A stretch of DNA of 64,000 bases. It comes from an uncultured delta proteobacterium. Lineage in GTDB: Bacteria > Desulfobacterota > Binatia > UBA9968. The first letter of the stretch is position 1; each line of letters starts with the position of its first letter. The DNA is taken from positions 32,001 to 96,000 of the forward strand of contig CAVSHR010000002.1 of the NCBI GenBank assembly GCA_963727625.1. Reading direction: 5' to 3'. Position numbers and translations under genes: made by a program. Positions 1 through 64,000 of this stretch are shown one piece after another. The notes below the pieces were generated by a model, which saw only the letters and a program-made list of their open reading frames with translations, did not search any database and was not told where the DNA came from.

Positions 1-283
1 GATCATGGATTCGCCGGTGCTGATTCTCGACGATTGCCTGTCCAGCGTCGACGCCCAAACCGAGGCGGAAATTTTGCACGGCCTGCGCGCGTTTCTCAAG
101 GAAAAGACCTGCCTGATCATCTCGCACCGAATTTCCGCGGTCAAAGAGGCGGACGAGATCCTCGTGCTCGACGAAGGCCGCATCATCGAGCGCGGCAACC
201 ACGAGGAACTCACCCGCCGCCGCGGCGTTTACGCAGATCTCTATCAGCAGCAGCGGCTCAGCGAGGAGCTCGAACAAATTTAA
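1..283 (+). CDS. ABC transporter ATP-binding/permease, C-terminal part (5' truncated by window edge)
   Basis: Walker B/D-loop [11 protein letters not shown] and H-loop IISHR; stop overlaps the next ATG (TAATG). Confidence 0.9.
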
Positions 284-2100
284 TGGCACAGGCTTCACAC
301 CAAGAGGAAATTTTCGGCAAAGCCTACGATTTCCGACTGATCAAGCGCTTGTGGCATTTCATCGTCCCCTACAAGCGGCTTTTCCTAATGAGTCTCATGC
401 TCTTGCCGTTGCAGCAGGGCTTCGGCCTGGCGCAGCCCTATCTGATGAAAGTGGGCATCGATCGATTCATCGCGGGCAAGGATCTTTGGGGCTTGCAGAA
501 CGTCATGCTGCTGTTTTTCGTTGCCCTCGTCGGCGAAACGCTGGCGGCCTTCGGACAATATTATTTGTCGATGCTGGTGGCGCAGCGCTGCCTGGCCGAC
601 TTGCGCGTGGCAATCTTCAATCACGTGCAGAAGCTGCCGATGAGCTACTTCGATCGCAACCCGGTGGGCCGGCTGGTGACGCGCATGACCACCGACGTCG
701 ACGTGCTGCAGGAGATGTTTTCCTCCGGCGTGGTCACGCTGCTTGGCGATTTCATCATGGTCGGGTGGATTGTCGGCATCATGTTTTATCTCGACGTCAA
801 ACTCGCCCTGGTGTCTTTGGCGCTGATCCCGCCGATGGCGGTGGCGATCAATTTTTTTCGGGTCAAGGCGCGCCAGACCTACCGGCAAATTCGCGAGCGT
901 ATCGCGCGCATCAACGCGTATCTGGGCGAGGCGATTTCCGGCATGGCGGTGATCCAGCTGTTTGCCCGCGAAGAGAAAACATTTCGCGCATTCGATCGGC
1001 TCAACGCCGACCACCGCGACGCCTATCACTTGTCCAATCTCTATGAAGCGGGGCTCTACTCGATGGTCGAAGCCGCCGGCTCGGTCAGCGTCGGGTTGCT
1101 GCTCTGGTACGGCGGCGGCCAGGTGCTGCATGGCGCCATCGGCATAGGAACCCTGGTGGCCTTCAAAGAGTACCTGCACCGCTTTTTCGTGCCGCTGCGC
1201 GATTTCAGCCAGAAGTACGCGGTAATGCAGTCGGCGATGGCTTCGGCAGAAAGAATTTTTCAGCTGCTCGATACGCCCGAAGACATCCAAACCCCAAGCC
1301 GGGCGCTGGTGCCCAAGCCGTTCCGCGGCGAAGTGGTTTTCGACGATGTCTGGTTTCGCTACAGGGCCGACACGCCGGTTTTAAAAGGGGTGTCGTTCCG
1401 CATCGAGCCCGGGGAGCGGGTCGCGGTGGTCGGCGCCACCGGCTCGGGCAAGACCACGACGATCAAGCTGCTCAACCGTTCCTACGATATCGAGAAGGGC
1501 TCGATCCTGGTCGGCGGCATCGACGTGCGCCAGTGGGACCTAAGCGCGCTCCGCCGCCATATCGGGGTCGTGTTGCAGGACGTGTTTTTGTTTTCCGGCG
1601 ATGTGCGCACCAACCTCGCTCTGGGCAATCCGTCGATTCCGCTGGAACGGATCGAAGCCGCGGCGCGGGTCGCCAACGTGGACGAGTTCATCCGCCGCTT
1701 GCCCGACGGCTACGCCGCCCAGGTGCGCGAGCGCGGCAGCAATTTTTCCGGCGGCCAGCGCCAGCTCCTGGCGCTGGCCCGCGTTTTGGTTTATCAGCCG
1801 GAAATCCTCGTCATGGATGAGGCGACTTCGAGCATCGATTCAGAGACCGAAGGATTGATTCAAGACGCCTTGGAAAAGGTCATGCGCAACCGCACTTGTC
1901 TGTTGATTGCGCACCGGCTTTCGACCATCCGCAACGCCGACCGGATCATCGTGCTGCACCACGGCGAGGTGAGAGAAGTGGGCTCCCACGCCGAACTGAT
2001 GGAGCTGCGCGGCATTTATTACCGCTTGTACCAACTGCAATACGAGCGCGAAGAGTTAAGGCTTGCCGCGCCGCCAGCCGTGTTGAAGGCGAATGCCTAG
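283..2100 (+). CDS. MsbA/MdlB-like ABC exporter (TMD+NBD), second half of a heterodimer
   Basis: ATG at 283 coupled to upstream stop; TM region, Walker A GATGSGKT, signature FSGGQRQ, Walker B LVMDEAT. Confidence 0.92.
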   Translation: MAQASHQEEIFGKAYDFRLIKRLWHFIVPYKRLFLMSLMLLPLQQGFGLAQPYLMKVGIDRFIAGKDLWGLQNVMLLFFVALVGETLAAFGQYYLSMLVAQRCLADLRVAIFNHVQKLPMSYFDRNPVGRLVTRMTTDVDVLQEMFSSGVVTLLGDFIMVGWIVGIMFYLDVKLALVSLALIPPMAVAINFFRVKARQTYRQIRERIARINAYLGEAISGMAVIQLFAREEKTFRAFDRLNADHRDAYHLSNLYEAGLYSMVEAAGSVSVGLLLWYGGGQVLHGAIGIGTLVAFKEYLHRFFVPLRDFSQKYAVMQSAMASAERIFQLLDTPEDIQTPSRALVPKPFRGEVVFDDVWFRYRADTPVLKGVSFRIEPGERVAVVGATGSGKTTTIKLLNRSYDIEKGSILVGGIDVRQWDLSALRRHIGVVLQDVFLFSGDVRTNLALGNPSIPLERIEAAARVANVDEFIRRLPDGYAAQVRERGSNFSGGQRQLLALARVLVYQPEILVMDEATSSIDSETEGLIQDALEKVMRNRTCLLIAHRLSTIRNADRIIVLHHGEVREVGSHAELMELRGIYYRLYQLQYEREELRLAAPPAVLKANA

Positions 2101-3244
2101 CCCTGCCGCGACGAAAGGCCCGCCTGAATCGTCTCCGCTTGTTTTCCCGGCGCGGTGGAAACTATTTCATTGGTTCTTGCCGGCGTTGGCGGCAGCGCTA
2201 GCGGGGGCAACGCTGGCCGGCTGTTCGCCGCTCTACGTGCTGCGCGCGGCTTACGAGGAAGGCAAAATTCTCTGGCGCCGCGAGCCGATCGTCGAGCTCA
2301 TTCAAAATCCGCAGACGGTGCAGGATACCCAAGAAAAATTGCGGCTGGTGCTGGCCGTGCGCGATTACGCGCGCGACCGGCTCAAGTTCAACGTCGGCGG
2401 CAGCTATTCGAGCTACTCTTATGTCGACCGGCCGGATTTGACCTATATCGTCGTGGCGGCGCCGAAAACCGAGCTCAAGCCCTATACTTGGTGGTTCCTG
2501 ATCGTCGGCAGCGTGCCGTACAAGGGATTTTTCGAGAAAGAAGAAGCTCAGGCGGAAATCGAAAGATTGAAAGCCCAGGGCTACGACACCAATCTACGCA
2601 CTTCGGCCGCCTTCAGCACGCTGGGCTGGTTCGACGATCCGTTGCTGTCTCATTTGCTCAAGTACGACAAAGTCGTGCTGAGCAGCATCGTATTTCACGA
2701 GCTGTTTCACAACACGCTTTACGTGAAGGGGGCGGGCGCCTTCAACGAGAGCTCGGCAAACTTCATCGGCCACCGCGCCGCCATCGATTTTTTTCGCGAA
2801 CGTTCCGGTGCGGGTAGCGCGGATTATCTACGGGCGGTTCAGTTGTGGGACGAGGAAAAGGAATTTGGCGCGTTCATCGCCGAAGTGGCCGGCACGCTCG
2901 ACGAGCTTTACGGCCGGGATATCCCGCGCGAGGACAAGCTGCGCCTGCGCGAGGAGGTCTTCGCACGCAGCAAGGCGGAATGGTCGCGCCGTATTGCCGA
3001 CCGGCCGGACCATCGCTTTCGCGGTTTCAGCCATCAATCGCTCAACAACGCGATCCTGATGCACTACATCGTCTATCTCAAAGATCTCGATCTCTTCGAA
3101 ACGCTCTATAACGCATCGGGCAAAGACCTGCGGCGCACGGTGGCGTCACTGGAGCGCGCTACCGCGTCGGGCGGTGAACCGTTTGCTTCCGTTCGCGCCA
3201 TGCTCGAGAAAAACCAGAAAAAACTTCTGGCGGTGGGGCAGTAG
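2093..3244 (+). CDS. Putative zinc aminopeptidase (lipoprotein-like)
   Basis: LAGC lipobox-like motif, STLGWFDDP, HELFH metal motif, FNES. Confidence 0.8.
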   Translation: MPSPAATKGPPESSPLVFPARWKLFHWFLPALAAALAGATLAGCSPLYVLRAAYEEGKILWRREPIVELIQNPQTVQDTQEKLRLVLAVRDYARDRLKFNVGGSYSSYSYVDRPDLTYIVVAAPKTELKPYTWWFLIVGSVPYKGFFEKEEAQAEIERLKAQGYDTNLRTSAAFSTLGWFDDPLLSHLLKYDKVVLSSIVFHELFHNTLYVKGAGAFNESSANFIGHRAAIDFFRERSGAGSADYLRAVQLWDEEKEFGAFIAEVAGTLDELYGRDIPREDKLRLREEVFARSKAEWSRRIADRPDHRFRGFSHQSLNNAILMHYIVYLKDLDLFETLYNASGKDLRRTVASLERATASGGEPFASVRAMLEKNQKKLLAVGQ

Positions 3245-3360
3245 CGGCTGGAATGACGATCCGGTAATGCTTCGTCCGCTTGGTGCATCGCTATAGCAAA
3301 AAGTTCTCGCAGCCGGCGCAAATTTGCCGGCAGTTCAAAAATGCAGCATGTCGGGATTCA

Positions 3361-3596
3361 CTCGCGCCAAGCCTGTCTTGAGCGAGGTCGAAGGGCGCCA
3401 AGCGAGCCGCAGACAAATTCGCAATCCGAAGCTCCAAATCCGAAACAAACGAAGCGGCCAAATACTAAAACTCGAAATTCAAAATGAACGCGTTTGAAAA
3501 ATTTCCGAGTTTTGATCATCTGGATTTGTTTCGAATTTCGGATTTCGAGCTTTTTGGCTGCTGCTTTGCTTTGCGGCCTTGGCGTCTTTGCGCGAG
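3361..3596. repeat. Composite palindromic intergenic element with inverted heptamer repeats
   Basis: Ends CTCGCGCCAAG / CTTTGCGCGAG; inner AAATTCG/AAATCCG units inverted against TTTCGAATTTCGGATTTCG; first ~42 bp recur at 50661-50703. Confidence 0.65.
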
Positions 3597-3624
3597 ATAA
3601 ACCGGCTTCCGTCAACCCGCTAAA

Positions 3625-4497
3625 TTATTTTTGACCGTCCGTGACGCTCTTAAACCGCCGGATCGCGTCCATATGCGCGGCGGGCGAATTCAATCCCGCC
3701 TTCATGGTGTTAAAGCTCAAGTGCGTGACGCCGAGAGACTGCCAGGCTTGCAGCTCTTTGAGCCATGCCTCCGGCGCACCCTGGCCATAGGCGATTCTTC
3801 CTTCGATGCCGATTTCGTCCGGCTTGCGGCCGGCTTCGCGGGCGTAGTCGTGAACCTTGGCGATCGCAGCCCGGCATTTCTCGTCCGGAACCATCAGCGG
3901 AAACCAGCCGTCGCCAAGCCTAGCGAGACGTCGTAGCGCACGCTCGTCGGTGGCACCGAACCAGATCGGGATGGGCCGCTGCACCGGCAGCGGCTTGATG
4001 CCGGCGTCGACGACCTTGTCCCAGCGGCCGTCGAAGGTTACGAGTTCCTGAGTCCATAGTTTTCGCAGCAACTCGACCTGTTCTTCGGAGCGCCGGCCGC
4101 GGCTCTTGAAATCTTGACCGAGGGCTTCATATTCCACCGGATTCCAGCCGATGCCGATACCCAAACGGAGCCGTCCGCCGCTGAGCACATCGAGCGCCGC
4201 CGCCTGTTTGGCGACCAGCACGGTTTGGCGCTGCGGTAAAATAATGATGCCGGTGACCAATTCGAGGTTTTTCGTAAGCCCGGCGAGATAACCGAACAGA
4301 ACAAACGGTTCGTGAAACATGTCTAAATGACTGTAAGGCGGTCGCCAGCCTGGACGGCTGGCGAGGTTAGCGCCGACGACGTGATCGTAGGCCAGAATAT
4401 GGGTAAAACCCAAGCCCTCGGCTGCCTGGGCGTAATCTTTGACGGCGGCTGCGTCGCTGCCAATTTCAGTCTGAGGAAATACCACGCCAATTCGCAT
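3625..4497 (-). CDS. LLM-class (luciferase-like, probably F420-dependent) oxidoreductase
   Basis: MRIGVVFPQ start; AEGLGF..YDH, LPQRQ..LVAKQAA.LDVLSGGRL.LG.GIGW motifs. Confidence 0.88.
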   Translation of the reverse strand: MRIGVVFPQTEIGSDAAAVKDYAQAAEGLGFTHILAYDHVVGANLASRPGWRPPYSHLDMFHEPFVLFGYLAGLTKNLELVTGIIILPQRQTVLVAKQAAALDVLSGGRLRLGIGIGWNPVEYEALGQDFKSRGRRSEEQVELLRKLWTQELVTFDGRWDKVVDAGIKPLPVQRPIPIWFGATDERALRRLARLGDGWFPLMVPDEKCRAAIAKVHDYAREAGRKPDEIGIEGRIAYGQGAPEAWLKELQAWQSLGVTHLSFNTMKAGLNSPAAHMDAIRRFKSVTDGQK

Positions 4498-4616
4498 AGA
4501 AGTCTCCTTGTCGGCTCTTAGTTTTGGGAAATCCAAGGGTTTTTACGGTCCTATTGAGCCCCTGATTTTTCATTTTAGAGTACGCAAATTTACCAGTGAA
4601 TTTAAGACCCTCGAGC

Positions 4617-4647
4617 TTGACATTAACTTTTAGGCACCTAGGATACT
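4617..4647 (+). promoter_or_regulatory. Candidate sigma70 promoter of htpX
   Basis: Perfect TTGACA at 4617-4622; TAGGAT 16 nt later (or GATACT 19 nt later); GGAGGA RBS precedes ATG 4667. Confidence 0.45.
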
Positions 4648-4666
4648 CTCATAGGGAGGAAATCAT

Positions 4667-5542
4667 ATGAATGGCTTTCGCACCACGATTCTACTGGCTG
4701 CCTTGACGGCGCTGGTGGTCTGGATCGGCCATATGTTTGGCGGGCCGAACGGGGCGGTCTTGGCCCTGGTGATGGCCGGCGCCATGAATTTTTTCAGCTA
4801 CTGGTTCAGCGACAAAATCGTTCTCAAGATGTACGGCGGACAAGAAATCAGCGCCAACGATGATCCCGAGCTCTTTGGATTGGTCCGAGACTTAACGGGC
4901 AGAGCCGGATTGCCGATGCCCAAAGTCTACCTCATACCGGAGGAGGCGCCCAATGCCTTCGCCACCGGGCGTAATCCCGAACATGCGGCGGTTGCCGTGA
5001 CCCAAGGGATTCGACGCATTCTCAACAAACGCGAGCTTGCCGGCGTTCTCGGACACGAGCTCAGCCATGTCAAACACCGCGACATTCTCATCAGCAGCAT
5101 CGCCGCCACGCTTGCCGGCGCGATCAGTTACCTGGCGTATATGGCGCAGTGGGCGGCGATCTTCGGCGGCGGCAGCCGCGACCGCGAGGGCGGCAGCAAT
5201 ATCTTCGGCCTGCTCTTCATGATAATCGTCGCGCCGATGGCGGCGATGTTGATTCAGATGGCGGTTTCCCGATCGCGAGAGTACATGGCCGATGCCGGCG
5301 GCGCAAAAGTTACCGGCGATCCGCTAGCGTTGGCAAGCGCCCTGCGCAAGCTCCATATGGGCGCGCAGAACATTCCGCTTCAAGTAAGCGACGCCACGGC
5401 CAACTCGACGGCGCATATGTTCATCGTCAACCCGCTCACCGGCGGCGGCTTGAAAAATCTTTTCAGCACCCACCCAGCCATGGAAGAGCGCATCGCCCGG
5501 CTCGAGGCGATGGCCAAAGATATGAGCTACATGAGGAGCTAA
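4667..5542 (+). CDS. htpX: Zinc metalloprotease HtpX
   Basis: PNAFATG, GHELSH (HExxH), SRSREY.AD, FSTHP motifs. Confidence 0.95.
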
Positions 5543-5550
5543 AGCCCATG

Positions 5551-6219
5551 TCAAAGTCTCGCAACCAGCGGCGTCAATACTTTTTCTTCCAACCAGGCCG
5601 AGAGGTCGGAAAGGCTCCTTGGCCTGATTTCATGTCCCATCTCATACTCCCGGTAAGTGAGCGGCAGATTTAACTGGCGCAGGGTTTCCACCGAGCTTCG
5701 CGCGCGGTCGACTTCGATCATCGAATCCTGCGTGCCGTGCTGCACCAGCGTGGGCAGTGATTGAACCGCGTCGTCGATATTCAATTGCGGCAGCAGCTCC
5801 TTCGGCAGCCAACTGCTGAGCACGGCGAGCGCGGTAAATCGTTCGGGATTTGCCAGCGCCAAGCTATACGCCATTCCTCCGCCCTGGCTAAAGCCGAGCA
5901 GAACAAGCTTCCTGACGTCGATCGGATAGGAATCAACGCACTCATCGAGAAAGGCCCGTAATTTTTTCTGCGATGCCAAGATGGCGTCGATATTCGGCGG
6001 CCCGCCCATGCTCATCGGATACCAGGCGTATCCAACGGCGTTCGGGCCGGTGGGGGTTTCGAGCGGGCCCTGCGGGCAGATCATCATGAACTTGCCGCGG
6101 CAGAGATAGGGCGCCAGCCCGAGCAGATCAAAAGCGTTGGCGCCGCGGCCGTGCAGAGTCAGGATCGTCGGAAACGGGCCAGGACCGGTTGGTTGGTAAA
6201 GCGTATGAATGAGTTCCAC
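5551..6219 (-). CDS. Phospholipase/carboxylesterase (alpha/beta hydrolase)
   Basis: LHGRG, GFSQG nucleophile, HGTQD, MGHEI. Confidence 0.9.
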   Translation of the reverse strand: MELIHTLYQPTGPGPFPTILTLHGRGANAFDLLGLAPYLCRGKFMMICPQGPLETPTGPNAVGYAWYPMSMGGPPNIDAILASQKKLRAFLDECVDSYPIDVRKLVLLGFSQGGGMAYSLALANPERFTALAVLSSWLPKELLPQLNIDDAVQSLPTLVQHGTQDSMIEVDRARSSVETLRQLNLPLTYREYEMGHEIRPRSLSDLSAWLEEKVLTPLVARL

Positions 6220-6244
6220 AGGGAACCTCCGTAAGCAATTGCTG

Positions 6245-7936
6245 TTAGTCTCTTAGCTGCTCCAGTTTGTTAATACCCGCGCGCAACGAAAACGCGATCA
6301 CGGCGCCGGTCAATGCCGCGACAATGGCTAGCGAGGGAGCGATGAGCCGCCAAGTCGGCACAACGGCATGTCCGGGGCGCAAAGAAGCCACGGCGAGCTG
6401 GTAGATCGGCCAGGCTTCGATCATGACCACCAGGGCGATGAAACCGACGCTGGCGATCATCGACACCGCGCCGCCGAAACTGGTGGGAATCTCCGCGGCG
6501 TTATCATAATTAAAGTTAGGATAAAGCGCGCCGAAACCGACGCCGATGGCGGCGATGCCGAAGGTCATCAGGCAAACCGTGATCAGCGAGAGCGCCATCA
6601 TCCAGCCCGGCACTTGCAGCAGCAGATTGCTCAAAAACACCAGCGACGCGCCCAAGAACAGCAAGGGCACGGCGATCAACCAGAACTTGCTCCACAACAA
6701 GGCGCGCAACGACACCGGCGCGCATTGCACAATCCAAAAAGCCTTACCTTCCAAACTAATCGCCGGAAAGGCGAAGCGCACAGCGACCGCGCTCAAAACG
6801 AAACCGGCGAGCGCCAAGTTGGCAAAAGACACCACCGTGCGGATGGTTGCCGCCGGCATCGGCGAACGATCCAGCGGCAGAACTTTGAAGTTGTACAGAT
6901 AGACCACGATCAGCGCGAGCAAGAGAAACAGTTGCGACCACTGAGTCGTATCACGCACAAAGGTCTTGATGTCTTTCACCATGATCGCCCGGGTAGGGCC
7001 GGGAAACAACAGGGTGATCCGCTCGAGGACGCGGTCGAACCAGACCAACTTGCGCCGGCCCTGGCGCGACTCCTGGGCCTTGGACCAGCCGTCAAGATAA
7101 AGCGCGCCGCAAACCCAGGAGGCCGCCAAGGGAAGAAACAGCGCGTAGCTTGCGAGCAAAGCGAAGAAGAACCCTTGTTCTACCTCCCGGTTAAATAAGG
7201 TGCCGGCCAAAATTTCGACGGACCAGCTGCTCGGTAAATACGGCGAAGAGGGTGTTTCCATGGCGCGCAAGAACTGCATGAAGTTGCCAAAGGTTTCCGG
7301 CTGGACCAGGCGCTCCGGTTGGGACATGCGAAAAAGAAAAAATATAACGATGAAGGCGAACAGACCGATGAAGAACAGAATGTCGCGGATTCGTTTGGCG
7401 GGAAGGCAGTAAACCAACAAGTGCGTGAGCAAAATCGCCGTTGCCGCCGGAATCACCAGAAACAGCGGCAAGATGAGCGCGACCCAGAGGTAAAGCACCC
7501 AGCCGCCGCCGAACACCGAGCCGTAGGCGGCGAAGATCGGCAGGCTGAAGAACAACACCATCCACGAAGAATTGATCGTCGTAGTGATCAGCCGCGCGTA
7601 GAAAAACGCGTCGCGCGAAACCGGCGCGGCGTGCAGCAAATCCAGATCCCGGGAAAGAAAAAAGGTCGAAAGCGAGGCGACCAGGTTGCTGAATAAAAGC
7701 AGGGATAGAAAGGTCAACAGAATGATCAGCAACAGTTGGTAAGCCAGGCCGGGGCCGAGGTCGAAAACGGTTTCAAAATAGCGCAACACGCGCCGGATGA
7801 CCCAATAGGTGCCGAGCCAAAAAATGGCGGCGAGCGCGATGAGCAGGACGCGCCGGGCCCAAGAGCCGCCGCCGCGCAGAAGAGTATTCTTCCACGACAG
7901 CCACATCGGCGAGAGCAACAGCGCGACGGTGCTCAT
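6245..7936 (-). CDS. Multi-pass ABC exporter permease
   Basis: Many TM segments in two halves; overlaps the ATPase gene by 4 nt. Confidence 0.8.
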   Translation of the reverse strand: MSTVALLLSPMWLSWKNTLLRGGGSWARRVLLIALAAIFWLGTYWVIRRVLRYFETVFDLGPGLAYQLLLIILLTFLSLLLFSNLVASLSTFFLSRDLDLLHAAPVSRDAFFYARLITTTINSSWMVLFFSLPIFAAYGSVFGGGWVLYLWVALILPLFLVIPAATAILLTHLLVYCLPAKRIRDILFFIGLFAFIVIFFLFRMSQPERLVQPETFGNFMQFLRAMETPSSPYLPSSWSVEILAGTLFNREVEQGFFFALLASYALFLPLAASWVCGALYLDGWSKAQESRQGRRKLVWFDRVLERITLLFPGPTRAIMVKDIKTFVRDTTQWSQLFLLLALIVVYLYNFKVLPLDRSPMPAATIRTVVSFANLALAGFVLSAVAVRFAFPAISLEGKAFWIVQCAPVSLRALLWSKFWLIAVPLLFLGASLVFLSNLLLQVPGWMMALSLITVCLMTFGIAAIGVGFGALYPNFNYDNAAEIPTSFGGAVSMIASVGFIALVVMIEAWPIYQLAVASLRPGHAVVPTWRLIAPSLAIVAALTGAVIAFSLRAGINKLEQLRD

Positions 7937-8691
7937 CGCTGGTATCCGGTCGCGGTCACTTCGCGCTCCTGGTCTCGGGTCAGCTCGAGAAAGACGCTTT
8001 CGAGGTTGCCGTGACGGCCGGCGGCTTGCTCATGCAGCTCGGCCATCGTGCTGCAGGCGATCAAGCGCCCTTTTTGAATAATGCCGATACGGTGGCAAAT
8101 CTCTTCGGCGATGCCGATGCTATGGGTGGAAAGAAACACCGTGGTGCCTTTTTTCGCCAGCGAGCAAAATAGGTCCTTGATGGTGCGCGCGCCCCTGGGA
8201 TCCATTCCGACCATCGGTTCGTCGACGATCAGGATGCGCGGTTCATGGATCAGCGCGGCGCAGAACACCAAGCGCTGTTTCATGCCGTGGGAGTAGCTTT
8301 CCACCAATTCATCTTTCCAATGGGTCAATTCGAGATGTTCCAAAAGCTCGGCGATCCGCTGCGCGAGGCGCCGGTTCTCGATCCGATGGAGTTTGCCGAT
8401 GAATTCGAGAAATTCAGCGCCGCTCAGCTTTTCGTAGATAAAGGGCCGGTCGGGAATGAACCCGGTGATCGCCTTGGCTTTCTGCGCCGCGCTCACGACG
8501 TCGTGGCCGTCGAGCAAAACCTGTCCCGAGGTGGCCTTCAGGATGCCCATCATGACGCGGATCGTGGTCGTCTTGCCGGCGCCGTTGGGGCCGAGGAAGC
8601 CGAAGATTTGCCCTGCCGGCACTTCGAGATTGAGGCTGTCGACTGCGGTGAGCGCACCGTAGTTTTTGATCAGGTTGATGAGCTGGATCAT
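7933..8691 (-). CDS. ABC transporter ATP-binding protein
   Basis: GPNGAGKTT, YSHGMKQR, IVDEP. Confidence 0.93.
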   Translation of the reverse strand: MIQLINLIKNYGALTAVDSLNLEVPAGQIFGFLGPNGAGKTTTIRVMMGILKATSGQVLLDGHDVVSAAQKAKAITGFIPDRPFIYEKLSGAEFLEFIGKLHRIENRRLAQRIAELLEHLELTHWKDELVESYSHGMKQRLVFCAALIHEPRILIVDEPMVGMDPRGARTIKDLFCSLAKKGTTVFLSTHSIGIAEEICHRIGIIQKGRLIACSTMAELHEQAAGRHGNLESVFLELTRDQEREVTATGYQR

Positions 8692-8695
8692 TCTA

Positions 8696-8772
8696 TTTTG
8701 GATTTTGAATTGCCGATTTTAGATTGAAATTTGGAATCCCAGTCCGAGAATCTAAAATCCAAAATCGAAAAT
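8696..8772. repeat. Inverted heptamer-repeat hairpin
   Basis: TTTTGGA TTTTGAA TTGCCGA TTTTAGA ... AATCTAA AATCCAA AATCGAA. Confidence 0.65.
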
Positions 8773-8781
8773 GTTGCCTTC

Positions 8782-10233
8782 CTACAAGACTTCTATTCTT
8801 AGATTGCCGATCAGTTGCAGGATGTCGATCTGGCGGTCGATTTCGCCCTCGAGAAATTTCACATGGGTGACGTCGGCGGGGAACTGATTCAAGGCCGAGT
8901 CGAGGGACACCCAGTCGCCGAGCCAGATCTCGGACCAGGCGTGATAGTAAAACGCGCCGCGCAAATAGACCACGCCAACGACGGTTTTGGCGGGAATGCC
9001 GGCGGCGCGGGCCAGAGCGTTGAACAGCACCGTGTGTTCGTTACAATCACCTTTTTTGGTCCGCAGCACCTCAAGGGCGTTGGGGATGCTCACGGTCGGC
9101 TCTTTGGCGATTTCTTTGTACACCCAATCTTTGATTTTCAGCGCGGCCCTCAGTGCGTTGGTTTCACCATGCAAAATTTGCGCGCTGAGCGCGCGGATGC
9201 TCGGGTGATCCGACTGCAGGAAGGGGGTCGGCTGCAAGTAGGATTGCAAACGCGCTTGCTTGATCGGAATCTTGTACGCGCTGACTTGCCTTAGTTCTTC
9301 GCGGTGGATTTCCAATCGATCGCCGTCGAGGCGCTGGCGGCCGCCGGTGAGCTGGAAGTTGCCGAGATGGATGCCGCTGAGTCTTAACCGGATCGCTTGT
9401 TTCGCCAGCGCATCCGGGATCGGCGTTGCCACCGGGATGGCGGTTTGAGCGACGATATCCAAAGACACGCCGCGCGAAGGCAGATTCTTGGCCTCCTCCG
9501 AGCTCTGGCGTAGGAGCGACAAACCGGCGGGAGACTCTTCCTTGAGTGTGCGGCCCTGCCCGTCGACCCAGGAAAGCACCGAGATGCCGCGAAAGCTTTG
9601 GCGCAACTTGATCGCCGGTTCGGTGTGATCACCGATGCGGATCTGCTCCCGGCCTTCGATGACGACCGTGGTGACTTGCTGTGAAAGCGTGGAGGGGTCG
9701 AAAGTCGAAAAAAAGAATTTCTTGCCGGTCTCCAATTGCTGGGTGACGACGTAGGGTTTGAGCGCCGCGAGCAGATAGGGTGCTTGAGTCAAGGCAATCT
9801 CCCGCTTGGACTCGTTACCTGCGGAATCGACTTCTAACACGAGTTTGCCTTCGTGCACCGCGCCACGCGCGCCGAAGCGGATATCTTTTGAGGCGAGCTC
9901 GAAGTCGAATCGTTCCAAGATCCAGTCTTCGTTGGCGTCCATCTCGAGGCGCGTCCTGGCCGGCTGAACGGAGCCGAGCAGGTTTAGATTCAAGACCGAC
10001 TGGTCGCGCAGAGTGTAGCCTTTGGGCCTGGGCGTGATGGTTTGCGAGGCGTAGCCGATTTTTTCGCCGCGGTAAAAAATCCCCCACCACTCCTCAATGT
10101 TCTCGGAGATCTTCTCGGTGCCGCGCAGGGTGATGACCGGCGGCGGCGCGGCGATCTGGCGCTTGACGAGCAGAACGTTCATCGCGCACCAGAAAAGCAC
10201 GATGACGACGCCGATGGATTGCTTAGCGAGCAT
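8782..10233 (-). CDS. Membrane-anchored/secreted transglutaminase-like domain protein
   Basis: N-terminal hydrophobic segment; GDCNEH...HAWSE...SLD Cys-His-Asp triad. Confidence 0.85.
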   Translation of the reverse strand: MLAKQSIGVVIVLFWCAMNVLLVKRQIAAPPPVITLRGTEKISENIEEWWGIFYRGEKIGYASQTITPRPKGYTLRDQSVLNLNLLGSVQPARTRLEMDANEDWILERFDFELASKDIRFGARGAVHEGKLVLEVDSAGNESKREIALTQAPYLLAALKPYVVTQQLETGKKFFFSTFDPSTLSQQVTTVVIEGREQIRIGDHTEPAIKLRQSFRGISVLSWVDGQGRTLKEESPAGLSLLRQSSEEAKNLPSRGVSLDIVAQTAIPVATPIPDALAKQAIRLRLSGIHLGNFQLTGGRQRLDGDRLEIHREELRQVSAYKIPIKQARLQSYLQPTPFLQSDHPSIRALSAQILHGETNALRAALKIKDWVYKEIAKEPTVSIPNALEVLRTKKGDCNEHTVLFNALARAAGIPAKTVVGVVYLRGAFYYHAWSEIWLGDWVSLDSALNQFPADVTHVKFLEGEIDRQIDILQLIGNLRIEVL

Positions 10234-10370
10234 GCGGTAGAGAATATATGGTAAAGGCTTAGATCGGCGGGATCAATTGAAGAAGAGAAAATAATTGGGC
10301 GATAAGGATTTCATGCGGGAATTTGCGCCGGGGCCCTTCCAGCTCATGGCGAGGAAGGACTTGGATTTTG

Positions 10371-10446
10371 CACCGCGGAGGCGCAGAGTCCGCATCGAGA
10401 CGTTGACATGAGACTCTGCGATCTCTGGGTCTACTCTGTGGTGAAT
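10371..10446. repeat. Imperfect palindromic intergenic repeat
   Basis: CACCGCGGAGGCGCAGAG ... CTCTGCG...CTCTGTGGTG inverted arms. Confidence 0.4.
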
Positions 10447-10478
10447 CCGCCTTCACGGTAAGCCTGGAAGAACCACGA

Positions 10479-10952
10479 TTGGAAACCACCGCACCGGAAA
10501 TAAAATTTGCCGCGGATCGGATGCTCGGCAGGCTGGCGAAGTGGCTCCGTGTCCTAGGACAGGATGTCATCTACGGTCAGCATTTGACCGGCTATGGTTT
10601 GATCCGCGCCGCACGGGCCGAATGCCGTTTGATTCTGACTCGCGACCGGCGCTTGAAGCAAAAACAGCCGCCGCCGTTTATTCTTATCGACAGCGATCAC
10701 TATCGCGAGCAAGTGCGCCAGGTGATCGAAACCTGTCAGCTTACGATCGGCGCCGCGATTTTTACCCGTTGCGTCGATTGCAATGCATTATTGCAGCCCA
10801 AGGCCAAAGAAACCGTGGAGACGTTGGTTCCGCCCTACGTTTTTGCCACCCAGGAGACATTTTTCCGGTGCCCGGTCTGCCGAAAGGTTTATTGGCCCGC
10901 CACGCATCATAAAAGAATGCTGGAACAGTTGAAGCAAATGGGCGTCCGGTGA
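10479..10952 (+). CDS. Mut7-C RNase (PIN-like) domain protein with Zn ribbon
   Basis: F.ADRMLGRLAKWLR.LG.D, ILTRD, RCxxCN, CPVC.K.YW...H. Confidence 0.9.
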   Translation: METTAPEIKFAADRMLGRLAKWLRVLGQDVIYGQHLTGYGLIRAARAECRLILTRDRRLKQKQPPPFILIDSDHYREQVRQVIETCQLTIGAAIFTRCVDCNALLQPKAKETVETLVPPYVFATQETFFRCPVCRKVYWPATHHKRMLEQLKQMGVR

Positions 10953-11005
10953 CCTAGAAATTCGCTTTTTTGTGTGTTAAAAACTCAGGCTGTCGTTAAA
11001 TTGTT

Positions 11006-11342
11006 TCCCCGGTAGCTCAGTCGGTAGAGCAGTTGGCTGTAAATATTTAGAGTTGCAGCTTTCCGTCGTGAGGCGGAATGAAAAATCGGGTGAATTCAGG
11101 GGAGCCTAAGGAAGAAGTTCGCTTCTTCGATGGTAATCCTGAGCGAAGCCTGCCGAATGGGGAGTTAGTAGGCAGGAACGTGCAGAGACTAGAGGTTGAG
11201 GACCCCATCCAATAAGACCTCGTCAGCGCCCGACACCCGTCACGAGTTCGTGCTCCGGGTGATGAGATAGTCCAAGCCTGGTAGAAATGCCAGGGCACTT
11301 GTAACCAATTGGTCGGGGGTTCGAGTCCCTCCCGGGGAGCCA
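11006..11342 (+). tRNA. tRNA-Asn(GUU), intron-split: exon1 11006-11040, exon2 11302-11342
   Basis: Joined exons give a 76-nt cloverleaf: acceptor TCCCCGG/CCGGGGA, D-arm GCTC/GAGC, anticodon stem GTTGG/CCAAT with loop CT-GTT-AA, GTTCGAGTC T-arm, G73, encoded CCA. Confidence 0.93.
11041..11301 (+). ncRNA. Group I self-splicing intron (261 nt, no ORF) in the tRNA anticodon at 35/36
   Basis: P1 GCUGU/GCAGC with U-G wobble at the 5' splice site; P4 TTCAGG/CCTGAG; GCAGAGACTA and GAGATAGTCC forming P7 GACTA/TAGTC; terminal G at 11301. Confidence 0.92.
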
Positions 11343-11349
11343 GCTTTTA

Positions 11350-11385
11350 ACTCCGCTTCGGTGATTACTCTCACCGAAGCGGAGT
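11350..11385. other. Perfect 15-bp stem-loop immediately 3' of the tRNA
   Basis: ACTCCGCTTCGGTGA-TTACTC-TCACCGAAGCGGAGT; no U-tract follows. Confidence 0.7.
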
Positions 11386-11433
11386 CCGCCAAGTCAATTC
11401 TGATCATGCGCCAGAGCGGCAGGAGGTCTTCCG

Positions 11434-13659
11434 ATGGCATCTTCGAAACAAATCGTAGGTAATCCAACTCCGAGAGTCGAAGGCGAGCTGAAGGTCAGCG
11501 GCGAGGCGAAATACGCGGTGGACGTGACTCTGCCGGGCATGTCGTGGGGCAAGCTGCTGCGCAGCCCGATCGCCTCAGCAAAGATCAAATCCATCGACAC
11601 AAGCAAGGCGGCGGCTCTGCCGGGTGTGCACGCGATCGTCACCGGGCAGGATTGCGCGGGACTGAAAATCGGCCGGCGACTTTATGACATGCCGATCCTC
11701 GCCGACGGCGAAGTTCGATTCATCGGCGAAAAAGTCGCGGCGGTAGCGGCCGAAAGCGAGGAGATCGCCGAAGAGGCGGTCAATTTGATCGAGGTCGAAT
11801 ACGAAGAAACCGAGCCGTTGCTTGATCCCGTCGAAGCGCTCAAGCCGGGGGCGAAGCTTCTCCATCCCGATGTCATGAACTACAAGGGTTTGCCCAAACC
11901 GCTCAAGGAGCCGACCAACGATTTTGTCTACGTCACCTGGGGCAAGGGCGATGTCGAGGCCGGCTTCCGCCAAGCGGATGTGATCGTCGAAAATACTTTC
12001 ACCACGCCGGTCGTGCATCAGAGCTACATCGAGCCGCATTCCTGCGTGGTTAGCGCGGCGGCCGACGGCTCGGCGGAGTTTTGGTCGTGCAGCAAGGTGC
12101 CCTATGGTGTCCGCGATCAAGTCGCCAACGCGCTCCAGCTGCCGCAGGAAAAGCTCAACTTCAATCCCGTGTATATCGGCGGCGACTTCGGCGGTAAGGG
12201 CGATTTCATGGATCTCGCCGTAGTTTATCTGCTGTCCAAGAAAGCCGGACGGCCGGTAAAATTAGTGATGGATTACGAAGAAGAGTTTGTCGCGGGCAAT
12301 CCGCGCCACGCTTCGATTATCCACGTCAAAACCGGTGTAAAGAAAGACGGTACGCTGGTGGCACACCGGATGAGCTTCATTTTCGACAGTGGCGCCTACG
12401 GCGCGTTCAAGCCCAACGCTTTTCTCAACGGCCCGCACCTGTCCGCCGGGCCATACAAGATTCCTTACGTATTCATCGAAGAGCATATGGTTTACACCAA
12501 TAAGATTCCCTGCGGCCATATGCGCTCGCCGGGCGATCCCCAAGGCTTTTTTGCCAACGAGAGCCAGATGGACATGATCGCGAAACGGTTGGGCATGGAT
12601 CCGATCAAGCTGCGCCAGAAAAATTTCATGCACGACGGCGACATCGATCCGACCGGTGAGGAGTACAGCTATATTAAAACCGACGAGACTCTTAAAAAGG
12701 CGCTGGGCGATTCCGGCTACGAAAAACCCAAGGCGAAAAACGTTGGGCGCGGTGTCGCGTTGGTCCAGTGGACGCCCGCCGGGGGCATCGGAACGGTGGC
12801 GATCTCGCTCGATGAAAAAGGCGAGGCGACGATTTCTTCCGCCATGGCCGATCAAGGGGCGGGCACTTACACGGTGCTCAGCGAAATCGTCGCCGAGGAA
12901 CTTAAAATTCCTTTAAGCCAGATCAAAATTCACCAACTCGACACGCAGAAAGGCGTGAAAGACACCGGCGTCGGCGGCAGCCGGGCGACGCGGGTCTACG
13001 GTAATGCCGGTTACGCTGCGGCACTGAAGGCTGTCGATGCGATCAAGCAGGCGGCGGCGAGCCAAATGGGCGTGGCGGCGGATCAAATCACGCTCGCCAA
13101 GGGTGGGGCGCTGCACCCGCGTATGGAGCGGCGCTTGACCTATGGCGAGATCGTCAAAGCCAACGGTGGGCCGATCCGGGTGGATGCGACATTTAATGAT
13201 ACTTCCAAGATTCACGCGGCGTCCATGTGCGTCCAGGTGGCGGAAGTGGAAGTCGATCCGCAAACCGGACAGGTCGAGCTCAAGAAATTCACCTCGACGC
13301 ACAACACCGGCACGGTGCTTAACCCGCTGATGCATCAGGGGCAGATCGAAGGCGCCAGCATGACCGGCATCGGCTATACGCTGATGGAAGAGGTCGTCAT
13401 TAGCGACGGTAAAGTCGCCACGACTCACTTCGGCGAGTACAAGATCCCGACGATCAAGGACGTTCCGATGTTTAAGGGTTCCGTTACGGAAGAGCCGCAG
13501 GGCGCGGGCCCTTATGACAGCATGCCGATCGGCGAGACCGGCAATATTCCCACGGCGGCGGCCATCGCCAATGCGGTGGAGGACGCCTGCGGCGTGCGGA
13601 TCAAGAGCCTGCCGATCACGGCGGAAAAGATTTACCAAGCGCTGCACGGCGCCAAGTGA
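11434..13659 (+). CDS. Xanthine dehydrogenase/CoxL family molybdopterin-binding subunit
   Basis: GGDFGGK, MRSPG, DQGAG, QGQIEG, IGETG motifs; GGAGG RBS. Confidence 0.92.
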   Translation: MASSKQIVGNPTPRVEGELKVSGEAKYAVDVTLPGMSWGKLLRSPIASAKIKSIDTSKAAALPGVHAIVTGQDCAGLKIGRRLYDMPILADGEVRFIGEKVAAVAAESEEIAEEAVNLIEVEYEETEPLLDPVEALKPGAKLLHPDVMNYKGLPKPLKEPTNDFVYVTWGKGDVEAGFRQADVIVENTFTTPVVHQSYIEPHSCVVSAAADGSAEFWSCSKVPYGVRDQVANALQLPQEKLNFNPVYIGGDFGGKGDFMDLAVVYLLSKKAGRPVKLVMDYEEEFVAGNPRHASIIHVKTGVKKDGTLVAHRMSFIFDSGAYGAFKPNAFLNGPHLSAGPYKIPYVFIEEHMVYTNKIPCGHMRSPGDPQGFFANESQMDMIAKRLGMDPIKLRQKNFMHDGDIDPTGEEYSYIKTDETLKKALGDSGYEKPKAKNVGRGVALVQWTPAGGIGTVAISLDEKGEATISSAMADQGAGTYTVLSEIVAEELKIPLSQIKIHQLDTQKGVKDTGVGGSRATRVYGNAGYAAALKAVDAIKQAAASQMGVAADQITLAKGGALHPRMERRLTYGEIVKANGGPIRVDATFNDTSKIHAASMCVQVAEVEVDPQTGQVELKKFTSTHNTGTVLNPLMHQGQIEGASMTGIGYTLMEEVVISDGKVATTHFGEYKIPTIKDVPMFKGSVTEEPQGAGPYDSMPIGETGNIPTAAAIANAVEDACGVRIKSLPITAEKIYQALHGAK

Positions 13660-13662
13660 TGC

Positions 13663-14211
13663 ATGTCCACGGTTCCGGGAACCATCGATCTCGGAAAGTT
13701 TCGGGTCGTTTATGAAGAAGAGCGGCAGCGGCCGTCCGACGGCACGGACGGCTACCTGTTGCAGCAGCGCGCGATCATTCGTTTAAACGAAGCGTTGGTG
13801 AAACTCGAGCAGGCCGAAGACTACACGGTTTACTGCGACGACGAGAGCTTCAAAAAGCGGGCGGGCAAACGGCCTTCGCCTTTGCAGTACTTCATCGCGT
13901 CCATCGGCTTTTGCATGTTCAGCCAGTTCAAGCGATTGGCAGCCAAATCGGAGGTCGGGTTGGAGGACCTCGAGATGGATCTGCGCATGACCTACGACTT
14001 GAGCGGCAAGTTCCCGATCAAAGATTTTTCCGACGCGGCCCAAGGGATCAGCTATGTTTTCAAAATTGCAAGCCAGTCGCCGCTCGATAAAGTCATCAAG
14101 GTGGCGCAAGCCGCCGACAAGGGCTGCCACACGGTCAATTCCATGCGCAAGCGCATGCCGGTGGCCGGGAAAATCATACTGAACGATCGGGAGTACGCGA
14201 TCGTCGATTGA
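13663..14211 (+). CDS. OsmC/Ohr-like protein
   Basis: DDE..., PSPLQYFIASIGFC and second Cys in KGCH, matching the OsmC two-Cys pattern. Confidence 0.75.
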   Translation: MSTVPGTIDLGKFRVVYEEERQRPSDGTDGYLLQQRAIIRLNEALVKLEQAEDYTVYCDDESFKKRAGKRPSPLQYFIASIGFCMFSQFKRLAAKSEVGLEDLEMDLRMTYDLSGKFPIKDFSDAAQGISYVFKIASQSPLDKVIKVAQAADKGCHTVNSMRKRMPVAGKIILNDREYAIVD

Positions 14212-14267
14212 AGAAACGTGCACGGCACGCCGCGCCGCAGTAAATTCAATTCAGGAGCAAACCAGGA

Positions 14268-14822
14268 ATGTCCAAATTGGCAGTTGGCGATCAGTTCCCC
14301 ACAGCGACAGTCGATGACATCGATGGCGTCGCAGTCGATTTTCCCGCCATTTTCACCAGAGCGCCGTCGACGGTGATTTTCTTCTATCGTGGCCGCTGGT
14401 GACCCTGGTGCCGGGCCCAGGTGACGGCCTTTGTCTACGAATGGGAAAGATACCTCGAAGGAAAAGTGCAAATCCTCGGCGTCAGCGTCGAGCCTCCTAA
14501 AGAAGGCAAGAAGCTTCTCGAGCGCGTCACCCGCGACTGCCGGGAAGACCGGCCGCATATTCCGCTGGACCCCTATCCGGTGCGACTCCTCACCGACCCC
14601 GACGCGAAATTGATTCGCGCCGTCGGCGCCGAAAACGAAGGCCACTGGGCTGGTACAATCGCAGCCCCGGTGACCTACGTCGTCGATCCTTCCGGCAAAG
14701 TGAAGTGGGCCTACGTGAGCGAAAGCGCCTCGGATCGCCCGAGCCCGGTGGCGCTCGCCAAGGCTGCGGTGTCGGTGGCCTCCGGCAAGGAGCCGCCGGA
14801 AAACTATCCAGGAAAATTCTAG
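14268..14822 (+). CDS. Peroxiredoxin-like (AhpC/TSA, redoxin) selenoprotein; Sec at TGA 14400-14402
   Basis: ATG 14268 reads MSKLAVGDQFP...IFFYRGRW-TGA-PWC (UxxC) in frame with ORF 14421-14822 (ILGVSVE, LLTDPD, TYVVD..GKV). Confidence 0.85.
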
Positions 14823-14943
14823 TTAGCCGCTGCTTCTTTTCCGGCTCGACTCATTTCTCCGCCTGAAAACCTTTTCGGGGCTTGTTACCGCTTTTTTTCT
14901 CACATAAGATCGCGCCTGAAATTGCTTTAGGAGCGCTCGCAAA

Positions 14944-15396
14944 ATGATTTTGGACGGTAAGATCGATCTCGATGTGCCGGCGGAGAAGGCTTGGAACTTT
15001 TTGATCGACATCAATAAGTTTTCCACCTGTCTGCCGGGTATCGACGAGGTCAAGCAGATCGACGACAAGACCTTCGACGGGATTATCTCAGCCAATGTCG
15101 GGCCGATCTCCGGGAAGTTCAATTTTCGCTCGACGATTGTCGAAAGCCGGCCGCCGGAACAGATGGTGGTGCGCACGGAGGGGACGGACACGGTGACGAA
15201 AAGCACCGTGAACGCCGATATGACGGTGGATCTGCGCCGGGTATCGGAGACCCAATCGCAGATGGATTACAAGGCCGACGTGAAGATCAAAGGACGGCTG
15301 GGGATCCTCGGCGACATGGTGTTGCGCGCGACGGCGACTTTGATTCTTCAGGAATTCACCAAGCGGCTGCATAAAGGACTTGCTGAGCCGGAGTAA
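14944..15396 (+). CDS. CoxG/SRPBCC family protein
   Basis: W.FL.D.....CLPG, VGPISGKF, ADVKIKGRLG.LG; near the Mo-hydroxylase gene. Confidence 0.85.
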   Translation: MILDGKIDLDVPAEKAWNFLIDINKFSTCLPGIDEVKQIDDKTFDGIISANVGPISGKFNFRSTIVESRPPEQMVVRTEGTDTVTKSTVNADMTVDLRRVSETQSQMDYKADVKIKGRLGILGDMVLRATATLILQEFTKRLHKGLAEPE

Positions 15397-15409
15397 AAAT
15401 TGGAATTTA

Positions 15410-15497
15410 TCCCGCAAAGGCGCCAAGACGCTAAGTATAATCGGAATTTGGGATTGAATTGTTTCCCGAACTTTGCGACTTTGCGCCTTGGCGGGGA
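15410..15497. repeat. Palindromic intergenic element of the CGCAAAG/CGCCAAG family
   Basis: CCCGCAAAGGCGCCAAGACGCTAAG ... CTTTGCGACTTTGCGCCTTGGCGGG. Confidence 0.65.
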
Positions 15498-15532
15498 AAC
15501 ATCTTGAATGAGTATTGTCGCAGGAGCTTTTC

Positions 15533-17053
15533 ATGGCAGACGAAAAGTATGACGTGATCATCGTGGGTGGCGGGTCGGCAGGCTGCGTGGCGGCGACGCG
15601 GCTTACGGAAGACCCGAACCGCAGAGTGTTGCTTCTCGAAGCCGGTCCTGACCCGCAGCCGTTGCCGGAGCTGGTCGCCGACGCCTCGAAACAAACCCGA
15701 CTCCTTTTGGAGTCCGACTTTGTCGCCATGTATCCAACCCAGCGCCACCTCGACGGCAGCACCTATTACGCGTTGGCCGGGCGGATCATGGGCGGCGGCT
15801 CGTCGGTCAACGTCATGTCGGTGCTGCGGCCGCAGCGCTACGATTTGGATCAATGGGTTGCGGCGGGCAACCCGGACTGGACCTATGAGCGCTGCTTACC
15901 CTTCATGAAAAAAATCGAGTCGGACCAGGATTTTCCCGACAGTCCGATTCACGGCAAAGACGGGCCGCTGTACGTGAAGCGAAATTTTACCCTCGACATG
16001 GAGGGTGACGCGGCTCCGCCGGTCAAAGCGTTTCTCAACGCGGCCTACGCCATGGGATTGCCGCGCTGTCCTGATCTCAACGTGCCGGAACCCTATGGCG
16101 TGTGCGCCTCGCCGTATAACATCAAGGACGGCAAGCGGCAGTCCACTGTGATCGCCTATCTCAACCAAGCGCGCGGCCGCAAGAATTTGACGATTGTGGA
16201 TCAGGCGCAGGTTCTTTCGCTCAAGCTCTCGGGAAAAAAGGTGGAGGGGGTCAACTACGAGCGCGACGGCGCGACGCACCAAGTGCTGGGCGGCCAGATC
16301 CTCGTGACCTCCGGCGTGTACGGGTCGCCGCAAGTTCTCATGCTGTCCGGCATCGGCCCATCGGCGGAGCTCAAGAAGCATGGCATTTCCGTGGTGCACG
16401 AGCTCATCGGCATCGGCGAAAACTATCAGGACCATCCCGTTGTGTTTATGACCTACGAGGGCCCGAAGGAATCGAAAGTCGACTGGGTGGTGCCGCGATT
16501 CCGCCTGATCATTCGCAAAAACGCGATCAGCGAGGCGGCGAATTTTCACATCAACATGCGGCCGCCGACGGAAGTCACCGGCCTCAAGCGCATGATGCCG
16601 ATCTCGACCCATCTGCTCGAACAGCGCAACCGCGGCCGGGTTTTTCTCCAAAGCGCCGATCCGCACGATCAGCTCGGCATCGATTCCTGCATGCTCGAAC
16701 ACCCCGAAGACTTGAAGGCGATGGTGGAATCCATGCAGTTCATCGACGAGCTGGTGCGCCAGCCGCAAATCAAGGAATACTACGGCCCGATGATTCAGCC
16801 GGGCCCGGGCGAAGATTGGGGGGCATTTGCGCGCAAGACCTACGATAGCTATCACCACGGCGTCGGCACCTGCAAAATGGGGCCGGCGTCGGACCCTAAG
16901 GCGGTGGTGGACCAGAGACTGCGCGTCCATGGCATGCAAAACCTCTGGGTCGGCGATGCGTCGATCATGCCGGTGGTGAGCCGGGCCAATACCAACTTGA
17001 CGTCGATCATGATCGGCGAGCGGTTGGCGGATTTCGTCCAGGAGGTCGCGTAG
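15533..17053 (+). CDS. GMC family (choline dehydrogenase-like) oxidoreductase
   Basis: GGGSAG FAD motif, GGGSSVN, SPQVLMLSGIG, HGVGTCKMG, NTN. Confidence 0.92.
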   Translation: MADEKYDVIIVGGGSAGCVAATRLTEDPNRRVLLLEAGPDPQPLPELVADASKQTRLLLESDFVAMYPTQRHLDGSTYYALAGRIMGGGSSVNVMSVLRPQRYDLDQWVAAGNPDWTYERCLPFMKKIESDQDFPDSPIHGKDGPLYVKRNFTLDMEGDAAPPVKAFLNAAYAMGLPRCPDLNVPEPYGVCASPYNIKDGKRQSTVIAYLNQARGRKNLTIVDQAQVLSLKLSGKKVEGVNYERDGATHQVLGGQILVTSGVYGSPQVLMLSGIGPSAELKKHGISVVHELIGIGENYQDHPVVFMTYEGPKESKVDWVVPRFRLIIRKNAISEAANFHINMRPPTEVTGLKRMMPISTHLLEQRNRGRVFLQSADPHDQLGIDSCMLEHPEDLKAMVESMQFIDELVRQPQIKEYYGPMIQPGPGEDWGAFARKTYDSYHHGVGTCKMGPASDPKAVVDQRLRVHGMQNLWVGDASIMPVVSRANTNLTSIMIGERLADFVQEVA

Positions 17054-17077
17054 GGGCAATTCATGAATTGCCCCTAC
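17050..17077. repeat. GTAG-type REP palindrome (28 bp, perfect)
   Basis: GTAGGGGCAATTCA|TGAATTGCCCCTAC; contains the TAG stop of the GMC gene. Confidence 0.8.
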
Positions 17078-17100
17078 CTTATTTTTGTACCGGAGGAGAC

Positions 17101-17610
17101 ATGCCCGAATACCCGTTAACGGCTGCGGCGATTAAAGCCGAGTTCAAGCGCGCCGGCATTCACTTCGTCGTGGCGTTGCCGGACCGCGTGACCAGCCACC
17201 ATCTGCTCAAAGGCCTGCTTGCCGACCCGGACTATCACGTCGTGCAGGTGTGCAAAGAGGACGAAGGCATATCGATCTGCAGCGGACTATATGCCGCCGG
17301 CCACAAGTCGGTGTTCATGATGCAATACACGGGGTTTTTGGACTCGATCAATGCCATACGCGGCGTCGCCGTCGAAGGCCATTTCCCGGTTTGCATGGTG
17401 GTCGGCTTGTTGGGCAAAGAGCCGGACGTCGCGCCCAGCAGCTCAAAAAAATACGGCGTTAAGATCATCGAGCCGATCCTCGACGTGATGGGCATCGGCC
17501 ATTGCCTGATCGAACGCGACGCGGACACGGGAAAGATCACTGCGGCGATCGAGAAGTCGTTCAAAGAGTCCTTGCCCTCGGCGATTCTGATCGGAAGGGA
17601 GCCACGCTGA
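17101..17610 (+). CDS. Sulfopyruvate/phosphonopyruvate decarboxylase alpha-subunit-like (TPP Pyr domain)
   Basis: GGAGG RBS before ATG 17101; LPD, KEDEG..IC.G, MQYTG. Confidence 0.8.
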   Translation: MPEYPLTAAAIKAEFKRAGIHFVVALPDRVTSHHLLKGLLADPDYHVVQVCKEDEGISICSGLYAAGHKSVFMMQYTGFLDSINAIRGVAVEGHFPVCMVVGLLGKEPDVAPSSSKKYGVKIIEPILDVMGIGHCLIERDADTGKITAAIEKSFKESLPSAILIGREPR

Positions 17611-17612
17611 CC

Positions 17613-18179
17613 ATGATGAAACGGGATGAGATGCTGAAAGCGTTCGTGCGCCAGCGCAAAGACGAAATCGTTGTCGCGGTGTACACGGCGGCGCAAGAGA
17701 TTACGCATATCCAGCCGAACGATTTGAATTACACGTTTGTCGGCGCGATGGGGCAGGGATCGTCGCACGCGCTGGGCCTGGCGTTGGGCCGGCCCGACAA
17801 AAAAGTCGTCGTGTTCGACGGCGACGGCAGCTTGCTGATGAATCTCGGCAGCCTGGTGACCATCGCCAATCAGGCGCCGAAGAATTATATCCACTGCCTG
17901 TGCGAAAACGGCTGCTACGAAACCAACGGGTCGGTTCCGACGCCCCGTTCCGGCCAGATTCGCTTCGCTGAACTCGCCAAGACCGCCGGCTATCGAAAGA
18001 CTTATGAAATATCCGATCTGGCCGAATGGGAGCGCGAGTTGCCCAATATTCTCAAGACCGAAGGGCCGGTCTTCGTGACACTCAAGGTCGAACCGGGCGA
18101 AGCTTATCCGGAAAATTTTCCGCGCCTCTACAGCATCGAGCATCGAGAAAAGTTTCGCCAGAAGCTGGCAAATAGTTGA
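17613..18179 (+). CDS. Sulfopyruvate/phosphonopyruvate decarboxylase beta-subunit-like (TPP PP domain)
   Basis: GAMG, DGDGSLLMNLG...ENG TPP motif. Confidence 0.85.
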   Translation: MMKRDEMLKAFVRQRKDEIVVAVYTAAQEITHIQPNDLNYTFVGAMGQGSSHALGLALGRPDKKVVVFDGDGSLLMNLGSLVTIANQAPKNYIHCLCENGCYETNGSVPTPRSGQIRFAELAKTAGYRKTYEISDLAEWERELPNILKTEGPVFVTLKVEPGEAYPENFPRLYSIEHREKFRQKLANS

Positions 18180-18300
18180 TCGTTGGTTTTGAATTGACGA
18201 GCCGAACCGAAAGCCGCTCTAAGACCAAGCTTCCGAGCGCGGCACGCCGGTCGATCTCGATTTTCGATGACCGAGGTTCGATACCGGACGCCCGCGCTTG

Positions 18301-19164
18301 ATGTCGCCGCAATTTTTCGCTCTCATCACCGCCATTTGTTACGCCTCGGCGCTAGTCTCATCACGCCGCGGACTTCAGTATTCCACCCCGGATACGGTGA
18401 CCTGCGTATCCATCGTGGTGCAAAACGTTTTGCTCTGGTCGGCGGTTTTCTCGACCGGCGGTATACCGCCATTGTCCGGGGTTGCGCTGGGGATCTTCTG
18501 CATCGTCGGTACCTTTCAAATGGGCGTGCGCCTGTTCGCTTACACCGGGGTGCTCAAGATCGGCGCGTCGCGCAGCAGCTCGCTGCAGTCGATCAGCCCG
18601 CTGATTGCCGCGACGATTGCAATCACGATTCTCAAAGAGCCGGCGAGCACGTTGATCATCGCCGGCACGGTGCTGGTCGTGTGCGGCATCGTTTTAGTGT
18701 CGTGGAAAGCGGAGCGCGAGCTGCCGAGCTTTCGTTGGTGGCATTTGCTCCTGCCGGTGGGCGCCGCTTGCCTGACCGGCGTCAATCATCCGCTGCGGCG
18801 CTACGCATTCAGTCTCTCCAACGAGCCGCTATTTTTTTCGGCGTTCATGGGTCTGGTGTCGCTCGTGGGATTTCTCATTTACCGCTCGGTCTCGCCGCAA
18901 AAGCAGCGATTGGACTGGAGCGCTGGCGCGCGATGGCCGTTTTTGTGGACGGGAGTTTCCGAGACCTTGTCGATCTTATTCATTATGACCTCTTTGAGCT
19001 TGGGGCGCGTCGTCCTGGTTGCGCCGATTGCCGCGACATATCCTGTATGGGCCCTGATCGGCGCCAAGATGTTTTTACGTGACGTGGAAAAAATAAGCTC
19101 GAGAACCGTGCTCGGTATTCTCAGTGTTGTCGCCGGGACGATCGCCATTCACCTGGGGAGATAA
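18301..19164 (+). CDS. EamA/DMT family transporter
   Basis: About 10 TM segments in two repeats; IGASRSS, ILKE. Confidence 0.85.
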   Translation: MSPQFFALITAICYASALVSSRRGLQYSTPDTVTCVSIVVQNVLLWSAVFSTGGIPPLSGVALGIFCIVGTFQMGVRLFAYTGVLKIGASRSSSLQSISPLIAATIAITILKEPASTLIIAGTVLVVCGIVLVSWKAERELPSFRWWHLLLPVGAACLTGVNHPLRRYAFSLSNEPLFFSAFMGLVSLVGFLIYRSVSPQKQRLDWSAGARWPFLWTGVSETLSILFIMTSLSLGRVVLVAPIAATYPVWALIGAKMFLRDVEKISSRTVLGILSVVAGTIAIHLGR

Positions 19165-19182
19165 GCAACTGCAAAAAACGCA

Positions 19183-19356
19183 GCGCGGCACAGCCGCAGC
19201 CGAATCTCGGAGTACCTCCCGCAAAGACGCAAAGGCCGCAAAGGAAAACGGATTGTCATTTCGACCTAGGAAAGAAATCTTTCTTAGATCCCTCGCATTC
19301 GCTCGGGATGACACGCCTCGGGGTTTCACTCGGCGACTTTGCGGGCCTTGGCGAGC
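19183..19356. repeat. Composite palindromic intergenic element
   Basis: CGCAAAGACGCAAAGGCCGCAAAG...CTTTGCGGGCCTTGGCG enclosing GTCAT...AGATCCCTCGC...GATGAC; 19183-19225 resembles the reverse complement of 50789-50831. Confidence 0.65.
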
Positions 19357-19427
19357 GTACATGCTTCTGCTCAATCCGCTTGTCATGATAAATTGCCTCG
19401 CATAAGATTCGAGCCGGAGGTGATGCC

Positions 19428-20069
19428 GTGAAGATTTACGATATTTCATTGACCCTGTCACCCGAGTCGATTCGTTGGGTGACCGCGCAGCCGCTCGAGT
19501 TGATCGGCCGTAAACGCATGCGTAAAGGCGACACGAATAATTCCTCGTCGATTCACTCCAGCGTTCATGCCGGCACGCACGTCGATGCGCCGTTTCATTT
19601 CGTGCCCGATGGCATCACGATCGAAGCATTGCCGCTGGAAACCTTCATCGGTCCGGCGCGCGTGTGCGCCGTCGAGGCCGGCACTCATGTTACGGCGGCT
19701 GATGTCGCCAAGGCTGGGGTGCAAGGCGAGACGCGAATCTTGTTCAAAACCCGCAATTCCGAGCTGTTAAAGAAGGGCGTATACGATCCCAGCTTCGCGC
19801 CGTTTTCCGTGGACGCCGCCAAAGCGCTCGTCGATCTCGGCGTGAAACTGGTCGGGCTCGATTATCTTTCGGCAGCGGGAGCGAACGAGCAGGTGTCGGT
19901 GCACCGCGCGTTTCTCGATCACGGCGTAATCTTGCTCGAAGGGGTCGACCTATCCCAAGTGTCGCCGGGCCGCTACGAGCTCTTCTGCCCGCCGGTGAAG
20001 CTTGCCGGATCGGACGGCGCGCCGTGCCGCGCGGTGCTGCGCGAGCTGTTAGGCAGTACAGGTTTGTAG
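19428..20069 (+). CDS. Cyclase family / kynurenine formamidase-like metallohydrolase
   Basis: HAGTHVDAPFH, GLDYLS, GSDGAPCRA. Confidence 0.9.
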   Translation: MKIYDISLTLSPESIRWVTAQPLELIGRKRMRKGDTNNSSSIHSSVHAGTHVDAPFHFVPDGITIEALPLETFIGPARVCAVEAGTHVTAADVAKAGVQGETRILFKTRNSELLKKGVYDPSFAPFSVDAAKALVDLGVKLVGLDYLSAAGANEQVSVHRAFLDHGVILLEGVDLSQVSPGRYELFCPPVKLAGSDGAPCRAVLRELLGSTGL

Positions 20070-20093
20070 GGGCGTAAAATTTTACGCCCCTAC
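20066..20093. repeat. GTAG-type REP palindrome (28 bp, perfect)
   Basis: GTAGGGGCGTAAAA|TTTTACGCCCCTAC; contains the TAG stop of the cyclase gene. Confidence 0.8.
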
Positions 20094-20134
20094 GCTTTTG
20101 CGACCAGCAACAGGATGTTTACGAACGGGTAGTT

Positions 20135-20995
20135 ATGCAACCGAGATTCAGCCCGGCCATTATTGTCCACGGCGGTGCCGGACCGATCAAAGATGAAAGT
20201 CTGCCTGCCCGGCTCGACGGCTGCGAGGCTGCGGCGTTAACGGGCTGGAAGACCCTGCAAGCAGGCGGTTCCGCGCTCGATGCCGTCGAGACGGCGGTGG
20301 TCGCACTCGAAGATAATCCACTGTTCAACGCGGGCACAGGCTCGACGCTCAATAGCCTCGGAAAGATCGAGATGGACGCGGCGGTCATGGAAGGGAGTTC
20401 GCTTCGCGCCGGCGCGGTGGCGGCCGTGAGCGGCATAAAGAATCCGATCAAACTGGCGCGTCGATTGATGGAAGATGGGCGCCATGTCATGCTCGCGGGC
20501 GAAGGCGCTCTGCTGTTCGCGCGCGAAATAGGTTTCCCCGAGTGCACGCCCGAAGCGCTCGTCGTCGACCGTGAAAAAAAGCGCTGGGAAAGCAAGCATG
20601 GCACGGTTGGATGCGTTGCCTTCGATGGGATGGGTAAATTTGCCGTTGCAACCTCGACAGGAGGCATCTTCAACAAACTGCCCGGCCGGGTCGGCGACTC
20701 GCCGTTGATCGGTTGCGGCACTTACGCGAATCAATACGGCGCGGTTTCCTGCACCGGCCAGGGCGAAGCGATCATGCGCGTCGTGATGGCGCGTGACGCC
20801 ACGCAATTGTTGCAGGATGGCATCGAGGCCGGCGACGCCGCGCGCATGGCCGTCGAAACCCTCGAGGAGCTGACCGGCAGCACCGCCGGCATCATTCTCA
20901 TCGACCGCCACGGCAGGATCGGCTATGCGCGCAACACCACGCATATGCCGGTCTGTTCGATGACAGGCCCGGGCAATGTAAAGCTGGACAACTAG
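20135..20995 (+). CDS. Isoaspartyl peptidase/L-asparaginase (Ntn hydrolase)
   Basis: HGGAG, FNAG.GS, GTVG, ATSTGG, GRVGDSP, TGQGE. Confidence 0.93.
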   Translation: MQPRFSPAIIVHGGAGPIKDESLPARLDGCEAAALTGWKTLQAGGSALDAVETAVVALEDNPLFNAGTGSTLNSLGKIEMDAAVMEGSSLRAGAVAAVSGIKNPIKLARRLMEDGRHVMLAGEGALLFAREIGFPECTPEALVVDREKKRWESKHGTVGCVAFDGMGKFAVATSTGGIFNKLPGRVGDSPLIGCGTYANQYGAVSCTGQGEAIMRVVMARDATQLLQDGIEAGDAARMAVETLEELTGSTAGIILIDRHGRIGYARNTTHMPVCSMTGPGNVKLDN

Positions 20996-21022
20996 ACGAT
21001 TGTCTCATCGAAAGGATACAAC

Positions 21023-21982
21023 ATGATCATCGACTTCGAGCATCATTATATTCCCGTCGAGCTGGGCGAGCGGATGGGCATGAAAACCGACAGCAAGGTT
21101 CCGGTTCGGCAGGGCGATGCGGCGATTCACTCGCAGCTGTTCGATCTGAACGCGCAAATTCGCGACATGGACCGTGCCGGCATCGACGTTGCCGTGCAGA
21201 GCTGTATCCTCGGCTGGGATACGACACTGGAGAACTGCAAGCTGCTGAACGACTGCACGGCGCGGGCGCAGAAAGATTTTGCCGGCCGTTTTGTCGGCTT
21301 GGCTCATATTCCGCCGTTGGGCGAGGAAGCCGCGCTGGCGGAATTAACCCGCGCGGTGAGCGAGCTCGGCTTGAAGGGCGTGACGATCGCGTCGCAGGCA
21401 AGCGGCTTGTCACTCGATGCCAAGGAGTTTCAGCCGATTTTCGCGCGTGCGTCCGAGCTCGGTGCGGTGGTTTTCGTTCATCCGGCCCTGGGCCCGAAGG
21501 GCTATGATCTTATGAAAGATTACATGTTGCCGGTGATTCTCACCCGCGAGTTTGATCTGGGTGTCGCCGTGACCCGGCTGATCGCCGGCGGCGTGCTCGA
21601 CCGTTACCCCGAGCTGCGACTCGTCTTTGCTCATTTCGGCGGCGGCATGGCCGGTTACAAGGAAAGAATTTCCCGGTCCTCCTATCGGTTCAAATTGCCA
21701 AAGTCCTTCGACGATTATTTTAACCTTCTCTATTTTGACATGGCCGGTTACGAGGGCAGCCCGATTGCGCTGCGCTGCGCGCTGGAGGGCATCCGTCCTG
21801 AGCGCATGCTTTTCGCCACGGACTACCCGCAAAATTTTAACAGCAGCGATCCAAAACAGGGGAAGAGTATCGACGGTGTCGCCGAGTATATCAACGAGAT
21901 CCGCGGGCTGCCGCTGGACGAGAAAGCTAAAGAGAGCATGCTCGGCGGCACGGCCGCGAAGCTGCTAAAGATCGCGCAGTAA
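21023..21982 (+). CDS. Amidohydrolase_2 family (ACMSD-like decarboxylase/hydrolase)
   Basis: IDFEHH, FVHP, HFGG, FATDYP. Confidence 0.88.
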   Translation: MIIDFEHHYIPVELGERMGMKTDSKVPVRQGDAAIHSQLFDLNAQIRDMDRAGIDVAVQSCILGWDTTLENCKLLNDCTARAQKDFAGRFVGLAHIPPLGEEAALAELTRAVSELGLKGVTIASQASGLSLDAKEFQPIFARASELGAVVFVHPALGPKGYDLMKDYMLPVILTREFDLGVAVTRLIAGGVLDRYPELRLVFAHFGGGMAGYKERISRSSYRFKLPKSFDDYFNLLYFDMAGYEGSPIALRCALEGIRPERMLFATDYPQNFNSSDPKQGKSIDGVAEYINEIRGLPLDEKAKESMLGGTAAKLLKIAQ

Positions 21983-22007
21983 GCAGACCAACAACAGGAG
22001 GGCAGAG

Positions 22008-22598
22008 ATGTTACGGATCAAAGGCATCGGCAAAGAGGAAGCTTCCGAGGAGACGCGTCAAATTTTCGAGGAGCAAGAAAAACAATACGGTTCGATTCTC
22101 AATACGGCGAAGGTCTACGGCCTGCGGCCGACCATTCAAAAAGGTGTGCAGGCGCTGCAAGCGGGGATCCTCGCTTCGGGATTGATCGGCGCCGACCTGC
22201 GCCATTTGTTGTGCATGAAAGCCGCCAGCGTCAACGGTTGCCCTTATTGAATCGACATCAACGCATCCAGTGGGATGCGCAACGGGGCGCCGGCGGAGAA
22301 GGTGGAGGCGGCACTGGGCGTTTACAAAAAGAGCCCGCTCTTTTCCATGCGCGAAAAACTGGCGTTGGAGCTGTGCGAGCGGATGACTTACACTAACAAG
22401 CGGGTGACGGACCGCTTCTTCAAGCGACTCCAGCGCCATTTCTCCGAAGAAGAGCTGGTCGAGCTGGCGGCGATCATCGGCCTGGAAAATTTCCGCAGCA
22501 AGTTCAATCCGGTCTTCGCCGTCGAGGCCCAAGGCTTCTGTCCGCTGCCGGCGGTAAAGGAAGTCGCGGCTCAGGCGGCCAGCCACTTTCATAAGTAA
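22008..22598 (+). CDS. AhpD/carboxymuconolactone decarboxylase family selenoprotein; Sec at TGA 22248-22250
   Basis: ORF 22008-22250 ends NGCPY-TGA (CxxU) and continues in frame IDINASSG...FSMREKLAL...FSEEELVEL; hairpin 11 nt downstream. Confidence 0.88.
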
Positions 22599-22639
22599 GC
22601 CGAACCGGTCGAGAGGTTGAAGATGCGGGAGGTTTTACG

Positions 22640-22834
22640 ATTCTGCGCGCGATCGCGATTTTGGTTTTCGTTCTTCTAGCGCAATCGTCCCCGGCCGCGT
22701 CGAGGCCAACAAAATTTACTATCCCCGTGCTGTCGAAGAGCCTCTCGATCATGCCGTACTAACTCATTGCCAAGATGTTCAGGCCGGATGATTTGGAAGA
22801 TGTGAGCGTGTTGAAGAAAGTGCAGGACCGTTAA
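22640..22834 (+). pseudogene. Possible collapsed remnant of an NMT1-like substrate-binding protein
   Basis: Signal-peptide-like ILRAIAILVFVLLAQ..., TKFTIPVLSKSLSIMPY*, then C-terminus-like PDDLEDVSVLKKVQ*. Confidence 0.35.
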
Positions 22835-22853
22835 GTCTGATGATGGACCCCGC

Positions 22854-23876
22854 TTACCGTTTGTAATTCTCGCTTCCCCAGATCTCTTTCATAAAGCCGC
22901 TTTTTTCCAGATTATTGACGAAGCTGTTGTCATAGATCTCTTCGGGTTTTCTTCTGACCGGCGCGCCGTTTTCGCGGGCAAGCTCGACGGCTTCGGCGAC
23001 GGCTTTGGCCGGAACAACCATGGTACGGTCGAGGATTTCCCGGGCGTAAACATCATAGGCGGATTGCAACGCCTGCGGGTCTTTGGTGCGCATGGCTTTG
23101 CCTATGGAGGCCTTGGCCTTGTCGGGATTCTTCTCGACGAAGTGGATGATTTCTGCGAAGGCGGCAACCATGCGCTGGACGATCTCGGGGCGCTCGCGCA
23201 GCATCTTGTAACTGGTGTGAAGCGAGCTGTAGACGAACGGCAGGTTGAGATTGATCAAGCGGTAGAGCACGTTGAATCCTTGGTTTTTGGCGCGCACATC
23301 AAGGGGCGGCGTAATGATGACGCCCTGGACGATGCCCGCGGCCATAGCTTGGTAGCGCTCGCCCTGGCTGCCGCCGATGGGGCGAATCGTGACGGACTCA
23401 GGAGGCAGCCCCATTTTTTTCACCACTGCCCGCGAAAGCCGATCGCTCAAGTCACCGACACGCGCGACGCCCAAGGCTTTTCCCTTAAGATCCTCGGGGC
23501 GCTTGATCTCCGGACGGGTGACCAATACGTAGGGTAACTTGACCAGCGGCGAGGCGATGATTTTTGCGTCGATGCCCGCTGCCAAACCGGGGATGGTCGC
23601 GTCGGCGGCACAGTAGGTGAATTGAACTTCGTCGCCGGAAAGCGCCGAGAGATTGGGACCGCTGCCGCGGATAAAAATATTCTCGAATTTCATGCCGTAC
23701 TTGTCGAACAAGCCGTTGTCGAGCGCCGTGTAGAGGTGCACGAAGCCGCCGGAAACAGCGCAGGTCGAAATTCTAAAATTAAGGACCTTCTCGCCTGGTT
23801 TCGGCAGGTAGGGATTGGCGAAAGCGACGGAGGCAACCAGAACGTAAAGGCAGGCGACGATTGCTAATTTCTTCAT
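22854..23876 (-). CDS. ABC transporter substrate-binding protein, NMT1/TauA-like
   Basis: Signal peptide; GLFDKYG, EDLKGK.LGV, DNSFVNNLEKSGF. Confidence 0.85.
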   Translation of the reverse strand: MKKLAIVACLYVLVASVAFANPYLPKPGEKVLNFRISTCAVSGGFVHLYTALDNGLFDKYGMKFENIFIRGSGPNLSALSGDEVQFTYCAADATIPGLAAGIDAKIIASPLVKLPYVLVTRPEIKRPEDLKGKALGVARVGDLSDRLSRAVVKKMGLPPESVTIRPIGGSQGERYQAMAAGIVQGVIITPPLDVRAKNQGFNVLYRLINLNLPFVYSSLHTSYKMLRERPEIVQRMVAAFAEIIHFVEKNPDKAKASIGKAMRTKDPQALQSAYDVYAREILDRTMVVPAKAVAEAVELARENGAPVRRKPEEIYDNSFVNNLEKSGFMKEIWGSENYKR

Positions 23877-24232
23877 AATGGCTGGAATCTACTCTAAACC
23901 CGACGGGCTTGTAAATAGAGAATCAGTCATTCCGGAATTCAACCCAAGACCGGTCGAATTCCGGTGGTTTTGCCGGTCAGGTATCTAGATTTCCGGTAAC
24001 GCGACAATCCGTGGAGGCTCGAATTTAGAAGGCAAGTATGCGGGATGTCGCCACTCGAAGCAGCGTCGGCCGTTCGCCGGCTCGCGGTAGAAAAGGATTG
24101 GCCGCTCGTAAAGGGAAATTTAAATGAGCGTCTGTTGACGTTTTACCGCGGGCTGACTTATTTATGGGGTGGTCCGGTTGCGAATCGGCGCGCCGCCGAT
24201 TGAATTAGAGCTTGGTTTGAAATGAGGTCAAT

Positions 24233-25189
24233 ATGCTCCGTAAAAAGAATTGGATGAAGATAATAACAATTGCGTTCGTGCTCTTGTACGGCTCGAAGGG
24301 CTCATACGGGCAGACGCAAAAGATCCGCATCTCGCTGTCGAGCCGAAGCAACACCAACACATCCTATTATGTCGCGCAAGCCAAGGGATTATTCAAAGAC
24401 GAAGGATTGGAGGTCGAGTTTATTCAGGTCAATCCCCGTCTTGGCGCCATGGCGGTATTGAACGGGGATGTGACCTTTACGACATCTTTCGTCAGCACCT
24501 TCCGCGGCGTCGTCCAGGGGTTGCCGATGAAGACTGTCTTCATCTTGCTCAAGAAGGGCGTTTATTTCTTAATGGTGCGGCCCGATATCATCAAGGATAT
24601 TCAAGATCTGAAAGGCAAGAAATTGGGCGTCACGGCGGTCAATGGCGGCGATCACATCATCGGCAGGGAGCTGCTGCGCATGAAAGGATTCGATCCGAGT
24701 CTGGTGCAGGCGATCGCCGTGGGTGCCCCGTCATTAAGGCTTCAGGCGGTGGTCACCGGCGCCGTGCAGGCGGTTTCTGTGCCGCCGCCGTACGATTTGA
24801 TGCTGCAAAAAATGGGCTTAAAAGCTATTTCCGGCCCGCCGGAAATCGGCGTGCCATCGTCGGGGCTGTTCGCCGCCAACAAGCTAATAAATGAAAATCC
24901 ACAAATCCTACGGCACACGATCCGGGCTCTGCTCAAAGCCAACCGTTTCATAGAAGCCAACCGTGAAGAGACGATCCGCATCATGGCTAACGCAGTGCAG
25001 CAACCACCGGAGACCGCGGCGCGTTCTTACGACGTGGAGCTCAAAGCGCTCGCCAAGGACGGCACGATGACCGACGCGGAGATCGAGTTTCAGATGGCGC
25101 GCTTGGCGGACAAAAAGCGGCCGCTGGACGAGATCCGCGATTTTTCCTTCGCACGCCAGGCGCTCAAGGAATTGGAATCGGGAAAGTAG
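24233..25189 (+). CDS. ABC transporter substrate-binding protein, NMT1/TauA-like
   Basis: KGLFKDEGLEVE, QDLKGKKLGV, DFSFARQA. Confidence 0.85.
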   Translation: MLRKKNWMKIITIAFVLLYGSKGSYGQTQKIRISLSSRSNTNTSYYVAQAKGLFKDEGLEVEFIQVNPRLGAMAVLNGDVTFTTSFVSTFRGVVQGLPMKTVFILLKKGVYFLMVRPDIIKDIQDLKGKKLGVTAVNGGDHIIGRELLRMKGFDPSLVQAIAVGAPSLRLQAVVTGAVQAVSVPPPYDLMLQKMGLKAISGPPEIGVPSSGLFAANKLINENPQILRHTIRALLKANRFIEANREETIRIMANAVQQPPETAARSYDVELKALAKDGTMTDAEIEFQMARLADKKRPLDEIRDFSFARQALKELESGK

Positions 25190-25196
25190 CTCTAGG

Positions 25197-25433
25197 TCAG
25201 CGGTTGGTTGGGCCAAGCGTTTCCAACGATTTTGGTTGACGGCGCTGCAGGCGCAGTCCCTTCAGCCCCAGGGCGAGCAACATGAGCCGCATCATCAGCC
25301 AACCAGAGGCGGATTTGAGCTGCGGGTCATTAAAAATATTTTCATGCGTCAGAACTTCGAACCAGGCCAAGCCGACGCCGGATAGAAACAGGATTGACAA
25401 GAACAAAGCCGTGTAGCGCACCAAGGGTTTCAT
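25197..25433 (-). CDS. Small membrane protein, hypothetical
   Basis: 78 aa with two hydrophobic segments. Confidence 0.4.
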   Translation of the reverse strand: MKPLVRYTALFLSILFLSGVGLAWFEVLTHENIFNDPQLKSASGWLMMRLMLLALGLKGLRLQRRQPKSLETLGPTNR

Positions 25434-25471
25434 GGACAGATTGTTCGATAGGAGTGCTTTCTCCGGTCAGA

Positions 25472-25957
25472 TCACGGCCGAATGCAAATCGTTGTGACAG
25501 CGGCGATTTGGTATATGCCCGACATGAAACGGCAAATGCACAGCTCGACCGGGCCTAACTTCGACAACTTCTTCACCCGGTCGATGACTTCCTTGCGGCC
25601 GAGCATTTGGTCGAGATAGATCCCGCTGCCGGGCATGCCGAGAGTCAAGCCGTCGGGCTTCGCAACGCCGAAGACATAACTTGTCGCGGTTAATGAACCG
25701 GCGCCGGGCATGTTCTGGACGATGATATTCGGATTGCCCGGGATATGCTTGCCCATGTGGCGAGCGAGGATGCGGGCGTAATGGTCATAAAGGCCGCCCG
25801 CGCTGAAGCCGACGATGATGCGAATGGTTTTGTCTTTGTAAAACAGCGTCGATTGGGCTTGTAATCGGGCGCTGAAGATCGACCCAAAAACCACGATCGT
25901 CACAGCGCTGATTACAGCCAATCCGAAGATGCTGTTCCTGTTTGCGCGAGTTTTCAT
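25472..25957 (-). pseudogene. Truncated Bug/TctC (tripartite tricarboxylate transporter) receptor
   Basis: FYKDKTIRIIVGFSAGG.YD.YAR...HIPGNP.IIVQNMPGAGS...KPDGLT, family similarity lost after LGRKEV; about half normal length. Confidence 0.75.
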
Positions 25958-26064
25958 CCTGACCTCCGTGGCTAAATGGCTCACCCGCTTGTACGGGAAG
26001 TCCCTGTGTCTCTACAATCGGATGCTTGACAGGTTTGTCTGCGCGGTTTTACTTTCTAATCATA

Positions 26065-26769
26065 ATGAGTTTGTTGAACTTTCCCGGCATCGCCGTGATT
26101 CCTGCGGGTTGGTTTCTCATGGGCAGCGACCAGGGACAGGAAAACGAACGGCCCCGGCGTCGCGTCCGGATTGATAGCTTCGGCATCGCTCAATTTCCCG
26201 TGACGAATCGTGAATACAAAGAATTTCTCGCCGATACCCAGCGGCCGGCGCCTCCCTTTTGGGGAGACCCGGTGTTTGCCGGATCATGCCAGCCGGTAGT
26301 GGGCGTCGATTGGTACGAAGCTGAGGCGTATTGTCGCTGGTTGAGCGAGCGGACGGGCACGGAAATGCGTCTGCCCTCGGAGGCCGAACGGGAGCGCGCC
26401 GCGCGCGGCCAGCTGGAAGGCGCGGCTTACCCCTGGGGGGATGAGCCGCCGTGGGAACGAGCTTACAAGGGCTGCGATCAAAAAACCGGCGGCCCGGCGC
26501 CGGTGGGAGGCAACGAGCCGAACGGTTTCGGGCTCTACGATATGAGCGAAGGTGTGCATGAGTGGTGCAGCGATTATTACGATTACAATTATTACCGCTA
26601 TGCGCCGGCAAAAAATCCGCTCGGCCCGCGGTCCGGACAGCGCCGCTCATCGCGCGGCGGCTCATGGCGGCATAAAATTAAATTCAGCCGCTGCGCCGCG
26701 CGCAGCTCGCTGCCGCCGAGCTTTAAATATTCCGACTACGGTTTTAGAGTGGCGATGACGATAGCATGA
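26065..26769 (+). CDS. Formylglycine-generating enzyme (FGE/SUMF1) family protein
   Basis: IPAG.FLMGS, VTN.EY, PVVGV.W..A..YC.W, RLPSEAE, NGFGLYDM, RGGSW, GFRV. Confidence 0.9.
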   Translation: MSLLNFPGIAVIPAGWFLMGSDQGQENERPRRRVRIDSFGIAQFPVTNREYKEFLADTQRPAPPFWGDPVFAGSCQPVVGVDWYEAEAYCRWLSERTGTEMRLPSEAERERAARGQLEGAAYPWGDEPPWERAYKGCDQKTGGPAPVGGNEPNGFGLYDMSEGVHEWCSDYYDYNYYRYAPAKNPLGPRSGQRRSSRGGSWRHKIKFSRCAARSSLPPSFKYSDYGFRVAMTIA

Positions 26770-26848
26770 ACCAGTTCAAGTTGTTCAAAACGTTTGATTG
26801 GGATTTTGAAAATCCCGGATACGACTCTCGGTGATGGATTAACAGAGC

Positions 26849-27859
26849 ATGTACGCGAAACGCTTTGTCAATTTTCTTGCCGACCCCGATGTGGCCATCG
26901 ATCTCGGCACGGCGAACACGCGAGTTTTTGTCCTTAACCGCGGCGTGGTCGCGGAGCAGCCGACCAGAGTTTTGTCGGGTGGCGCAGCATCCCACACAAA
27001 CGAGGTTCCCGATCGGAAGATGACCGGACCGGCGCAGGAGCTCTCGGTGCCTCTATGCGGCGGTGTCGTTCACGATATCGACGCTGCCGCGCAGCTGCTC
27101 GGCGGATTGCTGCGCCGGGCGCGCCGGCTCGGCTGGATCAAGCCGAGGGCGATCGTTTGCGCGCCCTCCGACGCCAATTCCGCAGAGCGCGCTAATTTAA
27201 TCGAGACGGTGCGCCGTTCGGGCATCTCGCAAATTAAAATTTTGCCCGAGCCCTTGGCCTCGGCGGTAGGCGCCGGACTCGACATTTCCTCCTCCTACGG
27301 CCAGATGCTGGTCGACATCGGCGACGGGGTCACGGATTTAGCCGTGATTCGCTCGCGCCGGATCATCGCGACTCGAACGACGCGCCACGCCGCGGGCGAC
27401 TTGCGCGCGGCCTTGCAAGCCCTCGTGCGCCACCGAAAAAATTTAAATTTACGGCAGCGCGAGGCTGAACGCTTGGTTCAACAAAACGGCGTCATCGACC
27501 AAGCGAAACCAGAGCGACCGCTGTCCGCCATGGCGCTGGACCCCGGCGGCGCTGCCGTGCCGATCGAACTCCAGCCGAGAGAAGTCGTCGAGGCGGTTGA
27601 CCCGGTGCTCGCGAAAATCGTCGAATTGATCCGCGCCACGCTCAAGGACTTGCCTGCGGAGTTGGCCGTCGAGGTGCTAGAAAGCGGCATCTGCCTCAGC
27701 GGCGGCGGCGCCTGTTTGCGCGGGATTGATCATTTGATCGCGCGCGAGACATGCGCCGAGGTCAGAATCGCCGCCGATCCGTTGCGCAGCACCATCATCG
27801 GCGCTGGCGAGATCCTTGCCGGTCTCAGCCAGACCGGATCGTGGGAAACCGATTGGTAG
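26849..27859 (+). CDS. MreB/Mbl-like actin-family ATPase (paralog, no mreCD)
   Basis: AIDLGTANT, EPLASAVGAGL, VDIGDG.TD, GICLSGGGA, DPL. Confidence 0.88.
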   Translation: MYAKRFVNFLADPDVAIDLGTANTRVFVLNRGVVAEQPTRVLSGGAASHTNEVPDRKMTGPAQELSVPLCGGVVHDIDAAAQLLGGLLRRARRLGWIKPRAIVCAPSDANSAERANLIETVRRSGISQIKILPEPLASAVGAGLDISSSYGQMLVDIGDGVTDLAVIRSRRIIATRTTRHAAGDLRAALQALVRHRKNLNLRQREAERLVQQNGVIDQAKPERPLSAMALDPGGAAVPIELQPREVVEAVDPVLAKIVELIRATLKDLPAELAVEVLESGICLSGGGACLRGIDHLIARETCAEVRIAADPLRSTIIGAGEILAGLSQTGSWETDW

Positions 27860-28405
27860 CGCCAGGGCCGGCACTCCGTTGATTTCACCCGATCGATCTT
27901 CGGCCGTCCAGTTATTTGGCGCCGCTCAACATGTCCTGCCAGCGGTCCATTCCCTGCCGACCCATGGTCGGCAATTTTTTCGTTTGACGTAAGCGACCGT
28001 TGCGAGCTAAAAGGCGACCCATTGCCGCGCGATGGTGTTTTGACGCGCCAAAGAATTCAAATCGGGAGAGGAGTTTTGTCCTGAACCGCTGGACATGTGA
28101 ACAAGGGGTCATTAGCAGCGTGCTTAATTGGCGACTCAGTGGCCATCGTTTCATGGCAAGTGTAGGTTGAGGTGAAAATAAGCCATTGTCCGTAACCCGC
28201 TTGACCGAAAGAGTTCTCGAAGTAGGATACGCCGCAGGCTGGTAGCACCGATGACGCGAGGTCGATCATGACCGACAGTGATGAAGTGAGTGCAGGTTCC
28301 GTTTGGCACACGATGTCTAAAGTCGTTCTCGGCGCAGAGATCTCTATGACTTGATCTAAATGTCGCAATTTCTCGACTTGGCTCGAAAGCGAAAGGAGCA
28401 GTCCA

Positions 28406-29389
28406 ATGAATTACAAAAAAACCATGCGTGGCTTTTTGATCGGCTTATGGCTGTCGCTCTGCGCAGCGCAATCCGTCGGGGCGGCTGAAACCATCCGCGT
28501 CGCGTATCCGTCGCTGAACACTTCGGTCTTCTGCATTATCATTGCCGATAAAGAAGGCTATCTCAAAGAAGAAGGTTTCGACGTGCAACTGCTGAGCATT
28601 CGCGGCGAGATCGCGATCCGGACGGCGCTCGCGGGCGAGATCGACTACTTTACGAATGCCGGCAGCGCGCTCGCGGCGGCGGTTAGAAACGTGCCGGTTA
28701 AAATATTAACCGTCTTTCAGGACCGGCCGGCCTGGGACCTGATCGCCCAACCGAACATCAAGTCGATAGAACAGCTTCGCGGAGGCAACATCGGCATCAT
28801 GTCCCCCGAAGGTTCCCTTGCCGTGGTGGCGAGAGAAATGCTGCGGAAGCACGGCCTGGACCCGGCCAAAGATGTCAATCTCATCGTCATGGGAGGCGAT
28901 TCCGTCCGCTTTCCCGCTTTACAGACCAAATCCATCGAGGCGACTCTATTTAACACTTCAATGAGTATCGCAGCGCAGAAAGAAGGCTTTGCCAAGCTCG
29001 CAAACGCGGGTGATTACGCGACGCTCATCCAAGGCGGCATCGCGGCATCGACTGCAAAGGTCAATGAAAATCCGAAAAAACACGCGCGGTTCATTCGCGC
29101 GAGCTTGAAAGGGCTGCACTTTTTTTTGGACAAAAGAGAGCCGGCAATCAAGTACATGATGGATGCGCTCAAGATGAAGGATCGCGCCCTGGCCAATCAG
29201 ATCTACGATATTGAATCCAAGCTTTTGCTGCGCGATGGCTATAGTGACGACAAAGTTCTCCGGGGTATGATCGACGCGATGAAAAAGACCACAAAAGTGA
29301 AGCGTGACATCAAAGTGAGCGATATTTTCGAGTTGAGCTTTATCAAAAACGCAGCCGAAGAGCTCAATGCGAGCGGCTGGAAGCCATAG
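28406..29389 (+). CDS. ABC transporter substrate-binding protein, NMT1/TauA-like
   Basis: AAGGAG RBS, signal peptide, IRVAYPS, GYLKEEG.DV. Confidence 0.85.
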   Translation: MNYKKTMRGFLIGLWLSLCAAQSVGAAETIRVAYPSLNTSVFCIIIADKEGYLKEEGFDVQLLSIRGEIAIRTALAGEIDYFTNAGSALAAAVRNVPVKILTVFQDRPAWDLIAQPNIKSIEQLRGGNIGIMSPEGSLAVVAREMLRKHGLDPAKDVNLIVMGGDSVRFPALQTKSIEATLFNTSMSIAAQKEGFAKLANAGDYATLIQGGIAASTAKVNENPKKHARFIRASLKGLHFFLDKREPAIKYMMDALKMKDRALANQIYDIESKLLLRDGYSDDKVLRGMIDAMKKTTKVKRDIKVSDIFELSFIKNAAEELNASGWKP

Positions 29390-29720
29390 CGCTTACAACC
29401 CAACAAAAAATTTGGGTATCGGTGCGCCCCTGGCGCGGCGAATTATTTCGAGGATATGAACGCGGGATCGGCGTAGGTGTCCCAAGGCCCGCGTCCGGGA
29501 ATCCTTGAATGTTTGATCTTGTCGGAGCAGTTGAGCAAAACTCTGCTACCGGCCTCGACGGATCTAAAATTATACGGTGGCGTTTCGGCTAAGGAAGCCG
29601 CGACCCGGCCCCGAATCCACGGCTTGAAATCTTTCCAGGCTGCCGCTGACAAAGAGCAGCGGTAGGCCGATGGCGGAATGCCGCCGCGGCGTTGCATGGC
29701 ATCGTTAAAGATCGTCGTGG

Positions 29721-30809
29721 TCATTTTTCTTCGTATTCCTTGAGCGCATCCCAGCGCGGTTCCAGGCCGAGGCCTGGCGTCTCCGGCAGGGTAACCCAAC
29801 CATGATCGGGGGCGGGCGGCTCCTTGTAGATCTTGTCGCCGACGCCCCACATTTCAAAATGGAACTCGACGCGCCAGCCATTGGCCATGGCCGCCTGCAG
29901 GTGCATGTTGTGGTGCGGCCAGCCGCCGCCGTTGGCGATCGGCAAATTGAACGCCTGCGCCAGCGCCGCTACTTTCACCGCTTCGGTGTAGCCGCCCACC
30001 GAACAGACGTTGGGCTGGGCAATGTCGATGGCGCGGTTGACGATCAGCTCGCGGTGGCGGAAACGGTGTCCTTCGTTTTGCCCGGCCGCAAGCGGGATCG
30101 AAGTGTGGCGGCGCAGGTCAGCGAGCAGCACGGCGTCGTTTTGAAAGACCGGTTCTTCGAACCAGGTGATCCGGCAGGGCTCGACCAGCTTGCATAGCTC
30201 CAACGCGCGGTTGAACGAAAAAAGATAGTTGGCATCGATCATCAGCTCGACGTCGTCGCTGACCGCGTCGCGCACCGCGTGGACGCGGTCGGCATCGACT
30301 TTTGGATTCTCGGGGTCCACGGCGACGACCATCTTGAGCCGCTTCTCGCCCTGCGCGACCAATTGCACCGCGACCTCGACGAGCTGCTCTTTGCTGTACT
30401 GCTTGAGGCCGAACGTGACGTACGCCGGCACCGGGTTCTGGGCGCCGCCGAGCAAACGCCAGACCGGCTCTTGGTAGTGCTTACCTTTGATGTCCCAGAG
30501 CGCGATATCGATTGCACTCACCGCCGAGCTCCACATACCGGTCTGGGCGCGCGGATTGAACTGCTTGTAGAGCTGGTTCCAGATGCGCTCGGTCTCGAGC
30601 GGGCTCTTGCCGCGCAGAAAAGGCGCGACTTCACGATTGATAAATTCTTTAATGCCGAAGCGCTGCGAGCCGCGGGTAAGGCCGTAGCCGGTGATGCCTT
30701 CGTCGGTCTCGACCCTGGTAAACACGACCGCGGTGTGGATCGGCTCTTTGAGCAACGGCACCGAAACCGGGATGCGATGCAGCGTTGCGTTCACATCGGT
30801 AATTTTCAG
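29721..30809 (-). CDS. Mandelate racemase/muconate lactonizing enzyme family; probable CTG start
   Basis: AIDIALWDIKGK, DAN, WFEEP, GQNE, PGLG; GGAGG 6 nt before an in-frame CTG giving (M)KITDV. Confidence 0.88.
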   Translation of the reverse strand: MKITDVNATLHRIPVSVPLLKEPIHTAVVFTRVETDEGITGYGLTRGSQRFGIKEFINREVAPFLRGKSPLETERIWNQLYKQFNPRAQTGMWSSAVSAIDIALWDIKGKHYQEPVWRLLGGAQNPVPAYVTFGLKQYSKEQLVEVAVQLVAQGEKRLKMVVAVDPENPKVDADRVHAVRDAVSDDVELMIDANYLFSFNRALELCKLVEPCRITWFEEPVFQNDAVLLADLRRHTSIPLAAGQNEGHRFRHRELIVNRAIDIAQPNVCSVGGYTEAVKVAALAQAFNLPIANGGGWPHHNMHLQAAMANGWRVEFHFEMWGVGDKIYKEPPAPDHGWVTLPETPGLGLEPRWDALKEYEEK

Positions 30810-30936
30810 TTGACACCTCCAATTCTGCTGGCGATGACTGTTAGCTTAGATCGTCGAATCAAGTCAAACTATTTTAATCTATCTCCAATTGACATCGCCT
30901 GCGTCGGGACCTAGCCTTTAGACGTTAGGATTAGAC

Positions 30937-31520
30937 ATGGTCAGGCAGCTCATCGCATTTTTTCTGACAGGGCTGCTCGCCGGGTGCGCTTCGTTTCAAG
31001 TCGGCGGGGATTTCCAGAGCGGGCGGCAAGCGTTGTTGCGCATTCAATCGGAGCAGGCGCTGCCATATTTCCTTGAAGCAGGGAAAAAGGAACCCGACTA
31101 TGTCTATGAGTCGATGTATTTTCGCGAGGGCATCTGGACCTACGTCGGACGTACCGAGTATGCCGTGGGAAAACTAAAGGAAGCTCAGCAATCGCTCGAG
31201 CGGGCGCTGGCCAAGGACAAAGACGACAACATGGCGCGGCTCTATCTCGGCCTTACGTTGATGGGCAGCGGTGAGCATGAGCGCGGTTTACCGGAGCTGA
31301 AACCGCCATGGCCGGCCTCCACGACTGGCTCGAATACATCGAGCGCGCCCGGCCCTTCGAAGCCTATTGGGGCCTTACCCGCGAAATTCGCGGCGCTATC
31401 GAAAAGGATCTCGAAAAGCTCAAAGCTAAAGATCTCGATCGCGAAGAATTGATTGCTGACCCCGAGTGGCTCGGTAAGCAGATGGAAGAAGAAATTGACC
31501 GCGCGCGCCGGGATGAGTGA
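30937..31520 (+). pseudogene. TPR-containing lipoprotein, frameshifted near 31300
   Basis: LLAGC lipobox and TPR-like helices; natural continuation MAGLHDWLEY.. is in another frame. Confidence 0.65.
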
Positions 31521-32052
31521 CGGGGCTACGAACAAGATTTTGACCCCAGGGGTGGTCTCTCAGTCGGCGCGAGGATTGGATTCCAGAGCTGCTGCCGGCC
31601 ACCCACGGGGATTTTGAAAATTGATATCTTGCGATTCAAAGCCGCCATCGGGGGTGTTCAACTTCGAACGTTGTGGCGCGATCTGTTAACCAAGCCTCGG
31701 CATTTTGCATGATCGAGCCGCGTGCCTAATGCCGGTTTGACTGTATTTCCCTGCGCTGACTAGAGATTTTCGCCCACACTGAAAATCGAACGGCACCGGC
31801 TCAATGAGCCGCGCTGGCGGTATGGGTTAAAAGAGATGTGTGGGATCATTCGAGAAAAAGACTAAAAGTCCGTATAAATCATAAGCGGTGTCGAAATTGA
31901 CCAGAAGCTCCATACCAATCAGTGAGCCAGCCGCCAATCGGCATTATCCGGGAGATTTCTGGCACCCGCATTGCTTGTGATTGATATGATTTTGCTCCAG
32001 AGATTGTCCTAGGCCGCAAGGCATCGCTAACTTAAATTCCAAGGAGGTGTTT

Positions 32053-32577
32053 ATGGCGCTTTGGAATCAAGCCACACCGGGTGAAAATAACGATAAACCC
32101 AGCAGCCCGCCGGCGACAACGCCCCAAGCCGTTGCCAGCGCGGCGCTGCAGTCGGCGGCGGTTTCGCCGCCGAAGGAAAGCGCGCCGATCGAACGGCGCG
32201 AATCCATCTTCGGTTCCGATGTCAGCATCGAGGGAAAAATCGAAGGCGACACCGGCGTGCGCATCGCCGGAAAATTCAAAGGCGATATTCAGATCAAAGG
32301 GGATTTAAATATCGAGAAAGGCGCCCGCATTACCGCGAAGATTCACGCCGCCAACGTGAGCATCGGCGGGGAGTTGGACGGTAATGTGGTCGCCACCGGC
32401 CAAGTCAAACTTTTGGAATCCGGGCAAATGATCGGCGATTTGAAGGCGAGCAGTTTGACGGTCGCGTCCGGTTCGCGCATGCGCGGCCAGGTGGAGTTTG
32501 GCTTCAGTGCCGCCGAGGTAGTCAAGTTCGTGAACGGCGGCGCCCATGAGAAGGAAAAAGATAAACCGGCTGGATGA
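32053..32577 (+). CDS. Bactofilin (polymer-forming cytoskeletal protein, CcmA family)
   Basis: AAGGAGG RBS; SIFG.DVSIEGKI.G...VRI.G.F.G.I beta-helix repeats after a Pro-rich N-terminus. Confidence 0.9.
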   Translation: MALWNQATPGENNDKPSSPPATTPQAVASAALQSAAVSPPKESAPIERRESIFGSDVSIEGKIEGDTGVRIAGKFKGDIQIKGDLNIEKGARITAKIHAANVSIGGELDGNVVATGQVKLLESGQMIGDLKASSLTVASGSRMRGQVEFGFSAAEVVKFVNGGAHEKEKDKPAG

Positions 32578-33326
32578 TTGTTCGAGGGAGTAGACGCCGG
32601 CCAAATGCTCATCGTGGCAGTGCCGATCAACGCGATCGGATGATTGCCGCCGCTTAGTCCATCTGTGAAACTCGGAAAATGCGGGACGCGACCAAACACG
32701 TGACGCAATCTCCGTAATTTCGGATCGCCTTTTCGACGCCTTCCGTCGTGTAGTTTTCCAGGCCCGGGCCGGTCGAAAGCTCCATCACGTCGAGCGGGGC
32801 CAGGCGATAAAGCTGATAGCTGCGTGCGTGCTGGAGGTCTTCATGGGCGCGCCGCTGGATCACCCCATCGCGAAAACGCGGCAGAGGTTTATAGACTTAG
32901 TCGGTCATAACCGCAAGCTCCATCCGAACTCACACTCGTACTGAGGATTCATCCGCCTATAGAAATCGTCGCTCATTCTGTCACGGTCAGTTAAGTTCTC
33001 CCGGCTTCCGGTGAACTAGCTGGAGTGAAGGGTCGCTGCCCAACCACAAATTCTACCATTAGAGAATGGGTTCGTTAGTCGAGTTTGAAGGAGAGAACAA
33101 ATCAATTCAATCTCGACTATGGCGTGAGATGTGCCGAAGCGTACAAATTAGGGTAATGGTCATAAAGGAGTCATACCTGGTGCTTGAACACTCTGGTCTC
33201 TCAAGGGGCCGGGCCGTGTCAAAACAACGATCCCCAAAGCAATGTTTATGTATAGCATCGGGGGAGACTGCCTTTTTTACCATCTCATCCGTGCCAGCGC
33301 CTGCACTTTAACTTCGCTGCGCCTCG

Positions 33327-34163
33327 TCACCTTGTCGCTGGAGGGGTTTGCAGGGGTTTCACAAACTTGAGGGTCATGCGGTCGCTCTCGCCGATGGCCT
33401 TGAGGCTCTCGTTGGCCCCCCGCAGCTCCGGAAGCAGCCGATGCACGTTTAGGGTCTCGTCATCATTGGGGTTGGCATTGATCTCCGAGACGCCGGCCAG
33501 CACGAGGCCATTCTTGAGGCCAAGCGAGATGATGTAGCCCTCGGGGATTCGGTGCAGCGTCTTAGAGCTCTGCACCGCGTCCCTGTACGGCCGCGCTCGA
33601 TGCTCCACAACGCCGAGGATGCCGCCCGGCTTCAGCACATTGAAGGCCGCCCGGAACACGCTGTCCAGTTCCGCTGCGCTGTCGTTCAGCCAATCGTGCA
33701 GGTTACGAAAGGTTAAATCCAAATCAGCGGAGCCGTCCTCTCCCAGTTTTACGCGGTCGGGGGGCGAGAACTGCATGCGCTCGACCTTGCCGAAAACTCC
33801 GGGATTGCCCGAGAGCTTTTTGACGTAAGCACCGGTGAGGTTGGCGGTGGCGGCGATGAGCTGGCCATTGTCGCGCAGCACCGGCGCCAGTATCTCCGTG
33901 TACCAGCCGCCGCCTGGCGTGAGTTCTACCACCGTCATGTTGGGGCTGAGACCGAAGAACTCCAACGTCTCGATGGGATGGCGATACTGATCACGGACCT
34001 TCTTGGTGTCGAAGCGCCAGGCGCCGGCCACCGCTTGGTGCAGCAGCGTGTGCATGTTTGAGGAAGGTGTAGCAGCCTCGCTCAGTGCCCATGTGCAGCA
34101 AATGATGGTCAATAGAACGGAACTCAGTTTATTAATGGTTTCTCTCGCTGTCGTGATGGCCAA
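33327..34163 (-). CDS. Predicted exported class I SAM-dependent methyltransferase
   Basis: RDQYRHP.ETLEFFG, E..PGGGWYT, TFRNLH, LKPGG.LGVVEHR, GESDRMTLKF. Confidence 0.85.
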   Translation of the reverse strand: MAITTARETINKLSSVLLTIICCTWALSEAATPSSNMHTLLHQAVAGAWRFDTKKVRDQYRHPIETLEFFGLSPNMTVVELTPGGGWYTEILAPVLRDNGQLIAATANLTGAYVKKLSGNPGVFGKVERMQFSPPDRVKLGEDGSADLDLTFRNLHDWLNDSAAELDSVFRAAFNVLKPGGILGVVEHRARPYRDAVQSSKTLHRIPEGYIISLGLKNGLVLAGVSEINANPNDDETLNVHRLLPELRGANESLKAIGESDRMTLKFVKPLQTPPATR

Positions 34164-34373
34164 TATTATCCCTGAATTTTTTTACCGGGCTAGGGCTCCG
34201 CTGGCCGTTTTGCGCGAAGGTTATCCGATAAGTTGGTCTTGTGCCAACTCGATCCCAGGCAATCGAGTTGACATTTAGCGCTGGATGTCCAGATAAAAAA
34301 CCTGGCAACCTTCCCAACTTCACGGACAGTCATTTAAGGCTGGCACCCCTTTTAGTAATGCTTGTGGCCCGTT

Positions 34374-35486
34374 TTACACCAGTGTTGCCAAAATCGGTTT
34401 GAGCGCCGCGGCGACGCCTTCGGCGATACGGTGCATGCCGGCGTCGTTGGGGTGTACGTTGTCGGTGACGAGAAGAAAGAGCGGATCGCCCACCAACGCG
34501 AGACCGTCCAGGAAGAATAGATTCACGTCGGTTCTTTGCCGTTCGCGCACCACGCGGACGATGCCGTCGCGGTACGCCTCGGGCCGTTCGCCATTTTGAT
34601 TGGGACCGCGTTTCAAATCGGCGCGATTCAAGATCGGCGTGATGCATAGGATCGGTTTGGTCGGTGCCGCGGCGCGGATCGTTTCGAGATAGGCATCGTA
34701 TTTAGCGGCATACTGCGATGCGGTCTCCGGCTGCCCTTCGGCGTCGGTTCCGATCAACGAATTGGTTCCGATCATGATCGTCAGCACGTCCCAATCGCTT
34801 CGGCTGGCGATGGTTTGCGCCACGATATTATCAGCCCACGCGCTGCCGCCGAAACCGTAGTTGAGCGGCACACAGCCGAGTTTTTCGGCGGCCTGCCAAA
34901 CGTAGGTCTCGCGCGGGCTGGTGACGCCGTGGCCGTGGGTGATCGAATCGCCGTGAAATAACACGCGCGGCCGGTTGTCCGACATTGCGCGTGTCAGCGA
35001 AGCCTGCGGTTCGATGCCGATACCATGCATGATGATCTCGGCATTGCGATAATAGAAGGGGAAAAGCACCTGAATTTCCGTGTCGCTGGAAATTTTCAGA
35101 TCATCGTAAATCGCCACATCTTGCCGCGTGAATTGCGTCAATGCCGCGACGCTGGAGACGTACCTGCCGTCGCAATAGAGGGAAAAAAACGACGGCCGCG
35201 AGCGCTCCCAGGCGACGCCCGGATTGTCGGGCGCGTCGGGTGAATCGATGAAGGTGCAGCGGAGAAGCAGTTTATTGGAGTCGGTGCGAAAACGCAGAGT
35301 CACGCCGGCGGGCGACTTGCCGCGCCGCGCAGTTCGCGCCGGCCAACGGTCGCGCCACACTTTCGGCACCCGCACCGGCTGCAGCCCGCCGTCGCGCGGC
35401 TCCCAGTCGGCAAGGTTTAGCCAGTCGAACCGCTCATCGCGCACCTCGAGCCATTGCAAAGCGTCGTTGGATTCTATTTTAGTCAT
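34374..35486 (-). CDS. SGNH/GDSL hydrolase
   Basis: GDSITHG, NYGFGG, GTN, D.VHPND. Confidence 0.88.
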   Translation of the reverse strand: MTKIESNDALQWLEVRDERFDWLNLADWEPRDGGLQPVRVPKVWRDRWPARTARRGKSPAGVTLRFRTDSNKLLLRCTFIDSPDAPDNPGVAWERSRPSFFSLYCDGRYVSSVAALTQFTRQDVAIYDDLKISSDTEIQVLFPFYYRNAEIIMHGIGIEPQASLTRAMSDNRPRVLFHGDSITHGHGVTSPRETYVWQAAEKLGCVPLNYGFGGSAWADNIVAQTIASRSDWDVLTIMIGTNSLIGTDAEGQPETASQYAAKYDAYLETIRAAAPTKPILCITPILNRADLKRGPNQNGERPEAYRDGIVRVVRERQRTDVNLFFLDGLALVGDPLFLLVTDNVHPNDAGMHRIAEGVAAALKPILATLV

Positions 35487-35529
35487 TTCGATTACCGGGT
35501 CGAATGGACTTCATCCTGCCGCCCTTGTC

Positions 35530-36581
35530 CTATTTCTCGCCAAGTGCCAGCGCGGGGATCACTTTGGTGCCGAACAGCTCGAGAGAGCGCATCACCTGCT
35601 CATGCTTCAGTCCGCCGAAGCTGAACATGCCGACAAGGCTGTCGGGCTTCGCCGTTGCGATCATCGCCCGGGCTTTTTATGATCACGGTATAGGGACTGC
35701 CGATCAGCGACGTGCCCCATTCATCGATACGCCGACGGTCAGGCCGCCGGGATAAGTACGGGTAACGTCGGTGAACTTAGGCAGATCGTCGGCGGGAACA
35801 GAATCGCCGCGCCAGACATTATCGGTGGCCAATTGCCAGAAGCGGGCAGTTGCGGCGGCGCTTCGCTGCCACGCCTGCTCGTCGGTATCGGCGACATAAA
35901 TGTCGCGCACCATAATGGCGTCGCCGGTGCCCGGCAGGTCGGCATGCTTGGCGCGCTCCTCGCGATAGGATTTGATCGCCCGCGCGCAATTCGCCAGCGG
36001 CTGGCGCGACAGCGCAAGGTTCCAGCCGCGGCGCGCCACCATGGGCGGGCTTTCGGGCGAGCCGCGCCGTAGTAAATCGGCGGGTGCGGCTTCTGCAACG
36101 GCTGCGGTCGGCAGGAAATCTCTTCGTAGCTCCAGGCCTTGCCGGAGTAGCTGAAGGTCTCGCCCGTCCATGAGCGCCTGAGGATGTCGATACCCTCCTC
36201 GAAGCGCGCCTGGGCGGTTTCGCGGTCGAGTCTGTGTTTGATATCATCTTTGGGAACGCCGCGGCCGACTCCGACGTTCAATCGTCCGTTGGTCAAAATG
36301 TCGAGCATGCTGCACTCCTCGGCAAAGCGCATGGGATCGTAAAGCGGTAAGACGCTGACCAGGTTTCCCATGCGCAGCCGTTCGGTGCGCGGCGCCAGCG
36401 AGGCGATGATCAAGTTCGGCGACGCTAGCATGCCGTAGTCGGAGTGATGGTGCTCGGCGAACCAGGCTTCGTCGAAGCCCAGCCGCTCGGTGAGAAGAAT
36501 CTGCTCGAGCAATTCCTCGAAGGCCTGTTTCTCCGGCACCGCGGGCCGCGATTGATTATAACTAAAAGTGCCGAACCTCAT
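35530..36581 (-). pseudogene. LLM-class flavin-dependent monooxygenase with several frameshifts
   Basis: MRFG...AEHH...PQPLQKPHPP; continues in other frames (SPESP..., GTSLIGSP, RSLELFGTKVIPAL*). Confidence 0.8.
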
Positions 36582-36757
36582 GAGTTGCTCCTCCCGCTGG
36601 TTTTCGCTCAGATAAAGCTACCGTAACTGATAGCATATTTGCTGAGCTTTGCGCGAGGAAGGAGCGGCGCGCCAAGAATGCGTTGACCCCAATTTCCACT
36701 GATGTTAAGACGGTTGGCAATACTTGACCCTCCGTTGATCGCGCAGGGGAGAATATC

Positions 36758-37561
36758 ATGGCAAAGCTCGTACTCGCCGCCGGCGTGCCGCATCCGCCCC
36801 GGCTGGTCTATGAAATGGAACATGCGCCGGGGAAAATGAAAGGCGAAGCGTTGATGAAGCAGGTGCGCGAGCAGGTGGAAAAAGCCGCTCCGGACTTGAT
36901 CATCGAAGTGGACAGCGATCATTTCGTCAATTTCTTCTACAACAATTTGCCGTCGTTCTGCGTCGGCATGGCGGAGGAAGCGCAAGGCCCGCAGGAGAGC
37001 TGGTGCCCGATGCCGCGCTATACCGTGCGCGGCCATGTGCCGCTGGCCAAAGCGCTTCTGCGCTACGGCGTGCATAGCAAGTTCGATCTCGCCGCGGCCC
37101 ATGAGCTGCGCCTTGATCACTCGCTGACCGTGCCGCTGCACTTTCTCAATCCCGGCATGGAGCTGCCGGTGGTGCCGATCTACACCAATGGCTTCGCTTC
37201 GCCCATGCCGCTGGCCACTCGCTGTCTGGCTCTGGGGCGCATGCTGCGCAAGTTTATCGAAGCTTGGGAAGGTAAGGAGCGGATTGCGTTGATCGCCAGC
37301 GGTTGTTTTGCCATGGACGTCGGCGGGCCGCTGCGCGGGTGGATCGATACCGAGTGGTCGGAGACGATTTCATCGCTGCTGCTGCGTGGCCAGTATCAAG
37401 CACTGGCGCGGCGCGCCACCGAGGAACGGATCAACCGCGCCGGCAACAACAGCGGCGAGTTGTTAAATTGGATCACTGTCACCGGGGCCGTGGGCACAAC
37501 TAAACCGCTGTTTCTCGAAAGTGATAACGGTTCGGGTTACGCCGTATGGAAATTCGAGTAG
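36758..37561 (+). CDS. Class III extradiol dioxygenase LigB-like subunit
   Basis: VPHPP, SDHFVNFF, LDHS..VPL, GELLNW. Confidence 0.82.
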   Translation: MAKLVLAAGVPHPPRLVYEMEHAPGKMKGEALMKQVREQVEKAAPDLIIEVDSDHFVNFFYNNLPSFCVGMAEEAQGPQESWCPMPRYTVRGHVPLAKALLRYGVHSKFDLAAAHELRLDHSLTVPLHFLNPGMELPVVPIYTNGFASPMPLATRCLALGRMLRKFIEAWEGKERIALIASGCFAMDVGGPLRGWIDTEWSETISSLLLRGQYQALARRATEERINRAGNNSGELLNWITVTGAVGTTKPLFLESDNGSGYAVWKFE

Positions 37562-37567
37562 GTCAAA

Positions 37568-37885
37568 ATGAGCGTCTATCAAGTCAACAAGTTGCTCTAT
37601 CTCACGGACAACGATCCGGCGATACGCAAGCGCATAATCGAGGAGCCGGAGGCGGTGCTGAACGAGTTCAAGCTTTCGCCCGAAGAACGCGAGGCGCTGA
37701 CTTCAGGGGCGGTCGGGAAGCTCTATCAGATGGGGGTGCACACTTTTCTGCTCAACCATCTTTATCGCTACGAGCTGTTCGGTGTGAACCGCGACAATTA
37801 CTTATCGCGCATCCGCGAAGGCATGCCGTACGATCCGCGCTTCGAGCTGGGCAACCTGCCGGTGCAAAGATTTCTCAAGGGATAA
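37568..37885 (+). CDS. LigA-like dioxygenase small subunit
   Basis: MS.Y..NK, LSPEEREAL..G....L...GVH, directly after the LigB-like gene. Confidence 0.75.
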   Translation: MSVYQVNKLLYLTDNDPAIRKRIIEEPEAVLNEFKLSPEEREALTSGAVGKLYQMGVHTFLLNHLYRYELFGVNRDNYLSRIREGMPYDPRFELGNLPVQRFLKG

Positions 37886-38114
37886 TCAGAACGATGAAGC
37901 AAAACGCACTCGGGCACGTCGGTTCAGTATCCGCTTCGCTGAGGGCCAAGTTCTCCAATCGGCTCAATGGTTGCCCGCGGCTCTGTTCGATCACTATTGT
38001 CTTGGCATTGGCGGGGGTTTCCTACCGAGATGTTCGGCCAGTGTGAAGAGTGGTTATTGCATTCGCACTTCCTTTTGCGTTAATCAAAGAGAAATAAAAA
38101 GTGGAGTTTAGTCA

Positions 38115-38435
38115 ATGAAACAAACTTGCTTCGTATGTCAAAATGTTGATTGTCTAAGCCGCGGCTCGGAAAAGCTCATGGAAGAGTTGACCAAACAGGT
38201 CGAGGCTCGAGGGGTCGAGGCCGAGGTTAAACCGTATATCTGCTTTGGCGGATGCGACTTCGGGCCGAACATCGTCGTTCATCCGCAGAAAAACTGGTAC
38301 GCCGGCGTCAAACCGGAAGATCTGCCCGAGATTATCAAATCATTGACCGACGGCCAGCCGGTCGCTCGGCTCGACACCATTGATCCTTCCTTGAAAGAGA
38401 TCGTCTATTCGCTGCTTGATACCGGGGTGTTTTGA
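38115..38435 (+). CDS. Thioredoxin-like [2Fe-2S] ferredoxin
   Basis: VCQNVDC..RGS, CFGGC.FGPN. Confidence 0.88.
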   Translation: MKQTCFVCQNVDCLSRGSEKLMEELTKQVEARGVEAEVKPYICFGGCDFGPNIVVHPQKNWYAGVKPEDLPEIIKSLTDGQPVARLDTIDPSLKEIVYSLLDTGVF

Positions 38436-38458
38436 AAACGCTTGCCCCTAAAGTGTTA

Positions 38459-38860
38459 TCAAATTCGCCGCGATTCGAGTCTTTCGACGGCGCGGACGAA
38501 AACCTTCATTCCTTCTGCGTTGACAATTTCCACGTCGGTTCCGGAAGCGACCACTTGGTCGGCCGGAAGGGCGACGGCGAGCCAGAGCTCGCCGCGGACC
38601 CGGACATAACCGCTCGGGTTCAAATCCCCCTGCGCAATGCCGTGCGCGCCGATCAGCGCCGCCGAACCAGTTTTCGCGCCGTCCTCATAGGCATGGCGAA
38701 GAAGCGGATAGAGAATCAGGTCTTTTACCAGCCAGGCAAAAAAGCACAGCAGCGCGAGCCAGCGGGGTAACAATTGCCAATGCCAAAGAACGCTCAGCAC
38801 CGTTGCTGTGGCCAGCCAGCCGGGAATTTGCAGCAGTAAATATTTTTTCCAAGTCGACAC
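38459..38860 (-). CDS. NfeD-like membrane protein
   Basis: Two TM segments then LIG..G.....L.PSG.VRVRGELW.A; start approximate. Confidence 0.8.
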   Translation of the reverse strand: MSTWKKYLLLQIPGWLATATVLSVLWHWQLLPRWLALLCFFAWLVKDLILYPLLRHAYEDGAKTGSAALIGAHGIAQGDLNPSGYVRVRGELWLAVALPADQVVASGTDVEIVNAEGMKVFVRAVERLESRRI

Positions 38861-38984
38861 GGCGCCGACGGGTCTTGCAACTTCCAACTTCAGGGTCTTG
38901 TGCCAAACGCGCCGCCGCCGTGGATGCGACGACGGCGCCCATGGTTCATTAGCTCGCCATTCCGGCCGCAGCAAGCGGTGGGAG

Positions 38985-39935
38985 CTAGGGATTGGCTTTC
39001 TTGAGATAGCGATAATAGTCGCTATCGGTGGTCATCATCAACACCGCGTTGCCGTTCTTGCTGTCCTTCAAACTCTCCATGGTTTGGGAGAACGCGTAAA
39101 ATTCTTTGTCGCGGCCGTAGGCGTCGCCGTAAACCTTGGTGGCCGTAGCGTCGCCTTTGCCGCGCACTTCCTGAACTTTGCGATAGGCCGTCGAGCGGAT
39201 CTCGCGCAGCTCTTTCTCCATGTTGCCCAAAATCTCGGCACTCCGCCCCTCGCCCTCGGAGCGAAAACGGGCGGCGACGCGCTTGCGCTCGGAGATCATC
39301 CGCGCGTAAACTTTTTCGCGCACGCTCTCGACATAGTTCAAGCGTTTGATGCGCACGTCGACCACCTCAATGCCGTATTGCGGCGTAGTCTTGCGCACTT
39401 CGGCGAGCACCGCGCGGGTGAGTTCCTCGCGGCCAAAATTAATCTCTTTTTTCAGCTCTTCGATGGTCTCTTTTGAGGCCTCCTCGAGGACCTCCCCTTT
39501 CGGCGTCTGCCAGGAGGAGCTGCGCACCAGCTCGACGAGCGGATTCGCCGAGACCAGATCGCGCACCACCGAATCGATGATGTCGTCGAGGCGCGACTGC
39601 GCTCCCGCCTCGGTGGCGACGCTTTCGAGGAATTTCAACGGGTCGACGATGCGCCAGCGCGCGGTGGAGTCGACCCAGATGAATTCACGCCCGGCAGTCG
39701 GGATCTGATTGGGGTCGCCGTCCCAAATCAACAGCCGCTTGTCGAAACGCCGCACTTCTTGAATGAAAGGAATTTTGAAGTTAAGTCCGGCCTCGCTGAT
39801 GGTCGTGCCGACCGGACGGCCGAACTGCAAGATGACGGCTTGTTGTCCTTCTTCGACGACAAAGAAGCTTCCCAAACCTAACATCAAGGCCAGCGCCAAA
39901 ATAATCGCCGCGCCGTAAGCTATAGGTGTTTTCAT
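38985..39935 (-). CDS. hflC: FtsH protease modulator HflC
   Basis: SPFH domain; QFG.P, FKIPFIQ, RMISER...A...RSEG. Confidence 0.9.
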   Translation of the reverse strand: MKTPIAYGAAIILALALMLGLGSFFVVEEGQQAVILQFGRPVGTTISEAGLNFKIPFIQEVRRFDKRLLIWDGDPNQIPTAGREFIWVDSTARWRIVDPLKFLESVATEAGAQSRLDDIIDSVVRDLVSANPLVELVRSSSWQTPKGEVLEEASKETIEELKKEINFGREELTRAVLAEVRKTTPQYGIEVVDVRIKRLNYVESVREKVYARMISERKRVAARFRSEGEGRSAEILGNMEKELREIRSTAYRKVQEVRGKGDATATKVYGDAYGRDKEFYAFSQTMESLKDSKNGNAVLMMTTDSDYYRYLKKANP

Positions 39936-40966
39936 TTTTGGGGTACCTCCTTGAGGCTGTTCAGCGGCGGGGGCGCTTTCCCGGAATCTATCGACAGCCA
40001 GGGAATCAGCGCGCGCTGCGCGCTGTCGACGATATAGACGCTCTTGGCCTCGGAGAGGACTTCGTTCATAGCCTCCAGGTAGAGCCGGCGTCGGGTCACC
40101 TCGGGGACGCGCTTGTATTCCGCCAAGACCGACGTGAAGCGCGCCGCCTCGCCGCGCGCTCGATTGACCCGCTCCGTGGCATAGCCCTCCGCTTCGGCGA
40201 TCGACTGTTTGGCCTCGCCGCTCGCTTTAGGAATCAACTTGTTCGCCTGCTCTTGGGCTTGATTCACCATCCGTTCCAAATCCTGGCGCGCCTCGTTGAC
40301 TTCGTTGAATGCGGGTTTCACGGCATCGGGCGGCGTGACGTCCTGCAGCTCCACGGTGACCAGCCGGATGCCGGTCTCGTATTCCGAGAGAATCTTTTGC
40401 ATCTCGGTTTTGACTTCGCTCGACACGGCGACGCGGCCCACCGTCAAGACATCGCTTCCCAGACGGTTGCCGACGACCCGGCGCATCACCGCCTCGGTGA
40501 TATCGCGCAGGGTTTCGGTCTGCTCGCGTACGCGAAAAAGATAGCGCACCGGGTCTTCGATGCGGTACTGGACAATCCATTGGACATCGATGACGTTCAA
40601 GTCGCCGGTGAGCATCAGCGATTCGTTCGAGTGATCGCCGCCCTCGTATTTGGTCCGGCGGCCTGCCGCCAGAGTGCGAAAGCCAAATTCTTCTTTGAGC
40701 ACTCGAGCGGTCGGCACCGTTTTGACCGTCTCGACGCCGAAGGGGATTTTGAAATGCAGCCCCGGCCCCTCCGAGCGCAGATAACGGCCGAACCTCTGTA
40801 CCACCGCGGTTTCTTCGGGCTGCACGGTGTACCAGCTCGACCACGCGAGCACGCCGATGATTAGGGCGATTGCGATGCCACCGGCCTTGGCGCCGAGTTC
40901 GTTGAACATGGGGCGCAGCTGGTGGATTAAAAGCCTTAACTCATCAGGCAATTGACCGTTTGCCAT
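39932..40966 (-). CDS. hflK: FtsH protease modulator HflK
   Basis: MLTGD.N, LQDV.PP..VKPAF, A.GEAARF, PEVTRRRLYLE. Confidence 0.9.
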   Translation of the reverse strand: MANGQLPDELRLLIHQLRPMFNELGAKAGGIAIALIIGVLAWSSWYTVQPEETAVVQRFGRYLRSEGPGLHFKIPFGVETVKTVPTARVLKEEFGFRTLAAGRRTKYEGGDHSNESLMLTGDLNVIDVQWIVQYRIEDPVRYLFRVREQTETLRDITEAVMRRVVGNRLGSDVLTVGRVAVSSEVKTEMQKILSEYETGIRLVTVELQDVTPPDAVKPAFNEVNEARQDLERMVNQAQEQANKLIPKASGEAKQSIAEAEGYATERVNRARGEAARFTSVLAEYKRVPEVTRRRLYLEAMNEVLSEAKSVYIVDSAQRALIPWLSIDSGKAPPPLNSLKEVPQK

Positions 40967-41338
40967 GATCACCTCCCTATTAATTATTTAATTGCGGAAA
41001 CTTGTAAAAACGCGAATAACAAAGATAGGTAATGCGCAAAAAACACTTTAACAAATTAAGAACCTAAGGTAAGTCATTTCCGAAAAAAATCTGACGGCAG
41101 CAAAATTCATCAATGTTATTAGTCAAGGAGCTCTTGGTACTTGCTCGGCGCAAGAAGCTTCTGAATCCGCTCGACGGATCAATCATGACGAAACAGCAGC
41201 ATACTCCAAGCGCTATGCTCTGTCAGCCATGAATGACTGGTGCACAAACGACAACCGCAAAGCTAAGGCACTTGCCAGCCTGTATAAGTCGATATATGAG
41301 CTAGAGATCATTTCTTTCCGAAATCGAGGAGCAGCTTA

Positions 41339-43060
41339 ATGGAAACGAACAAGGCAGTAACAATTCCGGTCGAGACGGTTGGGCAGGCGTATTTGGAAAT
41401 CCTGCGCGCACGGGGGATCAAATATTTTTTTGGCAACAGCGGCACCGACTTCGGGCCGATCATCGACGGCCTGGCGAAGTTGGCCGCCGATAAGAAGGAG
41501 TTTCCGAAGCCGATCACTGTCGCCCACGAGTTCGTGGCGGTGAGCATGGCGCAGGGTTACGCGATGATTACCGGCGAGCCGCAGGTGGTGATGGTTCACG
41601 TGATCGTCGGCACCGGGAACGCCTCCGCGGCGGTAATGAACGCGTCGCGGCTCAACGTGCCGATGATCTTCTCCGCCGGCCGGACGCCGCTGACCGAAGA
41701 AGGGTTGACCGGTAGCCGCAGCAATTTCATTCATTGGGGCCAGGAGTCCTTCGATCAGGGCAGTTTGCTGCGCGAATTTACCCGTTGGGACTATGAGCTG
41801 CGCAACGGCCTGCAAGTCGAGGCGGTCGTTGACCGCGCGCTGGAGATGACGCTGGGTACACCGCAGGGCCCGGTGTACTTGACGCTGCCGCGCGAAGTTT
41901 TGGCGCAGAAGATGGATTCGGTCACGATCCATCCCTATCGGAAAAACAGAGAAGAGCCCTTGCAGCCGAGCGCGGAGTCGATCAAGCGCACCGCGGAAAT
42001 TTTACGCGGCGCGAAAAACCCATTGATTATCACCGGCCGGCTGGGCTCCGATCCGATGGCGGTGAGCGCGATGGTTTCCTTCGCCGAGGCGTTGGTGTCA
42101 CCCGTCGTCGCGCCGGCAAGCCCGTTCGTGAGCATGCCGAACACACACGATTATCATCTCGGCGTGAGCTCCGCGCCTTACATCAAAGACGCCGATGTCG
42201 TCGTGGTCGTCGAAAGCGATGTGCCGTGGTACCCTTTTCAGGGCAAGCCCTCTGAAGATGCCAAAGTCATTCAGATCGCGCGCGATCCCAATTACAGCGG
42301 CATCCCGATTCGCAGTTTTCCGAAGGACATCTCCATCGGCGGCGATCCCAAGCTCGCGCTGCAATTGCTTGCTGAAGAATTGAGGAAGGGCGCGCGAAAT
42401 GAAAAGGCCCTCTCGGAGCGCGCCGAGCGCATACGCGCGCAGCACAAAAAATATCGCGAAGATGTAAAGCAGAAAGCCGAGAAAGGGAGCCACCACCGGC
42501 CGATCAGCCATGCCTGGCTGGCCCATTGCATCGATCAGGTGCGCGACCGAGATACGATCGTGCTCAGCGACCACGGCGTCGGCAGCGAGGTACTCAATTT
42601 GAGCGAGCCTGAAACTTATTTCGGCGGCTCGCCAGCGGGCGGCTTGGGCTGGGGCATCGGCGGTGGCTTGGGCATGAAGCTTGCCCGCCCGGAAAAAACC
42701 TTCATCGTCACCGTCGGCGACGGCACGTACATGTTCAATAACCCGACCGCCTGCCATCTGGTGTCCCAGTCTTACGATCTGCCGATGCTGACAATTATTT
42801 GCAACAACGCGATCTGGCACGCCAGCAAAGCGGCGACGCAACAGGTGATGCCCGACGGCTGGGCCGTCAGCACGGGAAACTTTCCGTTGTGCGAGCTGAC
42901 GCCGTCGCCGCGCTACGAGAAGATCGTCGAAGCCCATGACGGCTATGGCGAGATGGTCGATGATCCACAGCAAGTCTTACCCGCGCTCCAGCGCGCGCTG
43001 AAGGTCGTCAAAGAGGAAAAACGTCAGGCGGTGCTGAACGTGATCTGCGGATCGCATTGA
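41339..43060 (+). CDS. Thiamine pyrophosphate-requiring enzyme (acetolactate synthase-like)
   Basis: GTDF, HE..AVSMA.GY, GPVYLTLPRE, GDG...NN. Confidence 0.9.
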   Translation: METNKAVTIPVETVGQAYLEILRARGIKYFFGNSGTDFGPIIDGLAKLAADKKEFPKPITVAHEFVAVSMAQGYAMITGEPQVVMVHVIVGTGNASAAVMNASRLNVPMIFSAGRTPLTEEGLTGSRSNFIHWGQESFDQGSLLREFTRWDYELRNGLQVEAVVDRALEMTLGTPQGPVYLTLPREVLAQKMDSVTIHPYRKNREEPLQPSAESIKRTAEILRGAKNPLIITGRLGSDPMAVSAMVSFAEALVSPVVAPASPFVSMPNTHDYHLGVSSAPYIKDADVVVVVESDVPWYPFQGKPSEDAKVIQIARDPNYSGIPIRSFPKDISIGGDPKLALQLLAEELRKGARNEKALSERAERIRAQHKKYREDVKQKAEKGSHHRPISHAWLAHCIDQVRDRDTIVLSDHGVGSEVLNLSEPETYFGGSPAGGLGWGIGGGLGMKLARPEKTFIVTVGDGTYMFNNPTACHLVSQSYDLPMLTIICNNAIWHASKAATQQVMPDGWAVSTGNFPLCELTPSPRYEKIVEAHDGYGEMVDDPQQVLPALQRALKVVKEEKRQAVLNVICGSH

Positions 43061-43142
43061 CAAGCGGGACCCAATATCATCGAACAAGAGCGGGTGTCTA
43101 AGGGATTCATTTTATACCGATTTCGCTGAATCTTACGCTGCG

Positions 43143-44105
43143 ATGGACCCCAAGAAATTTCTCACGGCATTTAGACGAATTGCGGTTCTGGGACTGGCAA
43201 GTGTTTTGTCAGCGCTATCGTTGGTGATTCTCCTTGCCGTTATTCATTTTCCCTACGACACTGATTCGCCGCTGACGCAGCGGGAGATTGAAGCGGCTAG
43301 AAAATTTTATACGGAGGCGTACAGGAAGCCTGAAGTCGAGACCCAGGCGAAAAGTGAATACGAGACCAAGTATATTCGGGTAGCGGAAGCCGCAGCCAAG
43401 ACATTCCGAATCGAAGAACAGGTTCGTGAATTTATTCAGCGCTATAATCTAGACGATCGACCCGTTTTGGAAATTGGATCAGGCCGCGGAAATTTGCAAG
43501 ATCTCGCGAAACACTATACCGGACTTGACATATCTCCGAGTGTGGCGCGCTTCTATCATAAAAAATTTGTGCTCGGCTCCGCGACCGCCCTGCCTTTCGC
43601 TGACGGTACCTTCGACGGTGTTTGGAGCATCTGGGTGTTCGAACATGTGCCCAATCCTGAGCAGGCTTTTCGGGAAGCCCGTAGGGTCACGCGAGACAAA
43701 GGAATTCTTTTTTTGCTCCCGGCCTGGAATTGTTTGCCCTGGGCAGCCGATGGATACGAAGTCCGGCCCTACTCGGATTTCGATGTGGCAGGGAAGATCA
43801 TCAAGGCGAGCATACCGCTGCGCTCTTCAATGATCTTCAGGGTTATCTCGCTTTTGCCGATCCGGATGGTACGTTCGGTAGCCGCTCGATACGGCCCGAC
43901 CCGGTTGAGATATCGCCGGTTGAGCCCCAACTATGAGCAATACTGGGTTGCGGATAGCGATGCGGTCAATTCGATTGATAGTCACGAGGCAATGCTGTGG
44001 TTTATCAGCCGGGGCGATGAATGTTTGAACTGCGACGAAGCTTCAGTTTTCATGCCCATCACCTCGCTGCCGCTCATTATCCGGGTCCACAAGGTAGCCG
44101 AATGA
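43143..44105 (+). CDS. Class I SAM-dependent methyltransferase with N-terminal membrane anchor
   Basis: VLEIGSGRG, GLDIS, LPFADGTFD, EHVP. Confidence 0.85.
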   Translation: MDPKKFLTAFRRIAVLGLASVLSALSLVILLAVIHFPYDTDSPLTQREIEAARKFYTEAYRKPEVETQAKSEYETKYIRVAEAAAKTFRIEEQVREFIQRYNLDDRPVLEIGSGRGNLQDLAKHYTGLDISPSVARFYHKKFVLGSATALPFADGTFDGVWSIWVFEHVPNPEQAFREARRVTRDKGILFLLPAWNCLPWAADGYEVRPYSDFDVAGKIIKASIPLRSSMIFRVISLLPIRMVRSVAARYGPTRLRYRRLSPNYEQYWVADSDAVNSIDSHEAMLWFISRGDECLNCDEASVFMPITSLPLIIRVHKVAE

Positions 44106-44238
44106 AGAGCGGTGTCTACCCGCCTTATGGGGAAAACGGCATAACAAAAATTGATGAATTGTGGATTCGCAGAAAGCTCTAGTATCTCCTGGTATCCAAA
44201 CGGATTCGGATGTCTAAACGCGTAATCCCGAAGTACTC

Positions 44239-45228
44239 ATGAAAACAATCATGCTTTTTTTGGTCACACTGATCGCTAGCACCGCAGGGTTGTCGCTTTC
44301 CGCCGCTCAGGAAAAGAAATTGGAAAGAATTCGTATCGGTGGTGGGTCGGTGGGGGCGCCGCGGATGACCATATGGTTCGCCAAGGAAGCGAATCTCTAC
44401 GAGAAGCATGGGCTGGCGATCGAAGCGATCTCGATCGCGGGAAGCTCCATGGCATTGCAAGCATGCTCGCAGGAGAAGTGCCGATAATCCAACTCGGCGG
44501 TACCGCGTCGATGCAGGCCAATCTGGCGGGCGCCGATACGGTGATCGTCGCGACGATTCTCAAATAAATTTCTCTTTTCGATTTTCAGCCGGCCTGAGTA
44601 CGCGTGCATGGCCGATCTCAAGGGCAAGCTGTTCGGCGCGACGCGGTTCGGCACGCTTTCCGATTTCGCGTCGCGGTTCGCTCTCGAAAAAAACGACCTC
44701 AATCCGGACCGGGATATCACCATGGTTCAGGCTGGCGGCCAGCCGGAAACGCTTGCGGCGCTGTTGACCGGCCGGGTCCAGGCGGCGGCCCTCTCGGTGC
44801 CGGCAATTTTGCGGGCGAAGAAGGCGAACATGCGCGAGATTCTCGATATGGCCAAGCTCGAAGCGACGATTCATCAGAACGGCGTGGTGACGTCGCGACG
44901 GTTTCTCAAGACCAACGAAGACACGGTGCGCCGATTTCTGCGCGCTTATATCGAAGGCGCGGCGCTGGCCAAGAAAGACAATGCGTTCGCCACCCGGGTG
45001 ATGGCCAAATACCTCGGCACCACGGATCGCGAGATTCTCGACGACGCCTATGAGCGGGTCACGCTGCACTTGGAAATTCCTCCCTACTCCTCGCGGGAAG
45101 GCGTATCCGTGCTGCTCAAGGCCCTGGAGAAAACTCAAGCCAAAGCGCGCGGTGCGAAGCCGGAAGACTTCATCGACAGCCGTTTAGTTCGCGAGCTTGA
45201 AGAAAACGGATTTTTCAACCGCTTATAG
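44239..45228 (+). pseudogene. NMT1/TauA-like substrate-binding protein with two compensating frameshifts
   Basis: Start and end share a frame; the middle (MLAGEVPIIQLGG...ATIL, ~44463-44563) is in another frame. Confidence 0.75.
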
Positions 45229-45268
45229 GCCCTACAAATTTTGCGGAAGCATATCCCGGCCGGTCCCA

Positions 45269-46351
45269 TTAACCGGCGTCGTTGATGGTGTCGATCATTT
45301 GGCGCAGGCGGGCGAAGTCCTCGCGTTTGAAGCGCACCAGGAGACGATACAAGTGGAGTGTGCCGGGTTCGTCGGCTTCGTCGGGCAAAGGGGACGTCTC
45401 GCAGATTTTCCGATTGGCGAGGATGTCGACGAAATCGCGGTTTAGTCGGTCGATCAACGCAGGCGCCGGCGGATTGTTGAGCCGGATCACGAGATCCTTC
45501 TTGACGAAGCGGTAGGAATGAAAGTTCCGATAGAAGCGCGTGATTTCTTCGACTGCGGCATCGGCACTGGTCACGATTTTAAACAAATTCATTTCTCGCT
45601 CGCTGACATAGCCCCCGCTGAGCACGTCATCGCGGAGAAACTCCCGCCAACGCGACCAATAGGTCCCATCCGGCAGATCGATCAAGACAATCGGTACCAC
45701 CTGACCTTTGCCGGTTTGCACCAGTGTGATCGCCTCGAAAAGCTCGTCGTGGGTACCGAAGCCTCCGGGAAAAATCACCACGGCGTCCGACTCCTTCACG
45801 AAGGTGAGCTTGCGCGTGAAGAAAAAATGAAAATTCATCAATTTCGGGTCGTCGCGGATGAAACGATTTGCGTCCTGCAGTGATCTTAATCGAATATTGA
45901 CGCCGAAACTTTTGTCTCTACCCGCGCCTTCGTGTCCGGCTTGCATGATTCCCGGTCCGGCACCGGTGATCACCATGAACCCGGCTTCCGTCAAGCTACG
46001 TGCGCTTTCGCGCGCCAAATCATAATAAGGGTCGCTTTCCTGCACCCGGGTCGAGCCGAAGATGCTCACCTTGCGGATGTGGCGATAGGGTTTGAAAACT
46101 CTGAACGAGTGGCGCAGCTCTTGGAGCGCGCGGTTGATGATCTTTAGATCGCCGCGCTCGGCGTTGTCGTCCGCCAATTTCACCACGGTACGCAGAATTC
46201 CGGCGAACTGATCGTCGTTGCCGGAGCCGTCCCGCATGCGCAGCCACGTCTCGATGTGAGCCACGAGATCGGTTCGGCTCGGTCCATGCTCCTCCGCGGA
46301 TCGTTTTATTTCAGCCTGATTTGCTTCGTCTTTCACTTGTCGTGTCCTCAA
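45269..46351 (-). CDS. LOG family (TIGR00730-like) nucleotide phosphoribohydrolase
   Basis: VSIFGS.R, ITGAGPGIM.A, FFTRK, PGGFGT.DE; start uncertain. Confidence 0.9.
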   Translation of the reverse strand: MRTRQVKDEANQAEIKRSAEEHGPSRTDLVAHIETWLRMRDGSGNDDQFAGILRTVVKLADDNAERGDLKIINRALQELRHSFRVFKPYRHIRKVSIFGSTRVQESDPYYDLARESARSLTEAGFMVITGAGPGIMQAGHEGAGRDKSFGVNIRLRSLQDANRFIRDDPKLMNFHFFFTRKLTFVKESDAVVIFPGGFGTHDELFEAITLVQTGKGQVVPIVLIDLPDGTYWSRWREFLRDDVLSGGYVSEREMNLFKIVTSADAAVEEITRFYRNFHSYRFVKKDLVIRLNNPPAPALIDRLNRDFVDILANRKICETSPLPDEADEPGTLHLYRLLVRFKREDFARLRQMIDTINDAG

Positions 46352-46630
46352 TTCGTCTGAGAGGTATTATAGACGAAGGAATGAGGCTGCGGAAGAATGA
46401 TTCAAATCGCAACTTGGGTGCCCGTGTGCGAGCGTTTATCTAATGAATGTCGGATAATGGCAAAATGACAAAGAGGGTAGGTGCGGTTGCGGTTCGTGAA
46501 GCATGAATTCGCGGATCTCGCCGGAATGTAAAATTGAGCCTGTGTGACAAAGCCGTGAAATCTTTGCTGGCGAAGACACCTTCCGCCTTAATCAGCTGCG
46601 CGATGGGTGCCAGTGGAACGGCAGAAACGA

Positions 46631-46651
46631 CCGGAACTCATTGAGTTCCGG
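46631..46651. terminator. Hairpin just downstream of the SLC13 gene, possible terminator
   Basis: CCGGAACTC-ATT-GAGTTCCGG with weak T-rich flanks. Confidence 0.35.
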
Positions 46652-46667
46652 GGTTTTGAATTAGTTG

Positions 46668-48449
46668 CTACAGGCCCAGCGGCCAGAACCAGAGCAGCAG
46701 CGGTAGCGCAACCAACAAGATCAGCGCTTCCAACGGCAGGCCCATGGGCCAATAGTCGCCGAATTTATAACCACCGGGCGCCATAACGAGGGTGTTGGAC
46801 TGGTGGCCGATGGGCGTCAGGAAGGCGCAGGAGGCGCCGATCGCCACGCTCATCAGGAACGGGTCGACCGATGCGCCCATGCCGTTGGCAATGCCGATGG
46901 CGATGGGCGACATCAGCACCGCCGCCGCGGCGTTGTTTACCAGGTCCGATAAAAACATGGTGCCGACGAGCACGACTGCGAGCGTGACTGCCGGGGAGGT
47001 GTGGCGGGCGAAGCTCAATACGCCCGAGGCGATCAGGTCGGCGGTGCCGGTCGTTTCCAACGCCTGGCCGACAGGGATCATCGCGCCGAGCAGCACGATG
47101 ATCGGCCAATCGATGCTGTCGTAGGCGTCGCGCAGAGAAATAATGCCGGCCAGCACCATGGCGACGGCCGCGCCGACGAAACCGATCTGCACGGGCACGA
47201 AGCCCAGCGCCGCCGCCGTAAGCGCCGCGCCGAAAATCATCACGGCGAAGAGCACGCGGCGGGGAAAGCCCAAGCGCAGGCCGCGTTCGGCGAGCGGCAA
47301 GCATCCCAATGCCGGCAGCGCCTGCTGCAAGGATTCGACGACTCCCTGCATAAGCAGGATATCGCCGGCCTGAAACTGAATATTTTTCAATCGCCCCTGA
47401 ATCCGTGCGCCGTGGCGCGCGACGCCCAAGAGATTCACGCCATAGCGCCAGCGCAAACCGAGGGTCCAGGCGGTGTTGCCCTCGAGCGGCGAGCTCGGTT
47501 TGACAATCGCTTCCGTGATGCTCACTTCGTCGGAGCGCAACGCCTCGACGTCTTCTTCTTTGCTGCCTTCGAGTTCAAGCTTGGCTGCGTCGATGAGCGC
47601 CTGGAGAGATTCGGAATCGCCCTCGACTATCAAAACGTCGCCCGGCTCAAGCAGCCGCCAGCGCGAGGGCGCGGCGATTTTCGACTCGCCGCGCACCAAG
47701 CCGACGATCGAGATATCGGCTCCGGCAATGCTTTCCAGCTCACCGAGCGGCTTGCCGATGAGTTTGGAGTCCTCGGGCACGCGCACTTCGGAGACGTAGT
47801 CCTTAATCTGAAACAGCTCTTCGCGCGACGGCTGGCCTTGTCTGCGCGGGATCAAGCGCCAGCCGATGAGCAGGATGAAGAGCAGTCCGGCCAGCGCGAC
47901 GCCGACGCCGACGGGCGAGAAATCGAACATGGCAAAGGGTTGGCTTCCCGCCTTAGCGCGGAAAGAGGCGACGATGATGTTGGGCGGCGTGCCGATCAGG
48001 GTGGTCATCCCGCCGAGCAACGAGGCGAAAGCGATGGGCATCAGAAAGATCGAAGCCGGTTGGCCGCTGTTGCGGGCCATGCGGATGGCGGCGGGCAGCA
48101 GCAGCGCCAGGGCTCCCACGTTGTTCATGAAGGCGGACAGGAGCGCGACCACGCCGGTGAGGGCGCCGAGCTGCAGCACCAGATGGTCGCCGATCCTCAA
48201 GAGGGCCGTGGCGATGATATCGATGAGTCCGGAGTTCCTCAATCCGCGGCTTACGACCAGGACGGCGGCTACCGTAATCACGGCGGGGTGGCCGAAGCCG
48301 GTGAATGCGTCGTCGACCGAAACCACACCACTCAGTGTTGCCGCCAGGAGCGCCAACAGCGCTACGAGGTCGTAGCGCCAGCGCTCGGTGACAAAGAGAA
48401 TGAGGGCCAGAAGCAAGATCGCGAGCAGTATGAGCTGGTGCCAGGTCAT
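46668..48449 (-). CDS. SLC13/DASS family permease with TrkA-C domains
   Basis: SAFMNN, GG.TTLIGTPPN, two RCK-C-like repeats, LVNNAA, TPIGHQSN, GGYKFGD. Confidence 0.9.
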   Translation of the reverse strand: MTWHQLILLAILLLALILFVTERWRYDLVALLALLAATLSGVVSVDDAFTGFGHPAVITVAAVLVVSRGLRNSGLIDIIATALLRIGDHLVLQLGALTGVVALLSAFMNNVGALALLLPAAIRMARNSGQPASIFLMPIAFASLLGGMTTLIGTPPNIIVASFRAKAGSQPFAMFDFSPVGVGVALAGLLFILLIGWRLIPRRQGQPSREELFQIKDYVSEVRVPEDSKLIGKPLGELESIAGADISIVGLVRGESKIAAPSRWRLLEPGDVLIVEGDSESLQALIDAAKLELEGSKEEDVEALRSDEVSITEAIVKPSSPLEGNTAWTLGLRWRYGVNLLGVARHGARIQGRLKNIQFQAGDILLMQGVVESLQQALPALGCLPLAERGLRLGFPRRVLFAVMIFGAALTAAALGFVPVQIGFVGAAVAMVLAGIISLRDAYDSIDWPIIVLLGAMIPVGQALETTGTADLIASGVLSFARHTSPAVTLAVVLVGTMFLSDLVNNAAAAVLMSPIAIGIANGMGASVDPFLMSVAIGASCAFLTPIGHQSNTLVMAPGGYKFGDYWPMGLPLEALILLVALPLLLWFWPLGL

Positions 48450-48681
48450 CGAATCAGATCTTTCTAGAATCGCCGGATAGTGCCAGCTACGTGATCCCGA
48501 CCCGAATTTTTATATCGAGTGCTGTGCCGGATCGATGGCTCGGTCCGATCGTGGCAAAATCGCCGCTTATCAATTTCGAAATACAACCAGCTATGTTTTT
48601 GCCATGCGGCGCAAAGTGCTACAAATACCGCCGGCGATCGATAGAATCTTAGAGTCATTGAAAGACGATTTTTTGGCGGGC

Positions 48682-49830
48682 TTAAACGGTTTGAACCGCT
48701 GCGGCGGTTGGAATCGCTGCCGCAGTAACGACTTCCCCTCGGATAAAACTCATCAAGGCGCTCTCGACGTCGTCGGCGTTGTTGACGCGCTTCATACGCC
48801 AGCGGAGCTCCTCGGCGCCGGGGAAATCGCGGCAATACCAAAGCAAATTTTTGCGCATGCCATAAAAGCAGTGGTTCTGCACGACACGTTCATAATGGCG
48901 GCTATGCTCGATCATGACGGCGAATCGGGCGGCGAGATTTACGGCGCGCTGCGCGTTTGCGGCGCCGGTTCCGCATAGCGCCTGTTTGACCTGTTCTTTC
49001 CCGGCGAAGAGCCAGGGATTACCCTGAGCCCCTTGGCCGATGAGCACGCCGTCGACGCCGCTCTCGCGCACACGCCGGTAGACATCCGGCATGCCCAACA
49101 AGTCGCCGTTGCCGAGCAGCAACGTTTGCGTGTCCTTTGTGATCTCGACCGCCTGGGCAATGGCTTCCCAATCGGCCTTGCCCTTATATCCCTGTTGCAA
49201 GGTGCGGCCATGGAGCGTGATCGCGGCCGGCTCTTCTTCGAGCAGCGTCGAGAGCCACTCTTTGACAATGATCCGATCGTAACCGATGCGGGTTTTGACC
49301 GACAGCGGCAGCAATCGTCGCGCCGGAGCCCCATCGCCGCCGGTGCGGCGTCGATTGGCGGCGCTGAATGCCTCGACGGCGCTCGGACGAATGCCGATTT
49401 CCTTGAGGCTCTGACCGTTATGCCAGTCTTGCAGTCCCTGGCGCGCCGCGCGGATGATCTCTCCAGCCAATCTTGGCTCGCGGATCAGCGCCGCTCCGCA
49501 ACCGGCGGCGGCGACTTTCCGCGCCGGGCAACCCATGTTGATGTCCAAGCCGTCGAAGCCGAGCTCGCCGACGATATGCGCGACTTTGTAAAAGAGCTCG
49601 GGCGTCTTGCCGTAGATCTGCGCCGCCACAGGGCGCTCGATCTCCGCATAGGTGAAGTCCTTGAGCATCAGTTCGGGGGCGTAGATTGCCGATTGAATGT
49701 TGACGAACTCGGTGAGCATCACATCGGGCCGGCCATACTTCGCGGTCACGAATCGAAAAGACGCGTCGGTCACCCCATCCATAGGCGCGAGACCGATGAT
49801 CGGCCGGGGAATATCTTGCCAGAAGTTCAT
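48682..49830 (-). CDS. dus: tRNA-dihydrouridine synthase
   Basis: LAPMDGVTD, DINMGCP, SVKTRIG, LHGRT, GNGD. Confidence 0.92.
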   Translation of the reverse strand: MNFWQDIPRPIIGLAPMDGVTDASFRFVTAKYGRPDVMLTEFVNIQSAIYAPELMLKDFTYAEIERPVAAQIYGKTPELFYKVAHIVGELGFDGLDINMGCPARKVAAAGCGAALIREPRLAGEIIRAARQGLQDWHNGQSLKEIGIRPSAVEAFSAANRRRTGGDGAPARRLLPLSVKTRIGYDRIIVKEWLSTLLEEEPAAITLHGRTLQQGYKGKADWEAIAQAVEITKDTQTLLLGNGDLLGMPDVYRRVRESGVDGVLIGQGAQGNPWLFAGKEQVKQALCGTGAANAQRAVNLAARFAVMIEHSRHYERVVQNHCFYGMRKNLLWYCRDFPGAEELRWRMKRVNNADDVESALMSFIRGEVVTAAAIPTAAAVQTV

Positions 49831-50056
49831 GATCAGTCGTCAAAAATAGCATCCGGCATTCACCGCTTCAAATCCGATTACGATAAGAACAGACGGCGCA
49901 ACTTGCCCCCAACCAGGGAAAGGTCGCAACCGCTCGAACGTTTGAAGTTTCCAAATCGATTTTCTTGCGAGCTCGATAACGCAGGTGGTAGACGCCGCGG
50001 CACGATTCGGTGTAAACCGCATTGAAGGCCGAAATAAATTTTCAGGGGGGTACCTT

Positions 50057-50590
50057 ATGGAAGCTGCCGGATTGGTTCTGGATGCGTTGGGACGCGTGCG
50101 CGACATGGTGCGCGCGGCGCTCAAAGATTTGTCGGCCGAAGAACTGCTGTCGCCGCCCAAACCGCATATCGCGTGGCTGGTATGGCATATTGCGCGGGTT
50201 CAGGACGCCAACTTCTCCGGACTGCTCGCGCGCCAGCAGCTTTGGATCGCCGACGGCTGGTATGCGCGCTTCAACATGCCCCCGGATCCTAAAGACTACG
50301 GCTCCGGCCATCGGCAAACGGCGGCGCAAGTGGATGCGTTCACCGTGACGGATAAAAAATTGCTGCTGGATTATCACGACGCGGTATTCGAGCAGACCAA
50401 GGGGTACCTTTCCACCGTTACCAACGCCGATCTGAATCGCGTGCTCGATGAACCGCAATACCAGCCGCTGCCGACGTTGAGCATCCGGCTGGCCAGCGTG
50501 ATCAACTGCAACACGCGCCACGCCGGTCAAATCGAATACCTGCGCGGACTGGTCAAATTCAACGGTTGGTTTCCAGTGGCGGAGAAATAA
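50057..50590 (+). CDS. DinB family protein
   Basis: IAWLVWH.AR.QD ... RHAGQI.YLRG. Confidence 0.85.
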   Translation: MEAAGLVLDALGRVRDMVRAALKDLSAEELLSPPKPHIAWLVWHIARVQDANFSGLLARQQLWIADGWYARFNMPPDPKDYGSGHRQTAAQVDAFTVTDKKLLLDYHDAVFEQTKGYLSTVTNADLNRVLDEPQYQPLPTLSIRLASVINCNTRHAGQIEYLRGLVKFNGWFPVAEK

Positions 50591-50660
50591 ATATCCGTCA
50601 CGGTCTCCGCGGCTTGCGCAAACGTTTCACTTGTTCTCAACTCCCTAAATTGAGGATTGA

Positions 50661-50831
50661 CTTGCGCCAAGCCTGACTTGAGCGAAGTCGAAAGAACGCC
50701 AACGACGCGAACTGACGGATCAGGCCCCGTCATCCCCAACAACACGAGGGGTCTCTGCTCTATGGGGTCGAATTGACAATGCTACCCATTTGCGTGAGAT
50801 AGTTCGGTCTTCGCTTGCGGCTGTACCGCGC
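50661..50831. repeat. Composite intergenic repeat related to the 3361 and 19183 elements
   Basis: CTTGCGCCAAGCCTGACTTGAGCGAAGTCGAA versus CTCGCGCCAAGCCTGTCTTGAGCGAGGTCGAA at 3361. Confidence 0.7.
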
Positions 50832-50938
50832 CGGCTCTCTGTAGTCAGTTCGACGCGGGAAAAAAGGATTGGCAAGTCTTTGAGCACTGAATTAGAGAAA
50901 ACCGCAGCGGTGTCTAAGAATTTTGGAGGACATGGAAT

Positions 50939-51157
50939 ATGAATGTGGTAAAGGTCTTGGGAATGGTTCTGCTCGTTGCCGGCACTCTGGCGCTGGTGTA
51001 TCGCGGCTTCAGCTACACCAAAGACACTCACCAAGCTAAGCTCGGTCCGCTGGAATTTTCGTTAAAAGAGAAGGAGACCGTCAACATTCCGGCTTGGGTT
51101 GGTGTCGGCGCGATCGTAGCTGGAGGCATCCTGCTTCTCGTCCCGGGAAGGAGATAG
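50939..51157 (+). CDS. Small two-TM membrane protein
   Basis: 72 aa: TM-GFSYTK...LGPLE....KETVNIP-TM. Confidence 0.75.
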   Translation: MNVVKVLGMVLLVAGTLALVYRGFSYTKDTHQAKLGPLEFSLKEKETVNIPAWVGVGAIVAGGILLLVPGRR

Positions 51158-51472
51158 CGAGCCGTCGGAAAATTTCGAGCAACAAGGCTCAACTCTCGCG
51201 CTTCGGTCCGCTGATCATCGGTCAAGCCCAAACTCATCATGGCGCCACCGTGCACGGGGTGATCTGGCCCCCCGGAGGCGATTAGCTTAACCAAGCCGGT
51301 GCAATGCGACTTTAGAAGAATTTATTAATCGCTGTTGGGCCGATCATGCGCTGACGAGGCTGGAAAGTTTAGGTCGATTGCGCTAATTGAGAGGCATACG
51401 AGCGAGCGAACCCGGCATACTGAAACGCGCTTGACGATGCAGTTAATGTTGCGAAGGAAGGGAGCTGACACT

Positions 51473-52561
51473 ATGAAACCATTCTTTTCTGGCTTGAGAT
51501 TGCTTGCCATCGCTTGTGGCTTGTTAACGATAAACTCTGCCGATTTACTATGCGCTGCAGCGGCTCAATCGCCTGAAGGAATCTTTGCCGAGCTGGCGAA
51601 GCTAAAGCCGGAACAGCGCGCAAGGCGTATTGAAGAGGGCGCGCGCAAAGAAGGCAAGCTCAACTTCATCCATACTTTTAGAGGCAAGTTGGCTCGCAAC
51701 CATGTGCGCTTGTTCGAGAAGCGCTATCCGTTCGTCAAAGTCGAAATGGCAGACATGGGCTCCCAAGATGCAGCGGAGCGTTTAATCGCCGAAGAAACTG
51801 CGGGCCGCCATCTTACCGACGGACTCAGCCTTGCGGTTCCCGACCTCCCGGTGATTTTGAAGCAGGATCTGTTCGCCAACTATCCGACGCCGGCAACTCA
51901 AAGGATACCGAAAAAGTTCCAGGGGTTTCTGGACAAAGATAACCGCTGGGTGCCCTGGTACTGGAGCGAGCACGGTATTTCCTACAACACAAATTTGATT
52001 CCCGCCGACCAGGCGCCCAAGAGCTGGCAGGATCTCTGCAATCCCGCTTACAAGGGAAAGGTGTCCTTCGATCCGCCCGAGACCCGCTTCATGGTAGGGC
52101 TCTATGTCATGATGGGTGAGGAAAAATTTCAAGCTTGGCTCAAGTGCATGGGAGAAAACCAACCGATCATCCAGCGCGGCCACACGCAGAGAATGAATCT
52201 CATGCTCGCGGGGGATCACGCGATTCAGGGCGACAATTTCCTATACCGCGGCGCGCAGGCAAAGAAAAAGGATCCGAAAACGCCGTACGCGATCGTCTAC
52301 TCCGCGCCTATTCTGGCCTACGCCGGCGCGATCGTCATCAACAAAAAGACTCAGCATCCCTACGCTTCAGCGCTGTTCAGCGATTGGACGCTGTCCGATG
52401 AAAGCCAGAAATACGTCGCCGACGAATTTCGCGGACCGCTTATCGGCAAGCATCCGTATCTTCCCGACAACGTGAACGTGGTGACTTTCGGCTACGTCAG
52501 CGAGGACATCGTCGATCGATTGCACGGCTATTGGAACAAGTACATCGGAAAGAAAAAATAG
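51473..52561 (+). CDS. ABC transporter substrate-binding protein (Fe3+/thiamine/polyamine-like cluster)
   Basis: GGAG RBS, signal peptide, EGARKEG.L, YNT.L....APKSW.DL, HP.AS.LF.DW.LS. Confidence 0.85.
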   Translation: MKPFFSGLRLLAIACGLLTINSADLLCAAAAQSPEGIFAELAKLKPEQRARRIEEGARKEGKLNFIHTFRGKLARNHVRLFEKRYPFVKVEMADMGSQDAAERLIAEETAGRHLTDGLSLAVPDLPVILKQDLFANYPTPATQRIPKKFQGFLDKDNRWVPWYWSEHGISYNTNLIPADQAPKSWQDLCNPAYKGKVSFDPPETRFMVGLYVMMGEEKFQAWLKCMGENQPIIQRGHTQRMNLMLAGDHAIQGDNFLYRGAQAKKKDPKTPYAIVYSAPILAYAGAIVINKKTQHPYASALFSDWTLSDESQKYVADEFRGPLIGKHPYLPDNVNVVTFGYVSEDIVDRLHGYWNKYIGKKK

Positions 52562-52582
52562 CTTGTCCCGTTCGACCACCGG

Positions 52583-54325
52583 ATGAATATGGCAGCCGGC
52601 TCGTCAAGCCCGGGGCGGCGGTTTTCGCTGAACGGTGGCAAGCTCGCGTTGGCGCTGGTTGTTCTGATCCTGGTTTACCAGGTCGTCTTCCCGCTGCTGA
52701 TGGTGCTGTGGACGAGCCTCAAGCTGGAGCGGCCGGGAGAGCCGGGGTTTTTCGACTTGAGCTTCTCGCTCGCCAACTATGTTCGCGCCTTCGGTTCCAG
52801 AGATTTTTGGCAGGCGACTTGGAATACGCTCGGCTTCGCGCTGGTGTCTACGGCTCTCTCATTCGGACTGGGAACCTATCTCGCCTGGGCGGTACATCGC
52901 ACCAACACCCCTTTCGCTCGGTTGATCGGCGTCATCACTCTCGGGCGCATCATCATCCCGGGAATCCTGATCACGGTAGCGTGGATTTTGTTGGCCAGCC
53001 CGAGCATCGGCGTTCTCAATTATGCCCTGGAAGCGCTAACTGGGATCAAGCAAATCCTGAATATCTATTCTTTCTGGGGGATGGTTTGGGTGCATTCCCT
53101 GGAGATGACGCCGCTCGCTTATTTGCTGTTATCCGCGGCGCTGCAAACCATGGATCCGCGTCTCGAAGAGGCCTCCGCCGTTGCCGGTGCGGGCCAGTGG
53201 TCGACGCTCAGGAAGATTGCCCTGCCGCTGGCGATGCCCGCGGTAGGCGCGGCGGTCATGCTGCTGTTGATCTACACCGTAGAGACTTTTGAAGTTCCGC
53301 TATTGCTCGCCGGCCGCGCGCACTTCAGAGTCTATAGCACCGAGATTTATTTCAACACGGCCAGAACGCCGACGGATTGGGGGCTATCGGGTGCCTATTC
53401 CGTCGCCATTCTGATTTTATGCGCGCTTTTCCTGGCCGCTTATTTTCGCCTCGTGCGGCACAGCGAGCGCTACCAAACGATCACGGGCAAAGATTTCCGG
53501 CCGCGCCGCATCGACCTGGGGCGCTGGCGTTATGTCGTTAGCTCCGTTAGCCTGGTGCTGGTGTTTTTGATCACCGGCCTGCCCTTCCTCGTGATGCTCT
53601 ACGCCTCGCTCTTGCGGCGCTATCAGCCGCCGTCGCTCGAGGTGTTTCAGGGCATGAGTCTTGGCAACTATCGGGAGATTCTCGACGATCCCGTCTATTC
53701 CCTGGCCCCGATGTGGAACAGCACTTTGGTCGGTCTGGGTTCGGCGACGGCGGTCATGCTGCTGGTTTCGGTGATGAGCTATTTCGTGCATAAAACGCGA
53801 ATGCGCGGCCGCCAGCTCATCGATTTTCTCGGCTTCGCGCCGGTTGCCATGCCGAGCGTCGTGTTGGGCACCGCGTTTTTGTGGTTCTACCTGTTGGTGC
53901 CGTTGCCCGTCCTGGGCACGCTGACGATTATCTCTCTGGCCTACGTCACGCGCTACATGGCGGTGGCGCTGCGCTTCGTTTCGACATCGATGCTGCAGAT
54001 TCATAAAGAATTGGAAGAAGCGGCGTCGGTGGCGGGCGGCGGATGGTGGAAGAACTTTAGTCGCATTTATCTTCCGTTGATGCGTCCGGGGCTCATGGCC
54101 GGCTGGTTTTGGGTCATGGTGCACGCATACCGGGAGCTGACCATCGCGCTCATGCTGGCGCGTTCGAGCAACCGCACGGCGGCAGTGATCGTCTATGATC
54201 TCTGGGAAAACGGCTCGTTCCCGCAGTTGAGCGCATTCGGCGTGCTGATTTTCGCCTTATTGATCGTCCTGGTCTTAATCGGGCAAACGATCGGCAAACG
54301 ATTCGGCGTGCAGGAGCAGATTTAG
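52583..54325 (+). CDS. FbpB-like ABC permease (duplicated TMD)
   Basis: Two EAA loops (LEEASAVAGA, LEEAASVAGG). Confidence 0.88.
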   Translation: MNMAAGSSSPGRRFSLNGGKLALALVVLILVYQVVFPLLMVLWTSLKLERPGEPGFFDLSFSLANYVRAFGSRDFWQATWNTLGFALVSTALSFGLGTYLAWAVHRTNTPFARLIGVITLGRIIIPGILITVAWILLASPSIGVLNYALEALTGIKQILNIYSFWGMVWVHSLEMTPLAYLLLSAALQTMDPRLEEASAVAGAGQWSTLRKIALPLAMPAVGAAVMLLLIYTVETFEVPLLLAGRAHFRVYSTEIYFNTARTPTDWGLSGAYSVAILILCALFLAAYFRLVRHSERYQTITGKDFRPRRIDLGRWRYVVSSVSLVLVFLITGLPFLVMLYASLLRRYQPPSLEVFQGMSLGNYREILDDPVYSLAPMWNSTLVGLGSATAVMLLVSVMSYFVHKTRMRGRQLIDFLGFAPVAMPSVVLGTAFLWFYLLVPLPVLGTLTIISLAYVTRYMAVALRFVSTSMLQIHKELEEAASVAGGGWWKNFSRIYLPLMRPGLMAGWFWVMVHAYRELTIALMLARSSNRTAAVIVYDLWENGSFPQLSAFGVLIFALLIVLVLIGQTIGKRFGVQEQI

Positions 54326-54596
54326 CGTTAGGCAAACTGGCGGATTGTACGCTCGATCACCCGCTTACAGCACTTATCACCGCGAAGTCGTTCAGTTCGG
54401 TTCAGATCCCTCGCTCCGTCAGACAGCGTGAAAAAGTCTCGGAACCCTTCGACAGCGCTAGGGGTGTGCGGATAAGCACTCAAGTGCTGCTAAAACCGCA
54501 CCGTTCGAGGTGAGCCAGTCGAACCATGAACGGTGGTTTCACCCATCCTGTCGATTGAGTGGACGATTGCCGCTCTTTCAGCAATCTTGGCAACCA

Positions 54597-55457
54597 CTAG
54601 CGGGCTTTATTCGTCTCGTAATACTTGCTTGCCCACGCCGCGATGTCGCCGCGCCGCGCGAACCAAACGTCCTGATGGCTCTTGGCGTAGGAGATGATCT
54701 GCTCAAACGTATCGATCAAGGGAATGCGCGAGCTCAGATAAGCATGGGAGATCACGTTGATCATCGTCGGATTTTCCGTGCCGATCTTGTAGCGGTAGTC
54801 GAATTCATCTTTGAATTTCTCGAAAAAATCTTGGCGCGTGCCTTCTTCCTCCATGCGATGGTCGTTGATCGTATACTGGTGCGGAATCATGGTGAGTATT
54901 TTATCGCCAATCTTTCGGGGATAGGGCATCTCATCGTCGTGGTAGTCGCAATTATAGGTAAGGCCGGCCTCCACAATCAGCTCGAGAGTGTTGTCCGTGG
55001 AACGAACGCCGGGCGACGACCAGCCTGTCGGCCGCTCGCCGGTGACCCGGGTGATCGCTTCCACGGTCTTAAAAATATTATCGCGCTCCTGTTCGCGTGT
55101 GAGCATGTAGAGATACACACCCTGGTCCCAACCATGGGCGATCATCTCATGGCCGCGACGATGTGCTTCTTGGACCAACTCCGGATAATACTCGCAGGTC
55201 AATCCGTTGATCGGCATGCTGACTTTCAAATTGTACTTGTCGCAGATATCGAGCAGCCGGAGCAGGCCGACTTTAGCGCCAAACTCGCGAAAGGTTTCGG
55301 TGGAATAATCGCGCCGGCACACCGCATTGGCGGGGATGGACCCGCGCTGCAATCCCCGGCCGGTGGTCGGCTTGGTGCGGTCCCAAGCTTCGAATGCGAT
55401 ACCGAGCACAAAAGCGACACGCGCTTGGTGGGGCCATGTGAAGGTTTGCTGTGCCAT
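54597..55457 (-). CDS. Polysaccharide deacetylase family (PuuE-like)
   Basis: EFG..VG..RLL, HE..AHG, GW.SP, D...D..PY. Confidence 0.85.
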   Translation of the reverse strand: MAQQTFTWPHQARVAFVLGIAFEAWDRTKPTTGRGLQRGSIPANAVCRRDYSTETFREFGAKVGLLRLLDICDKYNLKVSMPINGLTCEYYPELVQEAHRRGHEMIAHGWDQGVYLYMLTREQERDNIFKTVEAITRVTGERPTGWSSPGVRSTDNTLELIVEAGLTYNCDYHDDEMPYPRKIGDKILTMIPHQYTINDHRMEEEGTRQDFFEKFKDEFDYRYKIGTENPTMINVISHAYLSSRIPLIDTFEQIISYAKSHQDVWFARRGDIAAWASKYYETNKAR

Positions 55458-55618
55458 GTCAATCCTCCGATCTTAAAACGATTGTCAATCGGTAACGAAG
55501 GGCCTTATAACCAAACTGTCGCAAATCGACAAGAAGAAAGGCCCGAGCCCAAGCGAGCTTTAATCGCTGTTGAATCCCCGATCCTATGCGACGAGTGTTT
55601 CCGCCAAACTCAATAAGA

Positions 55619-56800
55619 TCAATTCCCCGGAAAGTTTCTCGGAATCACATCCAGGTACTTGAGTCCGCTCGCAGTGTTAAAAATAAGCACGCTGTCGTCC
55701 GGCTTGATCCAGCCGATCTCCGTCAATCGACGAAGCGCCGCGACGCAGGCGGCGCCCTCGGGGCAGAAGAAGATCCCCTCGGCTTTCCCGACACGGGGGA
55801 TTTCCGCCAGCATGTCAGCGTCGCTGACGCTGAGCGCCGTGCCGCCGCTGTCGCGGATTGCCTGCAAGATTAAAAAATCAGCCACCGCCTGGGGCACGCG
55901 CAGACCCGAGGCGATGGTTCGGGCGTTTTCCCATGGTTCCGCACTCGCTTTGTCTTCATTGAGAGCCTTGACGATCGGCGCGCAGCCGTCCGCTTGCACC
56001 GACACCATACGCGGCCGTGCGCTGCCGATCCAACCCAGTTCTTCGAGCTCCGCAAAAGCTTTCCACATGCCGATCAGTCCGGTTCCGCCGCCGGTCGGAT
56101 AGATAATCACCTCCGGCAAATGCCAATCGAGTTGCTCGGCGATCTCGTAGCCCATGGTCTTTTTGCCCTCAACCCGGTAGGGCTCTTTGAGCGTCGAGAA
56201 ATCGAACCAGCCTTTAGTTTTTTTCTGCTCGGCGATGAGCCGGCCGCAATCATTGATCAGCCCGTCGACCAGTGTGAGTCTGGCGCCATACTGAGCGACC
56301 TCGATTTGATTGGCCAGCGGCGTGTCGCGCGGCATGAAGACATGGGCTTCGATGCCGGCACGCGCTGCATAGGCGGCAAAGGAACCGCCGGCGTTTCCTG
56401 CCGACGGGATCGCGGCCCTTTTGACGCCCAGTTCCTTTGCACGTGAGACCGCCAGAGAAAGGCCTCTGTCCTTGAACGAACCTGTTGGGTTGCGCGCTTC
56501 GTCTTTAATCCAAAGTCGGCGCAGCCCGAGCTCTTTAGCAAGCTTTATCGCGTCCAATAGCGGCGTCCAACCTTCACCCAACGAGATCCGATTGGCCTCG
56601 TGTTGCAGCGGCAAGAGCTCGCGGTAGCGCCACAGGGAAGCGCTCCGACCAGCGAGGCTAGCCTTGGGAAATGCGCTTCGCGCTTTCTCGAGATCGTAGC
56701 GAACCAGCAGCGGCGAGCCGCACGCGCAGAGGTTTAGCACCTCCGATAGGCCGAAGCGTTTTTCGCAGCGGGCGCAAACGATTTTCTGGGCAAACGACAT
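55619..56800 (-). CDS. thrC: Threonine synthase (PLP)
   Basis: N-terminal Cys motifs, LGEG.TPL, NPTGSFKDRG, SAGNAG, PTGGGTG. Confidence 0.9.
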   Translation of the reverse strand: MSFAQKIVCARCEKRFGLSEVLNLCACGSPLLVRYDLEKARSAFPKASLAGRSASLWRYRELLPLQHEANRISLGEGWTPLLDAIKLAKELGLRRLWIKDEARNPTGSFKDRGLSLAVSRAKELGVKRAAIPSAGNAGGSFAAYAARAGIEAHVFMPRDTPLANQIEVAQYGARLTLVDGLINDCGRLIAEQKKTKGWFDFSTLKEPYRVEGKKTMGYEIAEQLDWHLPEVIIYPTGGGTGLIGMWKAFAELEELGWIGSARPRMVSVQADGCAPIVKALNEDKASAEPWENARTIASGLRVPQAVADFLILQAIRDSGGTALSVSDADMLAEIPRVGKAEGIFFCPEGAACVAALRRLTEIGWIKPDDSVLIFNTASGLKYLDVIPRNFPGN

Positions 56801-56984
56801 GGGTGTCAGCTCCAATAGCGTTTCATTAGAACAAATCATAGTCGGGGTCATGTTCGATCCGCAAGTCGCCGAATCAAAAGATGAGCTGCGATTGGAACCT
56901 TTCAGCCGCGTGCAACAATTCAACCGCGAAACTGAGCCTCCCGGCGGAAGTCCGAGTTTGATTGTGTTAAATTACACTCCCATC

Positions 56985-59534
56985 ATGCCGAGGACAGAAC
57001 TGCCAATTATCGAAATCGAGCGGTCGTTGCTCCAAACCCTGAGCTTTCAAAAGCGGTTGGTTCTCACCGCGCCCACCGGCTCCGGCAAATCGACCCAGGT
57101 GCCGCAGATGCTGCTTGATGGCGGCTTGCTGGGAAGTGGCCAAGTGACCATCTTGCAGCCGCGCCGCCTGGCGACGCGCATGCTCGCCGCCTGGGTCGCG
57201 CAAGCGAGGAGTGTAAAACTCGGCGGCGAGGTCGGCTATCAGATGCGTCTCGACAAAGTCGCCTCCGCGGCGACACGAATCTGCTACCTCACCGAAGGGG
57301 TGCTGCTGCGCCGGATGCTTACCGATCCCGAATTGAAAGGTATCAGCGCCGTCGTCTTCGACGAATTTCACGAGCGCCATCTCTACGGCGACATCACCTT
57401 GGCACGCGCGCTGCAGATCCAGGAATCGACGCGGCCCGATCTCATCATTATCGTCATGTCGGCGACCTTGGATGTCGCCCAAATTAAAATAGTCGAGAGG
57501 TATCTCCAACCCTGCGCGGTGCTATCGTCGGAGGGTCGCACTTATCCGGTGACCACTGAATATCTCGCCGAACCATCAAGCGTCGCACCGGTTTGGGATT
57601 TGGCAGTGCGAGAATTAAAGCGTCTCGTCCGCGAGCATCCGCAAGGCGACACGCTTATTTTCATGCCCGGCGCCTACGAGATCGCACGCACCGTGCAGGC
57701 GGCGCGCGACGTGCTCGGGTCAGAGTTCATCGTGTTCCCGCTGCACGGTGAATTACCGCCCAAGGATCAGGATGCGGCGGTGGCGAAGTATGACCGGCGT
57801 AAGATCGTCGTCGCCACCAACGTCGCGGAAACCTCGCTCACCATCGACGGTGTGCGCCTGGTGATAGACAGCGGTCTGGCGCGCATTCCGCGCTACGACC
57901 CGTATCGGGGCATCAACACATTGCTCATCGAAAAAATCAGCTGCGCCGCCGCCGACCAGCGCGCCGGCCGCGCCGGCCGCACCGCGCCTGGTCACTGTTT
58001 GCGCCTATGGACGGCGCATGATCATGGCGGTCGGCCTGCGCAGGAGCTTCCCGAAGTAAAGCGGCTGGATCTCGCCGAGGTGATCCTGACGCTCAAGGCG
58101 AGCGGCGTCGACGACGTGAAAACATTCCGCTGGCTCGAAGCCCCGGACGCGCCCGCGTTGGAGCGCGCCGAGACGCTGCTCGCCGACTTGGCCGCCGTCG
58201 ACGATGCAAGCGGAGCGATTACTGCACTCGGGCGGCGCATGCTGGCGTTTCCGGTCCACCCGCGCTACGCGCGCATGCTGCTCGCCGCGCAAGAGTTCGG
58301 CTGTGTCCGGCCTGTGGCGTTGATCGCCGCGCTGACCCAGGGGCGGGATTTGCTCATGCGCAAACAAGGTGCTCGGGCCGATGACCGGCGCGACGAGATC
58401 TTCGACGGCGAGTCCGAATCGGATTTCTTCGTGCTGATGCACGCATGGCGTTACGCCGAGCGGAACGGATTTCAGATCGATCGCTCCCGCCGCGCGGGTA
58501 TAAACGCGCAGGCCGCGCGCCAGGTCGGACCGCTCTTCGACCTGTTTCTGCGCATCGCCGCAGCGGAGGGATTGGACATCGGTGAAAAGTCGATCGATCG
58601 CGCCGCAGTGCAGCGTTGCTTGCTGGTCGGCTTTCCCGATCATCTCGCAAAACGACTCGACGTCGCCTCACAGCGGTGCGGGCTGGTTTACGGGCGGCGC
58701 GGTACGCTGGCGCGCGAAAGCGTTGTGAAGGCGCCGCTCTTCGTGGTCGCCGAAGTACGCGAGGTGGAAAGCGGCGGCGGCAGGGAGCGAAACTTGAACG
58801 TGGTGCTTAATCTCGCGACCGCGGTCAAAGAGGAATGGCTGCGCGAGCTTTTCCCGGCCGGTTTCACGGAGGTTCAATTCGTCGGCTACGACCCTGCCCT
58901 GCGGCGCGTAGTTTCCCGAACGGAAAAACGATTTCGTGATTTGGTTCTGGAACAGGAAATCTCTGACAAGCTTCCCGTAGACAAAGCCGCGGCGATTCTC
59001 GCGCGCGAAGTGGTTGCCGGCCGCTTGGTCCTCGAGCACTGGAACGAGTCCGTCGAACAATGGATCCTGCGCGTCAATCGCTTGCGCGAATGGATGCCGG
59101 AGTTGGAGTTGCCCGCCATCGCAGATGAAGACCGCGGCGTGATGATCGAGCATATTTGCCACGGTGCGTTTAGTTACAATCAAATCAAGGATCGCGCCGT
59201 GCTGCCGGTGGTCAAGTCATGGTTGTCGCGCCAGCAGCAAGCGTGGATCGAAGAATATGTGCCGGAGCGGATTCAATTACCCAAGGGCCGGATGGTGAAA
59301 GTCGCGTACTCCGCAGACGGAGCGCCGACGATTGCCGCGCGCATCCAGGATCTTTATGGCATCAAAGACGCCCTGTGGATCGCCAACCGCCGTGTCCGCG
59401 TGCGCATCCAAGTCCTCGCCCCCAGCAACCGCCCGGTGCAGATCACCGAAAACCTGGCGGATTTCTGGCGTGAGACGTATCCGAAGTTGAAACAGCAGCT
59501 GCAGAGACGGTATCCGAAGCACGAGTGGCGGTGA
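56985..59534 (+). CDS. hrpB: ATP-dependent RNA helicase HrpB
   Basis: APTGSGKST, DEFHER, MSAT, ATNVAETSLTI, QRAGRAGR, C-terminal RPVQIT..L..FW...Y......RYPKH.W. Confidence 0.93.
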   Translation: MPRTELPIIEIERSLLQTLSFQKRLVLTAPTGSGKSTQVPQMLLDGGLLGSGQVTILQPRRLATRMLAAWVAQARSVKLGGEVGYQMRLDKVASAATRICYLTEGVLLRRMLTDPELKGISAVVFDEFHERHLYGDITLARALQIQESTRPDLIIIVMSATLDVAQIKIVERYLQPCAVLSSEGRTYPVTTEYLAEPSSVAPVWDLAVRELKRLVREHPQGDTLIFMPGAYEIARTVQAARDVLGSEFIVFPLHGELPPKDQDAAVAKYDRRKIVVATNVAETSLTIDGVRLVIDSGLARIPRYDPYRGINTLLIEKISCAAADQRAGRAGRTAPGHCLRLWTAHDHGGRPAQELPEVKRLDLAEVILTLKASGVDDVKTFRWLEAPDAPALERAETLLADLAAVDDASGAITALGRRMLAFPVHPRYARMLLAAQEFGCVRPVALIAALTQGRDLLMRKQGARADDRRDEIFDGESESDFFVLMHAWRYAERNGFQIDRSRRAGINAQAARQVGPLFDLFLRIAAAEGLDIGEKSIDRAAVQRCLLVGFPDHLAKRLDVASQRCGLVYGRRGTLARESVVKAPLFVVAEVREVESGGGRERNLNVVLNLATAVKEEWLRELFPAGFTEVQFVGYDPALRRVVSRTEKRFRDLVLEQEISDKLPVDKAAAILAREVVAGRLVLEHWNESVEQWILRVNRLREWMPELELPAIADEDRGVMIEHICHGAFSYNQIKDRAVLPVVKSWLSRQQQAWIEEYVPERIQLPKGRMVKVAYSADGAPTIAARIQDLYGIKDALWIANRRVRVRIQVLAPSNRPVQITENLADFWRETYPKLKQQLQRRYPKHEWR

Positions 59535-59708
59535 TCGACCAGTGTATGGTGTCGTTGTATCGGTTCAGGAAAATTGACTGGAGGTCGGAATCATTGTAGA
59601 TGTCGGCCATTGTGAGGCTTGATAAGAAGTTTCGTAGTTTAATCGGTATACTCGCGAATTAGGTTACTAATCCATGCGGCGAAATTTTTCGGAGCCGGAT
59701 CGAAAGTC

Positions 59709-60011
59709 TTGAGGTGCTCGTTTTGTAATAAGACGCAGAATGAGGTGAGCAAACTTATAGCCGGACCAAAGGCGCATATTTGCGAAGAGTGTGTGGACCG
59801 TAGCATCGATATCCTTAAAGAAGAACTCAGTAAGAAACCTCAGGACTGTCTGCTTTGTGGTTTGACCAAGGAGCTTCAGGAGATGACGCGCTTTCCAGGC
59901 CGAGGATCCATCTGCAGCCCTTGTCTCGACGAAATTCGAGCTGTGATTGAGCATTTGAACGCGCAGAATCAGAGAACGTTCCAGGAACAGTTTTTTAAGG
60001 TTTACCTTTAG
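59709..60011 (+). CDS. Stand-alone ClpX C4-type zinc-finger protein with a second Zn finger
   Basis: CSFC.K...V.KLIAG..AHICEEC, then CLLC...ICSPC. Confidence 0.75.
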
Positions 60012-60038
60012 CGCGTCACTCCTAGTGATCTATTGCAT

Positions 60039-60935
60039 ATGCGATTACTCCGTTTGATCGTGCTTATGAGCGCAGTGTTGGGAGGATCAGCCCTCGCCCT
60101 CCAGAATCGCGGTAAAACCGACGTTCTCGATGTTCACCGGCTGCCGCTCGGTGATGGCTGGGTCAGCAGCGCTCCGGAGCGAGGGTCGGTCATGTCGTGC
60201 AGGACGCGCTTCCGTCAGGGCGGCGCCCGGCATGCAGGGCCCTGGATACAGGGCGACACCTGGGATCTCACCAAGAAGCTGACAGTACTCGGGCGTGTGA
60301 TCTGGCCGGAGGCGGAGTTCGCGATCGCGACCCGCGACACCGGCCGGGTCGCCGCGCGGGTCATTACCGGCAACGGCTTGCCGGTGGGGGCGCCAACCGG
60401 ACAGTTTCCCATTGCGCGGAGCGATCCGGCTTTCCAAATCGATCGCAATCCGAACCCTATTGAGCCGCAGAACGTGCTGCTTACCCTGGCGCTCGTTCCC
60501 GCACCCGCCGGGTCGCCCTCGTGCGTGCCGATGGGGATGATCGGTGTTGCACTCAACGGCGTCGCGATCTTCAATGCGCTCGATGATGCCGGGCACGATG
60601 CGGTGGCGCACGAGGTCCAGGATCTCTGCACTGGTCATCCACAGATGCGCGGCGAGTACCACTATCACGGACCCAGTCCGTGCCTACCGGGCGCGACGGC
60701 CAATGAGACGCTCATCGGTTACGCGATCGATGGCTACGGCATCTATAGTAGTTACGACGCGAATGGTCGGGAACTCACCAACGCCGACCTCGACGAATGC
60801 CACGGGCGCCTAAGCACCGTCGAATGGGATGGCAAACGCGTTAGTCTCTATCATTACGTGCTGACGCGGGAATATCCGTACACGGTCGGCTGCTTTCGCG
60901 GCACGCCATCGCGGCGCCCGTTCGGCCGCCGGTAG
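60039..60935 (+). CDS. Secreted YHYH domain protein
   Basis: Signal peptide; GVALNGV, D.C.GHP, YHYH, IGYA.DG..IY, LDECHG, YHY. Confidence 0.88.
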   Translation: MRLLRLIVLMSAVLGGSALALQNRGKTDVLDVHRLPLGDGWVSSAPERGSVMSCRTRFRQGGARHAGPWIQGDTWDLTKKLTVLGRVIWPEAEFAIATRDTGRVAARVITGNGLPVGAPTGQFPIARSDPAFQIDRNPNPIEPQNVLLTLALVPAPAGSPSCVPMGMIGVALNGVAIFNALDDAGHDAVAHEVQDLCTGHPQMRGEYHYHGPSPCLPGATANETLIGYAIDGYGIYSSYDANGRELTNADLDECHGRLSTVEWDGKRVSLYHYVLTREYPYTVGCFRGTPSRRPFGRR

Positions 60936-61275
60936 CCGCGGTCGGTTGGAACGGCGCTCGGGCCTGTCCTGTAGATTAAGCGCCGAGATCTACGCAGGAA
61001 ATTGTCATTCGTCCGGGTACTGAATGCCAAGAAGAGGAATTAGAATCCAGACTCAAGTAAGACCCTGACCCCACACAGACCCTGATCGCTCAGACCAACA
61101 AGTCAATCTGGACAGGCCGGATGCGAAAGGCGTTTGCCCCGCTGATTACGTGGTAAATGGGTTTATCGATGACATGGAAAAAGACGGATTTTTGGCACTG
61201 TTCGGCAGCCTGTTAGGTACATCTGTTTAGCGGCGTCCAGGATTGTGGAAAAGCCTTGAAATTGGGAGGTGTACA

Positions 61276-61563
61276 ATGATCTACGAAGTGCGGTTTCAGA
61301 CGGTCGATCCGGAGCGGCGCAGCCAGTACGTGAAAATGTACAAGCAGGCGATCCAGGAGATTAAGCAAGCCGGCTGCCGCGGCGGTCAGATTTTGTGCAG
61401 TGAAAGCGATCCATCGAGCGTGATGGTGCTGCTGGAATGGGAGAGCAAGGAGCAGCATCAACGCTGGAGAGGGACCCCGCCGCATACGCGTTTCCGCGCC
61501 GCCGTCGGGGGTTGGCAGTCCACGCCCAGCCAGGGCGGTTATTACACGGCTGAGACGATTTAG
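61276..61563 (+). CDS. Antibiotic biosynthesis monooxygenase (ABM)-like protein
   Basis: GGAGG RBS; GC.GG, LEWESKE.H..W...P.H. Confidence 0.75.
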   Translation: MIYEVRFQTVDPERRSQYVKMYKQAIQEIKQAGCRGGQILCSESDPSSVMVLLEWESKEQHQRWRGTPPHTRFRAAVGGWQSTPSQGGYYTAETI

Positions 61564-61719
61564 TCGCGAAACTTGGCCTGACGAGGACGTGGCGGATTGC
61601 CGCTACAAAATCTATCCGAAATTGAAGCAGCAACCGCGGATACGGTATCCGAATCACGCGGGGCACTGAACGGAATTGGCGTAGGGGCGAGGTGTGAGCG
61701 AGCTTTGGGAAGCCTGGTG

Positions 61720-61920
61720 TTACGCATCCACGGCAAGCCCGGCCACCTGCTGCAACATCGCGTGATAGTTAGCGCGCTCTGAAAAGAGCTTCAAGTCGAA
61801 CTCTTTCTGCGTCACGATGCCCTTGTCGATCAAAATTTTCGCAACCACGTCAGCTGTCGCTAAGGCAGTAACCGTAAGTTCCTGCAGCGTGAGGATGCCG
61901 GTTTTGTCTAATTGGCCCAT
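61720..61920 (-). CDS. Small hypothetical protein
   Basis: AGGA before ATG; 66 aa with LIDKGIVTQKEF. Confidence 0.5.
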   Translation of the reverse strand: MGQLDKTGILTLQELTVTALATADVVAKILIDKGIVTQKEFDLKLFSERANYHAMLQQVAGLAVDA

Positions 61921-61975
61921 TTTACATTTCCTTTCTTGCGTTGAGTCGAATTGAGGGTAGTCTATGCCCACTCCA

Positions 61976-62518
61976 TTAAGTCAGCGGATCCTTGCCGCCG
62001 GGTACCGAGACGGCGAAGGCGTTGAGCGTCATGGCGACCATCGAGTAAAAGCCGATGGCGCTAACCAGCTCGACCATGACTTGCTCGCCGAACATCGCCA
62101 TGCCGCGTTGGTAGCTTGCCTCGGACAAGTTTCGGCTGGTGTTGAGCTCCATCGTGAGGTCGTAAGCCAGCCGTTCGTCTTCGCGGGTGAAGTCCGGCGT
62201 GCGCCGCTCGCGGATGGCCTGGACGATCTCGGGCGAGATACCGAACTTGATAGCATGGGGCTCATGGATAAACCATGCGTATTGCGCGCTGGACACTCGC
62301 GCCGCGACCAGGATCATCAATTCGAGCAAGCGCCGTTCGAGCTTTACTCGTGAAGCGAACATCTCCTGCAGCTTAAGCGTGTTTTCGCACAGCTCGGCAT
62401 TGCGCAGCCAGACAGCGAAGGGCCCGCGCATATGGCCGCGCTCGCGCATCATCCGGTCATAAATCGCATGTTGCTCGGGGTCGAGTCTTGTGGCGTCGAT
62501 TTCCGGTAGGCGGCTCAT
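61976..62518 (-). CDS. Carboxymuconolactone decarboxylase family protein (no CxxC)
   Basis: RLP, GPF..WL, ELMIL..AR, YAW..H, GFYSMVA..LN. Confidence 0.85.
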   Translation of the reverse strand: MSRLPEIDATRLDPEQHAIYDRMMRERGHMRGPFAVWLRNAELCENTLKLQEMFASRVKLERRLLELMILVAARVSSAQYAWFIHEPHAIKFGISPEIVQAIRERRTPDFTREDERLAYDLTMELNTSRNLSEASYQRGMAMFGEQVMVELVSAIGFYSMVAMTLNAFAVSVPGGKDPLT

Positions 62519-62607
62519 TGAATTTCCTCACGAATCGAGTCTTACGTGATATCGCTCACAGAGATTGAAAGGTTTCTCCAGTACAGTTTACAAATGGCCA
62601 ACAGTTA

Positions 62608-63672
62608 TCACTTGGGCTTGGCAACCGTCATCCACGGGTCCGGGCTGGCGGTCTTGTTGAGCGATTCGGCGAGCTCGCGCAGGTATTCTTCCTGTTCCTT
62701 GCCCTCGTACAGCGCCAGCGAGCCGTCGTTTTTGATCGGGATACCGCCGAAGAAATGAAAGGCGTGGCCGTCCCAGTCATAAAACTCGTCGCCGCGTTGA
62801 TAGATCTCCTTCCATTTGTAGCCGACCGGACTGCGGTGCAGGCCTGTTCGCGCGGGAAAATTGTCTTCCTTGTCGCGCGAATCGTTGAGATTCTCTTTTG
62901 CTCCGGCTTCTTCGGGAAGCCCTTCCCACATGCGCCGGTAGTTGGGAAAAAACTCCTCCTCGCGCACCGTCAACGCGGTGTGCATGTCCCACCAAGGGCT
63001 GTGGCCGGCGATGCGCTCGTCGAGCTGGTCGACCAATTTGTAGACGAGCCGATTGCCGGCACGCATGCGCAATACCAGGGTCCCCTCTGCGGTCTGCGAA
63101 GTACGCTCGACCGCCATGCCGCAGTATTTTTCGAAGAACGCCGCGGTGCGCGCCAGGTCGCGCGATCCGTAGACGGCGTGGCTGATGCGGCCGACGCCCT
63201 CGTCGGTGGCGATCTCCATGGCGCCTTCCGGCATTTTTACCGGCGCCCAGAATTCATACTGATTGCCGTCGGGGTCGGCGAAGTAGACGACCGTGCCTTC
63301 TTCGCCTTCGGCGGCGGTCTTGACCGGATCGCTGTGCGGAATCTTGTGCTGGTCGAGACGGCGCAGATGCCGGTCGATATCCTCGGACCGAATGTAAAAG
63401 CCGCAGCGCGGCATGTCTTCGCCCAACTTTTTGGTCGGCGGGTAGTTCTCGGGTTGAAGAAACGCGCCGATGCGGCACGAGCCGCCTTCCCACCACATGA
63501 AGCAGAAGATCGGCGTGTTCTTTTTTCGCATGTTAGTCGTGAGACCGTTGATCGGCCGGATCGGCAGGCCGGTGGCGTGAAGCGCCCAGTAGCTCCAGCC
63601 CGGCAAGTTGTTGGTGCCGATGACGTAGTGATCGATCCAGTGCACCGCGCCCTTGGGTTCTACGTTATTCAT
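62608..63672 (-). CDS. Two-domain VOC/glyoxalase family protein
   Basis: IDHYV, YFADPDGNQYE, ISHAV...DL, YDWDGH. Confidence 0.75.
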   Translation of the reverse strand: MNNVEPKGAVHWIDHYVIGTNNLPGWSYWALHATGLPIRPINGLTTNMRKKNTPIFCFMWWEGGSCRIGAFLQPENYPPTKKLGEDMPRCGFYIRSEDIDRHLRRLDQHKIPHSDPVKTAAEGEEGTVVYFADPDGNQYEFWAPVKMPEGAMEIATDEGVGRISHAVYGSRDLARTAAFFEKYCGMAVERTSQTAEGTLVLRMRAGNRLVYKLVDQLDERIAGHSPWWDMHTALTVREEEFFPNYRRMWEGLPEEAGAKENLNDSRDKEDNFPARTGLHRSPVGYKWKEIYQRGDEFYDWDGHAFHFFGGIPIKNDGSLALYEGKEQEEYLRELAESLNKTASPDPWMTVAKPK

Positions 63673-64000
63673 CTAAGATTCTCCTTCTGGTAAGCGTTCA
63701 AGTCACTCAAAAGACTTCGGTTGTTTCAACAGCTTACGACGTTTTAATTCTTCTATAACGTTTCAGTTGCGCAAGGCAAATGAAGACCGATAGCCATTCA
63801 AAGTCCAAAGGTTCCCGGCGTGTAAACTGTTTCAGTTGTTCGAAGGGCTCCAGACGGTCCACGCAGCCAAGCTCCGTCGAGCCGCCACAAGAGCCAGGGC
63901 GGCTAGCCGTTGAGCGCTTCCAATACATCCCGCAAACGTCGAGCAGGGTGTGCGACCCTATACAGAGGTCCAGTAAAGAAGGGAATCTAAGATCTCCCCG

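What the first reader, a model, noticed from the sequence alone, without database searches (positions are those of the whole stretch)
11006..11342. tRNA-Asn(GUU) interrupted inside the anticodon (35/36) by a compact group I intron
Seen: a 35-nt 5' exon ending ...GGCTGT (11040) and a 41-nt 3' exon starting TAACCAATT (11302) join into a canonical 76-nt tRNA-Asn with U1-A72, G73 and CCA. The 261 nt between them show a P1 helix (GCUGU/GCAGC, splice-site U paired to G), a possible P10 (GUUG with exon UAAC), P4 (UUCAGG/CCUGAG), P7 (GACUA/UAGUC) and a terminal G, with no endonuclease ORF. Established: the classic bacterial tRNA group I introns are in Leu(UAA), fMet(CAU), Ile(CAU) and Arg(CCU), at other positions. 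I recall 35/36 introns in tRNA-Asn being reported for Patescibacteria but cannot verify that here; this genome looks like a large metabolically versatile organism, so this may be a new host lineage (inference). If this is the only tRNA-Asn, Asn decoding depends on self-splicing.
Basis: partly seen in the sequence, partly recalled or inferred. Interest (0 to 1): 0.9.

Follow-up and report, generated by a model that had tools for sequence, protein, structure and literature searches.

The report
Self-splicing intron splits only tRNA-Asn gene
The genome's only asparagine tRNA gene is interrupted inside its anticodon by a compact group I ribozyme intron that has lost its endonuclease gene; it belongs to a mobile intron family found at this same site in many bacterial phyla, so it is real and tidy but not a new kind of element.

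Summary
Window 11041-11301 is a 261-nt group I intron (Rfam RF00028, 86.7 bits, E 1e-20). It lies between tRNA positions 35 and 36 of a canonical 76-nt tRNA-Asn(GUU). Eight genomes of the same genus carry the intronless gene, identical to the two exons joined at exactly that point and at the same chromosomal locus. No other tRNA-Asn was found in the 6.6-Mb assembly, so Asn decoding should depend on splicing. The novelty was overrated. A 20-nt core motif found at least 119 loci in named genomes. Of these, 97 are tRNA-Asn(GUU) split at the same site, under titles naming about 20 higher taxa; 8 are the classical tRNA(CAU) 36/37 intron. The fold is supported by covariation across 98 sequences. Twenty of the 97 carry an HNH endonuclease ORF of about 115 aa in the P1 loop, whose C-terminus is read from the ribozyme core. 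The window's copy has no ORF. Two same-genus alleles have frameshifted ORFs. Five of five complete chromosomes carrying the intron lack an uninterrupted tRNA-Asn. Splicing itself was not shown. I file it as a new member of a known kind.

The parts
11006..11040 (+). 5' exon of tRNA-Asn(GUU), tRNA positions 1-35 (acceptor, D arm, 5' anticodon stem, C32 U33 G34 U35)
   Evidence: Identical (0 mismatches) to the 5' part of intronless genes in 8 same-genus genomes.
11041..11301 (+). Group I intron, 261 nt, no endonuclease ORF; terminal omega-G at 11301
   Evidence: RF00028 at 86.7 bits, E 1e-20. ARAGORN calls i(36,261). Fold z = -4.55. Family covariation.
11302..11342 (+). 3' exon of tRNA-Asn(GUU), positions 36-76 including the encoded CCA (11340-11342)
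11035..11060 (+). P1: exon 11035-11040 (GGCUGU) pairs with the internal guide 11055-11060 (GCAGCU). U11040-G11055 is the splice-site wobble. The 14-nt loop 11041-11054 is where relatives carry the HNH ORF.
   Evidence: Read from the sequence. Recovered by the MFE fold. The ORF insert is seen at this place in relatives.
11062..11077 (+). P2 hairpin (11062-11067 / 11072-11077)
   Evidence: All 6 pairs show changes on both sides; 99.3% of cells paired.
11086..11092 (+). P3 5' strand, pairs with 11227-11233
   Evidence: 7 pairs, 100% paired, almost invariant.
11096..11142 (+). P4 (11096-11101/11137-11142), P5 (11104-11106/11132-11134) and P5a (11111-11114/11125-11128) arm
   Evidence: P4/P5 96.4% paired; P5a covaries.
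11143..11183 (+). P6 (11143-11145/11181-11183) and P6a (11149-11154/11171-11176)
   Evidence: All 6 P6a pairs covary, 99% paired.
11187..11191 (+). P7 5' strand GACUA, pairs with UAGUC at 11268-11272 (pseudoknot with P3; guanosine-binding helix by analogy)
   Evidence: 5 pairs invariant in 98 of 98 sequences. Invariant pairs say nothing from covariation; the support is the Rfam model.
11197..11222 (+). Extra hairpin between P7 and the 3' strand of P3 (11197-11201/11218-11222)
   Evidence: Only 66.4% of cells paired in A3; the alignment is poor here. Also present in the tRNA(CAU) relatives.
11227..11233 (+). P3 3' strand
11234..11261 (+). P8 hairpin (11234-11239/11256-11261)
   Evidence: 5 of 6 pairs covary.
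11268..11272 (+). P7 3' strand UAGUC
11277..11294 (+). P9 hairpin with GAAA loop (11277-11283/11288-11294)
   Evidence: All 7 pairs covary, 99% paired.
10479..10952 (+). Upstream neighbour, a Mut7-C RNase-domain protein (context only; conserved beside the tRNA in relatives)
   Evidence: Pfam PF01927, E 1.3e-39. Synteny.
11434..13659 (+). Downstream neighbour, a molybdopterin-binding oxidoreductase of the xanthine dehydrogenase family (context only)
   Evidence: Pfam PF02738, PF20256 and PF01315. Synteny.

Best explanation
Window 11006-11342 is the single tRNA-Asn(GUU) gene of this genome. By the titles of two relatives of the same order, the host belongs to 'Candidatus Binatia'. The gene is interrupted between U35 and U36 by a 261-nt group I ribozyme. 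The inferred mechanism is as follows. In the precursor the exon anticodon stem forms around the intron. The exon end GGCUGU pairs with the guide GCAGCU (P1, U35-G wobble). A free guanosine bound at P7 attacks after U35. The terminal G (11301) then takes the same site, and U35 is joined to U36, giving the CUGUUAA loop. The intron is a copy, without its endonuclease ORF, of a mobile intron family specialised on this one site of tRNA-Asn genes. Intact members carry an HNH homing-endonuclease ORF of about 115 aa in the P1 loop. That ORF reads on through the guide sequence, P2, P3 and P4. The family is a sister of the classical tRNA-Ile2(CAU) anticodon-loop introns. The window's copy fits a late stage of the homing cycle: the endonuclease is lost and the ribozyme is kept, because the cell has no other tRNA-Asn. 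Shown here: anatomy, family membership, site, uniqueness of the gene, and polymorphism at one locus. Inferred: actual splicing, homing by the HNH protein, and the order of events.
For: RF00028 matches the full model at 86.7 bits, E 1e-20. The spliced product is a canonical tRNA-Asn. Intronless alleles in 8 same-genus genomes equal the exact exon join and share both flanks. ARAGORN finds 49 tRNAs and one tmRNA but no other tRNA-Asn in the 98.45%-complete assembly. A pattern for an uninterrupted tRNA-Asn finds 0 in G000 and exactly 1 in each of 4 intronless controls. All listed helices are standard pairs in the window copy. In 98 family members, 93.2% of cells are paired against 43% or less when slid, 33 of 58 pairs change on both sides, and the covariation score is 0.441 against 0.151, reached by 0 of 500 shuffles. 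Of 119 motif loci, 97 are tRNA-Asn(GUU) at 35/36. An HNH ORF sits in the P1 loop in 20 of those 97. Twelve intact ORFs all match phrog_2255 'HNH endonuclease', best E 2.3e-33. It is intact in G033 (114 aa), frameshifted in G020 and G005, and survives as a 3' remnant in G112. Five of 5 complete chromosomes with the intron have no uninterrupted tRNA-Asn(GUU), which implies the type must splice in vivo. The whole core aligns with 8 tRNA(CAU) introns at 53-62% identity.
Against: No splicing was observed. The RNA-library contigs cover the locus, but they only show DNA-like precursor forms and tRNA-Asn genes of other organisms. A spliced junction would in any case be indistinguishable from the intronless alleles of relatives. 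The assembly has 15 contigs and 6.3% contamination, so an unassembled second tRNA-Asn cannot be excluded. P10 is not conserved. The hairpin between P7 and P3' has only 66% pairing support. The family was collected with an exact 20-nt motif, so invariance of that stretch follows from the selection, and the counts are lower bounds, not frequencies. HNH activity and target are inferred from family membership only; Pfam HNH stays below its cut-off. The uninterrupted-tRNA pattern needs an exact GAGC and GTTCRA, so a divergent second copy could escape it.
Confidence: 0.88

Rival explanations
1. The intron no longer splices. The locus is a tRNA-Asn pseudogene, and the working tRNA-Asn lies in an unassembled part of the genome.
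For: The assembly is a 15-contig draft, 98.45% complete with 6.3% contamination. tRNA genes are often missed in drafts. One relative (G025) has a decayed copy at the syntenic place with a truncated 5' exon, plus an intact intronless gene elsewhere.
Against: The window copy keeps every column that is invariant in 98 sequences and forms all helices. Both exons are identical to functional-looking intronless genes of 8 relatives. All other 19 amino acids and SeC have tRNAs in the assembly. Five of 5 complete chromosomes with this intron type have no other tRNA-Asn.
Confidence: 0.05
2. The intron is removed in vivo only with help from a host protein (an RNA chaperone or a tRNA-binding cofactor), and is not an autonomous self-splicer under cellular conditions.
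For: Many group I introns need protein helpers (review PMC3984707, passages seen). P10 is weak. An unusual extra hairpin sits between P7 and P3'.
Against: This is a compact intron with a complete, strongly paired core. Its relatives of the tRNA(CAU) type belong to the class whose Azoarcus member self-splices (named in PMC3984707 and in the abstract of PMC13168695). The family lives in about 20 higher taxa, which argues against dependence on a lineage-specific cofactor.
Confidence: 0.1
3. The contig, or the intron in it, is an assembly or binning artefact, such as a chimera with another organism's intron-bearing tRNA-Asn.
For: Contamination is estimated at 6.3%. In soil RNA libraries the closest forms differ from the window at several positions and carry the ORF.
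Against: The locus lies inside an 821,574-base contig. Both flanks are syntenic with same-genus genomes, both intron-bearing and intronless. The intron (86-87% to G005 and G020) and the downstream flank (83-84%) diverge to a similar degree.
Confidence: 0.02

Closest known systems
Classical bacterial tRNA-Ile2(CAU) anticodon-loop group I intron (Azoarcus type; 'Ile2.5Ug', subgroup IC3 as stated in bioRxiv 10.1101/2020.01.27.920355)
   Same: Sits in the anticodon loop of a bacterial tRNA, with U at -1 in a wobble pair and a terminal G. Eight betaproteobacterial copies caught by the same 20-nt motif align over the entire core (P2-P9, including the extra hairpin) at 53-62% identity to the window, with identical J2/3-P3-P4 and P7 strands.
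   Different: Inserted one nucleotide further 3' (36/37, after the anticodon) in another tRNA, with a different guide sequence. None of the 8 copies seen has an ORF, against 20 of 97 for the Asn type. I did not compare with the Azoarcus sequence itself, and the IC3 assignment of the Asn type was not tested with subgroup models.
[quoted passage not shown]
   Same: Splits the anticodon itself, so the anticodon exists only after splicing. Compact and usually without an ORF. Presence is sporadic among relatives (passages of PMC5733544; preprint text).
   Different: The position is 34/35 in tRNA-Leu. Not compared by sequence here.
[quoted passage not shown]
   Same: A tRNA anticodon-loop group I intron that carries a homing-endonuclease gene aimed at the tRNA gene.
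   Different: Another tRNA and another position ('fMet.2Ug'). The enzyme family is, from my recollection only, not HNH. I do not know the place of that ORF in the fold.
Catalogue of 21 tRNA/group I intron settings (Williams 2020, bioRxiv 10.1101/2020.01.27.920355)
   Same: Same method logic (Rfam model plus ARAGORN with introns). In that paper's numbering the window would be 'Asn.4Ug'. The 2016 WWE3 genomes that carry it (L079, L111) are of the kind that study scanned.
   Different: The text that I could read (whole main text) never names Asn. Table 1 and Fig. 3 are images and the supplements are closed, so I cannot tell whether this setting is among its 17 new ones.

Membership tests
Group I catalytic intron (Rfam RF00028) | Covariance-model score at or above the curated gathering score | tested here: met
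   86.7 bits against 50, E 1e-20, model positions 1-253 of 253 (the same hit).
Group I catalytic intron (Rfam RF00028) | P1 formed by the 5' exon end and an internal guide, with U at -1 in a U-G wobble | tested here: met
   GGCUGU (11035-11040) pairs with GCAGCU (11055-11060), U11040-G11055. The exon end is GGCTGT in 95 and GACTGT in 2 of 97 family members.
Group I catalytic intron (Rfam RF00028) | Terminal guanosine (omega-G) before the 3' splice site | tested here: met
   G11301. The junction is fixed independently by intronless alleles.
Group I catalytic intron (Rfam RF00028) | Conserved core P3-P4-P6-P7-P8 with the P3/P7 pseudoknot | tested here: met
   All helices are present in the window. 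Family pairing is 93.2%, with 33 pairs changed on both sides. P3, P4 and P7 are invariant, so they are supported by the model, not by covariation.
Group I catalytic intron (Rfam RF00028) | Guanosine-initiated self-splicing | not testable with these tools
   RNA-library contigs give no verdict. Indirect only: it is the sole tRNA-Asn gene in G000 and in 5 of 5 complete carrier chromosomes.
Group I catalytic intron (Rfam RF00028) | P10 between the guide and the 3' exon | tested here: inconclusive
   A 4-bp GUUG/UAAC can be drawn but shares G11055 with P1. The word is GTTG in 15 and ATTG in 17 of 98 sequences, and varied otherwise.
Bacterial tRNA anticodon-loop group I introns (IC3-type lineage) | Insertion within the 7-nt anticodon loop of a bacterial tRNA, enclosed by the exon anticodon stem | tested here: met
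   Loop C-U-G-U|U-A-A. The anticodon stem forms in the MFE fold.
Bacterial tRNA anticodon-loop group I introns (IC3-type lineage) | Sequence homology of the core to a classical member | tested here: met
   Aligns end to end with 8 tRNA(CAU) 36/37 introns at 53-62% identity.
Bacterial tRNA anticodon-loop group I introns (IC3-type lineage) | Formal subgroup IC3 assignment | not tested
   No subgroup models were available. An extra hairpin between P7 and P3' is present.
tRNA-Asn(GUU) 35/36 intron family (defined here) | Same tRNA, same internucleotide site, alignable ribozyme | tested here: met
   97 of 119 motif loci. Also 7 alleles in relatives and other genomes of the phylum sample: G020, G005, G029, G033, G434, G403, G112. 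The window is row 1 of alignments A1 and A3.
HNH homing-endonuclease-bearing mobile intron | An endonuclease ORF inside the intron | tested here: not met
   The window's P1 loop is 14 nt, and the intron ORFs have no Pfam match. The ORF is present in 20 of 97 family members and in the alleles of 4 other genomes: G020, G005, G033 and G434.

The most novel reading that the evidence does not exclude
The tRNA-Asn 35/36 intron and its small HNH endonuclease form a mobile pair found across bacterial phyla that has not been described in print beyond, at most, a row in a preprint table. The endonuclease sits in the P1 loop. Its last ~20 residues (...LQL...EKSGEFRE) are encoded by the ribozyme's own guide, P2, P3 and P4 strands, so one stretch of about 60 nt serves both as catalytic RNA and as coding sequence. 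In carriers the invaded gene is the only tRNA-Asn, so a selfish element has become indispensable for decoding one amino acid in lineages from Patescibacteria to Nitrospirota and Binatia.
Probability: 0.45. Interest if true: 0.6.

Novelty: new member of a known kind. Interest (0 to 1): 0.45.

Why it matters
For annotation, standard tRNA finders report this genome, and at least 97 others, as lacking tRNA-Asn. ARAGORN found none in the window without its intron option. This distorts completeness and codon-capacity estimates for many uncultured lineages. For biology, the locus gives a clean natural series of the homing cycle at one site: an intact HNH gene, frameshifted genes, a 3' remnant, no ORF, an empty site, and one decayed copy beside a second gene. 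Part of this series lies within a single genus. It also shows a case where translation of a whole amino acid hangs on a ribozyme. The compact 261-nt ribozyme is backed by a 98-sequence alignment with strong covariation, which makes it a ready substrate for splicing and folding studies. The overlap of the endonuclease reading frame with the ribozyme core is a small but testable case of dual coding.

Tried and rejected
RNA evidence. The look-up of sequencing runs listed 20 runs, none holding half of the words; 5 were RNA, with shares of 0.05-0.07. Read laying on 4 RNA runs (contigs only) covered just 11004-11355. Two contigs bridge 11041 to 11051 with 302 other letters between, which is the ORF-bearing variant. 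Loose ends at 11040 run into 3' exons that differ from the window's, so they belong to other organisms' tRNA-Asn. This gives no verdict on splicing. A spliced junction would also be identical to the intronless allele of relatives.

Brute-force enumeration of splice sites with ARAGORN was too permissive, giving many artefactual anticodons. I replaced it with a rule: an Asn(gtt) solution with 4 loop nucleotides before the junction, T at -1 and G at omega.

BLAST of a 76-nt intronless tRNA-Asn against 5 complete chromosomes was ambiguous because other tRNAs match. I replaced it with a structural pattern and positive controls.

Pfam alone leaves the ORF below the HNH cut-off. A PDB profile search gave only a weak hit to the HNH part of a group II maturase (E 0.0017). 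PHROGs settled the family.

Phage and plasmid collections gave no blastn match to the intron. The viral contigs motif scan gave 5 loci, none in tRNA-Asn. No vector for spread was found.

The promoter/terminator scan of 10850-11480 gave nothing useful.

Literature. Searches on 'group I intron' with 'tRNA-Asn', 'tRNAAsn', 'tRNA+Asn+HNH', 'tFind', and 'tRNA genes+anticodon loop+phyla' returned no paper that names a bacterial tRNA-Asn group I intron in title, abstract or the passages I opened. The library lacks most subscription journals. Table 1 and Fig. 3 of the Williams preprint are images, and supplements are closed, so 'not in print' is not established.

I considered and dropped a protein-spliced (bulge-helix-bulge) intron, because a full group I model match and P1/omega-G explain the boundaries.
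Full report
THE OBSERVATION. The sequence is as described. Positions 11006-11040 (35 nt, ending GGCTGT) and 11302-11342 (41 nt, starting TAACC and ending CCA) are separated by 261 nt that begin AAAT and end CTTG. ARAGORN in its default mode finds no tRNA anywhere in the 64-kb window. On a coordinate join of the two pieces it draws a canonical 76-nt tRNA-Asn(gtt) with loop C-U-G-U-U-A-A. With introns allowed it calls tRNA-Asn(gtt) with a 261-nt intron starting at position 36 on the unspliced DNA. Rfam's group I model RF00028 matches 11031-11294 over all 253 model positions at 86.7 bits (gathering score 50), E 1e-20. It is the only Rfam family above threshold in the window.

THE JUNCTION IS FIXED BY NATURE. 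Among 40 relatives searched with the 337-nt stretch, eight genomes of the same genus (loci L009-L016) carry an uninterrupted gene. Its two parts match the window's exons with 0 mismatches and abut exactly at 35|36. No neighbouring register gives the same product, because the intron starts with A and ends with G while both exon ends are T. These intronless genes and the intron-bearing alleles of G020 and G005 share the window's upstream and downstream flanks. This is therefore a presence/absence polymorphism at one orthologous locus, not two different genes. By the coordinates, 18 of 24 same-genus relatives have adjacent exon halves (intronless). Two (G020, G005) have the intron. One shows only the 3' half. 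Three give no tRNA-Asn match at all: G001 (no match), G002 and G015 (weak hits that look like other tRNAs), at 65-84% completeness.

ANATOMY. P1 is GGCUGU (11035-11040) with GCAGCU (11055-11060), with U11040-G11055 at the splice site and a 14-nt loop. The remaining helices were transferred from a consensus fold:
- P2: 11062-67 / 11072-77
- P3: 11086-92 / 11227-33
- P4: 11096-101 / 11137-42
- P5: 11104-06 / 11132-34
- P5a: 11111-14 / 11125-28
- P6: 11143-45 / 11181-83
- P6a: 11149-54 / 11171-76
- P7: GACUA 11187-91 / UAGUC 11268-72
- an extra hairpin between P7 and the 3' strand of P3: 11197-201 / 11218-22
- P8: 11234-39 / 11256-61
- P9: 11277-83 / 11288-94
- omega-G: 11301

Every one of these pairs is a standard pair in the window copy. 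The window RNA folded alone (283 nt) gives -108.4 kcal/mol, z = -4.55, with 0 of 200 shuffles as stable. The fold recovers P1, P2, the P3-P9 helices and the exon anticodon stem closing around the intron. P10 as proposed (GUUG with UAAC) reuses G11055 and is not conserved: GTTG occurs in 15 of 98 and ATTG in 17 of 98.

THE ONLY tRNA-Asn. In the whole assembly (6,619,502 bases, 15 contigs, 98.45% complete, 6.3% contamination) ARAGORN lists 49 tRNAs and a tmRNA. These cover 19 amino acids and SeC but not Asn. A pattern for an uninterrupted tRNA-Asn(GUU) hits once in each of 4 intronless control genomes and not at all in G000.

THE FAMILY. Five of the 40 relatives hold intron-sized matches: G020, G005, G029, G033 and G025. 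Three of 400 further genomes sampled across the phylum do too: G434, G403 and G112. In seven of these eight the intron splits tRNA-Asn(GUU) at the same site. In G025 the 5' exon is truncated and an intact intronless gene lies elsewhere.

I classified them by in-silico splicing:
- 97 of 119 are tRNA-Asn(GUU) with the intron after the fourth loop nucleotide. The exon end is GGCTGT in 95 and GACTGT in 2.
- 8 of 119 are tRNA(CAU) with the intron after position 36, all from records labelled as Betaproteobacteria. This is the classical Ile2 setting.
- 14 are cut by the locus ends or unresolved. By eye, most of these show an Asn-type half; L065 and L077 do not.

My hand tally of the record titles for the 97 is:
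- 19 Nitrospirota-type labels
- 14 delta/Desulfobacterota-type
- 11 Eubacteriales or Clostridia
- 10 Acidobacteriota-type
- 5 WOR-3
- 5 Bacteroidota or Ignavibacteriota
- 4 Binatia
- 3 Chloroflexi
- 3 Bdellovibrionota
- 2 Stahlbacteria
- 2 Krumholzibacteriia
- one each of PVC group, Elusimicrobia, Omnitrophota, Gemmatimonadota, Pseudomonadota, Bipolaricaulota, WWE3, Cyanobacteria and Latescibacteria
- 10 unlabelled

These labels are the depositors' own. The counts are lower bounds from an exact-word search and give no frequency.

COVARIATION. An alignment of the window plus the 97 (A3, 98 distinct rows) was scored on 58 pairs, with P7 written as a pseudoknot. 93.2% of cells form standard pairs, against 34-43% when partners are slid by 1-3 columns. 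33 pairs show changes on both sides. There are 895 such cells against 258 in shuffles. The covariation score is 0.441 against 0.151, reached by 0 of 500 shuffles. P2, P5a, P6a, P8 and P9 covary at nearly every pair. P3, P4 and P7 are almost or fully invariant, which neither supports nor contradicts them. For the stretch used as the search word, invariance is forced by the selection. The extra hairpin is paired in only 66% of cells, partly because the alignment is poor there.

THE ENDONUCLEASE. Intron lengths are bimodal: 77 of 97 are 234-365 nt and 20 of 97 are 462-655 nt. The long ones, and the alleles of G020, G005, G033 and G434 (544-561 nt), carry about 290 extra nucleotides in the P1 loop. 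In G033 this is an intact 114-aa ORF. In G020 and G005 it is broken by frameshifts. In G112 (301 nt) only the last codons of the nuclease motif remain. Sixteen of the 20 long introns have an ORF that starts near the intron's 5' end and spans the CxxC...HH...CxxCH motif, and 4 are truncated. Twelve intact ORFs align well (A2). All 12 match phrog_2255 'HNH endonuclease' (best E 2.3e-33). Pfam HNH is matched by 10 of 12 at the lax reporting limit of E 0.1, best E 2.6e-4; the one score shown, member 1 (17.7 bits), is below the curated cut-off of 21.4. The best solved relative is the HNH part of a group II intron maturase (E 0.0017). In 8 of the 12 the reading frame runs on through the guide sequence, P2, J2/3, P3 and P4 (...LQL...EKSGEFRE) and stops at a UAA after P4, in or near P5; the equivalent in the window is 11107-11109. 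The 20-nt core word thus also encodes EKSGEFR. Because the ORF-free tRNA(CAU) relatives keep the same word, RNA function alone can explain its conservation; the ORF appears to borrow it. The window's P1 loop is 14 nt, so its endonuclease gene is gone.

DOES IT SPLICE? This was not shown. Metatranscriptome contigs give no verdict. The indirect argument is that in 5 of 5 complete chromosomes carrying this intron there is no uninterrupted tRNA-Asn(GUU), with 4 of 4 positive controls. Their titles read Pyrinomonadaceae, Nitrospirales twice, WOR-3 and Aminicenantes. The same holds in G000. Organisms cannot do without tRNA-Asn, so the type must be removed efficiently in vivo. The window copy differs from the consensus at no invariant position.

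HOST. Two relatives of the same order coincide with records titled 'Candidatus Binatia'. I use only that taxon word. The window's own record was not identified.

COMPARISON AND NOVELTY. The four classical tRNA settings are Leu.3Ug, Arg.5Ug, fMet.2Ug and Ile2.5Ug (Williams 2020, whole main text read). The present one would be 'Asn.4Ug'. That preprint announces 17 further settings, but they are listed only in an image, and Asn is not named in its text. Since WWE3 genomes of 2016 carry the intron (L079, L111), it was very probably found there. My five literature searches found no paper that names it. I therefore rate the window's feature as a new member of a known kind. The family-level features may not yet be described: the HNH gene in P1, the frame overlapping the core, and the fact that the invaded gene is the only tRNA-Asn across about 20 higher taxa.

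LIMITS. Supplements of papers were closed.

Noticed in passing
L002 1478-1702 (G000:C8:85440-85664), outside the window: This is a second group I core in the same genome (RF00028, 45.1 bits, below the cut-off of 50, E 7e-10). It directly follows a tRNA-Leu(CAA)-like 5' half, with C rather than U at -1 in an all-Watson-Crick P1, like the 'Leu.3Cg' type of the Williams preprint. After the core comes a 204-aa ORF on the opposite strand, and ARAGORN can only close the tRNA with a 1029-nt 'intron'. An intact tRNA-Leu(CAA) lies elsewhere (C9:101385-101470). It is probably a decayed copy.
   Followed up: partly
L149 (viral contig), about 70 nt upstream to 250 nt downstream of 9005-9024: A tRNA(CAU) gene with the classical 36/37 group I intron sits on an 83.7-kb viral contig, beside tRNA-Leu, Lys, Arg and Thr genes. 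The 2014 review PMC3984707 states that all phage introns seen to that date were in protein-coding genes.
   Followed up: partly
L008 1502-1818 (G025): At the syntenic place, after the Mut7-C gene, this relative keeps the intron and the 3' exon, but only the last ~6 nt of the 5' exon. An intact intronless tRNA-Asn lies elsewhere in its chromosome. This is an intron-bearing copy decaying once a second gene exists.
   Followed up: partly
L146, L147, L148, L150 (viral contigs) and L065: The same 20-nt core word, followed by an A[G/T]ATAGTC P7-like word, occurs where no tRNA half is visible. These may be related group I introns in other genes.
   Followed up: no
A3 columns ~67-165: L036, L060, L086, L099, L126, L136: Six family members share an insert beginning TGTCATTGCGAG in the P5a loop. 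In L126 it ends with the reverse complement of that word. Five of the six have WOR-3 or Stahlbacteria titles; L036 and L126 are unlabelled. It looks like a small inverted-repeat element nested in the intron.
   Followed up: no
window 11351-11384: A perfect 14-nt inverted repeat (loop of 6) starts 9 nt after the CCA end, without a T run. The consensus scan did not call it a terminator.
   Followed up: no
window 11041-11051 as laid in RNA runs X18, X19 (also X16, X17 loose ends): The nearest forms in soil RNA libraries (90-99% alike) carry 302 extra letters in the P1 loop, ending in an HNH-motif coding stretch. ORF-bearing close relatives of the window's intron therefore circulate in soils.
   Followed up: partly
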